DNA of 61,958 nt, the filler included. It is 16 parts of 16 records of this genome, joined end to end, with 100 filler letters (N's around TTAATTAATTAA, not from the genome) between each part and the next. Parts side by side here need not be neighbours in the genome. Positions count along the whole stretch, not along the records: positions 4,137 to 7,479 come from SRR7504441_137608; 15 more parts are not named here. One strand, given 5' to 3'. Positions 1 through 61,958 of the stretch are shown here, one piece after another. The notes beneath the pieces are model-generated. The model had not been told where the DNA came from. It saw nothing but the letters and a program-made list of their open reading frames with translations, and did not search any database. Position numbers and translations under genes: made by a program. Each line of letters starts with the position of its first letter. The stretch's first letter is position 1.

Positions 1-2
1 TG

Positions 3-3000
3 CGCTTCCTATCTGCAGAGCATCCAGACGTCTGTCTGAGGATCCAAGACCCGCTGGCAGCGCTGTTTACCGGCCCGGAGCATCGACTCTTCAGTCCAGA
101 TCAGATTGTGCAAGCGTACGAGGCCCGGTTTCCAGGTATATTTGGGCATGTGGTGGCCCGCACAGTGGTTCTGGACCAAATCGTGAACCAGCTGCTACCC
201 GAAGTGAGCCAATTGGTCATCCTGGGGGCTGGGATGGACTGCCGGGCCTACCGGATGGATGAGCTCCGCAAACCTGGAATCAAGGTTTTTGAGGTGGATA
301 CGCCATGGACGCAGCAAGCCAAGAGGCAGGTACTGGAGAGCAACCGCATCGACAGCGAGCATGTGGTTTTCGTCCCAGTAGATTTCGAGCACGACTCACT
401 GCAGAATGAGCTGCTGGCTCAAACGTACTCCACTGAACAACGAACGCTGTTCGTATGGGAGTTTGTAACCGCATATCTCAGCGAGGACGCAGTCAGCAGT
501 ACCTTGGGCTGCATTCGGAAGCTCTCGCCTCAAGGATGCTACCTGGCAACAGATTACGTCAACTCAGACATCATTCAGGGTGCAGGTGCTGAGTGCTTTC
601 CTGGTAGCTCGGAATTCCTTCGTGGGATCTCGATATTGCACGAGGATGCCTGCTGGGGTATCCCTGTGGGTGGTCAGGAACAGTTTTTTGGGGACCGTGG
701 CTTCTGTATTGAGAAGGAGTGGGGGCCAAGCGAGCTGGAGCAGTGTGGATTGGCTGGTGCTGACGGGCAGGTAATTACACCGTCTTACTGCTTCTACAAT
801 GTGGTGCTTCTGAGCTATACGTGGTCCTCGGATGAGGCTTTTGAGCCTGACCCCAAAGACAGACATCTGGATGCCTTGTTGCAGCCATTAAAATCGGCTA
901 GAATTCGCCAAGCTGTATCTGCAGCAGTGCAAGCTGTGACACGCGCTGACCAGCAGGTTTTGTTGGATCTCCCATTCATGGAGGGGCTGGGGCTTGACTC
1001 GACCGACATGGTGGAGATCTGTGTCAATCTCGGGAAGCAGCTCAACCTAGAGCTACCAGTGACACTTGCATTTGACCATCCGACTTCTAGTGGTTTAGTC
1101 AGCGCTCTCGGAGTAGATGACCATACGAGCGTTTCAAGTAGGCCACTCCTCCTCAGCAACTGTGCCACTTCCCAGTGCTGTATTGTTGCAATTCAATCCA
1201 GTGGGCCTGTGAGAACTCTGCGCTCAAATTCTATTTTGAAGATGCTCATGGGTGATTCGGGGGACCATATTCAGCCTATTCCAGTTCGTTTGAGTCCACT
1301 TGATGCGATAGTATACACCTCTCTTGGATACTTTTTACCACGTGTTGAGTGCTTTGATAGCAAATACTTCAGCATGTCACCTACCGAGGTTCATGCTACT
1401 GATCCCAATCATCGGCTGCTGCTGGAAACTGCAACACAGGCCGGATTTTCTGCTGGGTACAACAGACGAAAGATGATGGGCTCTGACTTGGGAGTGTTCC
1501 TTGGGTTTGGGAGTGAATTGGAGTGGGGTTCTTTTGTGGCGAGGTCGAGCTCAAGACCATCTACTTTCTATGCGCATGGAGTACATGCAGCAGCTGCAGC
1601 GGGGCGGCTTTCGTACTTGCTCGGACTGAAAGGCCCTTCATTAGTTGTAGATACAGCCTGCTCTGCCTCACTGGTAGCCTTGGACATAGCGACCCACAAT
1701 CTTGAGCAGAGTCGGTGCACTGCTGCCATGGTGGGAGGAATCAACATCATGCTCAGTCCCACATCTTGGACTGCTATGTGTGCTCTTAGGGCACTCGCTG
1801 CTGATGGCCGGTCCAAGACTTTTGACAGCATGGCAGATGGTTATGGGCGCGGTGAGAGCTGTTGCACAATCGTATTGAGTACACGTTTGATAAATCAGCC
1901 GAAGATTGTCGGATCTGCTGTAAATCAAGATGGACATAGTGCTCATTTGATGGCCCCTAATGGGCCTTCACAGCGCGAGGCTATTCAGGCATCCTTGGGA
2001 CTGTATGGCATCGAACTACTACAGAACCATATCATAGAAGCGCACGGAACAGGAACAGCCCTTGGCGATCCGATTGAAGTCCAGGCACTCTTGAGTGTAT
2101 TTGCAGCGTATGTCCCATCTCTGACAGTAGGTAGCATCAAAACCATGCTGGGTCATACCGAGTTTGCAGCTGGTGCAGTAGGTGTAGCAAAAGCCACAAT
2201 GCTCTTGACACAGCACACTGTGCCACCTAATCTCCACCTATGTGGCACCAACCCATTCTTAGGAATACTAGGAAAATCCGTTCCAATCAGATTGCCATCT
2301 CAGATGATGATAGTCCGAGATAGTTGTACAGTTGGAGTAAGCTCTTTTGGGTACACTGGAACCAACAGTCACGTGGTGCTAGCTGCTGCAAATGAGGCTG
2401 TCTCTTCTCAACTGACCGGCAGAATGGCAGTAGGATATGAACAATCCTCCTTTGTGTGGTGGGGAGAGATGGAGAACCAAGGTGCAAATTCAGTACCACT
2501 TGATTGCGTTTCAGCGTCGATTGTTGCTGTGGAGTACTATGCTCCCAATCTTTCGTGTTCAGTAGCAGAGATTGAAGAGCTACACGAGTGCCCTGGTAGA
2601 TACACAGTTGGTCGAGGTCAGCGGCATGTTGGATTTTGCAGCGACGATGAAGACACAATCTCGATGGCAATGACGGTATTTGAGAGGCTACTAAGTTTCT
2701 GTGGAGCACAGTTACAACAAATTGGTCGGCTTGAAGTCGGCACCGAGAGTCAAGTGGACCGTGCAAAGTCAACCAAGACATTCTTGATGGCTTTCTTTGA
2801 GCCAGAAGGTCTCCATAGTGTGGAGGGCATTGACACCTATAATGCGTGTTACGGCGGTACAAATGCGCTTTTCAACTCCGCGAGCTGGATCCAAAGTAGT
2901 GCATGGAGTGGACAGTACAGTGTAGTGCTATGCTCTGACCCAGCCGTGCATCCGCAACCTGAAGCGCTCTCTGGCATTGGGGCGTCGTCTGTGGCGTTGC

Positions 3001-4036
3001 TGGTAGGTGCTGAGGCAGGAATGGAGCTCGAGCCGGTGCGTGTATCATTCATGAAGCACGCTTGGGACTTTTATCGGCCCATTGGCTGGCACAACAATGA
3101 TGCCTTGATCGACATGGACACCGCAACAGCACAATATGAGCAGGCGCTGCTTTGGTGTCAGTCGCAGTTCTTTACAGAACACGGTATTGTTGACTTTCTC
3201 TCAGAGTATAACCACGTCGTGTTCCATAACAATGCCCCATATCACTCCAAGCGTAATCTCCGGCTGATGTGCGACTCTGCCTTAGGCAAGCTATCTCGAG
3301 AACGGCATGAAGAGCTGTACCAGCATCATGTAGCTCCAGGGGTGGCGATCAGCGCTGAAAATGCCACGACCTATACGTGCCCGTTGTACGCCTCTTTGCT
3401 CTCACTTACTGCTACTCTCAACCACAAGCTTGTGGGTAAGCGAGTTTTGTGCTTCTCCTATGGCTCTGGCTGTGCAGCAAGCATGTACGGGCTATTGGTC
3501 AAGCAGCTTCCAGGGTATCCCAGGGATGTCTTCGAGCGGCTGGCAAGTAGATCTGTCAAGTCAGTGGACGAAACTATGCTCCTGGTGCAGGCGTTTGAAG
3601 ATACATTCTGTAGCTTTCCAGTCACACCAGTTCATGTTGACGATAGGCTGCCACGGGTCTTTTATTTGTCCTCTGTGGATGAGCTTGGAGTCCGGACTTA
3701 TTCACAACACGACACGAAGTCTAAGCTCAAGATCCATCCAATGTGCAGTGGTATGCTGCAGGTTGACTTGTTGCAGAGCCAGCTGAATTCGGAGTGGCTG
3801 AGTGAAGTGCTTGATGCCTTGAATGACACAATCATTTTTTTAACGCTTGGCAGCAGCATACAGCTGCAAACCAAGATGGTTAATTTCGAGCGTATCCATT
3901 TTGTGGAGCAATTGCAGCGGCGTAGCGGGCTTACAGTGATGGATTCTCATTGGGCTGCAGTTGGCAACACCCTGCCTACGCTTAGTGTTGGGCTTGCCCG
4001 CGCCAACCCCACAGAGATGTGCTTTTTGGCCCATAG
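3..4036 (+). CDS. Type I polyketide synthase fragment (5' and 3' partial): LCM-family SAM methyltransferase - ACP - KS - HMG-CoA-synthase-like domain - possible crotonase start
   Basis: Frame is open from nt 3. MT motifs QLVILGAGMDCRAYR, FEVD, VPVDF; ACP GLDS and LAFDHPT; KS DTACSASL, EAHGTGTALGDP, KTMLGH, VSSFGYTGTNSHVVL; HCS GRLEVGTESQVDRAKSTK, NACYGGT, WDFYRP, FSYGSG. No AT domain between KS and HCS. Confidence 0.9.
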
Positions 4037-4136
4037 NNNNNNNNNNNNNNNNNNNNNNNNNNNNNNNNNNNNNNNNNNNNTTAATTAATTAANNNNNNNN
4101 NNNNNNNNNNNNNNNNNNNNNNNNNNNNNNNNNNNN
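4037..4136. other. Artificial contig-joining spacer (N44-TTAATTAATTAA-N44); 15 copies in the window
   Basis: Identical 100-nt six-frame-stop linker at 4037, 7480, 11757, 15157, 18963, 22618, 27300, 31328, 34891, 38638, 42298, 45613, 49015, 54824 and 58385. Confidence 0.98.
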
Positions 4137-4485
4137 TACGTTGAGTAACTCATCTGCAGCCGGTCCTCGCCGCCGTCGAATGCAATTCCCTGATTTCCTG
4201 GACCAGCGTGATTCCGATCAGCTTCATCGCAGCTTCATCGGGCCACCTGGCGGGCTCGTCTGGTCTCGCCCGGCCCTGGCTGCTCGCTCGGCGCTCACCG
4301 GAGTAGGCTCATGCAGCTGAATCAGCTAGTGTCACACCGAGTCCCTTCGGTCGCAAGCTGACCGGCGGGGGTTACAGCATTTAGCCGCTCTCAATGCCGA
4401 TTTGGCCACCCGTCAAGCTGCGGCCGCCAACACCGAGATCAACCAACGACTCGACCAGCTCGCGCCGATCAATGAGGCGCCTACG

Positions 4486-7460
4486 ATGCCCGGCACGACC
4501 AGCCCACCCGCTGAGGTGAGAGTGCAATTAGTTGATTGTAGAACGACTGATATGCGCGGGCGGTGCACAGAAGAGTACCACTGTTGGACGCACGAAAGTA
4601 CCGCCCGCCAGCCAGGTTCATCGCCGCATCTCCGTCGCACTGTCGCACTGTCGAGCCGCTCCCTAATTCCCGTGTGTAGGTGCCTACAATTGCAGCCACA
4701 GCTGAGAAATTGGTTGCACTTCGAGTAACCAAGTCGGTGCTCGTGACCGACTTTGATGGGACGCTGACTGATGACGATGGAACTGTCCCAGCAAGTGTGC
4801 ACACTCGATTGAAAGAGCTCAAACAGGCGGGAGTATCCATTGTGGTTTCGACTGGTCGCTCTGTCGCATGGGGCCAAATGATGGAAGCGACCTGGCCAGT
4901 GGACGCCGTCATTGCTGAGAACGGCGCTTACATTATTCATGGTGGAGTGACAGAAGCTCAGTTTCAGCCGGATGTGGAACGCCAGACTCTCATCGATAAA
5001 ATCTCCGAGATGGGCCTCACCTTGGCATCCGATACTGGAGGTCGTGGATGTGATGTGGCAATATCCCTCCACAAACAGGATGACGCACCTCCAGAACTTC
5101 ATGATTGGCTGTTATTGCATGGATGGGTGTTTACATTTGGCAAAGTTTGTGGTGGCATGCACATGAACATGTGGAAAGGGCATCATTCCAAGGCTCGCAC
5201 AGTTTCGAAGTATCTGACTATGATTGGCTGCACACCCGAGGACGCTGTTTGTGTTGGAGATTCGCCAAATGACCGCGGCCTTTTCGAACTCATTCCAGCC
5301 AGCTTTGGGGTTGCAGGAGTATGCCAGTTTGGTGATCTACGGGATGCAGTTGCAACCATCACGCAGGGTGATGGAGCCGACGGATGGTTGGAAGCCACTG
5401 CTCTTGCGTTTCAGCTTGAGGCATATGCAACATTGGTGACTAATGATTTCTATGTCACTGGAGCTGTGGCACTGGCCAAGTCCCTGGCGGCTACTGGTAC
5501 CAACCGCCCTCTTATTTGCCTCACAGGAAGCGGAGTCACGTCTACTCAGGCTCTCACAGACGTTGGGGTGACTGTGATTCAGGTCGATGCGCTTCCACTT
5601 TCCTGTGAGTTTAAGGAGCGCCACAACCTAGAGGAGATACAAAAGTCCCACCCCTACAACTCCAAAGCACTGGGTGGCAAGAAGCCAAACTGCTTCAAGA
5701 ATCTCGACAACTTCATGAAACTTCGACTATGGCAACAGACCAGATTCTCAAAGATCGTCTACCTTGATGCAGACACTGTGGTGGTCCAACAGATAGACGA
5801 GCTCTTTGATTACCCAGAATTTTCTTGTTCCCACAACATGCACGTAGACTTTCACCAGATGAACAAGATGAATTCTGGAGTCTTTGTGATGAAGCCCTCT
5901 GCCCAAACCTTTGATCAAATGATGCATGTGCTGCAGACTTCCGATCGGTTATATCATCGTACTGACCAAACTTTTCTGGAAGAGTTCTATGCTGAAAGGA
6001 CGCATGCTCTCGACTTCAAGTACAACGCCTTGCAGTATTTGTATCTCACTGCTCCAAATGCCTGGGACTGGTCAAGAATCAAAGTAGTACACTACATCAT
6101 GCAAAAGCCCTGGGACAGTGCCAAACCTGCGAGACCAGACCTCCAACCTCTCTGGCAACTGTGGCAGAGCGCATATCAATGTGATGTGCGGGGTTCCGAC
6201 AATTCGACGAATCTGATTCCGACACAGGATGGTGGGAATGAATCAGCCAGACTTCGACCAGACGAGCACCAGCACGGCCGAGGTTCTGACGCCAAACGCA
6301 TCATTGTTGTAGGTGGCGATGGTTTCTGTGGGTGGCCTTTAGCATTGCACATGTCACATCTTGGTCACGAAGTTGTCATTGTCGACAACTTATCGCGGCG
6401 CAGCATTGACCAAGAGCTTGGGGTGGGTTCCTTGACTCCCATTGCTGAGATCCATGAGCGTCTAGAAACATGGAATGCAGTGACTGGATTGACCATTCGA
6501 TTCGAACAGATTGATGTTGCCAAAGAGTACATCAAATTCAAAGATTTGGTAGAAACCTTCAGCCCAACCACCATTGTGCATTTTGGCGAGCAACGCTCTG
6601 CACCCTACTCGATGAAGAGTACCAAAACTCGGCAATACACCGTTGATAACAATGTCAACTCCACGCACAACATCCTGAACGCCATTCTAGAAACAAATAG
6701 GGAGATCCACCTCGTGCACTTGGGCACAATGGGTGTCTATGGTTATGGTGCAGTGCCTAACACCATCATCCCTGAGGGGTATGTGAAAGTTCAAATGCAG
6801 AACAGGGAGGGTGATTGGAATGAATGTGAGATATTGCATCCTGCATATCCGGGAAGTGTCTATCACACCACCAAGGTTTTGGATGCGTCGCTGCTAGCTT
6901 TCTATTCGAAAAACTACGACCTGGCAATCACGGACCTGCACCAAGGCATCATCTGGGGGCTGCACACAGCGGAAACAAAACTTCACCCCAAACTGATCAA
7001 CCGGCTTGACTACGACAGCGATTATGGTACGGTACTCAACCGCTTTGTCATCCAAGCGGCATGTGGAGTTCCTTTAACTGTCTACGGCACTGGAGGCCAG
7101 ACACGAGCATTTATTCACATCCAAAACAGCGTGCAATGCCTTGAGTTGGCCATCATGAACCCGCCTTCGCCGTCCGACCGTGTCAAGATCTTCAATCAAA
7201 TGACTGAAACTAGGCGGGTCTCAGATCTGGCAAAAATCATCGGATCATTGTTCCCAAACACGACAGTACAGCATCTCGAGAACCCGCGAAGGGAATTGGT
7301 TGAAAATGACCTCCAAGTCCACAACGATCAGTTCTTAGATCTTGGGCTCAAGCCAATCTATTTGGACGACGAACAAATGAGCGAAATTTACAATGCCGTG
7401 AAGGAGTATACAAAGATTGTTGATGAGAAGTACATGCTCCCAATGAGCTTTTGGAAGTGA
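4486..7460 (+). CDS. sqdB: Trifunctional fusion: HAD-IIB phosphatase + SqdD-like GT8 glycosyltransferase + SqdB UDP-sulfoquinovose synthase
   Basis: One uninterrupted ORF 4680-7460. HAD motifs TDFDGT, STGRS, ENGA, SK, GDSPND (about 4730-5410); GT8 AYATLVTND, LDNFMKLRLW, YLDAD, NSGVFV, TDQTFL, HY..QKPW (about 5418-6180); SqdB GGDGFCGWP, EQRSAPYSM, HLGTMGVYG, YHTTK, DLHQGIIWG, DYGTVLNRF (about 6294-7460). Predicted phase-0 intron 4516-4679 (GTGAG...TAG) joins an upstream ATG at 4486; true start uncertain. Confidence 0.92.
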
Positions 7461-7691
7461 TGACATTCCCCATCAAGCCNNNNNNNNNNNNNNNNNNNNN
7501 NNNNNNNNNNNNNNNNNNNNNNNTTAATTAATTAANNNNNNNNNNNNNNNNNNNNNNNNNNNNNNNNNNNNNNNNNNNNCTCGAGCTCCCGCGGCAGCTC
7601 CCACTGAGCCAGACCACCCTGCTCGCGGACTCGCGGCTTGTTCCTCAGTCGCTGTTCCGGCCATGGTTCGTCCGTTGGCCCTCTCTGTGCC

Positions 7692-9220
7692 ATGAGCCTG
7701 GCGCTGCGCACGCGGCTGGCCCACCGGGCCGGGCGGCTGCTCGCCGCGGCAGCCAGCTGCTCACAGTACCCGATCCGGGCGGTTGGACCGCTGGCGCTCC
7801 TGCTGGTCCTGCACCGATGCTACACCCGCCCCGGGGCGATCTGGCGGCTGCTGCGGCAGGCCGGCCGGCTTTGGCTCTCTCTGGAGGCGCTCGGGCTATT
7901 GTTTTATTTTTGGCAGGCCCGGCGGCTCTCGGCCCGGGCCAAGCCGCCCCCTATGCGCGGGGATAAGCTGACTGAGCTGCGGCGATGCCTCGCAGCAACA
8001 GACGAGATCGCGCGCTCCATCGAGGTCAGCGGCCGGGCGGCGGAGGGGGCCTCCCTGGAGGAAGCGCTGCGCCGTGGGGGGACTGGGGCACCAGCGCGGT
8101 TCAGCGAGGCGCAGATGACGGCGCTGAAGCGGTCGGAGCTCGGCCTGTGGTTTATGGGCGAGCCGACGAGCGGGTTACGGCGGGGGAATCTGGAGGAGTG
8201 GCTGGCCTGGGCCTTCTGGGATGGCACGCCCGAGGAGATCGCGGGCGGGTCGGAGCGGGCGCTGTTGGATAGGATGGTGGACGAGACAGCCCGATGGGCG
8301 AGCCTGTGGCCGCTGCCCAAAGGTAAAGAGCCGGGATTGCGGTGCATGAGGCTGACTATAGACCCAGTCCAGTCGGTATACAGACCGCTGGCATTCTACG
8401 CCGTCACACAGCTGTCTGTGATGGCCTGCACCAGCGTCGCAATGGCATGGCTCGGGTTTGAGCGTCACTGTGCAGGCTCGCTTCGGTACTGGCGTCGCGG
8501 CTCCGATTCTCTGAGAGAACCGCTGGTTTTCTGCCACGGTCTAGGCGTGGGCATCCTGCCCTACCTGCCTCTGCTGAGCCAGCTGATCGGCTCCGGTCGG
8601 GTCGGATCGATTTTCTGCGTGGAGCTCCCGCACATCAGCATGCGTATGAAGCGACAAGTACCGTCAGCGTCGGAGTTGGTTTCGAACATCGAAGACATGC
8701 TCGCAGCCTGGCACGTCCAGTCTGCGCACTTCATGGGCCACTCGTTCGGGTCGGTTGTGGTGTCTTGGATGACCAAGCGCAGCCGGTCGCTAATCAGTCG
8801 TGCCACCTTCCTCGATCCAGTTGTATTCCTGTTGTGCAAAGCGGACGTTGCTTACAACTTTGTTTACCGGGAGCCTCGGAACGGACTGGAGTCGTGCATG
8901 CAATACTTTGTAGCACGCGAGCTATATATAGCACACTCGCTTGGCCGGCATTTTATCTGGCACGAGTGCATCCTCTGGCCCGACGATTTGAGCTACCCTC
9001 AGGTTTCGAATAGTCGAGTGTAGTTGTTTTGATTAGGGTTGGGGTGCAGGGGGCACTGGTCTTACTCAGCGGGCGGGATTCGATCATCCCAGCTCACACA
9101 GTCCGGCAGTACTTGGAGTCTCATCGGGTGGATGTGTGCTTCTTGCCCGAGTTTGAGCACGCCCAGTTCCTGCTCTATCCGACCGAGAGGGAGGCCCTGA
9201 TCGAGCGTGCGTTTGCTTAG
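7692..9220 (+). CDS. Membrane-anchored alpha/beta hydrolase fold protein (2 exons)
   Basis: Motifs PLVFCHGLG, GHSFG and terminal EHAQFL; N-terminal hydrophobic segments; in-frame GT-AG intron 9003-9049 links ORF 7638-9023 to ORF 9029-9220. Confidence 0.8.
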
Positions 9221-9420
9221 TTAATTAACGTGAGTCGGAACTGATGTTCAGTGACAGTCGTACGTACTTAACCGACTACTCTGGTCAACTTGTATAGTAA
9301 TGAAAATGAAATGGGTTTAAATTGATGCATGATCAGTTTCTATTAGGTTCCTATCTAGTTCCTATCGTGACATTTTGTTGTATCCATATGTACACATATG
9401 TATCCATATGCAATCCAAAC

Positions 9421-11680
9421 TTATAAGTGGGTAGCTTTGTACGATCGCTTTTGAGGCCTGCACAGGTACAACTCTTCGAGGATGACAGACCGGAAGTTGC
9501 GCGAGGACATATATGCGTGGTGGCCGATCCCTGGGACGATATGAACCCTCCGGTTCTCATCTTGCTGGACGAAGAGCAGCAGAGTCGACCGGTCCATCCA
9601 CGAAACCTCCCCAAACACAAAGCACGTGTTGGCCGGCCAGCGGATTGGAGCACTTTCGAGCGGCTCCTTGGCCCACAGCTGGCTGGTTCGCGCCAAGGTC
9701 TGGCCGGCCAACGGATTATGCAAGCCACAGGGCGAGCTCACCTGGAACGCCTTCTCACCAGGCCCAGACTTGGAGATCTGACACTGCTGTAGGTACACCG
9801 CCACGTCCTGTGCGGCCTCGTCCACCTGCGTTTCCTGCACACATGTATCAGGCCATCCCCTGCAAGCAATGCAGACACACCCATAATTGCGCGAATTCGG
9901 AAGCTGCTGGAGAGAAAAAGTCCTGAAAGTCGCCTATCTCGGGCGGCACGTAGAACAGCCCGCTGGGTCCCCAAGGACCTGCAGCTCGTGCAAATTTGAG
10001 CGGATTCTTGATCTATTTGGCCGGGTCAGAGCTGGCTCCGCGCAGGGCTCGGACCTTGCCGAGGAAACGGACCAATGAGGTGAAGGTGACCACGGCGCCT
10101 TGGGGCTCTTTGAGCAGACCCCAGGGCTCGACAAGAATAATCTGAGGGTCTCAGAGACTCAGACAGGTCGTTGGGATGGTGCGACCTGCGTGACTCTACT
10201 GGGGTGCGTGTGGGCGTAATGGGCGGCCACAAATGCTCCAAATGAATGGGCTACAATTGAGACTTTCTCGAGTTTGTTGGCCACCTGCGACAGCACAAGT
10301 TGGCCCACTCAAAGCTTAAGTTCTTGCCTGCCAGTCTGCTAGCGGGTCAATAAAATAATGAATGGCAGAGTCGACATCGACCCCTTGGAAGTCTAGATGG
10401 CTGCCCACAATTCAGTGGCACACAGAGGCTCATAGCAACGGCACCTAGAGCATCCAAACCCAGGTAGGTCCAGTGCATGCAGTGTAAACTCGTCTGCTAG
10501 ACTGGCCATCGTCTGGGCCCAAATAGCAAGCCCGGTGCTGTCCAACGACAGGTCAGATCGAGTGCCGAATCAGGCGGTCACCCATAGCCATGGAGGAAGA
10601 GGACGTGACTGTCGCCTTGGCCACACTTGGCACAATTTATGTACCCGCTTCCGTATCGAGTGGCGACCCTATACGACGTGAACTTGGCGCTGGCCTCCTT
10701 GAGCAGATTCGCCTCGGCTTGCACGCCGGCCGCCACGCCAGTGAACGCAGAGTCAATTCGTGTGTGGAGCAGCATGGGAACACAGGCCTGGGCATCTGCC
10801 AGCGCTTTACAGCTCACATCCCAGTTGCCATTCTTCCTCCAAACCCCGCTGTACTTGCCCAGACTCATCCCGAGCGCGTTTTCTATGAAAGTGCCCCACT
10901 CGCTCTCCGGGACCTGATCGATGCAGGCCCGAGCGTACAGCTCCTCGTTTGAGACGTTGAGCTTTGAATGCGGGTAACTGATCGATTTGAGCACCTTCAG
11001 CACGTTGCGAGTCAGCCCGACAAGCGCGCCGATTACAGTTAGTCACAGCGCCCACCTTAATCTCCATGCAGGTCGCAATGAACCGATGCTCCCGAATCTG
11101 CACCCTCCGATTGCCCGCAATCCCCAACCGCCGCCCTCACCTTGCGCTCGATCCGCTCCTTCAGGAAGAGCTCCCAGTCTCCCTCTTCCACCTCGGCGGC
11201 CCTGCTCTCCTCATACAGTTCATCGCTACTCAGGTGCATCCGGGATGAGATGCTGTTGGCCGCGAACGATTCCTGCACGCCGCAGCAGGCCAGCTTGAAC
11301 CTTAGCTTTGGAGGCATCCGCAGCAAGTCACAGCTGCCGCGCCACGCCCGCATAGCCCGGTTCAACTGCAGCTTGGCCCAACGACGGAGCGAGGCCCCGA
11401 CGATCTGGATCACCTGTCCGTTACCGTTAAAAAGCCGTTGCAGCCGCAGCGCACTGTGTGCTGCCAGGCCGCGCAGCGGCGCCACCGCCGGAGGGGCAAT
11501 CGGCAGCCGTCGAGCGGTCGAGGCGGCGGGGGCGCCCAACGTGACCAGGCGGATCGGAGCGCGCTCGCACCCGCCGGCGCCTCGGGAGCCGGCCGACTGA
11601 GCGGCTCAACGGACTCCATCAGCCGCTGTCCAGCCCAGCCATGCAGCAACTCCCCTGTGTGGAGCACCAGCAACGGCAAA
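9421..11680 (-). CDS. Multi-exon ABHD4/5-like alpha/beta hydrolase with an N-terminal extension (start uncertain)
   Basis: Exons read VLFLHGYG, LHALDLPGFGCSR, IVAHSFGAFVAAHYA, FVFGEVSWMD and VPGIGHHAY, separated by short introns. Confidence 0.7.
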
Positions 11681-12609
11681 CGTCTAACGGCAGAAATGGT
11701 GGCTGGCTCTCCGCTGTGTGTATCGCCAGGCCCTCTGGCGGCCGGCAGATCGGAAGNNNNNNNNNNNNNNNNNNNNNNNNNNNNNNNNNNNNNNNNNNNN
11801 TTAATTAATTAANNNNNNNNNNNNNNNNNNNNNNNNNNNNNNNNNNNNNNNNNNNNACCTTCTGCCAGCTGCAAAGGAATACGACCCCACCTGTATGGAT
11901 GCAGCGGGCAAGAACGCAGATTGGCTGGACCGGCAAGCACATGTTCGTTTACAAATGCACTCCAATAATGTCCTACCCCAAGAACGGGCCGCAATATGGC
12001 ACAATACAAGCCTAGATCTGGTTGTAGACACGGATATAACGATCAGCAGTAGTGATTTAATAGCGATTGGGTCTCCAAAGATAAGATAAGATAAGGCTCA
12101 GATAAAATAGAAACATAGATTTCGATCAATCGATCAATCAATCCACCGCTGACGTCTGAGGTAGGAATATTATCTCCTATTAATTGGCACCACGGGTGTG
12201 TTTGAAGTAAGGCAGCTCGTACATGATTGTAATTGAGCACTACATATTTAAATAAATCGGAGTCCTCTATAGCTAGTTCAGTTCAATACTTAGCTTGGGA
12301 ATTCGACAGTTGACATGCCGCTGGCGCGCGTGGCAGTGGCGGGGGGGCTAAACACCACTAGTGCGTAATTTTAAAATAATTAATCGAGAAGATTGCCCCC
12401 CCCACCCACTTGTGCGAGAAAACACCCCACCAGAGATTAAGAATAAAGATGAACGGGGGTTTTACTGTTTTTCATGCTGTTCCGTGAGCTACGATGTGGC
12501 GAGCGGTGCGGCATTCAGTACGTACAATTATCAGATTCAATCAATCTGACTCAATCACTGCACATATACATTCGAACTGTTCATGGTCAGGCGCACAATT
12601 GCAATATCA

Positions 12610-15153
12610 CTAGGGGATGACCGTCAATTGGGCGTGCGGCAAGTCGCAAACCCCACCCTGATTGCACTCAGCCGCCGAGAGCCCCACCATCATATTGAAG
12701 GTGGTGGGCCGACCACGCACCCCGAGCTGCCATCCACGCTCGCCCAGCAGATGACCAGCCTCCCGATTGTCCCAGAATGCCATGTCGGCGACCTTTAGAT
12801 GAAACCGGGCAGTGACATTCTGTCCGGGCAGCACCTCGACTCGCTGGTATCGCACCAGCTGCTGGTAGTATCGGATGACAGGCGCCAGCTGCTGTTGAAA
12901 GTACAGTTGAACCACTGTGGTGCCGCGAGGACCGTGCACGTTGCTGAGCACCGCCTCCACGAACACAGAGCTATCCGCCGGCACCGGTTGCGTAATGGGT
13001 GTGCCATCAGCGCCCGTGATCCGTGGAGCACCCACACTAAAATTTGAATAGCTCAGTCCATACCCGAATCGGAACAATGGCGAGGTTGGCTCCTCCTGGT
13101 AAGTTTCGCGGTAGTGCAGTGCAAATTGCTGCAGGTAGGGCGCCTGAGCGCCTATGCCGCCCACGCTGCGGGGCCACGACACAGAGAGGTGCGCAGAGGG
13201 ATTCACTCGCCCACTAATCAAATTCATCAGCGCTGTGCCACCCTCTGCGCCAGGCCTCCACGCCATCAGTAGAGCTGAGACGTTGGTCAGCAGCGAGGGC
13301 AAGTAGCACGCCGCACCCACGGACTGCGATGGGTCCCACGGGAATGCCAGAGAGTGGGCGCTCCCTTGTTGGAGGTTTTGCTGCTGTGTTGGAGATGGCA
13401 TCGTGCACTGCCCTGACTCGAATGTGAGCGGGCGCCCACCGACCAAGACCACCACTGTGCGCTTCGCAACAGCAGACACCCTACGCAGCAACTGCTGCTG
13501 ACCCCCCAGCAGCTGCAACGATGCGCGGTCTCCCATCTCCGCGCACGTCTTGATGTCGTCTCCTAACACCAACACAACAACGTCCACAGAGGCTGCAGCG
13601 AGCTCAGCGGCGGCCAGCGATTGCTCGTCGGCCGCTGCCACCTGCCCAGGGCCCGAGGTTCCATTGGAATTGCCGTGCATACAACTCAGGGAAAAGCCAT
13701 GCTCTTGCGCAGCTGCTTCAGCGGCAGCTTTGAAGGTGACGGTGGGCGCCCCACCGTGTGAGTATCCGCCGTTCTGTGAGTTGATGTCGTCCATCAGGGG
13801 ACCGAGCAATAGCATCGACTTAACTTCTGAGCCGAGCTGTAGAGGCAACGTCGGAACTGCCCTGTTACTGCCCACAGGCAGTCGCTTGTTCACCAGTAAG
13901 GTGATAGATTGCTCTGCGGCCTCCCGGGCAGTCTCCCGGAAGCGTGGCGCGTTCAGCTCGCTCGGCAGCCTTGTACTCACGTTGGTTGGACGGTCGAAAA
14001 GCCCTGTGGCAAACTTGATTCTCAAGATATTCGAGACTGCGCGGTCGACCATCTCCAACGGCACTCGCCCTGCCACAACCTCCGCTGCTAGTTGCGAGTA
14101 CGAACAGCCCGCAAAGTCCATGTCAACGCCCGCAGCGAGTGCAAGTGCCGCCGCGCCACCCTCGCTATCAGCAAGCCGGTACACGCTGGCGATGCAAGAA
14201 ATGACGCAGCCGCCGTCAGAGTGCACAAAAAGACTGGAGTTGGCACTGAGCTCGCCGCGCAGAACGTCGGTGATCAGACGGCGGTGACAGTGCATCGGGA
14301 CGTGGTTCAGTGCAGACTGAGACACCATCACGCCCCGGAGCAACCCTTTCTCTGCGAGCGCACGCCAGGGCGGAAGGTACCGCTCTCGCAGCGTTTGCTC
14401 ATCCAGCGTGGCAGGGCCGCCATCGATCCCGCCCTGCTCTGCATGCCCGTACGCGACGTAGTGTTTTACTACTGCGGAGAGGCGAGAGGCGTTGCCCAGC
14501 GGTGCCTGAGCGTCGCGCACGTCGCCCTGCAGCCCGAGCACCGCCGCCACGCCCAGTTGTGAGGTGAGCAGCGGGTCTTCGCTGAAGCCCTCCTGCATCC
14601 TGCCAAACCTGGCGTCCGGGAACATGTTTACCACGGGAGACAGCCCCACGTTGATGCCCACAGCACTGGCCTGCCACGCGGTCTCAGTAAAGACCCGCTG
14701 CACCAGCGAATCGTTCCAGGAGCAGCCCAGGTTGACCGGCATCGGGTACTGCGGGCCATACAGCGAGCCGTGCAGCGTCTCTTCGGCGAATGAGAGGGGG
14801 ATGCCCAGCCTGCTGCGCTCCTTGGCCAGCGTCTGGAAGTGGTTGCGTGTCTCGATGCACTCGGCCACACTGCTGGTGCAGAACTTGAACAGATACCGCA
14901 TGCCCTCGCTCGCAATCGCGGCCTGGGCCTTGCGGTCGGTCGGGATCCCCGGCCCGAACGCGCCCGCGACGTAGTCGTTAAGGGTCTGGTTCACTTTTTC
15001 CTCCAGGGTCATTCGCTTCAGTAGATCCGCAATGCGCGCTTCAATCGGCTGAGAGGGGTCCTTGTACAGCGGACCTGTTGAGGCCGCCGAGGCCGCCGCG
15101 CAGGCTAGGAGCACCCCCCAGGTCAGCCGCACACGGCACACTCTGGGCTGCAT
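12610..15153 (-). CDS. Secreted glycoside hydrolase family 3 (beta-glucosidase/xylosidase)
   Basis: Signal peptide; RIADLLKRMTLEEK, EETLHG, PDARFGRMQEGFSEDP, KHY, SD nucleophile, AWRPG.EGG, FGYGLSY and a C-terminal Fn3-like domain; intronless. Confidence 0.95.
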   Translation of the reverse strand: MQPRVCRVRLTWGVLLACAAASAASTGPLYKDPSQPIEARIADLLKRMTLEEKVNQTLNDYVAGAFGPGIPTDRKAQAAIASEGMRYLFKFCTSSVAECIETRNHFQTLAKERSRLGIPLSFAEETLHGSLYGPQYPMPVNLGCSWNDSLVQRVFTETAWQASAVGINVGLSPVVNMFPDARFGRMQEGFSEDPLLTSQLGVAAVLGLQGDVRDAQAPLGNASRLSAVVKHYVAYGHAEQGGIDGGPATLDEQTLRERYLPPWRALAEKGLLRGVMVSQSALNHVPMHCHRRLITDVLRGELSANSSLFVHSDGGCVISCIASVYRLADSEGGAAALALAAGVDMDFAGCSYSQLAAEVVAGRVPLEMVDRAVSNILRIKFATGLFDRPTNVSTRLPSELNAPRFRETAREAAEQSITLLVNKRLPVGSNRAVPTLPLQLGSEVKSMLLLGPLMDDINSQNGGYSHGGAPTVTFKAAAEAAAQEHGFSLSCMHGNSNGTSGPGQVAAADEQSLAAAELAAASVDVVVLVLGDDIKTCAEMGDRASLQLLGGQQQLLRRVSAVAKRTVVVLVGGRPLTFESGQCTMPSPTQQQNLQQGSAHSLAFPWDPSQSVGAACYLPSLLTNVSALLMAWRPGAEGGTALMNLISGRVNPSAHLSVSWPRSVGGIGAQAPYLQQFALHYRETYQEEPTSPLFRFGYGLSYSNFSVGAPRITGADGTPITQPVPADSSVFVEAVLSNVHGPRGTTVVQLYFQQQLAPVIRYYQQLVRYQRVEVLPGQNVTARFHLKVADMAFWDNREAGHLLGERGWQLGVRGRPTTFNMMVGLSAAECNQGGVCDLPHAQLTVIP

Positions 15154-15256
15154 ACCNNNNNNNNNNNNNNNNNNNNNNNNNNNNNNNNNNNNNNNNNNNN
15201 TTAATTAATTAANNNNNNNNNNNNNNNNNNNNNNNNNNNNNNNNNNNNNNNNNNNN

Positions 15257-15787
15257 GCCGCTGAGTCGGGCGGTGTGGTGGATGTAGTCTGGACCTTGGC
15301 TGTGACCTCTTGCTCCTCCTTCAGCTCCCTCTGCTTCCGTTGCGCTGCCCTCTGCATGTCTGCTTTGGTTTTCTTCTCTGTGACGGTGTCAATTGCGGCG
15401 CGTGGATCTGGTATTTTGAGGTCGTCGTCGATCTCTTTGATCTTCTCGCCTCGGACCACAGGCACCGCTTGTCCCTCGCGCGGTAACTAAGCGATTTGCA
15501 CTCCTCGTCTGGCGCACTGCTCAGCACGGGGGCAAGCCAAGGCGGGGCTCACTGTTGGAGCACAGGCTCTCGCATTCAGCGCGATCCTTGACCTCGACTG
15601 CCTTGGCTAGATGGCTCACCACAAACCCTGGGATCCGGTAAAAGGGGGACAGGGCCGAGTCGAGCTGGACGGTGTCGCCCACGCTGGACTGATCCTTTAG
15701 CACCTTCAGGTCCACCCCGGACTCAGCCCGCCCCACCACCGCCAGCGTGAACGCGGCCAGCACCAACCGCTGCACTGAGATCACCAT
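15257..15787 (-). CDS. Secreted PAN/Apple-domain protein (3' partial, multi-exon)
   Basis: Signal peptide MVISVQRLVLAAFTLAVVG; PAN-like Cys pattern ECESLCSN...CKSLSY...CLWS, followed by a charged helical segment. Confidence 0.5.
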
Positions 15788-16018
15788 CTGATCTCTCTCG
15801 GTCCTCACAAAAAAAAATGATGTCCCACCGCTCCCAGTCCTCTCTCCTGACTGCACCGATGTAACTATGATGAGAACGAGGTACGACGGGATGAGACGAG
15901 TGAGCTTGGGAGCGAGTGTAATCGCGGTGCGCGTGCTGTTCTATTGAACGACTTTTAACTCTCAGGGCCGCGGCTTATATATATATATAATCAAATCTCT
16001 ACATGATTATGCAGTACG

Positions 16019-18756
16019 CTACACTTGCGTGTCACTCATCCGTATTCGCAATTCTTCGAATTCTAGCTTTTCTTCAATCACGCCTCCTGTTACAGGTGCC
16101 TTCGTCGGTGTATCAGGCTGGCAGAGTGGCTCAACTTGAAGCCACGGATCCTCGAGGCACTCTCTCGCAGTCTTGCGCTTGGACGGGTTAAACTCTAGCA
16201 TTCCTGGTCACAACATGTTCAGAGTTGGTAGCTGGCCGTGAGGAAACCTTCGAGGAATCTTGAGAGGAGTTCAGCCTCGTCCTCAGGCAACTCGTATTTC
16301 TCATGCAGCACCTGCACGCCAGACACTCCTCCCCTGCACCAAGTACTGCTAATTGAATGACCTTATTCAGTGGCCAGAAGCGGAGGCTCTTTATGTGCTT
16401 CAGCTCGCCCTTCTTGTTGAAACACTCACTTGAATACTTGCCGGCCAACGCCAGCTTCTTTGGCATCTTGCCCAGCAGCTCAATCATTTGAGCCATGTGG
16501 TCTTCATCACGAGAATAGTCCTTACCGCTGTGAGGGTCAAACATCAATTCTCCCGTGACCAGCTCAAAAATCAAGCAAGCAAGAGACCACATATCGGCAG
16601 CACAGCCATACCCTGCGCCTAGCAGCACTTCGGGACATCTGTACTGCCGCGTCTGGATATCATCAGTGAACTGCTTGTAGGTCCAGCAACCTGATCCAAG
16701 ATCGGCCATCCTGCACTCGCACTGCTCTGCACTGAGGTTAGTAAGAACCTGCTTCCTAATGTTTGGCAGCTCATCCAACTTCTCAGGTGAATCGACAGGG
16801 CGATCGCTGAATATTTCGGTGAAAAGACATTGATCACTGCCCCCCTCTGGAGCGCCACGAGTGCTGTTGGACACTTCCAGTGTTACGCACTCGCTCGCCT
16901 TTTCAACGTGTTGGTGAACCTGTGTGCTGCTACATGCAACCTCGCTCACACCATCTGCCACCTCGCCATTATTTACGCTGCTCGCCACATCGTTATCGTC
17001 TGTCCCACCACTGTCTCTGTCATTATTTCGGGTGGCCGACCCGTCACATGGCTTGCCGTCAGCTGATATGAGCTGAACTGGCGCTTGGTCAGCGGCGTGG
17101 CTGAGTCGCACAGCAGGATTTGCCTCATGAGCTTCTGATCTGACCTCAACAACTTTGGCTGCATCCTTAGCAGCTGGACTAGCCTCCCCCTCAGCGCCAG
17201 CAACTCCTGATGATGCAAAGATGCTAGCAGCAAAGTCTTGCTCTACCCCTGTGGCATTCTCCTGTGGGGCCCATGCCTCAGGACTGTTCTCCCCCTCTGC
17301 TGCAGACCCAGCAGTCTCAGGCTCCACAGCCTCTGCACAAGCCTTCCCACCCCCGAATATCTTCATCGTGAAGTCCTGCTCACTGCCTCCCACTGCCTCT
17401 TGGACTACCACCACGCCGCCGGGCTGCGAACCAGTGATAGCGCTAGCCAAGTCTTCAGCCACAGCTCCCTCCTTGGCTTTTCTCCTTAACCGCCGTTTCT
17501 TACTCTTACTCATTGGGGCGTGAGGGAGCACGGTGCTCTGACCACCACTTACGCTGCAACTCTGGACCAGAGGTGGCTGCTGGGCTGTGTTGGCCCGTTC
17601 TTGCTCGAGGTGTTGCAGCACAGCAGCATGCCTCAACCTGGCATCGTGCAAAAGACCCTCCAAGTCATGCCGCTTGAGCAGCACATTCTCGGGCTTAAGG
17701 TCGGTGTGTATCATGCTGAGCTCACGATGGCAGAAGTCTAGCGCCACCAGCACCTAACCGACCAGCTTTGACCTGCTGTTAGTGTGCACAGCCCACCTGT
17801 CGCGTGATGGTGCGAACTAGATTGAGCGGAGCTCCCCTATAATTGTATGCTTTGATCAGGCTGAGCAGATTGGCTCCGAGCACCTGAGATCAACTGACCC
17901 TGCGGTGAAGCGTGCAGGCCACCGGAAAAACCATGCACACGTGCCGCCCATGCGGACCGGTGTGCCGGAAGCTATCCAGCAACTGGACGCAGCAGAATCG
18001 ATTGTCGGGATCGCCGTCTCTAATCTGTAATATCCATCGAGGCTGCACCCAGCCCATCTGCCCACCTGTTTAAGGATAAGGATCTCATCGTCCGCAGCTT
18101 CGCAATACTTGGCTGCGCTCTTCTGGATCTGTGACCAGGCGAGTCAACACAAAGCTGTGCAAGCGACCCACTTTCAGCGCTACAAATTCATGCTCTGGTG
18201 CAGCATTCGGCCCTTCGTCCTGCAGCACCGCTAAGCAATGTGGCAGCTGCAGCCAACCTTGCACATCCAAACAGTCGAGAAGTGGCCCCAGCCTGTACCC
18301 GCACCCCTTCAGCTGTCGACAGAGCTGGACGCTCGGCCAGACACCTAGCTTGTCCACTACGCGGTAGCGTCGGTGGAACAGATCCCCGATGGCTACCGGA
18401 TGGTAGCCACCTGAATCCCGGCTCGCACGCAGACCGGTGCCCCACACACCTTTGCGATAGTCCTCCCTGTCCTCGACTTCCGACTCACTGCTGCCACCCT
18501 GCCGCCAGACGAGCTGACTAGCCCCCGGTTTGGCCACAGTACCTCGTCTGCCGATCGGCCAGAGTCTGAGGAGTGGTCCGGCTGCCACACCACACCGCCT
18601 GATCGGACCGGCCGGGCGTCGCTGGGGCGCACCTGCACAGGCTTAGGTGGGTGCTTGCCGCCTTTATTCTTCCGCCGTCGGGCCTTGGCCTTGGCCTTGG
18701 CTGTGATGTGCACAGTCAGGCGGTCGTCCTGCAGCGGGCCAGGTACCAGGCTTCAT
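16019..18756 (-). CDS. SRPK: SR protein kinase (SRPK family), multi-exon, with long spacer insert
   Basis: EDYRKGGYHPV, IHTDLKPENVLL, ADLGSGCW, DDIQTRQYRCPEV, DEDHMAQMIELLG; many GT-AG introns of about 40 nt; ATG at 18756. Confidence 0.93.
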
Positions 18757-18905
18757 CGCGAGTACTGTACAGCACTGAGATCTAGAGTCTACGTAGAGCC
18801 GCTAGCTATAGACTGAGCGAGGTGAAATAATCGAAGAGGAAATCCGCAGATAACCCGGGTCGGCCGTGGTTTTTTCACAGTTAACCCGGGTCTACATGAC
18901 CAAAG

Positions 18906-18959
18906 GCACATTTGCGACCTAACCCGGGTTGATCGACCCGGGTTAGGTCGCAAATGTGC
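18906..18959. repeat. Perfect 24-bp inverted repeat with 6-nt spacer at the contig end
   Basis: GCACATTTGCGACCTAACCCGGGT-tgatcg-ACCCGGGTTAGGTCGCAAATGTGC. Confidence 0.9.
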
Positions 18960-19128
18960 AAGNNNNNNNNNNNNNNNNNNNNNNNNNNNNNNNNNNNNNN
19001 NNNNNNTTAATTAATTAANNNNNNNNNNNNNNNNNNNNNNNNNNNNNNNNNNNNNNNNNNNNATATATATTGGTGCTTGCTTCAATCTAGAGATGTGCGT
19101 GAAGAGTGTTGCACGAACTGCCTCTAAG

Positions 19129-22100
19129 TTACGTGTAGGATGTCGACCTTTTACTGCGATGAAAACGCGCTTGTGCTCGTTGCCGAGCTCGTACTCGACG
19201 ATGTTCGAATTCATCATCACATTTAGAGCTGCGCTGGTCCTTCTGTCCCGCTTTCTCTCCTACTTGTGGGTCAACAAGAGTGGGTCTGTGGAAGGCTGTA
19301 GCGACTGCCAGGCTTCCAGCCCAATCCGCTGCGTCCGCTGGCCCGTACAAGTAGTTGGTATCAGATCTAGACTGCTCCAATTCCATGCGGTGCTCTTTTG
19401 CACTGCCCTCAGTGTACTGCTCCGGAGTTGAGCCATTGTTTGCAACCGTTGTCATTGGTGCTGCTGTGACAGCTGCCGATCCTGTGAGACATCCTCGAGC
19501 GTTGTCGTCAGACTCCAACTGGATTCCTTCCAGCTCAAGAAATTCAGCTACTGCCTGGTCTTCTTCTTCAGCGCTCGGTGTGATTGCTTCCAACTGTTCC
19601 AGTTCAGCAAATGCTGTGTCTACTAAATCGATCCACAAATCGGCCTGTGCGGCTTGCACGCACTCAATGGCTGGATCGGTGCTAGGGTGCCACCATTCTA
19701 CATGAGTATGGCCCTTACACAGGGCGAAAGCAGCAGCGAACAGCAGGACTGCAAGGTCGACGATGAAGACGATGTAGCCACCGACGCGCATATCCCAAAA
19801 AGCAAATGTATACAGACCCATCGTTAGTATGAAACACAACAGATGGTTGATCAAGAACTCTTCCCGCAGCACAGCCAAAGGTAGCTGGACTTCTTGAGGA
19901 CGTAGACGGCACATAAACACGAGGGCCATCAATGTCGACAGTGTGTTTGAAAATATCAGTAGTGGCATGGCAAGCCCAAAGCTGAGCTGCATTATGAACC
20001 CAACTCTGAGGCCCACTACCATCTTGATCACAAACGTCTCCTGATAAACGATCTCTTCCTGGGATCCAAGGTAAACTTTACTGAGATTGGCGATGACGTC
20101 ACCACCTTCATCTGCGGCTGGCTGGTTCCTTTGCTTCCACAGCTCCCTCGGGCTCCTGCGCTTTCGGCGCCGGCCACCACCGTTCGCGTCCTCGGTCCTA
20201 GTATCTCGAGCAATAACCACCTCAGCGATGTTTGTCACACTCTCCCAGTATGTCTTGGACCGAAGTTTGCGCCATTTCTGTAAGAAGCACTCCAAGAGAA
20301 TCAACACAAAGCCATTCATCATGTCCGACATGACAAAGGCCTGCCAAAGTGTTCTCAGTCGGGCCCTTCCGCGTTAGGGCGCCACACCGTCTGGTAAGTG
20401 GTTACAATCGAGCGGAAGCAAAAGCCAGGCCGGTAAGCTTGTTCCTCATCCCAGAAGTCGGATGTCTCTTCGATGGTTGGGCTGAAAAACAGATATGCTC
20501 TAAAGCAACTTGGGCCCATTATAATCACGATTAGCATTGGTCCAAATACCCTGCTCGCCAGCATAGTGTACAACCAGAGCGTGCTCAGCAGCTTGTTGCT
20601 ACGGCACCTCTCGCGAAATGACATGGATTCTGGAAATGGATGCTCCGCATACATGAGTCTGAAGGACAGCGCACGCACGACATGATACATCAGAGCCTCG
20701 AAGACAGCCGATAAAGAAACATAAACAATCTGCGCCCCGAAGATGTTGGCTACCTGCCGATCCCGGGGCTAAGTTGCTATCCGGGGCAGGGGGCCACCAT
20801 CCACTGGAACCAATATTGTTTACTGTCTGGATTGACTTCGATATACGAGCCAAGAACAAACAAGAAATCTGCCCAGGAATAAGCCGAACCAAATACTGAA
20901 GGCACACCTGGTAATATCACCAGCGCCAGAGCTAGAGCATAGAGCAGGATGCATCCGACGATCTGACACCAGCGACACAAAAATCTCTTCCTCGCAGCCG
21001 CGTACAAGTTCCGGAGCCGTCCTTTGTCATGGCCTTGTATTCTTGCACCGGTAGCCCAACTCGCCAATGCACATCTGCATGAACCATTTGAACTCGTGGC
21101 TTCGATCAGGATCCTGCAAACCTCTCGCAGCACTTCGCTTCTCATGAACGCAAAATTCGCCGGATCATAGTATGAGGTCAAGATGTGCCAGAGCCACAAA
21201 AGCCAGAACACTAACAGCAGAGCAGCAATAAGTAAGCCTTTGTAATCTTCAGTATCGAACCAATTATATTCAGATTCCAGGTTGACAAGTTCAGTGGTCC
21301 TCAGATTGGCTAGCGTTATTTGTCCCGAAAAGTAGCTGGATTGCTCCCACCAGCAGCGCCCTGAAACATAGTAGTCACAGTAATAGTACACAATCAGGAC
21401 GAGCCCTATAATGCACAGCCAACACTGGGTCCAGAAGTGATGCTTGAAACCACGCACGGTCCACGTTCCGAACTCATGTCTCCAGTTCATGTCTTCTGAA
21501 CAAAAAGTGAACGGTGTAGCAATCAGGAGCTGCTGTCCAAGAGAGAGGTGGCTATACCGAGGGTCACGTCGAATCAAAGCAGCAACTGCGACTATCAGGT
21601 AGCCGAGCACGATGATGAGCAGAATGATCTCGAACTGAATATGCGGGTCTGAAATGACCAAGGCCTCCCCACTAAAGCTGACATCGGTCTCGCTCACCCT
21701 CGATTCATTTACGCTCTGTCCCCACAACGGCGACATAACTGCCTGACCGCACTAGTGAGCTGCCCTGGTGGCGGATAGTGCCAACCTTTAAATCGAACAG
21801 TGCCGGTTGCCCGAGATAAACGAGAACTGGATTGATGATTGTCTCTGTAATGTCCGGGTTGAGCACAATGTCCGTTTGATATTCAATCGTAAGGTAAACA
21901 GATGTGATTTGGTCGCCGATTTGTCCCGGGCTTAAAGTGGCCTCCCTTCTATGTAACTTCGTGTTTTGCATCTGCCACCAATCAAGCGCACGCCCTTGCT
22001 ACCACAGTTACCCCTGGGACCGGTCCGCCGAGCCGATTCCCTGCCAACAACAGCGCCTCCAAGTTGGTGAAGGCGTTAAAACTATCTGGGATACTCCCTG

Positions 22101-22617
22101 CAAGGTATGCCCCTCCGATCGCGAGTCCCTCCAACATGGTGCAGCGTCCCAGTGATGGGGGCAATGTACCAGAAAACCTGGTAGAGGCCGCCGAGAAGGT
22201 CTTGAGATTACACTGGCCACTGACCGGCGGGAGAGTGCCACTGATTCCAGTCCGGGAGAACATGAGGTCGATTGCCGTGTAGGCTGAGTTAGGCAGCGTG
22301 CCGCTGATTTTCGGATTCGCGGTCGCCATTAGTGATTGCACAATTGCGGTAGGCAAGGTGCCGCTCAGCTGTAGTTCTTCAACCAGTAGGCCTTGCAGCC
22401 GCTCCGAGCCGCTCACTTGTATCGTCCCGGAGATTGGATTAGCAGAGACAGAGACGTGTGACAATGCGCTGCCAGAGAGCACGCTCAATGTACCGCTTAG
22501 TTGGTTTGCCCCTAGACAGACGTTCTGGATCGTGTTGGAGCTGAACAGCTCGGTCGGCAAAGTGCTCGACAGTCTATTCATATTCACGAGCAGCCCGGTG
22601 AGCGCCGTCAGCGAGAG
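19129..22617 (-). CDS. LRR-containing multi-pass membrane protein (5' partial, multi-exon)
   Basis: Plant-type LRRs (NxLSGTLP/NxISGT repeated about 8 times) followed by many hydrophobic segments; ORF pieces are joined in frame by short GT-AG introns such as 21972-22011. Confidence 0.7.
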
Positions 22618-22882
22618 NNNNNNNNNNNNNNNNNNNNNNNNNNNNNNNNNNNNNNNNNNNNTTAATTAATTAANNNNNNNNNNNNNNNNNNNNNNNNNNN
22701 NNNNNNNNNNNNNNNNNGCCTCGGTGAGGCAAAACGAAGCGTGGAGTAATTATACAGATCTAGATTGATTACACAGGATGTAATTATACAGAAATTGATT
22801 GATTGAAATGCGCGACCTTCGGCATACTTGTCCGAGACCATTAGAGTTAGTTGAGCGGAACGGCCTAATACTAAGTCTAATA

Positions 22883-25800
22883 CTAATTATGCACGGCAAA
22901 GACTGGCTCGGATAGCAGATTAGCTTTGGGGGAGGCCATGACTTGCTCACACACCGACGGATGCTTTTCGGAGCAAGGCAGCGCCTGGAGCGAGCCTTGT
23001 TTGACTGCGATGCACTGTGGTGCCCTGCTGGGGTTCAGAGGCTCGTACTGACCGTCTTTGATTGCATAGACCTTAATGTCGACCAAAGAAAGCCACTTGG
23101 CGTCCTCGTGGTTGGCCAAGTTGGGCACTGTTATGTAAACATACCTCGCCTGTGCATCTGGGCCGAGGTGGTGACAGTGGATCGTGTCAGAAGATACCTC
23201 CCATGCAGATGGCTTGGGCCGACTACCAGTAGTGCCACACAGGAACAACCCTGACGAGCTCCAGCCGGAATCTCCAGCCTCTGCCGTAGAGACTCTGCCA
23301 GTCCTAGTAGAGACTGTATTCCCCACGTAGATCCGCCAGTTGTGCATCCAGTTTGGAGCAGTGGCCACCACATACCGCACAGAGACCGTGTCCTGACCTA
23401 AGTCGATCCGCAGCCAAGGATTGTAATCAGCCCCGGTGGTGTGGCTCATAGTGCTGTCATTGCCGTCCACAGCCATTGAACTGAGTTTGAGATCACGATT
23501 GCCCTCGCCATCCAACTCCTCTGCTGTGCTGGACTGCTCAGTTGGTCTGTTCAAAGCTACCTGCGACATGCAAATTCACGTTAGCCACTGCCGGGGGTGA
23601 TTAAATGCATTTAAATGGTCACCTCCTCAGTGACATGTGATGATCGGCCCTGCTTGGAGTTAGCCTGCCAGGAAGTGCCAGACATTGCAATCGAGAAAGC
23701 CGACAGCTCTCCACTCAGCCAGCGCCACACGCCCGGCCGCTCAATGTCCGAAAACCCTAGCCAGTAAGTCATGCTATCGTCGCTCCCTGAGAGAGAGTTG
23801 ACTAGATGCCGGAGCGCGCCATATTCCGAGAAGTCGTTCAGCGTGATCAGCCGAGCCCCGAGTGCGTGACAGTCGGCCACAGCGCCAGCAAATGTGCGCT
23901 CAGCAGGCTGGAAGATATAACAGTGGCTGTCCTGGCGAGCCATCTGCCCTCGGCACCTGTGATGTTTCTTCTTGGCGTCCAGCGGACGATTGACTGATAC
24001 CAGCCCACCGCTCACCTCTAGGTTACCGGACGCGTCCAGCCCAACAAGCCGCTTGTCGTCCACAATTGGCTCGCAGCGCTCCCATGGCACAGTAGGATCC
24101 GTCGTGTAGCACCAGAGGTAGCCTGAGCTGTGTGGGTCCCTGCAGTGATTCTGACCCTTAACCTCGCCAGGCCAGTGTTTGCAGTCTCGCCCTGACACTG
24201 TGATAGAGAGGCTGCCCTGGTATTCTGAAGATGAGCTGTTGAGCCAGCCTTGATAGTCTCGTATGTGCTGCGGCGTGGTCTGGTGCTGCGAGGCGTGTCT
24301 CGTTAGCGCCAGCTTTTGCGCCCCTCCGGAGGCACCACTAGTCGCCTGGTGGTAATTCCGCCCAAGTATCCAGCGGTCCTGGTTCGTTGTTCCAAAGTTA
24401 ACTTGGCTGTGATGCTCTGTGCCGGAGCCCAGCAAGACTTCGGAGTGGCTGTGAAGCGACCTCACTCCGACACGTGCCTCACCCGATTCGGTTGAGTCCT
24501 CCAGTGGCGGCATCGCTTGTAAATCTAGCCGCGCGTGGCTGTTGCCTGCTGCATTAGTCGCGTGCACAGTCAGCCGAGCCCCGCCCGTCCCGTCTGTCTG
24601 CAGGTTGATTGAAGCATGTCCAGTCTCGTGGGTCGTGTGGACGTGGACCTGCACATCCCCACCACTGCTCTCGCCCTTGAAGCGTGCATGGCTGTGTCCA
24701 GATAACACCCTTGCCAACGCGTCCCCAGAGTTTTCAGAGCCGAGCCCCGGCGCCGCCAGCACTTGTAGCGTTGCATCTGATGAGGCCGTGCCACCGGTCG
24801 ACAGCACAGTCAGCCCGGTGCCAGCATCCCCTTCAGTGGCCAGTTCAAGGATTGCGCGCCCACTCGATCCTGCCGCATGCACAAGCCCTTCCACATCCTG
24901 GAACTTGCTCCGTAACGCCAGCCGGGCGTCCCCAGAGGTCGACGAGCCTGCTGGGGGCTTAGCCGTAATCTCTAGCTTGGTGTCTGAGCTGAAGTCATGG
25001 GCTGTGGAGATTAGAGTAAGCGCCGCACCATCGGATCCCTCGGTGCTAAGTTGCACTGAGGCTCGCCTGGCGGACTGCATGAGACCTTCAGCGTGCCCTG
25101 CCTCGCTGAAGAAGCGGGCGGTTGCGCTTCCGCCTTCTGAGCCAGTTCCCGGGTCGGCCAGTAGATTGAGCTTGGCGTGGGCGCTTGGGGCGTCTGCGAG
25201 CGAAGAGACTGTCATCGTGGAGCCTCCTGTGCCTGCAGCACACAACCACGTTGGCACACTATTATCATCATTGCAGCAATCACCTTCAGAGATCAGCTGG
25301 TAAGCCGCACGGCCGCTCTCGCCACTGGTTTTGACTTCAACATCCGCACTTCCGTGGGCACTGTAGATAGACACCTCGGCGCCCCCAGACATTACGGATC
25401 CCCTGTGCGGCTTGGCGTGCAGATCCAGCCGCGCTGTTGCGGTTGTTGCCTCGTCCGCCGCCTGAACACTCAATTCAGCCCCTCTGGAGCCGTCCGAGTG
25501 CAGATGCAGCCCAACCTGTGTGTGCCTGGTGCCCTTGCTCTCAAAGACTGCCGACACGTTCTGGTGAGAGCTGCGCACTGCGAGGATAGCATCCCCAGAC
25601 TCAAGTGAGTCTTCTGCCGCAGGTGACGCCAGCACAGCGGCAGTGGCATGCGCAGATGGCACTGGCTTGGTGGCCTGGACACCAAAGTGGGCGCCCCACT
25701 GAGTTCCTTGGCCTACCCTTGCCTCAGACCCACCGGCTGCCACCTCAATTCCAGCAGCCCCGCTGCCAGTCTCCACTCGGCTCATTGCGTCCTGGCCTCG

Positions 25801-27299
25801 TGAGTACAGCTTAAGATGGGAGCTCCCACTAGAGCTCTGGGCACTGCTGCCTGGGTCCGCAAGCAGGTGCAGCCTGGCGTGTGAGCTATCCTGGTCATTA
25901 GCGGATCTAACCGTGAGCACCGCACCCGCAGAGCCCTCAGTCAGGAGCTGCAGCTGGGCCTGAGCTTCCTTTCCATTGGCCTGGATCTTGAAATCTGCAT
26001 TCCTAACACACACGAGACGAATTAATTGTTAATTAGTTGGAGAGTCGCACCCGTGTTTGGAGAAGATATCCATTGAAGCATCCCCACCCGCCATGCCGGT
26101 TACTGGTTTCGCCTCAACACTCAGCACAGCGTTGCTTGTCTCAGCTGTGCTGGTAGTCTGCACCACCAGATGCGACCCGCGTGCCCCAAGCGACTCCAGC
26201 TCGAGTCCTGCCTTACTCTGCAGCCCTTCAGCCTTGATAGCCAGGAGGCCAGCCCGGGAGCCAGTTAGGTCCAGCTGGGCCTGCTGGACCTTGGACTCAG
26301 CTCGCATCATTGCGTTGCCACTTTGAGAGCTGCTGACTGAATCAGCAGACAGGTCCAGCCGAACGTCACTCGATGCGCGCAAAGACATGGCAGCACCGAG
26401 CGCCCCCCTGGCCAGCAGCCCAAACCTTGCCTCTGAACTTGGACCTCTTGCCTCAACGTTGACGGTCACGCTACGGGCCCGCGAGCCCAGAGTGAGCGTG
26501 GCATCTCCCGAATTAGCAGCCACCACAGCCTTAGCTGGACCTGGTTTGGTTGGGTTCGTAACTGTGAGTGCTGTTGGCCCTCCGCTTGCAATCTTGAGTG
26601 CAGCAGCCGCGCTGGTTGAGGTCACATCCAGTGATGCACTCTGGTGCTTGCTCGACACAACCACTTCAGCGTTGCCAGAGGACACAGACCTGGCGCCTGC
26701 CCAACAGTCACCACACAAATCAATGTACTTCATTAATCTAGAGCTCACCTGGGTCGGAGGATATAACCAGGCGCGAACCAGCTGCGTGACCATCCGCATG
26801 CGCTGTCAGCCCAAGCCGAGCCCCACGCCGGCCAGCGCTGTGCACTGTGGCTTTAGTTGTGCTAGACTTCCCAGCTGCTTCCATGTTGAATTGAGTATGA
26901 GCCTTCGCAGCAAGCACAAGCTCAGCGTTGCCGGATCCTGTCGGAGCGTCTGCTGAGATCTGAAGCACCGCACTTGCAGTTGAGCCCTGGCCAGAGCTGT
27001 GCACCAAAACCGCCGAGCCTTTGGATCCGGCAGAGGCCACTGATGCGCTTGCCAAGCTCGTGGCACCAAGAGCCCACAATTTGCCTTTGGCGTGTTGCTG
27101 GGAAGAAGAGACGACCAAATTGGCGTTGCCAGAGCTGTGGCTGTTGGGACCAGGGTGGGCCTCAATGATGAGGGACGCAGTGCTGGAACTCAAGTTGCCA
27201 ACGCTGCGGACCAGCACTCTTGAACCACGGTCAGCTTCACAAAACAAGTCCATAAAGGAACCACATTCTGAATATGTAACAATAACATATACTGCAGTA
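22883..27299 (-). CDS. Large extracellular protein: Ala/Ser/Gly-rich tandem repeats + kringle + C-type lectin with inserted F5/8C/F-type-lectin-like domain (5' partial)
   Basis: Kringle YQGSLSITVSGRDCKHW...NHCRDP...WCYTTDPTVPWERC; CTL HCYIF...A..DC..LGARL...YWLGFSD...WRWLSG and C-terminal QCIAV...PC....SVCE; F-type-like VALNRPTEQSS, AVDGN, SHT, PWLRIDLG; ORFs linked by GT-AG introns. Confidence 0.75.
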
Positions 27300-27502
27300 N
27301 NNNNNNNNNNNNNNNNNNNNNNNNNNNNNNNNNNNNNNNNNNNTTAATTAATTAANNNNNNNNNNNNNNNNNNNNNNNNNNNNNNNNNNNNNNNNNNNNC
27401 TCGATAAACGACGATTACTCGATTAATCTAGTGCCCCCAATAAACAATGGAAAACCCTGATCTTTGAGACTTAGACCAGCCCCTGACACGTACGATGATC
27501 AA

Positions 27503-30500
27503 TTAGGCGCCTTGGTTCCGCTTCAGTGAGGGGCAAAGGCTATCCTTGGGGTGAGGTCCTGTTATTTTGCACATCTTACAATGTTTCTGACGCTTTTCTC
27601 CACCCTGCCAGCACCACCAATAAACTTGGAGTTCATCGGCGCGAGGCATCCAAACAGGCAGGCAAGGAGCACACTCAAATTTCAAGGGAGTGCAAAGGGT
27701 ACTGCAGATGGAGCGTTGTTCCCATTGTTTGGTCTCTTGTTATTGTTGCTATTGTAGCCCTACCAAGTTCACGAGTGTCAGGTATGGCGAAAGCGCTTTA
27801 GAGCTGGGTGGGGTTTGACCTTAGATGGGCAGTTGCTCGCAAAGTGGCCCGGCTGACCGCAATTAAAGCAGGTGACACTGCTATTATTGTTGCTGCTAGA
27901 GCCACCGCTATCAGCCCATTCAAACTGATTTGCGCACTTGAATTTGCAACTCCAGAACTGTCTGCCTTGGTTCACCCCATCCTTCTTCACACTCATTTGG
28001 ACTTTTGGATGTCCACAACTGGAGCAAATTGGCACTTTCTGATTAATTGACTTGTTATTACTAGGTCTATTCCTCGGGGCTTGTCCACCCTTCTGAGGAC
28101 AGTCCCGAGCAAAGTGCCCAGGTTGATGACAGTTGTGGCATCTCGTGCTGTTGCTATTGTCACCACCAAAGCTCCTATTGCTAGTATCAGCCGTTCCCAC
28201 CCCGCCCTGCCCTTGTCTCTGTGGGCACTGCGGGGCAAAGTGGCCACGTTGTTTGCATATATAGCACTCAGCAGCTCCGTTTGCTGGTGGTGGCGTCCTT
28301 GCAGCTTGATTCTGTCCGCAGTTTTCTGCTGCGTGCCCCAGCTGGCCGCAACGCGTACAAGGAAACGCATTTGATTGTGGCCGATCCTGTCGCTGCACAG
28401 CGCCTGGTCTCGAGCTTGGCATATCGAACCTCCTTGAGGCAGGCTGATTTGAACCTTTGCACCAACCAAGATTGTTGCCAAGATCATTGATGAAGCCATT
28501 ATCACAGAGTGGGCATTCTAAAACCTCAGATGGGGTGCCTACACATAGATGTTAGACAGGCCTTAGACCAGCCCCTGACCCGGTGGCACAGCGTTTCTGC
28601 GCAGCTTGAAGTTCAGTTTGAAAAACTTCCTTGGACAATTTTTGCATGGGGTCTGACTTACGGTGACCCCTGCAATGCAGCCCTTGGGCAGCCCAATGAC
28701 TTCAGCGCATCCAGACTTTTCACACCCGATGTAAAAGTCTGAAAAGTGCTTTTGGATCTCCATTTGAGCTCCACACTGGCACTGGCACACACACTGCACC
28801 ATGAAGTCACGTCAAGCCACAACAAGGTGGTTCGAGGCTTACTTGAGCTGGCTGTGGGTGGTTATGGCACCATGGGCAGAGCTCGTATGACTTGCGACCA
28901 AATTTCTTCTGCAACAGCTCAAAGTGGCACAGAGGGCATCTGCAGGCACAGATCAGCAAAACAGCGAACACGCGCGCTCACTTCGCTGCTTTAGGCTCAA
29001 ATGCGAGGCCGTCCTCCCTTTCCGACGCGAGGGTCAAATCTCGAGAACACAATCTGCATCTGACAAAGTAGAGCGGACCATCTTGCATCAGTTGCATCTT
29101 CGAGTGACAGACACCGCACTCTGAAGACATCTGACTGACAGTACGAGTAGACATGCCCTGTCCAACAGCCGGGAAGTACTGAGCCATGACTAGGTCCATT
29201 TTCTGCACCATCATCACGCATTAGATAGCGCTGGCAAAGCCGGCACCTCCATCTGAGCCTCCACCTCCCGAAAGACCCCACGCATGTTGTTTAGAACTTG
29301 TTGCATCACCTCATCTTTACTTCTAGTGCCGCGGCAGATCGCAGTCATCCCATTTTCCATCTCTGCTCGCAAAGCTGGCTCCGACAAGTGCTTGTGCCCC
29401 ATCACTTGATAAGCGTCAATCAGTGCAATTCCTACCTCAGTTGGTTTGAACCGCCTGTCATCATCCTTCCGGACATAGCCTTTTTCCTGGACCTTCTTGA
29501 TATGATCGTGGATCGTGGCATCAGTCCCTATTCCGTTGTCATCCATCTTGGCAATCAAATCCTCCTCAGACAGCAGAGGCGGGGCAGTTGTTTTGCCATC
29601 TATCATGCTGAATTCAGTCATGCTAAAATCCTCACCCAGCTCAAATAGAGGAATGCTGTTAGCATTCCATCGCTGATATGTATATACGTCGAGAAAGTTC
29701 TTCTCCTCAACAACCAACCCAGTTGTGCTGAATTCCTCCCCGCAAATATCGATTCGCACCTCGGTCCCAGCTCCCCTAGCATCCTCAGAAATAGTAGCCA
29801 GGAAGGTCCGGGTGACCAACTCATAAATCCGCTGCTCATTCCCGCTCAGGTTCAGTGCCGCTTTCACTGGGTGGATGGGTGGATGAGCCTTGTCATCGTT
29901 CTCGCCATTCCTGGGAACCAAACGCGAGGTTTGGAGCAAGTTGGTGGTGTAGCCACCCCAACGGTTATCGTTCACCTGGAGCTGAGCCAATGCTCGAAGA
30001 TCATACTCCGGTCCAAATCTGTCGGTCTCGGTCCGTGGGTAGCTCAGGTAGCCTTGCTGATAAAGCCGTTCAGCTATCTCCATTGTTGTCTCCGAGGACA
30101 GGTGAAGCCACCTTGAAGCCAACTTTTGGAGCTCGATGGTAGCAAGTGGCTTCGGCCTCCATTTCGATTTGGGTTTCCGGGTCACGTCAATCACTTTGGC
30201 TGTCGGGTTGTCCATGCACATGTCATACAGGACAAAGCACCCGAACCGGTCATACAGCCTGCCTCGTGCCCAGTTAAACTCCGCACGTTCCCCATCACGC
30301 GTCAGCGAGCACTCGAGTTGCCAAAAAGCTTCGGCCCGGAACATCTTATTCTGCCAGTATCTTTCCACTATGAACCCGAGTGTGGGGAACTGGCAAGGCC
30401 CATAGCTCACGATCTTGCCCTTGCCTGATTCGTCACGTCCGTTGAAACGGGGGAATTTGCTCTGAAGTCTCAACGTTTGCAGTCGGGTGAATGCCGCCCC

Positions 30501-31189
30501 CAGCCTGAGGTCGATCTCCTGGCGAGCCAGCACTGCATCGCTCACATTCTGGTCCGGCTCTCTCAGGCTAGTGAGCGCTTGTGTAATCGCTGGGGCGGTG
30601 AGAGCGGAGAACCACGCGCGTTTGATGGTAAGGGTTTGCTTCACTTCACGGCAGCAATTGATCACCTCGAACGAGATGGCCTCGCCCTCCCGGTCGCAAT
30701 CGAGCCAGAGCACGAGGTGGGTGGCTCGAGGCGCGAGCTGCTGCAGCTGTTGCTTGATCTTACAATTGTCCGAGTAGTCCCAGACGATCCGGCCATCGAA
30801 GCAGGCGCTCGGACGACACTTGTGCCAGCTTCTGCAGAGCGGTCAGTCGGCTGCGCAGTCCGTCAAGCCACGGACCTGAGCTCGCTGGAGAAGTCCAGCT
30901 CCATTAAGTGCCCCGACACCGAGGTCAGAATCATCTGCCGACCGCCGGTGAGCTGCAGCCGTGACGGCAACGGTGCAGACCGTGGCCGTGCCGAGGCCGG
31001 GAAACGGGAAATTGCTTATCTCCGTGATCGGGTTGTACTGCGCCACACGGGGGAGCTGCCACAGGAGTCAGCCCGGGCGCCCGCAAGTGCGCATACCGTC
31101 CTCATGCTCCGGTTCTGACCCTGGCTGAAGACCCGGACCAGCTCCTTGGTCACACTGTTTTTCTCGGCCACATTGAGCACAACCACCAT
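27503..31189 (-). CDS. TOP3A: DNA topoisomerase III alpha (multi-exon)
   Basis: VLNVAEK, WLDCDREGE, RQEIDLRLGAAFTRLQT, SYGPCQFPTLGF, catalytic SYPRTET, HPPIHP, GIGTDAT; C-terminal CCHC knuckles and a GRF zinc finger. Confidence 0.96.
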
Positions 31190-31774
31190 CTCGTTCTCGT
31201 CGTCTACCCGGACCGCGCCATTTTCTTTGAATGGGATAGAGTACCAGGTACTCATGAGTACGATACTTGAATACTAGCTATGCTGGATACAATCGTATAC
31301 AAGTCCACCAAGGAATGGTATTCTGTCNNNNNNNNNNNNNNNNNNNNNNNNNNNNNNNNNNNNNNNNNNNNTTAATTAATTAANNNNNNNNNNNNNNNNN
31401 NNNNNNNNNNNNNNNNNNNNNNNNNNNCTGCTCGCCCGTAATTTAATACTTGCTAGCTACTACCTTATCAAATAAACTTCCAGGGGCGGAGAAAGCAGCA
31501 GGAGATGCTGACTACACACTAGGTGCTCTAGCTACACAACGGCTGCTTGGTGCTAAAGTCCTAGATAAGGTGACTCATTCAACCTTGATGTGTATACAGA
31601 TGCGAATTATAATAGATACGAATTAGATGTGAGTACGGTGGAGTATCGGGAGTATACGGTTAACGTTGTAGGCATGACTACGGTATGCTAGATTACGTTA
31701 GATTCAGAAGTTGCGAAGTGAGCAAACCACAACCGTCGGCGGGCAAGGCTTCCGATGAGAATGCTTATGCTCAA

Positions 31775-34700
31775 TTAATTATTTGCGCTTAAGTACATTT
31801 GGCCAATGGCTTGAGCCATGGCTGCCTTCCCCTTGCCTGTACGGCACACTCCGTCCATAGCTGCCTTGGCCGAGCTCCAGAGTTGTGTGTCATCAAGCGG
31901 GCCGTCCTTCGCGCAAGCTAGAGGGGCAAGCGCGTCTTGCATGTTGACGGCAAGAAGAGCATCATGGTGTTCGTCGTCATCACACAATTGCTTTAGAACA
32001 TGCAGTGCCTGGCCTTTGCCCGCCGGCCCACCCGTTTCTACGAGCGTCCGGAGACCCTGAGCTGCTTCGATCACTGCCTCCGGCGCACAGTTGCAGGCCA
32101 TCAGAGCAGCACAAGCGCCTGCTTTCCCTTCCTCGCACTGGCCATTAGCAATCCCTCTCAATGCAAACACAGTATCTGGCGTTAAGGTCCATGATTCGGC
32201 CGACAGAGAAACCAGCCCAAGCACAAACGCGACGCTCCGTTGGGTAATGCGCCCTGAGTCCTGCGCAATCCGCTCCAACAAGGCTAGCGAGGCCGTTTCA
32301 CTGTCATTCAGGTGCTCGATGTAGGAAGTGTTTGGCCACAACAATGCAAGAGTATTGCCTAGGATCATCGACAGTAGACCCACCAGCTTGTCTGTGGGAG
32401 GGGGACACTCATATGTTTGTGCAGAGGGTTTTCCTTGTTTGTGAAGGTGCTGAACCAAATTGACGAGCCCGTCGCGCCGCATAAGACGCGAGCCCTGGAA
32501 CTGCTGTAGATATACCTGCTTAAGCTTTGAAGGTCCCAACAGTGCAGCCTCTGAGATTTTATGAAGGCACGCTGCTGCCATCTCCATCTCTACAACATCT
32601 CCCTCATCGAAGCCCACATCGTCGGCAGCGCCCTCAGCACTGTATACGGCATCGCAAGCTTCGCACAGCATTGTGGGCATATCAAAGGTTTCAGCAATCG
32701 TGCGTACAGCCGAGTCCAGACTGATAATGCGGTTCAGGCCTTCGCGCGATTGGCAGACTGCTTCTAGTATTTGTAATTCACGGCATCTGCCATGGCCGTC
32801 TGCGTCAAGTAAAAAAATGCCGTTTAGTGTTCGTTCGACCACTCCAGCCGCCACCACCACATCACAGTGTTCGCCGCAGAGCTTTACTACTAGCTTTGAT
32901 ATTTGGTCGAGTTCAACTGAGGACAATTGGCATGAAGTAAAAATCCTCGAGCTGAATAGCTTTGTAGCTATACCCGCGACAAATTCACATGAAAGGGGTT
33001 GCTTGTCAGCAAAGGTTGAAAATGCCGCCACCGCGTGCTGCTGGTACACAGGACGCCGCAGCATAGTCTGCAGTCGACAAACCGCCGCATAACTCACGCG
33101 ATGCAGATCCTGGTTGAGTAATACAGTGCATGCACGCAGTGCCAGGATACCCAAGGCCTCGTTGTAGGAATGGCAGGCAAATACAGCTTTGCCATCTGAG
33201 CCTGCGAGCTGGTAGGTGCCTAAGTCTGCGATGCGGTAAAGATCCAGGCCAGGGTAGTAATGCAAGCTGATGAAAGTATGAGCGATTCGTTCGACCAAGT
33301 CTGGATAGTCTGAGCCGAGAGACTGAGAGGATCGAGGCTGCAGATGGGACATTATAATGAGCATTAACTTGGCCTCACAGTCCCAATATTCAAGGGAATG
33401 CCGGGCTGACATGCTGACAAATGAAAGGGCTAACACCCTCCAGAGCTCGTCTTCATGTCCCATATTGCCAGCCGAGACAAGATTGCGCAGCGCAGCGAGG
33501 ATGCGAATGCCTGGACGCCAGGGGCCGAATGCCTGGAGATCGATCTCGTGGATCTCGAGGGGCCAAATGGGAAGCATATCCATAACCTTGGCTTTCTGTG
33601 CAGCCTCGCGAAAAGGCCCTTCTTGTAAATCAAGACTCGCCACAAGCGCGGCGCCAGCCCTCGAGTCCTGCTTGGCCAACAAATATCGAATCTCGAGAAA
33701 CACTTTGGGCCAAAGGTGCTCGCACTCTGGCCCTACAAGCACATGGCAGGCCGGCTCAAGTATCCGTTCCCAACCGGCGGAGCGATGGTCCAACCCTCCG
33801 AGCTCAGGTCGCTCACTGAGCTCAGGGAGAATCTCCACCAGCGCTCGGAGGGTTGGACCAGAGAGCACGCGCCGCCAGCACGCAGGTTCAAGCATGAGCA
33901 AGGACAAAGTAATTGCTGCGCGGGTAACGAGTTCTGGATGCTCCTGTTGGCTCGCCAGAATACGGCCTAATAGGTCAACGCACTCACCCAGTTGGACCAG
34001 TTTTGCCCGGCACTGCGGATGCTCGGCGAAGACATGCAGCGCCTTCAACGCATTACTCCGCATCAGCACTTCGGGCCCGATCTCATCAGCTGCCGCATCC
34101 AAGAGAGAGAGCCCGCCCTGCTGCGGCGCCCACCACTGTGGCGCTGATAATTGATTCATGAAATCCAGAACTCCAGTGGCCAATAGAACCGAATGGCAAG
34201 TAGGGGACGCCCGGCCAGCACCTACCATTCGCCAAAGCGCTGCAAGCACCTCATGCAGAGTGTCCTTGCGCTCCCGAAATATAGCCAGTGGATAGGCCTC
34301 GTCCTTTCCACAGCGGTGCACAAAGCCCATTATGCCCGATATGCTGGCGAACTGCTGCATCGGGCTGAAATCGGCAAACTTGAGACCGGTGTCCGTGGTC
34401 GGCCAGAGCTTCCTTAAGTCATCCAAGGTCCACGCGGCCTGTGCTGCCCGCTCATGATGAGCCAGCATCGCGGCGGCCGACGGCACCCCGAGCCGCCCCC
34501 CTGCCGGGCCGTGCAACCGCATCCGATCGGCCGCCGCTTGCCGGACCAGCGGCCGCATCGCTGCGCAGGCCTGGTCCAGCTTCCCGAGGGGCGTGGCCGG
34601 CAGCTGGACCAACACCCGGAGCTGCAGCTCGCGGGACATGTCCGTCAGCCGGCTGCGGTGGCCAGGCGGCGCCGCCAGTCGATCGAGCGCGGACTGGAGC

Positions 34701-34870
34701 TGGCCGAGCGCTGCGGCAAGCGGAGAGCCCGGGTCCGGCGCTCGGTGCAGAAGGGCTAGCTGGGCCACCAGTGTCCGGGCAATCTCCTGCGCCGACGGGC
34801 TGGGAGAGGTCGGCTCCACGGCGACCGAAGTGCTGTCCGTCTTCTTCCTCTTCTTCTTCTTCGCCGGCAT
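31775..34870 (-). CDS. ARM/HEAT-repeat protein with N-terminal NLS and F-box-like motif
   Basis: 1031-aa intronless ORF; PAKKKKRKK; RLTDMSRELQLRVLVQLPATPLGKLDQAC resembles an F-box; Leu/Ala-rich helical repeats. Confidence 0.55.
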   Translation of the reverse strand: MPAKKKKRKKTDSTSVAVEPTSPSPSAQEIARTLVAQLALLHRAPDPGSPLAAALGQLQSALDRLAAPPGHRSRLTDMSRELQLRVLVQLPATPLGKLDQACAAMRPLVRQAAADRMRLHGPAGGRLGVPSAAAMLAHHERAAQAAWTLDDLRKLWPTTDTGLKFADFSPMQQFASISGIMGFVHRCGKDEAYPLAIFRERKDTLHEVLAALWRMVGAGRASPTCHSVLLATGVLDFMNQLSAPQWWAPQQGGLSLLDAAADEIGPEVLMRSNALKALHVFAEHPQCRAKLVQLGECVDLLGRILASQQEHPELVTRAAITLSLLMLEPACWRRVLSGPTLRALVEILPELSERPELGGLDHRSAGWERILEPACHVLVGPECEHLWPKVFLEIRYLLAKQDSRAGAALVASLDLQEGPFREAAQKAKVMDMLPIWPLEIHEIDLQAFGPWRPGIRILAALRNLVSAGNMGHEDELWRVLALSFVSMSARHSLEYWDCEAKLMLIIMSHLQPRSSQSLGSDYPDLVERIAHTFISLHYYPGLDLYRIADLGTYQLAGSDGKAVFACHSYNEALGILALRACTVLLNQDLHRVSYAAVCRLQTMLRRPVYQQHAVAAFSTFADKQPLSCEFVAGIATKLFSSRIFTSCQLSSVELDQISKLVVKLCGEHCDVVVAAGVVERTLNGIFLLDADGHGRCRELQILEAVCQSREGLNRIISLDSAVRTIAETFDMPTMLCEACDAVYSAEGAADDVGFDEGDVVEMEMAAACLHKISEAALLGPSKLKQVYLQQFQGSRLMRRDGLVNLVQHLHKQGKPSAQTYECPPPTDKLVGLLSMILGNTLALLWPNTSYIEHLNDSETASLALLERIAQDSGRITQRSVAFVLGLVSLSAESWTLTPDTVFALRGIANGQCEEGKAGACAALMACNCAPEAVIEAAQGLRTLVETGGPAGKGQALHVLKQLCDDDEHHDALLAVNMQDALAPLACAKDGPLDDTQLWSSAKAAMDGVCRTGKGKAAMAQAIGQMYLSANN

Positions 34871-34990
34871 TTCTGGCGAAGCCTCTGGTCNNNNNNNNNN
34901 NNNNNNNNNNNNNNNNNNNNNNNNNNNNNNNNNNTTAATTAATTAANNNNNNNNNNNNNNNNNNNNNNNNNNNNNNNNNNNNNNNNNNNN

Positions 34991-36369
34991 AGTCAGGACG
35001 CCGAGCTGGGCGAGCTACTGGTCGAGGGCGATCACGGCTGGAACACGCTGGCCGGGGCGGTGCAGCAGTCGCTCGGCCGAGTGCTGCACAAGGCCAGCCT
35101 GCTCCATGAGCGGAACGAGTGCGTGTGTGCGCTCGGCAAGCGGATGGAGGAGGCAGCCGGCCCGGCGGCCGGCTGGCTCAGCTGGGGGAAGGTGTCGTCC
35201 GCGTGCTCGCTGGCCAAGTCCAAGGGGGCTCAGGAGCTGGAAGAGGCCAACTCCTCCAGGCTGAGGAGCGAGAAGGCGAGGATGGACGTCGAAAAGCAAC
35301 TGGACGAGCTGATGTCAACCACAGCCGGCCAGGCGGCAGAGCTGGTCACATCTCGCCGCCATCTGGGCTCATTCTGTGCACAGGCGCATCTGCGACAGCA
35401 TGTGGCTCTGCGGAGCCCGCCACCGGTGACGAGTCCCCCACCGGGCGCCAGTCCAGCGCTGCATGAGGCGAGTTGGCTAGATGGGCTGGGGGGCCAGCTG
35501 GGTGCAGGCGGCTCAGGCGTACGAGCAGGCCTTGTTCAGGGCGACCTCGGCGGCGGCCAACACGGATGCCCAGATGGAGCTCCACCTTGCCACGCAGCGG
35601 CTTGAGGCGATGCAGATGGCCATGCAACAGGGGCCTGATCAACTGCTCACCAACGCGCTGACGGAGGTTGTGGCCAGACTAGTGCGACCTGAGCGGGCTG
35701 GTAGGTGGCCAGTTCGCTGCAGGCGGTTGAGCGCCAGATCGGGTTTGTGAACTCGTACGGCGACATGGCCTCGGTGGGCTTTGCCAAGGCCGGGCTAAAT
35801 CCTGAGGTCTGTCAGGTCCAACGGATGATGGACGAGCTGAACGACCCATCGCCTCTCCCGGTCTGCCGGTCTGCCACAATGCAGGCGTTGGAGGAGCTCG
35901 GGAGACGGGCGCCGCAGCTGCAGCTCTCGACTCGGGAGGTGAGCCAGACCATGCAGCGGCTGTGGGCGCAGGCGGTGCTGGTGAGAGAGCAGGTGCGCAG
36001 CCCAGTCGAATGTGGCTGATCTTGCTGGGTTAGGCCAAGTGGCTAGGACAGCTAGTGAGCTCTCGCAACTCGGGGCCTGCTGGGGCCGATGGTTCGGAGC
36101 TGCAGGTAGGCTTGTGTCGTGTTGATCAGTCAAGGTTTGACCTGTTGCAGGGATCGTGGAACGGCCGCCGAACCATAAGTAGTGGATCGGGTCGATGGTC
36201 ATTGAGTAAACCACCCAGCCTGCGGGCCTCGCTGGTGGACAAGGCAGTCAAATCAGAGAACGGGCCGCAAGGCGAGGCTGCAAGACAAGGCAAGAGCACC
36301 AATAGCTTCCGGGATGAGGCATCAAAGATAGTGTCGTCTTTCTTAGAGCGGCATGATCGGAACAACTAA
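34991..36369 (+). CDS. Coiled-coil protein of unknown function (5' partial, multi-exon)
   Basis: Heptad-rich exon pieces joined by about 40-nt introns, including a predicted GC-AG intron at 35468-35507. Confidence 0.5.
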
Positions 36370-36571
36370 GTACGCGCCTTAGACTAAGCCTACCGATTGA
36401 GGTACGAGTACCTACTACATGATTGTAACTGATCCCGGGCTAAACACTGATTAAGAGGAGGAATAAACGACTATATCATGCTTTGGCGAATGTTAGAAAC
36501 GATGCGGCTGCTGATTTACGCACGTTCGATTCAAGCCAAGTCTCAAGCCAGAGCCGGGTGTGCGATTCGAT

Positions 36572-37994
36572 TCAAGGGGTGGCCGCAAAGTAATCCTTGG
36601 GATCGATCACGGAGGCGCCCCCAAAGAAATCGATCAGCCAGATGTGCTCCAGCTCCAGAGTCACCACCTACCGCCACATGAGCAGTCCGCCCCGTCTGCT
36701 GGGCACCTTCCAGTTGTGATCGGCGGGCCACTTCTTCATCCCTGGGTGCCGGCCGAACAGCTCAGCCTTGGCAGAGCCCTCCTCGCTCCCAGCGGTGTCT
36801 TGAATCTTGCCGGTGAACACCAATCGGGTGCATCGTGGGTCCTCTGGGTCGATCTTTGCAGCAGAGCAGAAGCTGTTGACAAACTCTTCAGTCAGGGTGA
36901 ACGAAGCCGACGCGTCCACGGCAATATCCTGCATTCACTCAACTGCGAGTGCTAACAACAGCTACCTTCATCGAGGCGTCGAGCTCCGACACGTAAAAGT
37001 ACAGCCGGCCTGTGCTGTTGTCCGCGCTGCCATCCACGAACGATTGCGGGTTTCCAAATGCGACCTGAGCCGCGGTCAGCCCAGCCAACACCTGCCAACG
37101 CACCCCCTTGTACTGGACGGATTTGGTGGAGAGCACGCCATAGGTCAGGTTATGCGCCAGCCAGCGGGCGGTTCGGGCCTTGTCCGCGTACGGCGGCGGC
37201 CCAGCACTTACCTGCAGCACGCTGACTGATCGCACCCGAGGCAGCGCACCGGAGCAGGAAGGCTGATCCCGAGTTCCTGGCTGGTCGGCGTCTTGGCGGC
37301 AAAGTAGTCGGTGGGTTTAATCAAACTCGCGCCGCCAAACATGTCGATAAGCCAAAGATTCTCAATATCAAGCGTGACAATGTGGAAGTCGTGGGAGCCA
37401 GGCCAGGAAGCCATCTCTGGGTGCCGGCCGAACAGTGCCTCGTGTGCAAACGGCTGCTCGGCCTCGGTAACGTTCCGCATGCTGCCGAGCAGCGTGAGCC
37501 GCGTGCACCTGCCGCTGGCTCACAGGGCAAGATCGGCTGTCAACGGCACCGCGGGTCTTCCGGGTCGATCTGTCCGCTCACGGGGGCCCACTGAGCCACC
37601 GGGTCAGCCGGGGGGCGAGCGCGGCGGGCCACCTCCTTTGTGCAGTAGTCATCGAGCATCTGGAGCGAGAGGGTGAACGAGCACTTGGGGTTCTGGGCCA
37701 GATCCTGCCGTCACGGCTCGTGCATTGCGCGGGGGGAGAGCGGGCAGCCTGCATTGAGGCGTCCAGGTCGCTCACGTAGAAGAAGAGCTTGCCGGTGCCG
37801 TTCCCGGTCGGGCCGTCGGCAAAGGACTGGGGGTTGCCGAATGGGACGCCCTCCAGGCTGGCCGAGGTGGTGGAGAGCACTCCGTAGTCCAGCTGGTGCA
37901 CCAGCCAGCGGGCGTTGGCCGCCTTGTTCCAAAACGGCGGCGGGCTCGGGGCGGCCAGCGCCGCGCTCAGCATCAGAGGGAGCACAAGCTTCAT
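36572..37994 (-). CDS. CREG: Secreted/lysosomal CREG-family protein with two tandem CREG domains (multi-exon)
   Basis: Signal peptide, then two copies of ARWL.H...YGVLST...FGNPQSF.DG...TG.L.FYVS.LDAS...LFGRHP.M..WP..H...WLID.FGGA. Confidence 0.88.
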
Positions 37995-38793
37995 GAGATG
38001 GGTCGTTCGTTGTTGTTGTTGATGAGAGAGTCCCCCCGACGGCCCGAGGTCCAAGTTCAGGCCAGCCTGGCTGCTGTTGTCCTGGACCTTGTATCAGTTC
38101 GATCACTGATCACCAGCTCCATCATCCCCATCACAGGGATCCAATCTGTCCATAGTACTACCGCTGTCTCAAATGCTGATTCACTTTCCACCAGCGCGTG
38201 TACTACAAATCTAGTCGCCAGGTCAGTCACTGTCAGCACCGCTATGAATGACATGTTCGCGAACCACACAGTGCTGGACGTGTGTGCTCAGTTCGCCGTT
38301 GAACATGTGGGCTGGTGCATATGATACACGGCTTTGGAGTTGGGTTACTGCTTGCGTGTGACTGAGTAGTTGCTGGATGTCTTGAGCGACCATCATCCCT
38401 TCAAGATGACGACGTCGTCAGCAGGTCGTCAGGTACATCCGTGTACATCTTTCGATTCCTTGAAGGCGTCCCAGAACTTGATTACGAGATCCTCTGAGGC
38501 TTCTGTCTTCATTGCTCGCATCGCATTCTGGACTCGCTTCTGGTCACCAACGATCCTGTCGGTTGCGCCTTGGATTCTGGATCTGGTTCCAGGCCGATGT
38601 GTCGGCCGTGTCGGCCACGTTGAGGTAGCTTTGATCGNNNNNNNNNNNNNNNNNNNNNNNNNNNNNNNNNNNNNNNNNNNNTTAATTAATTAANNNNNNN
38701 NNNNNNNNNNNNNNNNNNNNNNNNNNNNNNNNNNNNNTGACTTTGTACTATTTAATAACCAAATTAGTGTCGATCGCCCGATCGAAGAAATCA

Positions 38794-41700
38794 TTATTCT
38801 AATAAAAAAGAAGTCACTTCGGCATCCGGCTCAAGCTCAAGCAACGTTTGGATGAAATCTCCGGTATCCGCATCGTACCGAAGCACGCGATTCCCAGCCG
38901 ATACGAGCAACCCAATGGTCGGGTGATGCTTGACAATCCGCGGGCTCTTCTTGAGCGCCACGTCCTTGAGCCAGCCAGAGAAGCCCCAGAGAACTTCTCC
39001 CATGGCTGACACCAGCACAATCAAGCCTGCACCCAGGGCGGAGCTGCCTGCAGGAAACTTAAAGTCCTCGTCCGCTGCCGGTCGTGTGCAGCTCGTCCAG
39101 TCACAGAATGTAGTGTTGATCAGCTTAGCCACAGCCTGTCCCATCATCAGTGATGATCGACTGGACTATGCCAGCGCCTGATAGTTGCAGCTCTCGGCAG
39201 CGCTCTCGCTCAACAGAAAGGTGCTGTTGATCCGTAAAGGCTTGCACTCACTGTCGACACCGCACTTTTGTGTTGGCATGTCCAGGGGCATGTTTTCGTC
39301 TGCATGCCATTCTCATGTTCATAGCACAATCTGGGCTACCTTCTACATCCGACTCAGCTCCGGTGCAATGCCACACGTTGTCGGCCGGATTGTTGTCGCG
39401 GCACACCCCGTAATCATGCTCGCGTGAGTTGATAGCCATTCCCTGCCCCCTTTGACTTGACACTCACACTCGGCACTGGCACCATTCCGTGATTGGCAAA
39501 CGATCCCGACTTACTAGCGAACGATCCGTCCCGCATGTTGAGCTGCACGATACGGCCGGAGTCCTCATTCGAGACATACAGCTTATCCCAGTCAGCCGGG
39601 CTCCAAACTATCGAATGCGGCCGTGACAGATGCCCGCCAATCGGTGAAAAACACCTCTGCACCCAAGGCTCAGACCGGTCCTGCCAGGAGGGCTGCCTCC
39701 GAGTCTCTTGGTATGCAGCCGTCGGGATCAAAGCAAACGCAATTTTCTCTCTTGCCTGCAGCACAGCCAAATCAGCGATTGAGCCGCTGCGCTGAGTGCT
39801 CCGCTAGGCTGACCGTTCCCCAGTGCCACGCACGTCTTGTAACCCGCCGGGGGCGGCGTGGGTGCAAAGTTCCAGCCAAATCGTGGGTACTGCCCAATCT
39901 CTACTTCTTCTTCTTCTTGGGGGCAGTATTCCACCGGCCGGCCTTGACAGAATATTGGCGTTTCCTCCTCTTCTTCTTCCTCCGAGATGCCTCTTTTGGG
40001 GGTGCACTTCACTGAACCCCAGCAGTGAGCACAACTGCAGGAATCTATGCACACGCACTGCCAACGCATTCATAGGGGTTGTCGTCCCAGTACGGCTCAG
40101 GGGCCAGAGTGGCTCCCGTGTCCGGGTCGGATGGATCAGTGAACCGAAGTCGCACCTGAGAAACGCTCAGCGATCCCTGTGCCTGCATGTTACCACGCAA
40201 TTCATCTGGTCTGATGCCACATACACAAACTTGCGGCTTAAGTCTGTGATTGGTACAAACTCCGGCTCAAAGCTTGGATCGTACATCCGCCCACGGTAGA
40301 CAAAGTCCTGGGTGCCCCCGAACGCATGGCTGCGTTCACGCCGATTGAATTGCCCGAGCTGGTTAGTGATATCGGCCTTCAGTCGAGCGCTCAGCGCTGG
40401 GATCATGTTGGCCGAGTCCAGACGAATCATGAAGTGGAGCTTGGTGCAGTACATCTGCCGGGCGATCAGTCGGGCCGCCACACGTCGGTGCCATCACCGA
40501 TGTCCGATCAAGCTTGCCATCTGCCTTCAAAAGAAGGTCGCCGCCGCCATCTTCCGCGGGTCTCATCATGTACTCCTCAAACGCTGGCACATTGAGCTTG
40601 GCCCGGCACGGATCCTCCTCCTCCCATTCCTCGGCCCAGAAATCTTGAATCTGCTGATGAGAAATCCCGAGCACAAGCGCCAGGTCGGAGACCAAGTTTG
40701 ACTCGAGCTGCTGCCGCTTGGCAATCGCCAGCTTGATGAACTCCGCGGTCTCAAACTCAAAGTGTCCCATCAGAGTCAGCCGATAGAACGTCTGGGTCAC
40801 CACGATCAGCTCCCGCGGGGACCTGTCCTGCGCGTTCAGCCCCAGTGAGCTGTGTGAAGACCTGATTGCGCCATCTGCCAGCTTGCCCTTGCTCCTGGCC
40901 GACTGCTTGAGAGGATCGAACATCTGGATGAACCCCGTGGCCCCCTGCGGCGGGTTCTTCGGATCGGACCCCGGGTCGCTGCCCGACGAGACCAGGACCC
41001 GGCCTGAGTCTCGGTCGACTGCAATTCCGTAAGGCCAGTAGATCTTCTGCCGCGGCGATACAAACGAACTGCCCCGCCGAGTGAGCTGGCATCCCAAGCC
41101 GGGCCAGCACGTGAGCAAGCTAGAGTTGAGGGTTGTGGCTTCTCCGAAGTCGCTGGCTACAACTTGGTACACCTGTGCTCAACTTGCCGCCGGGCACCAA
41201 AGGGCCAACACCTTGTGCGCGTTGCCGTCACCCACGAACAAGCCGCCCTTGAACTCGCTGTTGCCGCACTGCGACGTCGTGCTGCTCTGGCATGAATTTA
41301 TGGCCACTGCCACCTGTCCGGCCGCTCAGCCCACCGCTGCGGCCTGAGTCGCCTCTATCTTGAGCATGCTCGTGTGCTGGTGGCAGCGCAGCCGCGCCAG
41401 AACAATCGCCGCGCTGCCGTACGCGCCGCCGACCCAGTCCTTCCCAGGCTGCCGGCTCAGCACCAGCTCGGCGCTCTCTTGGGATCCGACCGTGTAGTCG
41501 ATGTCTCGTTCTATCCCGGTATTGAACTCTAGCCAGAGGTCAGTGCAATCCAGGTTGTCCCCGAGCAGCCGCAGGCTGTCAGACTCCGGGTGCACTAGCA
41601 CTCCTCGCCTTGCGCGGACCACCGGGTCTGGCACCACCACCGCCACTGTGACCCCTTGAGCGTCTGAGTAGAGAGTCACCCCATTCACCACCAAGCTCAC

Positions 41701-42297
41701 CAGCTTGAGCTCCGCCGAACGCTCTCCAGCCGGGGGGCTGGCCCAACGGTGGATCTCGGCCGGTAGCGAGTACGTGCCCGGGCTGGCCGGGGCCAGCGAG
41801 AGCCTGATCTCGTGGTCGGAGATCAGGGCCGCCGAAAAGTCATCGTATTGCTGCAGTTGGTTTGCAAACTGCACACTGATCTGCGCGCTGTTGTACTCAG
41901 CGGCCGAGCTGGCGTTGAAGCCCTTCCCCCGGATGGTCAGCCGCTCGCTTGTTTGGGCCAGCGTCTGGGCGGACTCGGTCACAAAGGACTCGTCGTCGGA
42001 GAGGGTGCCGACTATTGTGTTGAGCCCAACCGACTGCCCGTTGGACAAGCCGACGAGGGTCACCCTAAGGCTCCCAGGATTCATCGACCAGCTCTGGCCC
42101 GGGAGCAGCTGCAGGACCCGCTCGGTTGGGCTCGCAGGGACGGTCGGCGAGAACTGCCAGGCTTGGCCCTGGGCCGCCCCCGTGCTCAAGAATACCTCAG
42201 TGATCAGCCCGAGCCCGGTCCCGCGGAGCACGAGCTCAGGCGCGTTGAGCGCCATCGAGCCCTGGTTGGTCTGCAGCGTGGCCGCCTGAGCCCCCCC
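38794..42297 (-). CDS. Large multi-exon protein with Ig/TIG-like repeats and NHL-like beta-propeller segments (5' partial)
   Basis: Repeats such as LVLRGTGL, LTIRGKGF, LRLLGDNL; propeller-like WPYGIAVD, LSRPHSIVW...LYVSN and VLRYDADTG motifs. Confidence 0.45.
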
Positions 42298-42581
42298 NNN
42301 NNNNNNNNNNNNNNNNNNNNNNNNNNNNNNNNNNNNNNNNNTTAATTAATTAANNNNNNNNNNNNNNNNNNNNNNNNNNNNNNNNNNNNNNNNNNNNTGT
42401 GAGCCTTAGGGCTCCGACTTTCTAATAGATGTACTTAAATACAATTAGTGAATTCACTTTATTTACACATTGCGACAGTGAATTCACTGTGACATTCATA
42501 TACATGACATTGTACAAGAAAAGCACGTGACCCGTACACTGATGTACTGTACACACTGACGCTAGATAGACCACGGAACAT

Positions 42582-45566
42582 CTACGCAAGGTTGTTGCTA
42601 TTCCATGAGATGCGCTCACCGGCAGTCAAGTCGACAACATGCGGGTAAGCTGTCCCATCCACGATCAAACCTCCCGTGGGCAATTGAAGCTTCCCAAATG
42701 CTATGCTGAGTGTGTAGTTGCCAGCTTGGTCAGACGCAATAGAGCCTTCCACCCCCGAGAGGAGCACTGGCAGCACGTAGGGTGCCTGGAACAGTGGTGA
42801 CAGCACCAACTTGCCCTCAGCCAAGTTGACCTGCTGGCCAGAAAGCAGCGGATATAGGTAGGTATCTGTAAGCATGAACCCATAGTGTCCCTGCTCTCTC
42901 GGAGCTCCTTGCTCGATAGGCCTAGTTGTCTCTGCAGGCGGTATCGAGCCGTCCGTGTGCGTGAGTGCACGCAAGTTCCACATGTCGCGGAGACGGAGAC
43001 GAAAGTTCTCAGACATGCGCTTGAGCGGCTCCAGTGCATCGTCAATAGACATATCGCCTAGAGCAACCTGTAAGTAGGCGTGTGTGGGTGGCCCGTTCAT
43101 CCAAATGCTGTCTTCCTGAACAGGATCCGACAGCACCCGCATTCCGTAGGCGTCTTGGTTTGCTTGCCATTCGTATGCAAGGTGGCCCTGCAAGTAACTC
43201 TTGTCGATGGTGAACGTGTGGTTGAGGAAGTGATGCGCAAGCATCTGGCCATAGAGCGTATCAGTGAAGACTTGATTTGGCATCGGAGTGGTGGCTGTGA
43301 AGTGCAAGGCAGTTTTTGTGTAGCACAAGACCTGGTATGTCGGCACAGGGTCGTTCGACGCAAAAGTGAATCCTAAGCAAGCGGCTGCACCGGCACAGGC
43401 CGCTTGGCATGCCGCAAATGAAGTATTCACTGGCGGGCTATAATCATTCCCCAGTGCGAGAAACCCAACAGCGTGCTTGAACGACACCCCGAAAGCAGTC
43501 TCCTTGGTGTATGTGTGCCAAACGGTGTCTGTGTGGCAGCGGAAGAAGTGATGAGACGAGTTCCAGAGCCTGTCATCAACGATTGCCTTCTGACTTATTG
43601 AAAGCGAATCTGCCAAGGCTTGTGCCCCAGCAGCGTCTTGCACCGCTTCTGCAAGCTTGATACCAGCCGTGAGTGCAGCCTGGTAAACATGAGCATTGTA
43701 TGTCACGGCTCTGTGTCGCTCGAACTGGAAGTGATCGTATGTCGTTGTTATGAATTGAGGAAGTCCGTAGTTGTCGTTCCCATTTGCATTTGTCATGCAC
43801 CATTCGAGAGCTCGTTTGGCACTCGGCCACATCTTCTGAATGAAGGCTAAGTCTCCAGTGTGCAAAAGTATCTCATAAAGCTCGAGCACGAACAGCGTCG
43901 TCGTATCCCCCATAAGCCTCCCGCCCGGTCGATCCAGCGGCCCGTGCCCAAAGCCTGCCAGGCACTCATCTACGTGGCCATCAGTCGAAGACTGGGCCCA
44001 GGAGCCCCAGGCTTCCACCTTTTGCCGCTCGAAATCGGGGAACATCCATTGGTACAGCAGGTGCCGTTGGAAATCGTTATGTACGGAATCTACATCGTCA
44101 CAAGACCAGGCCTCGTATTCTCTCATTCGGCCATCCTTGTACCACATGAGCATCGAAAAGTGAGAGAATTGATTGACCAGCATGTCCTTGAGCCAATCGG
44201 GCGTTGGGTTGTCAATATGAGCAACCGCATTATGGTGAGCAAGAATATCTTCCACGACGCTGGCCAGCTTCCCGGGTGCCACCATCTCTGCAGCCACTTG
44301 AGAGCTGTTGGCCCACAGATTTGCGTAGCCGTTTCCAAGAACCTCGCCGTAGCCCTTGACCCCACCGGCTGCGTAGTTTCTGTGCGGAAAGTGCCACGAG
44401 AACACGAGATTCAGAGTCACATTCGAGTGAGGTGCAACAGTAGTTGAAACGGACACCGCACCATTCGCTGCGACCCCGGCCACGGCTGAGCCTCCGAAGC
44501 CACCGGTCCGAGCAAACTCGGAGAGCAGCGCTGCAGGGTCGTCATGAGTGCCGTAGGTTGCATCGCCAGCTGCTGCCAGGGTGACCCCACCTGACGATGG
44601 AGACTGGACGCCCATGCCCTGGCTCCAGCTCAGCCCGGTGGGGCTTGCAGACCAGCTAGCAGCCTGCGAGACCCCACACCGCACCCCAACGGCGTGCGCA
44701 GTGAACGGGATGTCCGGGTTGAGACTGCAGGCCCGAGTGGCCGCAGCATACTGCCAGGAGGCGCAGCCCGGGGCTCCGGCGCATGCATGCATGCACTGCG
44801 TGTAGTTCCCCATCGCCTGGATTGTCGCGTTGGCACTGCTGTACGAGCAGTCGGTCCAGGCGCCGATCGGGACGTTTAGCATGAAGCTCGCTTGCTGCGG
44901 GTCTGGACCCGGGTTGGACACCAACAGAGAAAGCGCCACTGCCGGGAAGCTGGAGGCATTCAGATCAGCTGGCCTGAGCGTGGAGTACGCAAACAGCTGG
45001 AGCCCCCCGAGCGCACTGTCTTGCACTTGCAGCCGGGTCAGCGGGTACATCCCAGAGAAGGCGAGACCCTCCACCCCGACCCCGCCCGCATTGGGCGGCG
45101 GGTGGGTCCTGAGCACCCGGGTCACCCCGCCTAGCCGGGCGGCCATCCAGACGTCGTCCACCAGCCCGTACTTGCCCGATCCGGCCGGACCCTGGTTAAA
45201 GATGGTCCACCCGCGGAACGAGCCGTCCGCTCGCAGCTCCACAGACCCGGCCGACACCCCGCCGAGCGGGGGCGAGGAGCGGAGCCCGATCGGCGGGGCC
45301 ACAACCTGGTCGGAGCCTGGGTCGACTGGGGAGCTGTCGTTACGCATCCAGAGGTAGTCCCACTGGCCCCCAACGTGCCAGCCGCAGCCGGAGCAGGTCA
45401 CGTTGTCCGGCTCGTTGTAGCTCACCTTCATCGAGCGGTAGGCGTACCGATCCGACCGCCGAGCCACGTCCCGGTGGTAAAAGTGCGCTCTCGACAGCGC
45501 ACTCGAGAGCACGTCGCCCGCACACGCCGCGACGCAGCAGAGAAGCAGCAGTGCGTGGCTGGCCAT
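42582..45566 (-). CDS. Secreted GH116 glycosidase (GBA2/glucosylceramidase-like) with two PAN/Apple-like inserts
   Basis: Signal peptide; PLGGVSAGSVELRADG.F..WTI.N, FSWHFP, EYEAWSC..DSVH and TTYD motifs; intronless. Confidence 0.88.
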   Translation of the reverse strand: MASHALLLLCCVAACAGDVLSSALSRAHFYHRDVARRSDRYAYRSMKVSYNEPDNVTCSGCGWHVGGQWDYLWMRNDSSPVDPGSDQVVAPPIGLRSSPPLGGVSAGSVELRADGSFRGWTIFNQGPAGSGKYGLVDDVWMAARLGGVTRVLRTHPPPNAGGVGVEGLAFSGMYPLTRLQVQDSALGGLQLFAYSTLRPADLNASSFPAVALSLLVSNPGPDPQQASFMLNVPIGAWTDCSYSSANATIQAMGNYTQCMHACAGAPGCASWQYAAATRACSLNPDIPFTAHAVGVRCGVSQAASWSASPTGLSWSQGMGVQSPSSGGVTLAAAGDATYGTHDDPAALLSEFARTGGFGGSAVAGVAANGAVSVSTTVAPHSNVTLNLVFSWHFPHRNYAAGGVKGYGEVLGNGYANLWANSSQVAAEMVAPGKLASVVEDILAHHNAVAHIDNPTPDWLKDMLVNQFSHFSMLMWYKDGRMREYEAWSCDDVDSVHNDFQRHLLYQWMFPDFERQKVEAWGSWAQSSTDGHVDECLAGFGHGPLDRPGGRLMGDTTTLFVLELYEILLHTGDLAFIQKMWPSAKRALEWCMTNANGNDNYGLPQFITTTYDHFQFERHRAVTYNAHVYQAALTAGIKLAEAVQDAAGAQALADSLSISQKAIVDDRLWNSSHHFFRCHTDTVWHTYTKETAFGVSFKHAVGFLALGNDYSPPVNTSFAACQAACAGAAACLGFTFASNDPVPTYQVLCYTKTALHFTATTPMPNQVFTDTLYGQMLAHHFLNHTFTIDKSYLQGHLAYEWQANQDAYGMRVLSDPVQEDSIWMNGPPTHAYLQVALGDMSIDDALEPLKRMSENFRLRLRDMWNLRALTHTDGSIPPAETTRPIEQGAPREQGHYGFMLTDTYLYPLLSGQQVNLAEGKLVLSPLFQAPYVLPVLLSGVEGSIASDQAGNYTLSIAFGKLQLPTGGLIVDGTAYPHVVDLTAGERISWNSNNLA

Positions 45567-45712
45567 TCCAGGCAGCTGCACGACTGCCCTGGCAGGTACA
45601 CTGTGGGTCGAGNNNNNNNNNNNNNNNNNNNNNNNNNNNNNNNNNNNNNNNNNNNNTTAATTAATTAANNNNNNNNNNNNNNNNNNNNNNNNNNNNNNNN
45701 NNNNNNNNNNNN

Positions 45713-45911
45713 GTCCCGCAGCTCCTGTCCCGCTGGTCAGCCCTCCCCCGGGGGCGGCTGGCGCCTCGCACTGGGCGTAGAAGCAATCCAGGTCGATCGA
45801 AAGCACACAGCGCGGCTCGGCCAACAGCTGGGCCGCCGAGCTGAACGCCGGGCCCGGACGGGCGGGTGTCGGCTCGCCCGGGCACGGCAGCATTGCAGAG
45901 GTCAGCGCCAT
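45713..45911 (-). CDS. Y-family DNA polymerase N-terminus (iota/eta-like, 3' truncated)
   Basis: RCVLSIDLDCFYAQCE, spliced through a predicted intron 45725-45764 to ELRD. Confidence 0.8.
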
Positions 45912-46008
45912 CCCCCAGTCCACTGCGGAGCACCGGCTGGCCGCCCGCTGTCTCGACTTCCGTGCTCGCTCCCCCAGCCCGGACTGCTCGGTCAACGGAA
46001 CTACGCTG

Positions 46009-46683
46009 GTGCAGCTGGTGACTCCAGGGACACGCGGACAGGCAGCCTTTTCGGTGGCGTCGGACGAGCCGCCGGGTGGCCGGGTCGGTGACCCGGCCGA
46101 GCCGATCACCGATGCTATCACTGAGCGGCTGGCCGAGCGGGACGAGCGCCGGCGGAGCGACAGCAGCTGGCTGCTCGAGCAGGATTTGCTCTCGCCACAG
46201 GCACGGGCACAGGCCGAGCGGGTGCTGGGCGGCGCCGGCGGGGAGGCCGGACCGCGGGCCGCGGAGGCGGAGCTGGATCGGCTGGAGGAGGGGCTGCACG
46301 ACCAGATATCCGTGTTCGAAGAGCACTGCAGGCACGGGCAGGCCGGGCGCCGACTCACCGAGCGCAGGATGGTGGCCGAGGAGGAGAGCAGGGCGCTGCA
46401 GGGGGCGCCGGAGGAGCAGGAGCCACTGCCGCCAGCTCCGTTCGAGTACGATTTCATGGCAACGGCATCGGCGAGCCCACCGGCAAGCGCGGCTGTCGAG
46501 GCTTCTGCGGACGACACGGCCTTGTGCGTGGTATGTATCAGCGAGCCGAGGGAGGTGCTGCTGATGCCGTGTAAGCACGTCTGTGTCTGCCAAGGGTGCT
46601 TGGACGCCCTCCTGGAAAGCGGCGAGCGCGCGTGCCCTCTGTGCAGGAGCCTGATAGAGGACCATTTGAGAGTATTTTTGTGA
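46009..46683 (+). CDS. RING finger (C3HC4_3-type) protein; start uncertain
   Basis: CVVC...LMPCKHVCVCQGC...CPLCR; first in-frame ATG is only at 46369. Confidence 0.8.
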   Translation: MQLVTPGTRGQAAFSVASDEPPGGRVGDPAEPITDAITERLAERDERRRSDSSWLLEQDLLSPQARAQAERVLGGAGGEAGPRAAEAELDRLEEGLHDQISVFEEHCRHGQAGRRLTERRMVAEEESRALQGAPEEQEPLPPAPFEYDFMATASASPPASAAVEASADDTALCVVCISEPREVLLMPCKHVCVCQGCLDALLESGERACPLCRSLIEDHLRVFL

Positions 46684-46766
46684 CGGTCGCCAATTTTCCC
46701 ATATAGAGTCTACGTATAATAATAGAATGTCATGATATTGAATCTAGATCATATTATACAGATATG

Positions 46767-47834
46767 CTATGACTGCATACTAGTTAGGCGTCCGCTGGTT
46801 GCGGCTTGCATCATCTTTCCAACTGCCTGCATCATCACACCGCTCTTCACTGCATAATCAGCACCGGTCTCCCCGTAATTGTCCCAGCAATCCATCTTCT
46901 TGCGGAAGGTGCCATTCGAGAACACCGCACCTGTCTGAGGGAACACCGCGATCATGCTGTTCGCCTCTGCCCACTCCGCCAAGCCCACGTTCTTAACATA
47001 AGTATCTCCGAGCGCCGCTTCGTGCATCCCGCACCCATGGAAATTAAAGTGCACTCGGCAGCTGTTCTTTTGGCCTGGTTTGCAGGCGTTCGGTACGTAC
47101 ACTCGCCCTCTGTCCGCCAAGCCTGAATGGTTGCCAGCATAAAGCTGCTGGTCAAACCAACCCCAGTTCTGATCCAAAGTTGGCGCTCTGGGCAGCAGCC
47201 CATTCTGGAACACCCACTGCAGCCCGTGCCCGATGCCGTCGTAGTCGCAGTCATTCAGATACGGCAGCCCGTTGCTGCTGCAGGCCCGGCACGGCGGCAC
47301 TCGGCAGTATTTAGTCGGGACACAGTGTCCTGAGCCCAGCAAATCAACGCCATCGAACACAGCCGCCGCCGCCCCGACGAGGCTCTGATAGAACTCCACT
47401 GTCCTGTTCACCGCGCCCTCGACGTAGCACGTATCGTGCCGGCCGCGCATCACAAACGCTCTCAGCCCGGCCATGTTAGCCAGAGGGTCGATCGTGCCGG
47501 CCGCAGCGGCTGCTCGAGCGTGGCTCACCAGCGCGGAGACATTGATGAGCTCAGGGTGCTTGTTGCACAGGTTTGAGGAGTAGCCCGGGCTGAACCGGTC
47601 GCCGAGTGCCACCATTTCGCAGCTCCACGGCTTGCCAGCGAAGACTGCCACTCCGGCCACTTGGGAGGAGAAGGCCACCGCGAGCTGGTTGGAGAACGCC
47701 GCCCCGCTGGACACCCCGGACAGCGTCACGCCCCTGGAGCCCGCACTGGGTGCGAGGCTAGCCCCCAGCAGCAGCAGGCCAACAAGCATCAGCTGCAGAT
47801 TGATCATCGAAAGAGCCGTTATTCCGGCTGCCAT
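46767..47834 (-). CDS. Secreted poly(3-hydroxybutyrate) depolymerase-like esterase
   Basis: Signal peptide; lipase box SGVSSGA, VYVPNAC, CRVHFNFHGC, WAEAN.MI.VFPQ, CWD. Confidence 0.85.
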   Translation of the reverse strand: MAAGITALSMINLQLMLVGLLLLGASLAPSAGSRGVTLSGVSSGAAFSNQLAVAFSSQVAGVAVFAGKPWSCEMVALGDRFSPGYSSNLCNKHPELINVSALVSHARAAAAAGTIDPLANMAGLRAFVMRGRHDTCYVEGAVNRTVEFYQSLVGAAAAVFDGVDLLGSGHCVPTKYCRVPPCRACSSNGLPYLNDCDYDGIGHGLQWVFQNGLLPRAPTLDQNWGWFDQQLYAGNHSGLADRGRVYVPNACKPGQKNSCRVHFNFHGCGMHEAALGDTYVKNVGLAEWAEANSMIAVFPQTGAVFSNGTFRKKMDCWDNYGETGADYAVKSGVMMQAVGKMMQAATSGRLTSMQS

Positions 47835-48491
47835 GGAGCCCAGGTCCTTTCTTTCCGCCCCATGAGCGTGCTGAGTGCGCCGGTGGATGCAGCGTGCCGT
47901 CTGCCGAGGCCGTCGTGACTGTCGCCCACCCGCCGTGCACCGCCCCGTTCGGGCCCTGGAGACCGCACCTCTACGGTGCCCGGCCCCGGCGCTGGCAGTG
48001 ATTCGTCCCAGGCACAAAGCCGGCGTTCGATGAGTATTTTGTCCGCCAATCCTACCCCATGGGGCTCAACTTCCGGGGCGCCAACGCCGACTACCTCGGC
48101 GACTATCGGGTCACCCATCTGAACCGCCTGAACGCCCACGGGGTGGCGCACCTGCCGCGGTCCGAGGACTTCGGCCCGTTCGGGAGCCCGTACTATGGCA
48201 CTGGCCCGGTTCCGGACCCAGGCAGGTTCCAGGTCCCGGCGGGGGCCTACCCCACCCGGTATGCCAACCGGTCGTCCCCCCCCCAATGATGTAGATGGAG
48301 GCTTTGGATCGAGCTCCTTACCACCGAATATGCAACAAATAAACAGGCAACTACAGGCTCATTGTAAAACTTGTATCACTTGAACCTATATTAATCGTGC
48401 ATTGATCAACAGTGCAGTCCCTAACACGCCCCCCACTCTATCGGCGTCTATGTAATAGCCATCGTCCAATCATCAAGGACTCCGGAAAACG

Positions 48492-49014
48492 CTAACCGAC
48501 AATAATGTTGGCAATATTTCGGTGTTCAATCCTTGTTCGGGTCACGCTTGGGTGGCTCGAGCATGTCCTGGACCGTCCGGATCGCCTGGAACGCAGCTCA
48601 GTCGCAGCTCGGCACCGACTTGGTACCTTGTTGTTCGCTTCGAGCTGCTCGACTAGGTCGGAGTAAAGCTTGGCCGCCTCGGGACTAACACCCTCCACAT
48701 CCGATGGCAGCGCAACACCAACCGTTGCTCCCTGGCCCTCCCGCTCAAGCCAGCCAGCCGGAGCTGCCACCCCGGACGGCTTGGGCGTTGGGGCTTTGGG
48801 CGCGGCCTTCTTCTTTTTGGAGGTCATCGTATCCTTTGAGTCCCATATGCTTGCCGATTGGTCGTTCATTGCCGTGTCCATGAACTTCTCGTACTCCTTC
48901 ATGATCGACTCCTGGTTCTTAGCCATGTGCTCGGGGAGCAGCTGGACAGGGACCGACTTGCCCGACTGGTGCGCCACGTACATCAGGAACTCTTCCCACT
49001 CGATCTCGCCAGAC
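48492..49014 (-). CDS. Hypothetical protein fragment (5' partial)
   Basis: GC-rich open frame running from the contig end; no recognisable motif. Confidence 0.4.
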
Positions 49015-49114
49015 NNNNNNNNNNNNNNNNNNNNNNNNNNNNNNNNNNNNNNNNNNNNTTAATTAATTAANNNNNNNNNNNNNNNNNNNNNNNNNNNNNN
49101 NNNNNNNNNNNNNN

Positions 49115-49144
49115 TAAAGTACGTTAATATATTAACGTACTTTA
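49115..49144. repeat. Perfect 30-nt palindrome at the contig start
   Basis: TAAAGTACGTTAATA-TATTAACGTACTTTA. Confidence 0.85.
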
Positions 49145-49599
49145 ATACGTTCATGTAAAAAAACATATTGAGAAAGTTTATTTTAATAATGTCACATGTA
49201 AATATAAAGAACTACTAAAAGAGGATTTTGAAAACCTTTCTTTATTTCTTAGTGAAGAAAAAAGGTTACTTTTTTGTTTAGATGATAAAGTTCGGATAAA
49301 TCTTGATAAACCTACTGAAAATAAAGATCATTTTATTATATATGAAGTTAAACTTCGAAAACGTAAAAGATATTATTTATTCATAAAAAGACTAGAAGGT
49401 CTAGAATAACAATTTACAAGTAAAACAGTAACTTATAGCTACACTATTAGGCGTTAATTCATTCAAACAAGGATACTTTTGTATTTTATTGGTTTTATAG
49501 TCATATTAAAAAATGAGCGAAAGAGAACTTGTAATAATTTCTATTGTCTCTTCTTTAAACCTAATATATTATATTGTGCAGCGGGCAATTCTTTTCTAA

Positions 49600-50315
49600 T
49601 AACTTCTTTATTATATTCAATAAAACTTGTTCTATAGATGAAGAATAATAGTTAGTATCATTATCAATTAGTTTTGTTATAGCATACCCTGAAAATCTCT
49701 TTAAGGTATCATTTGAAATCCTTTATCATATTTATAGCTCCGCCCCTAAAATTACTATACTTTGATAAGTATTTGTAATTGAGTTTGGCCTAATAGCTGG
49801 AGTATTATCGGCAATATTTATAATAGGAACTACCATAGCTGCAGTAATTTTGGGACAGTTAGAATATCCCTGAATTATTTGTTTTTTACAGGTGTGTTTC
49901 TATAAAAAATTATGTGAAACTCTGCCAAACAAGTTAATACTATTCCAGCCATTATCAAACAATAACCAAAAAAAAGAAAAAAACCTATATCGTCAGGGGC
50001 ACGTTCTAATGAATAAAGACTTACTTTTGATATTTCAGTCATAGAATATGCAACACTAAGCGTTCCAAGGACATAAAGCCCGCGACAAAAATATGTTAAA
50101 TATATGAGATCTTTATCGTCAGACCAATGATTTTCGATAATTTCACGATCATTCTTGAAGGCAGCAATTCTGGCCTTACCATATTCAGTATTTTTCAAAA
50201 AATGAAAAATTCTGAAAGAGATTACAGAGATGATAAATTTATATTGTTCAAAAAAGACAAATAGGACAATTAACATCAAACTAATTACATTTATGTAATT
50301 GGATAGTACTAACAA
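49600..50315 (-). pseudogene. Apparently frameshifted hydrophobic mitochondrial ORF
   Basis: 146-aa hydrophobic ORF stops after RNTPVKNK in an A-rich tract; protein-like text continues in another frame (IIQGYSNCPKITAAMVVP...) with further stops. Confidence 0.4.
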
Positions 50316-50574
50316 AACCTTTTTAACTATTTCTAAAATTTTTTTTATTCAAAGCATTCATTCTTATACTTTTATACATTTAGTACGAATATGTTTGGTT
50401 TTCATATTGAAGGGTTTATTATTTTGAAGTACCCTTCTACTGATTTACTTTTATTTATACATTAAAGTTATTTTAAATAATGTCTCCTACACGTTTTATG
50501 AGTAATTAGTTGCCTTAACGTGCTTAAAAGTGACCTAAATATCATTATATTCTACTAGTAAAAACTAATTGTTG

Positions 50575-50604
50575 TAAATACTAACCTTTCTAGGTTAGTA
50601 TTTA
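50575..50604 (-). terminator. 13-bp stem hairpin just downstream of rns (terminator or processing signal)
   Basis: TAAATACTAACCT-ttct-AGGTTAGTATTTA, about 20 nt beyond the rRNA 3' end. Confidence 0.55.
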
Positions 50605-50622
50605 TCTTATGTGTTTTTCCAT

Positions 50623-52220
<1,598 letters not shown>

Positions 52221-52565
52221 ATATTTAAATAGCATATAAGATACTATTATTCTGTTATAATGTCCTAAAATAATTTGTTCCTAAGAACTGATGTTTGATT
52301 ACCCTATATTCTTGACGGGTGTGAAATAATAAAAAGTATTCCAATAAGAAAAATCAACGCCCGCTAATTTTGTTTTAGGCGATTGTTCATAGTAAAATTA
52401 TAGTAATTTACTTTATTTTTTAAGTATTCTTTCTATTCTTTTTAACTTATTTATCATAATAGAATTTTGATTAGTTGAAGTGTCTACTCTCCATTTGGGC
52501 CAAAAACAAATAACTAATATAATCCAAAATGTTTCGACCTAACTAATTAGTGGAATTTCCTTAAA

Positions 52566-53189
52566 CTACTTCTTTCTAGATAATTCTTCTATTTGTTTGG
52601 ATAATTCTTCATTTTTTTCTGTTAAAAAATTAACCTTTTCTGTTAGAGTTCCTATTTCGTTTATTAAGGCCTCTATTTGCGAATTAAGTGAGTTATTATC
52701 AAGCACAGCCGTCTGTTTTATAAGGCTAAGTGACTTATTTATTGCAATAAACATCTCTGATGTTCTAGTGGCCCAGTCGGTAACTAATCCCACTGTTCTT
52801 AGATTTTCTAAAACAATACAATCTATATAGAAAATATAAACAAGTATCACCGAAGCATATAAAAAGAAAAATAAGGCAGTCTTATCCGTAATGATGAAAA
52901 GTGAGGCTAGTCTTGGATTTTCCACAAAAACTCCTTCTTTTTGAAATAAATTCTGAAGCAGTTTGACATTAATTAAAGAAAATAAGGTAAATAACCAAAA
53001 ACAGAAAATTAGATAAATTTCATTTCCGGACCCAACAGTAACCTCAATAAAGAGATCTAAAGAATTTGTTAATGAATTCCATGATGAATCCCAAAAATTC
53101 TCTTCGCTCGCACTAAATAAACTTGTTTTATTTTCATTGACTACGATTTGGGTTTGTTGACCCTGGTTTTCTAAGAGTATGTCTGCCAT
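52566..53189 (-). CDS. Mitochondrial ORF207, two hydrophobic segments plus C-terminal coiled coil
   Basis: Intact ATG-started 207-aa ORF in AT-rich DNA; Trp is coded by TGG; no similarity I recognise. Confidence 0.6.
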   Translation of the reverse strand: MADILLENQGQQTQIVVNENKTSLFSASEENFWDSSWNSLTNSLDLFIEVTVGSGNEIYLIFCFWLFTLFSLINVKLLQNLFQKEGVFVENPRLASLFIITDKTALFFFLYASVILVYIFYIDCIVLENLRTVGLVTDWATRTSEMFIAINKSLSLIKQTAVLDNNSLNSQIEALINEIGTLTEKVNFLTEKNEELSKQIEELSRKK

Positions 53190-53422
53190 TTTGTCTTCAT
53201 GAATTCTTTTTTGAAGTGCGAGTTCATGAGCGTGCTGTAATTTTTACAGCATTTTCCATACCTTTTTTTGCACAATAAGCCCCTAAGATACCACTACCTA
53301 CAGTCATGGTGTGTTTTATATATTTTGATCCAAACATGCTTTTTAAAGCTTTTTTTAAATTGTTATTATTTCTTTGTTGTTTCACTATATATGTATAAGA
53401 AATAAAAAAGAAATAGATGGAA

Positions 53423-53496
53423 CGGGAAAGACGAGATTCGAACTCGCGACGTCTAGCGTGACAGGCTAGCACTCTAACCAACTGAGTTACTTCCCC
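53423..53496 (-). tRNA. trnD: tRNA-Asp(GUC)
   Basis: GGGGAAGTAACTCAGTTGGTTAGAG...CT-GTC-AC...GTTCGAATC...TTTCCCG cloverleaf. Confidence 0.95.
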
Positions 53497-53510
53497 TTAT
53501 TATTATTTTA

Positions 53511-53583
53511 TATCCCTTACGGGACTTGAACCCGTGTTGTCCGCGTGAAAGGCGAGCATCCTAACCAACTAGATGAAAGGGAC
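53511..53583 (-). tRNA. trnE: tRNA-Glu(UUC)
   Basis: GTCCCTTTCATCTAGTTGGTTAGGA...CT-TTC-AC...GGTTCAAGTCC...AAGGGATA. Confidence 0.95.
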
Positions 53584-53643
53584 ACGTTTATGCTTGTATA
53601 GGAATTAAACTTTATATAAATCTTATTTTATTAAATCTAATTG

Positions 53644-53717
53644 TACATTCGATAGGATTCGAACCTATGACCGATAGCTTAGAAGGCTATTGCTCTATCC
53701 TGCTGAGCTACGAACGC
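53644..53717 (-). tRNA. trnR: tRNA-Arg(UCU)
   Basis: GCGTTCGTAGCTCAGCAGGATAGAGC...CT-TCT-AA...GGTTCGAATCC...CGAATGTA. Confidence 0.95.
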
Positions 53718-53882
53718 ATTTGTAAATAGCAAAGTTTATGCAATGATCCTTTTTCATATCTACATTTTACTTTTCAAACTAAAAGAATTCTAAGAAAAAG
53801 CGTATGTCTGGACTTTGTATAGATATACAACTAATAAAATAGTGTACTTAACCTAGTAAAAAAATATGGTTTTTATCCAAAG

Positions 53883-53955
53883 TAGGCTTAGTAGGACTCG
53901 AACCTACGCTCTAACCCTTATGAGGGGCCTGTTTTACCAACTAAACTATAAGCCC
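53883..53955 (-). tRNA. trnI: tRNA with CAU anticodon, probably tRNA-Ile(CAU, lysidine type)
   Basis: GGGCTTATAGTTTAGTTGGT...CT-CAT-AA...GTAGGTTCGAGTCCTACTAAGCCTA; the GGGCTTATAGTTTA start matches mitochondrial trnI(cau) as I recall it. Confidence 0.85.
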
Positions 53956-55126
53956 TTGTTTGTTTAAGTACCTTTTATGTCACTGCTAATTCTTTATCAT
54001 TTGTTTCCTGTATATAAGAAATAAATTTAACTTTTTAATATATATAAAATATACTTACATATATGAATAAGATATCGTTAAAAATCTGAATTATGGCGTA
54101 TATCTTTGATAAGAAAAACGTTAAACCAATTTTAAATGAATTGGGTATAAATATAAAAAAAGATGTTATCTTTCAAATTCTTATAATGGATAAAAAACAA
54201 GAGAAAATCTTTTTCAAATAATTTGTAAAAATCTATAAGGAACTCTTGTTTAAAGGTGACTTTATACAATTAACGTCAAAGAATCAACGTTGTTGGCATG
54301 GACGACTTACGTAACATCGTATACATAAACGTATATAGGGTTTCGTCGAATTGGTACGATACACTTTCAATATAGAAAAAGATTATCGTATTACAAAATA
54401 TTCTTTAAGAATATATCAAAATCAATATTATAAAAATAAATCTTTAGTGTATAAATGGAAACTTTTTTACGTTTCTTTAAAAGGTTTTGAGGTTATATCT
54501 AAGCTATTATAAATTTATTTATTCTTATAGGGAACAAATAATAAAAAGTTAGCGTGTATATAAGAAGATACTTAAGTTTAGAGCTTACAGCGCACTGCGG
54601 GGTCCCTTAAAGTTTTGCGTAAAAAGTTTTCTTTAATATTGTGAAATCAACTTTTACAAAACCTCAGGAAAATTAATAAAGAAACCAAAATATGCTTATA
54701 CATTCTACAAAGCAATAATTACTATATCGGTGTGCAAGTCATTCATTCCATGATGAATAGAAATAATACATGAAAGTGATACGTCGAAATATAGTAAAGT
54801 CAAATAAGATCAAACAAAAAGTANNNNNNNNNNNNNNNNNNNNNNNNNNNNNNNNNNNNNNNNNNNNTTAATTAATTAANNNNNNNNNNNNNNNNNNNNN
54901 NNNNNNNNNNNNNNNNNNNNNNNTAAGCGGTAAAAAAGCCCCAAATTAGCTGCCGCAAAGGGTCAATGCTCATGAGATACTGTAGCGCATCTGCTACGAT
55001 TTTTTAAGATCTAGATCCGGCTGACTTTTTTTCAAACTAAGTCTCCAAGCACAGTATAACTGAAAGTATCACTAAAAGAATCCGCACAATCCAGTTCGAT
55101 GCTGAGGTGGCTTTAGAGGTGGCTCT

Positions 55127-58100
55127 TCAGAATGCCGTAGTCCGATTGTTGCTGTTGACCTGATCCCACCATGAGAGCAAGACCAATGGTTGTATGGGTG
55201 CCTGTCCGAGGGTGTTTGTAGTCACAACAACATTGTTAGGCATATCTAGCACATCCTCTCCAGGGGCTGCTGTCCCCTCATCCTCCTCGTCCTCTGTGTT
55301 TCTCGGCGACCACCCCTACACCAGATAAGATAGGTTACGGCTGTTGACCTAGAGCCTAGCCTGGGGCGCAGCTCACCTGGCCTGTTTCAGTCCGCTTCAA
55401 GCCCATTGACCTCCTTCCCAACCCGTCCCGACCATCTGGTCTGACCCCCACCATCCGGCCCAACCCAGCCACGGCGTCTGCCATTGACTGCTGGAACTTA
55501 CTGCTTATATAACTGGCAGTCCCCTCTGTGTGTGCTGGATCTAGCTCCGACGCGCGGAGGAACTGGTCATCGCCAATCTTTTCGCGAAACAGCCCACGTA
55601 GCGCATCATTCACATTCTTGGGTGCCCACACAATCGGCTCTTTGGTCAGCTCAAGTGACTTAGCCAGAAGGAAGTCCTGGTCGCGGTAGAAGCCGTGGAA
55701 GATTGTATACCCGCCGATCACCTCGATCCGAACACACTCGTTGAAGGCGTGACGCAGGGCTATGTCTGGGATGACCAGGCTCTGCAGGATATTGTCCGGG
55801 TCAATCAACTCCTCAAACGCTAAGTTAAACTGCAAGAAGCGATCAGCTATCTCCATTTCAAAACCGAGCTGAGCTTGTTCCTCCTCGCTGAGCGCAGGAC
55901 CAAAGCAGCGCGATTTGCCTGTCTTGAGCGTCACAAGGTCCGGGTTCTGCCAGACAGCATCGAGCATGCTGCCAAACGCCTCCCACTTGAATACCTTGGC
56001 ATACTCGACCGCTTTAGGCCTCACCAATCGGATGGCCTCCTCGATGGCCTGTGCCGATTGCTGGTGCAGCTCGAGGCAGTTATCCTTCAGGTTGATCCTG
56101 TATTGCACAAGACTGTCCCAGATGTATTTATAATTGTTCATCAGGAAGAACGCTTTCATGGCTAGTGAGCTGTAGCCAGATCGGGCAGCCCTTTCAAAGT
56201 TAATGAGCACCCCCATTACTAATTTAGTCAGGATGTCGCCCCAGCTGACACTCTCAGCATCATTCCCATACTCCTGCTTCAGCACCGCATTGTGTTTATC
56301 CAGAAGCCACAAAATCATCTCGGAGTAGCCAAAACTCAATTCGCGCAGAAAGCTCATTGCAAGCGGTCCGACTGGCTGGAGTGTCCCGTTTTCTGGTGGC
56401 GGGTGGTCATCCTTCTTTGCAAACTTGCGGTCCAATTTCAGAAATCTCTTGATGAGCTTCTTGACCACACTAACAACTAGCCCATGCCACTCGTTTAGAA
56501 GCTTCTGCTCTGGATCCCCGTGCAGCGCGTTGTACGCGTCGGCTGCATGCTCAAGCGGCACATGCAGCACCTCGTGCCACTGGCCGGTCATATCCCTGAT
56601 CTGCCCGAGCATGTCCAGCCCTATCAATTGCGAGTTGGGCGACGTCTTGGGCGCCTGCCCGCCAATCAACCACACGATGCCAGCCGAATGCTTGCTTGCA
56701 AGATAATGCTTTTGCTCTTCTCGACAAATTTGTGAAACTCTGGCCCGACCTGCCATTTTGTCCCACCCAGGCGGCCCAAGCAGCCACGCACCACCATCGG
56801 GAACACTGCGCGGAAGAGCGGGATGCCGAGCAGCTTGACCAGCTCGCGCTCCTTGGCAAAGCAGCTGCCCCGCAGACTGACCAATCAGGCATGCGCATGC
56901 CCACCGGAGCATCAGGTGCAAGTACACAGTGTAGCCGTAGCTGCCTGGCCGATACAGCAGCGCCTCGATGCTCCCGTCCAGGTCCTTGTCCTTCAGGCAA
57001 ATCTTTTCTATCAGAGCGCACTGGTTTGTAAACCCAATTGCCTGCCGACCTCAGCTCAGCACCAACAGCCACCCTCGGCTTACCCGTTTCTTGGCGAATT
57101 CGAGCGGCCGGAGCGTTTTGAGCTGGAGCATCAGCTGGATCTGCCAGCGGTGGTTGACCCGGTTAAGCATCAGTGGCAATCACCAGGTGCATTATGTTCT
57201 TGTACGCGTACTGATCGTAAGTAAGCTTCTCGACCAGCAGGTCAAGCAGCCCGTCCACCTGCCGAGCATCACACACGAGCTCCCAGCCGGCTGCCTTGCT
57301 GTCTATCAGCCTATCCTGGTTGGCCGCCAGTGCGTTGTGCAGCAGCAGCTCAAACATCTCGACCATCTCCCGAGTGGGTGCCTGGCACAGGATCTTGTCG
57401 AGCGAGTCCACAAACCTGTTGAACAGGGCCTCCTCCACACGGGCGGTGTTCTGATTGATCTTATCAAGCTTGTCCTGCCCCAGTCTCGTGGGTTGGCTCG
57501 ACGGTGGGTCGCGCCTGCGCCCCACGCATCTGATGCTCCTCGTCCTGCTCCTCAAAGAATTGCTTTGAGTCGAGCATCTGCAGCCCACTCACCCAGCCCT
57601 GGCTGCAAAATCTGCCTGCTGCAACCGCTCGATCCAGTCGGACGTGATCCCGTGCTCAGAGGCTATTGTTCCGCTGGTCGGGTCCAGTACCTGCGCCGCC
57701 GCTGGACCGGCAGCAGCCTGGGCCGGCCGCCTCCTCCACCGCGGTGAACTTGCGCAACACACACTCAGCCTGCTCGACCTACCACCGGCTCCCGCCCGGC
57801 CAGCTGGGCAGGCACTGTGCTGTGTATATTGGCGTGCACCAGCCGGAGTGCGTTACTTTCACCCTTCATCTTGCGCACCAGCGCGGAGAGAGAATCGAAC
57901 ACGTCGTCAACCATGTCGATCTGCATGATAGCCTCTGCAGTACTCGCCTGTCCTGCGTCGCCCCAAGGTCTCGGCCAGCAGCGCGCCTTGGCAGCCGCCA
58001 TAGACTGGCGCACGAACGACAGCCGCTCGCCGCCGCGCCCAGTGCGTGCCTGCTGGTAGCCGATCGAGCCATTATCACCTGGGGCTAGGGCGGTCGCACC

Positions 58101-58144
58101 CAGTTCTCTGAGGTCAAGAACAGCTCGTCGGCCCGCCGGTCCAT
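55127..58144 (-). CDS. EXO70: Exocyst subunit Exo70-like protein (multi-exon)
   Basis: FFLMNNYKYI, DRFLQFNLAFEEL, VIPDIALR...VIGGYTIF...Y and LRGLF motifs; helical N-terminal exons; 3' end approximate. Confidence 0.75.
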
Positions 58145-59335
58145 CTCACGCGAGAGCTGCCGCGTGCAGCGCCGCGTGGATCTCCTCTGTGCTGTCAGGT
58201 GGATGATTAGCGGAGCTCCTCTGTGCTCCTCTGTGGGCCAGCCAGCAGCGTCGCCACCAGAGCCCAAGACGGCCCAAGAGCGAGGGATTTCGCGCCACAA
58301 ACGGAAGGCTCCAACTATAGTACTATAGCTATAGCGCTAGTGGTGTATGCATATTAACCTCGTCAACCTAGCCGAAAGCTAATGNNNNNNNNNNNNNNNN
58401 NNNNNNNNNNNNNNNNNNNNNNNNNNNNTTAATTAATTAANNNNNNNNNNNNNNNNNNNNNNNNNNNNNNNNNNNNNNNNNNNNAGTCAACAAGCCATAT
58501 GCCATCAACTCACCAGGACTGCATAGCCGGCCGGCCGGCCAAACCAATGTGAGCCCAGACCGGCGGTGAGCTTGGAAGGAGTCATCCGAGTAAACGTCCG
58601 CGCTTTGCACGGGCAGCAAGAACGACTCGTCTAGTACAAAATGGTTGCTTGTCGGGCGGCGTGGAGTGCGACTACATGACACATTGTACGCAAAAATACC
58701 TTTTGATAATAATTATATATTACATGATTGTACCGATTACATGAAGTGCCTTCTTTATTGTGATTTAATTAAGAACCCTATGCACTACACGTCGTTTACA
58801 CGTAGTCGCGTACAGCTGTACAGAACGTGTACGTAAAATCAATGTAGCCGGCTTGCTACACTCCGATTACATGTACGTGATTTTATTGACTGTTCAGTCA
58901 CCGGCTAGAGTTGCAATATTGTGCGGATCGCACACGAAATATCCGAAATCGTATCCTCTTCCGTCTCTTTCTGAGCTAATGAACCTGCCACGGTCTCGGC
59001 CCAGCCAGGTCAGCTACTCACTGTCCATGTTGGCGGCAAGCGCGTTTGCCAGATTGCACAATGTATGTGGCAGCTGCAGCTGTGTGTCCTCATGCTGGGG
59101 CCAACCACTCAGCCCGCCGCCTCACCCCACCCACCTGTCTGCCTTGCGAGCCTAGCAGCGCAGCCAAAGACTGCCGGTCCATGCACCGGCCGCCCCAGGC
59201 AAACCCCTCCGCGCACACCTGTCACCCGCTCAAACTACCGACCTATGCTAGCGGTTATCCCACCTGATCAAGAGATAAAAACGGGAGTGCGACAATTTCG
59301 GAGCGCGCTGCTAGCCGACTCAGCTGGCCCCACCA

Positions 59336-61378
<2,043 letters not shown>

Positions 61379-61443
61379 GTGTATTCGTATATTTGACCTC
61401 TGCTTGAATTATGAACTAGCGGGCGTGCCGAGCGAACAAAGAC

Positions 61444-61958
61444 ATGTCGAAGTCCCTGTTCCTGACGAGCCTGCTCGCGCTGCTGGTGCTGCCGGTAGTC
61501 GCCAAGAGGTTACCCGAGATCTGCGCCGAGCACTGCGGCTCGACCGGCATCCTCCCCCGACTGACAAACAGCACCTGCCGCGCGCTGTGCAAAAACACGC
61601 TGGGCCTTGTCTCCAAGCAGTGCGACGCCAGCCTCAGCGCCTGGCACTCGACCGACAATATGACCGGAGCACAGGCCGCGTCGGCCTCGGCCAACCTGGT
61701 GGCCTGGTTCGACATGCTAGCCCGGCTGAACAGCGTAGACGACGCAGCCAAGGAGCAGCTGGTGATCAAAGGCTACCTCAAGCAGTTCGGCTCGTACGAC
61801 ATGTGTGCCGAGCTCGACGGGGCACACTACTGCCCGGTCAAACTGGACTCGCCGGCGCTCGCTAGCACCATGGGCGGAATGAGCCTGGGGGCTGTGGGGC
61901 TGTGCATGCCGGCTTCATGTTCGGCGAGCGACGTCCAGGCGGTCTGGTCTCAGATGCT
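61444..61958 (+). CDS. NRF-domain (nrf-6-like acyltransferase) N-terminus, 3' partial; missing from the ORF track
   Basis: Open frame to the window end: signal peptide MSKSLFLTSLLALLVLPVVA, then FGSYDMC...HYC...GLCMPASCSASD. Confidence 0.7.
   Translation, partial: MSKSLFLTSLLALLVLPVVAKRLPEICAEHCGSTGILPRLTNSTCRALCKNTLGLVSKQCDASLSAWHSTDNMTGAQAASASANLVAWFDMLARLNSVDDAAKEQLVIKGYLKQFGSYDMCAELDGAHYCPVKLDSPALASTMGGMSLGAVGLCMPASCSASDVQAVWSQM

What the first reader, a model, noticed from the sequence alone, without database searches (positions are those of the whole stretch)
4486..7460. One-protein sulfoquinovose pathway: HAD phosphatase-SqdD(GT8)-SqdB triple fusion in a eukaryote
Seen: one 926-aa frame with intact catalytic motifs for a HAD-IIB phosphatase (DFDGT, TGRS, K, GDSPND), a GT8 transferase (DAD, NSGV, DQ, H...KPW) and SqdB (GGDGFCG, HLGTMG, YHTTK). 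Established: plants, algae and many cyanobacteria make sulfolipid with SQD1/SqdB plus the GT4 enzyme SQD2/SqdX, whereas alphaproteobacteria (Rhodobacter, Sinorhizobium) use separate SqdB, GT8 SqdD and SqdC; the SqdD acceptor is unresolved and an sqdC mutant accumulates sulfoquinovosyl-dihydroxyacetone. The GT8 here has the SqdD-style insert (LPLS.EF..RH...G.KP....LDNF.KLRLW, LFDYPEF). Inference: the fusion makes UDP-SQ, transfers SQ to a phosphorylated acceptor (DHAP or glycerol phosphate) and dephosphorylates it, like the synthase/phosphatase pairs for sucrose, trehalose or glucosylglycerol. The product could be a sulfolipid precursor or a soluble sulfosugar, and the fused phosphatase may be a Rosetta-stone clue to a missing step of the bacterial SqdD route. 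I know of no described fusion of this kind.
Basis: partly seen in the sequence, partly recalled or inferred. Interest (0 to 1): 0.92.

Follow-up and report, generated by a model that had tools for sequence, protein, structure and literature searches.

The report
Three-enzyme sulfoquinovose fusion protein in protists
A marine protist gene joins a phosphatase, a sulfo-sugar transferase and the sulfo-sugar synthase in one protein; related forms occur in the non-photosynthetic flagellate Cafeteria and in a giant virus, hinting at an overlooked phosphatase step and at unexpected producers of this abundant sulfur sugar.

Summary
One uninterrupted 926-codon frame (window 4680-7460, +) encodes a HAD-IIB phosphatase, an SqdD-type GT8 transferase and an SqdB/SQD1 UDP-sulfoquinovose synthase, with all catalytic motifs intact.

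It is not a chimera. The same collinear architecture occurs in four Cafeteria assemblies and in four further environmental protein clusters. Contigs at 99% identity or more occur in polyA marine metatranscriptomes.

The GT8 domain is an SqdD orthologue: it is 42-46% identical to bacterial GT8 genes, which lie near sqdB in 76 of 80 loci, against 28% for galactinol synthase.

New here:
- A giant-virus contig carries a HAD-IIB+SqdD two-domain gene beside a separate SqdB.
- 10 of 15 Chloroflexota sqd loci have a HAD-IA gene directly after sqdD.
- One protein fuses a HAD-IIA-like domain to SqdD.

So three HAD subfamilies are linked to SqdD, which supports a phosphatase step at the SqdD reaction. 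Whether it acts after transfer to DHAP or glycerol-3-P, or before it to free the acceptor, is unresolved.

I found no paper on this fusion in the library I could search. I rate it a new variant of a known kind, interest 0.78.

The parts
4137..7479 (.). The contig that carries the gene, bounded by artificial linkers (N44-TTAATTAATTAA-N44) on both sides
4680..7460 (+). Open reading frame of 926 codons plus stop: HAD-IIB + SqdD-type GT8 + SqdB. The first codon is GTG, directly preceded by TAG.
4486..4515 (+). It is out of frame with the ORF unless spliced. Unverified.
   Evidence: sequence read; no RNA contig covers it
4516..4679 (+). Possible 164-base GT..AG intron (GAG|GTGAGA ... TGTGTAG|GTG), phase 0. 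Unverified.
   Evidence: sequence read
4731..5408 (+). HAD-IIB phosphatase domain (residues 18-243). Motif I is D24/D26, motif II T58, motif III K171 and motif IV D194/D198, all invariant in 5 aligned HAD domains.
   Evidence: AF2 model pLDDT 89.9; best fold matches are HAD-IIB structures
5418..6179 (+). SqdD-type GT8 glycosyltransferase domain (residues 247-500). It has DxD 363-365, NSGV 398-401, DQ 429-430, H471 and KPW 476-478.
5592..5732 (+). SqdD-specific insert relative to glycogenin (residues 305-351). It contains F311, H315, P325, K335, P336, N344, F345, K347 and W351, each conserved in at least 97% of 91 SqdD-type sequences.
6180..6293 (+). Low-conservation linker between GT8 and SqdB (residues 501-538). 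Its length varies among homologues.
6294..7457 (+). SqdB/SQD1 UDP-sulfoquinovose synthase domain (residues 539-926). It has GGDGFCG 545-551, GTMG 682-685 and YHTTK 728-732.
   Evidence: (E 5e-99 to Arabidopsis SQD1, 1i24)

Best explanation
The gene encodes a trifunctional enzyme of a sulfoquinovose (SQ) glycoside pathway in a marine protist.

1. [quoted passage not shown]
2. The central SqdD-type GT8 domain is a retaining transferase. It passes SQ to a three-carbon acceptor.
3. The N-terminal HAD-IIB domain supplies the phosphatase step that belongs to this transfer.

The order I commit to is that SqdD uses a phosphorylated acceptor. Dihydroxyacetone phosphate is the most likely one, as in the bacterial route, and glycerol-3-phosphate is the alternative. 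The HAD domain then removes the phosphate, which makes the step irreversible. The product released is SQ-dihydroxyacetone, which an unlinked SqdC-like reductase would reduce to SQ-glycerol, or SQ-glycerol directly. That product would be acylated to the sulfolipid SQDG or kept as a soluble sulfonate.

Shown here:
- domain identities and intact catalytic residues
- orthology of the GT8 to bacterial SqdD
- conservation of the fusion across independent assemblies
- repeated genomic linkage of SqdD with HAD hydrolases

Inferred: all catalytic activities, the acceptor, the order of the steps and the fate of the product.

My odds are about 0.85 that this is a functional SqdB+SqdD+phosphatase enzyme in which the HAD serves the SqdD step, and about 0.5 for the stated order.
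For: Domains and motifs:
- The SqdB domain aligns end to end with Arabidopsis SQD1 (E 5e-99), and GTMG and YHxxK are kept.

The GT8 domain is SqdD:
- The best stand-alone relatives are 38-46% identical 260-300 aa GT8 proteins of Rhizobium, Neorhizobium, Hoeflea, Jannaschia and Pseudomonadales MAGs. Galactinol synthase is 28% identical, with E 1.9e-13 against 2.6e-67.
- Of the 80 best bacterial loci out of 561 relatives found, 76 have SqdB within the flanks, mostly directly upstream, and 77 have an SqdC-like SDR. This is the sqdB-sqdD-sqdC order described in bioRxiv 10.1101/2022.08.18.504050.
- In the tree the SqdD-type clade of 37 rows is split from the galactinol-synthase outgroup with support 99/96.

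The fusion is real:
- P0002, P0004, P0005 and P0006 are collinear with the window protein over all three domains, and P0003 and P0007 over the parts they hold.
- Four Cafeteria assemblies each encode the fusion.
- 20 of the 21 contig pieces laid from 4 runs of 4 studies are at least 99% identical and cover 4762-7478.

Phosphatase link, seen three times with different HAD subfamilies:
- (a) HAD-IIB is fused to SqdD here. It is also fused in two-domain proteins P0219, P0220, P0221 and P0130. P0219 lies on a giant-virus-like contig 1.3 kb from a separate SqdB gene.
- (b) A HAD-IA gene lies directly downstream of sqdD on the same strand in 10 of 80 bacterial loci. All 10 are Chloroflexota, out of 15 Chloroflexota loci; none of the 65 other loci has it. 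TIGR01509 scores above its cut-off.
- (c) P0222 joins a HAD-IIA-like domain (Pfam Hydrolase_6, 47.5 bits) to an SqdD-type GT8.

The published state fits:
- sqdBD expression gives a compound taken to be SQ-dihydroxyacetone, and sqdBDC gives SQ-glycerol.
- The acceptor is given as 'dihydroxyacetone or dihydroxyacetone phosphate'.

Chemical hint: one SQDG species was reported in CroV-infected cultures of the non-photosynthetic Cafeteria burkhardae (passages only, bioRxiv 10.64898/2026.09.28.754671).
Against: - No activity was measured.
- The order of the steps is not shown.
- The nearest fold matches of the HAD domain are small-cap archaeal HAD-IIB proteins deposited as phosphoglycolate phosphatase (1wr8, TMq 0.78; 1kyt, 0.76). 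These rank ahead of sucrose-, trehalose- or mannosylglycerate-phosphate phosphatases. That would suit a small C3 phosphate substrate as well as, or better than, a glycoside phosphate.
- The nearest non-SqdD GT8 enzymes, the galactinol synthases, use a free polyol (recalled, not tested).
- Most bacterial sqd loci (70 of 80) have no linked phosphatase, and sqdBDC works in E. coli without one. A dedicated phosphatase is therefore dispensable there.
- NF041015 scores below its equivalog cut-off.
- The start codon is unresolved.
- No SqdC-like, SqdA or SQD2 gene could be looked for in the organism. Nothing resembling SqdC is in the window or in the stretches held of the viral contigs.
- The SQDG seen in Cafeteria cultures may come from bacterial prey.
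Confidence: 0.55

Rival explanations
1. Same three activities but the reverse order. The HAD domain first dephosphorylates DHAP (or glycerol-3-phosphate) to give free dihydroxyacetone (or glycerol). The SqdD domain then glycosylates this free acceptor. Fusion would keep a reactive, scarce acceptor close to the transferase.
For: - All linkage data fit this order as well as the other.
- The best fold matches of the HAD model are small-cap HAD-IIB proteins named phosphoglycolate phosphatase.
- The Chloroflexota HAD-IA genes score best against small sugar- and polyol-phosphate phosphatase models, such as hexitol phosphatase HxpB and the beta-PGM family hydrolases.
- The published scheme draws free DHA as the acceptor (Fig. 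1 legend).
- GT8 relatives such as galactinol synthase use free polyols (recalled).
Against: - The known glycoside pathways that include a phosphatase (sucrose, trehalose, glucosylglycerol, mannosylglycerate) glycosylate the phosphorylated acceptor first (recalled).
- The SqdD-specific insert carries conserved basic residues (H315, K335, K347) that could bind a phosphate. They could equally bind the sulfonate.
Confidence: 0.3
2. The HAD domain is not tied to the acceptor at all. It could act on a sugar phosphate upstream as a mutase or phosphatase that feeds UDP-glucose supply, or be regulatory. Alternatively the GT8 domain puts SQ on a protein or glycan rather than on a C3 acceptor.
For: - HAD-IIB also holds phosphomannomutases, which appear as weak fold matches at ranks 42 and 47.
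- Glycogenin is the closest solved GT8 structure.
Against: - Three different HAD subfamilies are linked specifically to SqdD, not to SqdB: in the virus the HAD is fused to SqdD while SqdB is a separate gene.
- No nucleotidyltransferase is linked.
- 42 residues are conserved in at least 97% of 91 SqdD-type sequences, including the bacterial genes in sqdBDC order; that operon's soluble C3 glycoside products were shown in Sinorhizobium meliloti.
Confidence: 0.08
3. Assembly chimera or pseudogene: the three domains are joined only in this contig.
For: - The contig is short (3343 bases).
- No single public contig that was laid spans the whole linker from 6233 to 6257.
- No ATG start is in frame.
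Against: - The same order of domains occurs in independent assemblies: P0002 and its cluster members, P0004 (three contigs), four Cafeteria assemblies, and P0006 and P0386.
- Pieces from other runs run from each domain into the linker: 5909-6233, 6257-6446 and 6261-6411. One piece, 5184-5431, reaches across the HAD/GT8 border.
- There is no stop or frameshift in 926 codons, and all catalytic motifs are intact.
Confidence: 0.02

Closest known systems
Alphaproteobacterial SQGro acylation pathway: sqdB-sqdD-sqdC operon plus sqdA (Rhodobacter sphaeroides, Sinorhizobium meliloti; bioRxiv 10.1101/2022.08.18.504050, abstract and sections 3, 8 and 11 read)
   Same: - The same two core enzymes are present: SqdB, and a GT8 SqdD that is 42-46% identical with a shared family-specific insert.
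- The same kind of soluble C3 glycoside intermediate is expected.
   Different: - Here the enzymes are fused into one polypeptide with a HAD-IIB phosphatase, which the proteobacterial operons lack.
- There is no SqdC domain, and SqdA is unknown in this organism.
- The host is a eukaryote.
- The SqdB domain falls in a eukaryote and giant-virus clade (SH-aLRT 100, quick tree), not with the alpha- and gammaproteobacterial sqdBDC-linked SqdB.
- The preprint describes the pathway as limited to two alphaproteobacterial orders. One search finds sqdD-type loci also in Pseudomonadales and other gammaproteobacterial MAGs and in Chloroflexota.
Plant, algal and cyanobacterial SQD1/SqdB + SQD2/SqdX route
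   Same: UDP-SQ synthase step: E 5e-99 to Arabidopsis SQD1, with catalytic motifs kept.
   Different: - The transferase here is GT8 (SqdD type), not the lipid glycosyltransferase SQD2/SqdX that acts on diacylglycerol.
- The acceptor here is expected to be a soluble C3 compound.
Glycoside-phosphate synthase/phosphatase pairs and fusions (sucrose SPS/SPP, trehalose TPS/TPP, glucosylglycerol GgpS/GgpP, mannosylglycerate MPGS/MPGP); recalled from general knowledge
   Same: - The logic is a nucleotide-sugar transferase coupled or fused to a HAD phosphatase.
- SPP, trehalose-6-P phosphatase and MpgP structures appear among the fold matches of the HAD model, with TMq 0.58-0.68.
   Different: - The transferase family differs: GT8 here, not the families used by those systems.
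- The donor is a sulfonated sugar.
- A third, donor-making enzyme is fused on.
- Use of a phosphorylated acceptor is not shown here.
Glycogenin and galactinol synthase (GT8)
   Same: GT-A fold family. DxD, NSGVF, DQ and H..KPW motifs align.
   Different: - Only 28% identity to galactinol synthase.
- SqdD-type proteins carry an insert of about 16 residues with conserved H, K and W residues that glycogenin lacks.
- In bacteria these genes lie beside sqdB.
PAPS/APS reductase-SqdB fusions of Actinobacteria (about 670 aa; Nocardioides, Isoptericola)
   Same: This is another fusion of SqdB with the enzyme of a neighbouring step, here sulfite supply. It makes up most of the 120 listed hits.
   Different: The fused partner lies upstream of SqdB in the pathway. 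There is no GT8 and no HAD.

Membership tests
UDP-sulfoquinovose synthase (SqdB/SQD1) | Extended SDR fold with N-terminal GxxGxxG NAD site | tested here: met
   GGDGFCG 545-551 aligns with GGDGYCG of SQD1. Pfam Epimerase scores 68 bits.
UDP-sulfoquinovose synthase (SqdB/SQD1) | Catalytic Thr / Tyr-His-x-x-Lys of SQD1 | tested here: met
   GTMG 682-685 and YHTTK 728-732 align with GTMG and YHLSK of 1i24. Which residues are catalytic is recalled.
UDP-sulfoquinovose synthase (SqdB/SQD1) | Score above NCBIfam equivalog cut-off (NF041015) | tested here: not met
   333.2 bits against a cut-off of 575. Full-length match to solved SQD1 at E 5e-99. In the tree it sits inside the SqdB family.
UDP-sulfoquinovose synthase (SqdB/SQD1) | Converts UDP-glucose + sulfite to UDP-SQ | not testable with these tools
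   Enzyme assay needed.
SqdD (GT8 sulfoquinovosyltransferase of the sqdBDC route) | GT8 catalytic core (DxD, His, KPW) | tested here: met
   D363/D365, H471 and K476-W478 are each conserved in at least 97% of 91 sequences. Pfam GT8 scores 61.8 bits.
SqdD (GT8 sulfoquinovosyltransferase of the sqdBDC route) | Closer to sqdB-linked bacterial GT8 than to glycogenin or galactinol synthase | tested here: met
   42-46% identity against 28%. 76 of 80 bacterial relatives lie near SqdB. Clade support is 99/96 against the outgroup, though the outgroup rows fill only 21-24% of the columns.
SqdD (GT8 sulfoquinovosyltransferase of the sqdBDC route) | Family-specific insert before the K-L-R-L-W strand | tested here: met
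   Residues 305-351. The insert is seen against glycogenin and its residues are conserved.
SqdD (GT8 sulfoquinovosyltransferase of the sqdBDC route) | Physical linkage with SqdB | tested here: met
   Fused in one frame.
HAD-IIB phosphatase | Four HAD motifs (DxD, S/T, K, GDxxxD) | tested here: met
   D24/D26, T58, K171 and D194/D198 are invariant in 5 of 5 aligned sequences.
HAD-IIB phosphatase | Subfamily model and cap type | tested here: met
   TIGR01484 scores 56.7 bits against a cut-off of 41.8. The AF2 model (pLDDT 89.9) superposes on HAD-IIB structures at TMq 0.58-0.78.
Glycoside-phosphate synthase/phosphatase systems | Transferase uses a phosphorylated acceptor and the phosphatase acts on the glycoside phosphate | not testable with these tools
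   Only linkage is shown.
Complete SQGro acylation pathway (SqdB, SqdD, SqdC, SqdA) | SqdC-type reductase and SqdA acyltransferase present in the same organism | tested here: inconclusive
   No genome is held. No SqdC-like ORF occurs in the 62-kb window.

The most novel reading that the evidence does not exclude
Non-photosynthetic marine protists (Cafeteria and uncultured relatives) and at least one giant virus make sulfoquinovose glycosides themselves, through a self-contained HAD-SqdD-SqdB module that needs no plastid. If so, heterotrophic protists and virus-infected cells are unrecognised sources of marine SQ, SQ-glycerol or SQDG. The fused phosphatase would also identify a phosphorylated triose as the long-sought SqdD acceptor, which would rewrite the bacterial sqdBDC scheme as well.
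Probability: 0.3. Interest if true: 0.88.

Novelty: new variant of a known kind. Interest (0 to 1): 0.78.

Why it matters
[quoted passage not shown] That is how the 2026 review PMC13436972 frames it in the passages I saw, which do not mention SqdD at all.

The second SQDG route, through SqdD, has had an unresolved acceptor since the 1990s. It was recently described as confined to two alphaproteobacterial orders.

This finding does three things:
- It gives a directly testable hypothesis for the missing chemistry: a phosphatase step at SqdD, supported by three independent HAD linkages.
- It places the route in eukaryotes, in a giant virus, in Gammaproteobacteria and in Chloroflexota.
- It offers a single 926-residue protein that could be expressed to make SQ glycosides from UDP-glucose, sulfite and a triose phosphate.

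It may also explain the SQDG signal reported in virus-infected Cafeteria cultures.

Tried and rejected
- **Chimera:** rejected; see the rival explanations.
- **Read support for the 5' part:** none of the 4 laid runs covers 4137-4761. This says nothing about the start or the proposed intron.
- **Whole-genome search for sqdC, sqdA and SQD2:** no genome is held. The viral and metagenome records behind L206, L082, L084 and L086 are not held either. The two small records that were searched gave nothing.
- **IMG/VR scan with the full alignment:** 80 loci were kept. All match only the SqdB part, and none of the 80 has a GT8 or HAD-IIB hit in its flanks.
- **IMG/VR scan with the HAD+GT8 alignment:** no relative found.
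- **Metagenome scan with the HAD alignment:** Only 2 of the 80 loci kept (L161, L206) were relevant.
- **DHAP versus glycerol-3-P as acceptor:** nine positions differ consistently between 11 HAD-linked and 80 bacterial SqdD sequences. This may be lineage history, so I draw no conclusion from it.
- **Single origin of HAD-linked SqdD:** the 9 rows are one side of a branch in the best tree, but with weak support (78/48). It is neither shown nor rejected.
- **Earlier notes of this scan:** nothing on this genome or this fusion.
- **Literature:**
  - The searches for a described fusion or a viral SqdB found no relevant paper.
  - One search was badly posed: none of its 15 listed papers holds 'sulfoquinovose'.
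  - One search found no paper on SQ-glycerol as an osmolyte among its 12 listed.
  - Supplementary tables of the Cuevas-Rivas preprint (the taxon lists) could not be seen.
Full report
**What is in the sequence**

The window is not a continuous locus. It consists of 16 contigs of 3.2-5.7 kb joined by 15 artificial linkers of the form N44-TTAATTAATTAA-N44. The finding lies alone on one 3343-base contig (4137-7479).

On that contig there is one uninterrupted frame, 4680-7460 on the + strand, of 926 codons plus stop. A TAG stands directly before the GTG at 4680, and the first in-frame Met (residue 67) would delete HAD motif I. The gene therefore starts either at GTG 4680 or in an upstream exon. 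ATG 4486-4515 joined through a GT..AG intron 4516-4679 keeps the frame.

**Domains**

- Pfam finds a HAD Hydrolase_3 domain, a GT8 domain (253-480) and an SDR Epimerase domain (541-828), all above their cut-offs.
- NCBIfam places the N-terminus in HAD-IIB (TIGR01484, 56.7 bits against a cut-off of 41.8).
- NCBIfam matches the C-terminus end to end to UDP-sulfoquinovose synthase (NF041015, 333 bits), which is below that model's strict equivalog cut-off of 575.
- Against solved structures, the C-terminal domain matches Arabidopsis SQD1 at E 5e-99, with the NAD motif, GTMG and YHxxK aligned.
- The GT8 domain matches glycogenin-1 at E 2e-35, with DxD, NSGVF, DQ and H..KPW aligned. It carries an insert that glycogenin lacks.
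- The four HAD motifs are invariant across five aligned HAD domains of this family.
- An AlphaFold model of the HAD domain is confident (pLDDT 89.9). It superposes best on small-cap HAD-IIB proteins: 1wr8, named phosphoglycolate phosphatase, at TMq 0.78, and 1kyt at 0.76. Sucrose-phosphate, trehalose-phosphate and mannosyl-phosphoglycerate phosphatases follow further down.

**Not an artefact, and probably eukaryotic**

A search of about 5.8 billion proteins found the same collinear three-domain protein in several places:
- P0002 (980 aa, 56% identical over 99% of the query)
- P0004 (1199 aa)
- P0005 (Cafeteria roenbergensis, 1137 aa, 'hypothetical protein')
- P0006 (1185 aa)
- the incomplete P0003 and P0007

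The cluster look-up shows four separate Cafeteria assemblies each encoding the fusion, and several independent contigs for the other clusters. Cafeteria is a bicosoecid stramenopile, described as a heterotrophic flagellate in the preprint read.

Public runs hold the gene. 20 of 24 listed runs hold part of it, and 17 of those 20 are RNA libraries, many of them polyA-selected, from 12 studies. In four runs that were laid, 20 of 21 contig pieces are at least 99% identical and together cover 4762-7478. The remaining piece is an unrelated 35-base match. Pieces run from the GT8 domain into the linker (5909-6233), from the linker into SqdB (6257-6446 and 6261-6411), and from HAD motif IV to the first residues of the GT8 domain (5184-5431). 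No single piece spans 6233-6257.

Other contigs of the window encode Exo70, a protein kinase, kringle/C-type lectin and PAN domains. They are separate contigs of what looks like a binned assembly, so they are only indirect support.

**The GT8 domain is SqdD**

The best stand-alone relatives of residues 246-500 are 260-300 aa GT8 proteins, 38-46% identical over the full length. They come from Rhizobium, Neorhizobium, Hoeflea, Jannaschia and a Pseudomonadales MAG, with E down to 2.6e-67. Galactinol synthase follows at 28% and E 1.9e-13.

The best 80 loci were examined:
- 76 of the 80 have an SqdB homologue in the flanks, usually directly upstream.
- 77 of the 80 have an SqdC-like SDR, usually directly downstream.

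This is the sqdB-sqdD-sqdC arrangement described for Rhodobacter and Sinorhizobium.

In a maximum-likelihood tree the 37 SqdD-type rows are separated from two plant galactinol-synthase-like outgroups with support 99/96. The outgroup rows are short. The eukaryotic fusions group together (80/95), and the bacteria form their own group (83/83). Forty-two residues, nine of them in the family-specific insert, are conserved in at least 97% of 91 sequences.

**Origin of the SqdB domain**

In a quick tree of 47 rows, the SqdB domains of the fusions form a 14-row clade (SH-aLRT 100) with SqdB genes from giant-virus contigs: L206, two GVMAG contigs and four other IMG/VR contigs. This clade is apart from the alpha- and gammaproteobacterial SqdB that sit next to sqdD, and next to a clade that contains Galdieria (87). 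P0005 was left out of this tree because its gene model lacks an internal segment.

**The phosphatase link is the main new result**

1. *HAD-IIB fused to SqdD.* An exhaustive HMMER search of 1.84 billion cluster representatives with the HAD+GT8 half found 13 proteins at E 1e-30 or better. Only four cover both domains: P0005, which stands for the triple fusions, and three AT-rich two-domain proteins, P0219, P0220 and P0221 (480-516 aa). P0130 is a fourth of this kind.
   - P0219 is encoded on metagenome contigs L161 and L206 (about 54 kb, GC 20-27%), 1.3 kb from a separate SqdB gene that is 60% identical to the window's domain.
   - The neighbours are a D5/AEP primase-helicase, whose nearest Atlas clusters are Nucleocytoviricota. 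There is also a class II aminoacyl-tRNA synthetase, a dual-specificity phosphatase, a 92-residue ion channel, a TLC-domain protein and solute-binding proteins. This is most likely a giant virus.
   - No SqdC-like gene lies in the stretches held.
2. *HAD-IA next to sqdD in Chloroflexota.* In 10 of the 80 bacterial loci a HAD-IA hydrolase gene lies directly after sqdD on the same strand, followed by the SqdC-like gene in 9 of them. Pfam HAD_2 matches it, and TIGR01509 scores above its cut-off. All ten loci are Chloroflexota, out of 15 Chloroflexota loci. None of the 65 other loci has such a gene.
3. *HAD-IIA-like fused to SqdD.* P0222 (593 aa) joins a HAD-IIA-like domain to an SqdD-type GT8. Pfam Hydrolase_6 scores 47.5 bits; TIGR01460 scores only 37 bits, which is below its cut-off.

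Three HAD subfamilies are thus attached to the same transferase in three lineages. This argues that a phosphatase reaction belongs to the SqdD step. Where no dedicated gene is linked (70 of 80 bacterial loci), a housekeeping phosphatase presumably does the job. That agrees with sqdBDC being functional in E. coli.

**Mechanism**

Established background, from the Introduction and the results section read:
- SqdB makes UDP-SQ.
- sqdD mutants accumulate UDP-SQ.
- sqdC mutants accumulate SQ-dihydroxyacetone.
- sqdBDC gives SQ-glycerol, and SqdA acylates it.
- The acceptor is stated as dihydroxyacetone or its phosphate.

My reading is that the fused enzyme makes UDP-SQ, transfers SQ to a C3 acceptor and carries its own phosphatase for that step.

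Two orders are possible. Transfer to DHAP or glycerol-3-P followed by dephosphorylation is the logic of sucrose, trehalose, glucosylglycerol and mannosylglycerate synthesis (recalled). Dephosphorylation first, to supply free DHA or glycerol, is the alternative.

The linkage data cannot separate the two. The small-cap, phosphoglycolate-phosphatase-like fold of the HAD domain, and the free-polyol acceptors of the nearest other GT8 enzymes, lean towards the second order. General pathway logic leans towards the first. I give about 0.5 and 0.3.

Chloroflexota keep both the HAD gene and SqdC, so the phosphatase does not replace the reductase there. The fusion may therefore still need a reductase encoded elsewhere, unless its acceptor is glycerol-3-P.

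**Fate of the product**

The fate of the product is open: sulfolipid precursor or soluble sulfonate. One SQDG species was reported as induced in CroV-infected Cafeteria burkhardae cultures (passages only). This is compatible with a lipid fate but could stem from bacterial prey.

**Novelty**

None of the nine literature searches turned up a paper describing this fusion, a eukaryotic SqdD or a viral SqdB. Two were of little use: one search was badly posed and addressed only SQ-glycerol as an osmolyte. The 2022 preprint states that the SqdD route is limited to Hyphomicrobiales and Rhodobacterales. One search shows sqdD-type loci also in gammaproteobacterial MAGs and in Chloroflexota. The component families are all known, so this is a new variant of a known kind. 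It is rare: six clusters at 90% identity among 5.8 billion proteins.

Noticed in passing
window 1-61958: The window is a chain of 16 contigs joined by N44-TTAATTAATTAA-N44 linkers. GC ranges from 31% (about 48000-56000) to 63%, so the bin may mix sources.
   Followed up: partly
window 108-4034 (+), first contig: One open frame joins a leucine-carboxyl-methyltransferase-like domain, an ACP, a ketosynthase and an HMG-CoA synthase. This looks like a polyketide module fused to a beta-branching enzyme. The frame runs off both contig ends.
   Followed up: partly
L206 9992-13932 (and L161 2741-6681): A giant-virus-like contig (GC 20-27%) carries a HAD-IIB+SqdD gene, a 92-aa ion channel, an OpuAC-like solute-binding protein and SqdB in a row. 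An NT5C nucleotidase and a TLC-domain protein follow. A D5/AEP primase, a dual-specificity phosphatase and a class II tRNA synthetase lie nearby.
   Followed up: partly
L004, L009, L017, L019, L024, L030, L039, L041, L042, L078: These Chloroflexota sqd loci have the order sqdD, HAD-IA hydrolase, SqdC-like reductase. SqdB lies on the other side or the other strand. In the loci with SqdB downstream of sqdD on the same strand, SqdB scores only about 300 bits against the window's domain, against 458-481 for L009 and L042.
   Followed up: partly
L002, L005, L006, L010, L014, L021 and others: sqdB-sqdD-sqdC loci occur in Pseudomonadales and other gammaproteobacterial MAGs and in Geminicoccaceae. This is outside the two alphaproteobacterial orders to which the 2022 preprint limits the pathway.
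   Followed up: partly
proteins P0011, P0013-P0121: Most of the 120 listed SqdB relatives in the 509-1621 aa length range are PAPS/APS reductase-SqdB fusions of about 670 aa. The named ones are mostly Actinobacteria (Nocardioides, Isoptericola). They would couple sulfite supply to UDP-SQ synthesis.
   Followed up: no
proteins P0009 and P0216: Two GC-rich gene calls, on long (55-kb and 183-kb) contigs, join SqdB with SqdD (P0009) and SqdD with an SDR start (P0216). Both run into stretches that look like out-of-frame translation, so they may be adjacent genes merged by the gene caller.
   Followed up: no
L081, L082 (GVMAG contigs) and L083-L086: Giant-virus MAG contigs and other IMG/VR contigs carry stand-alone SqdB genes 54-59% identical to the window's domain. 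No GT8 or HAD-IIB gene lies within 10 kb.
   Followed up: partly
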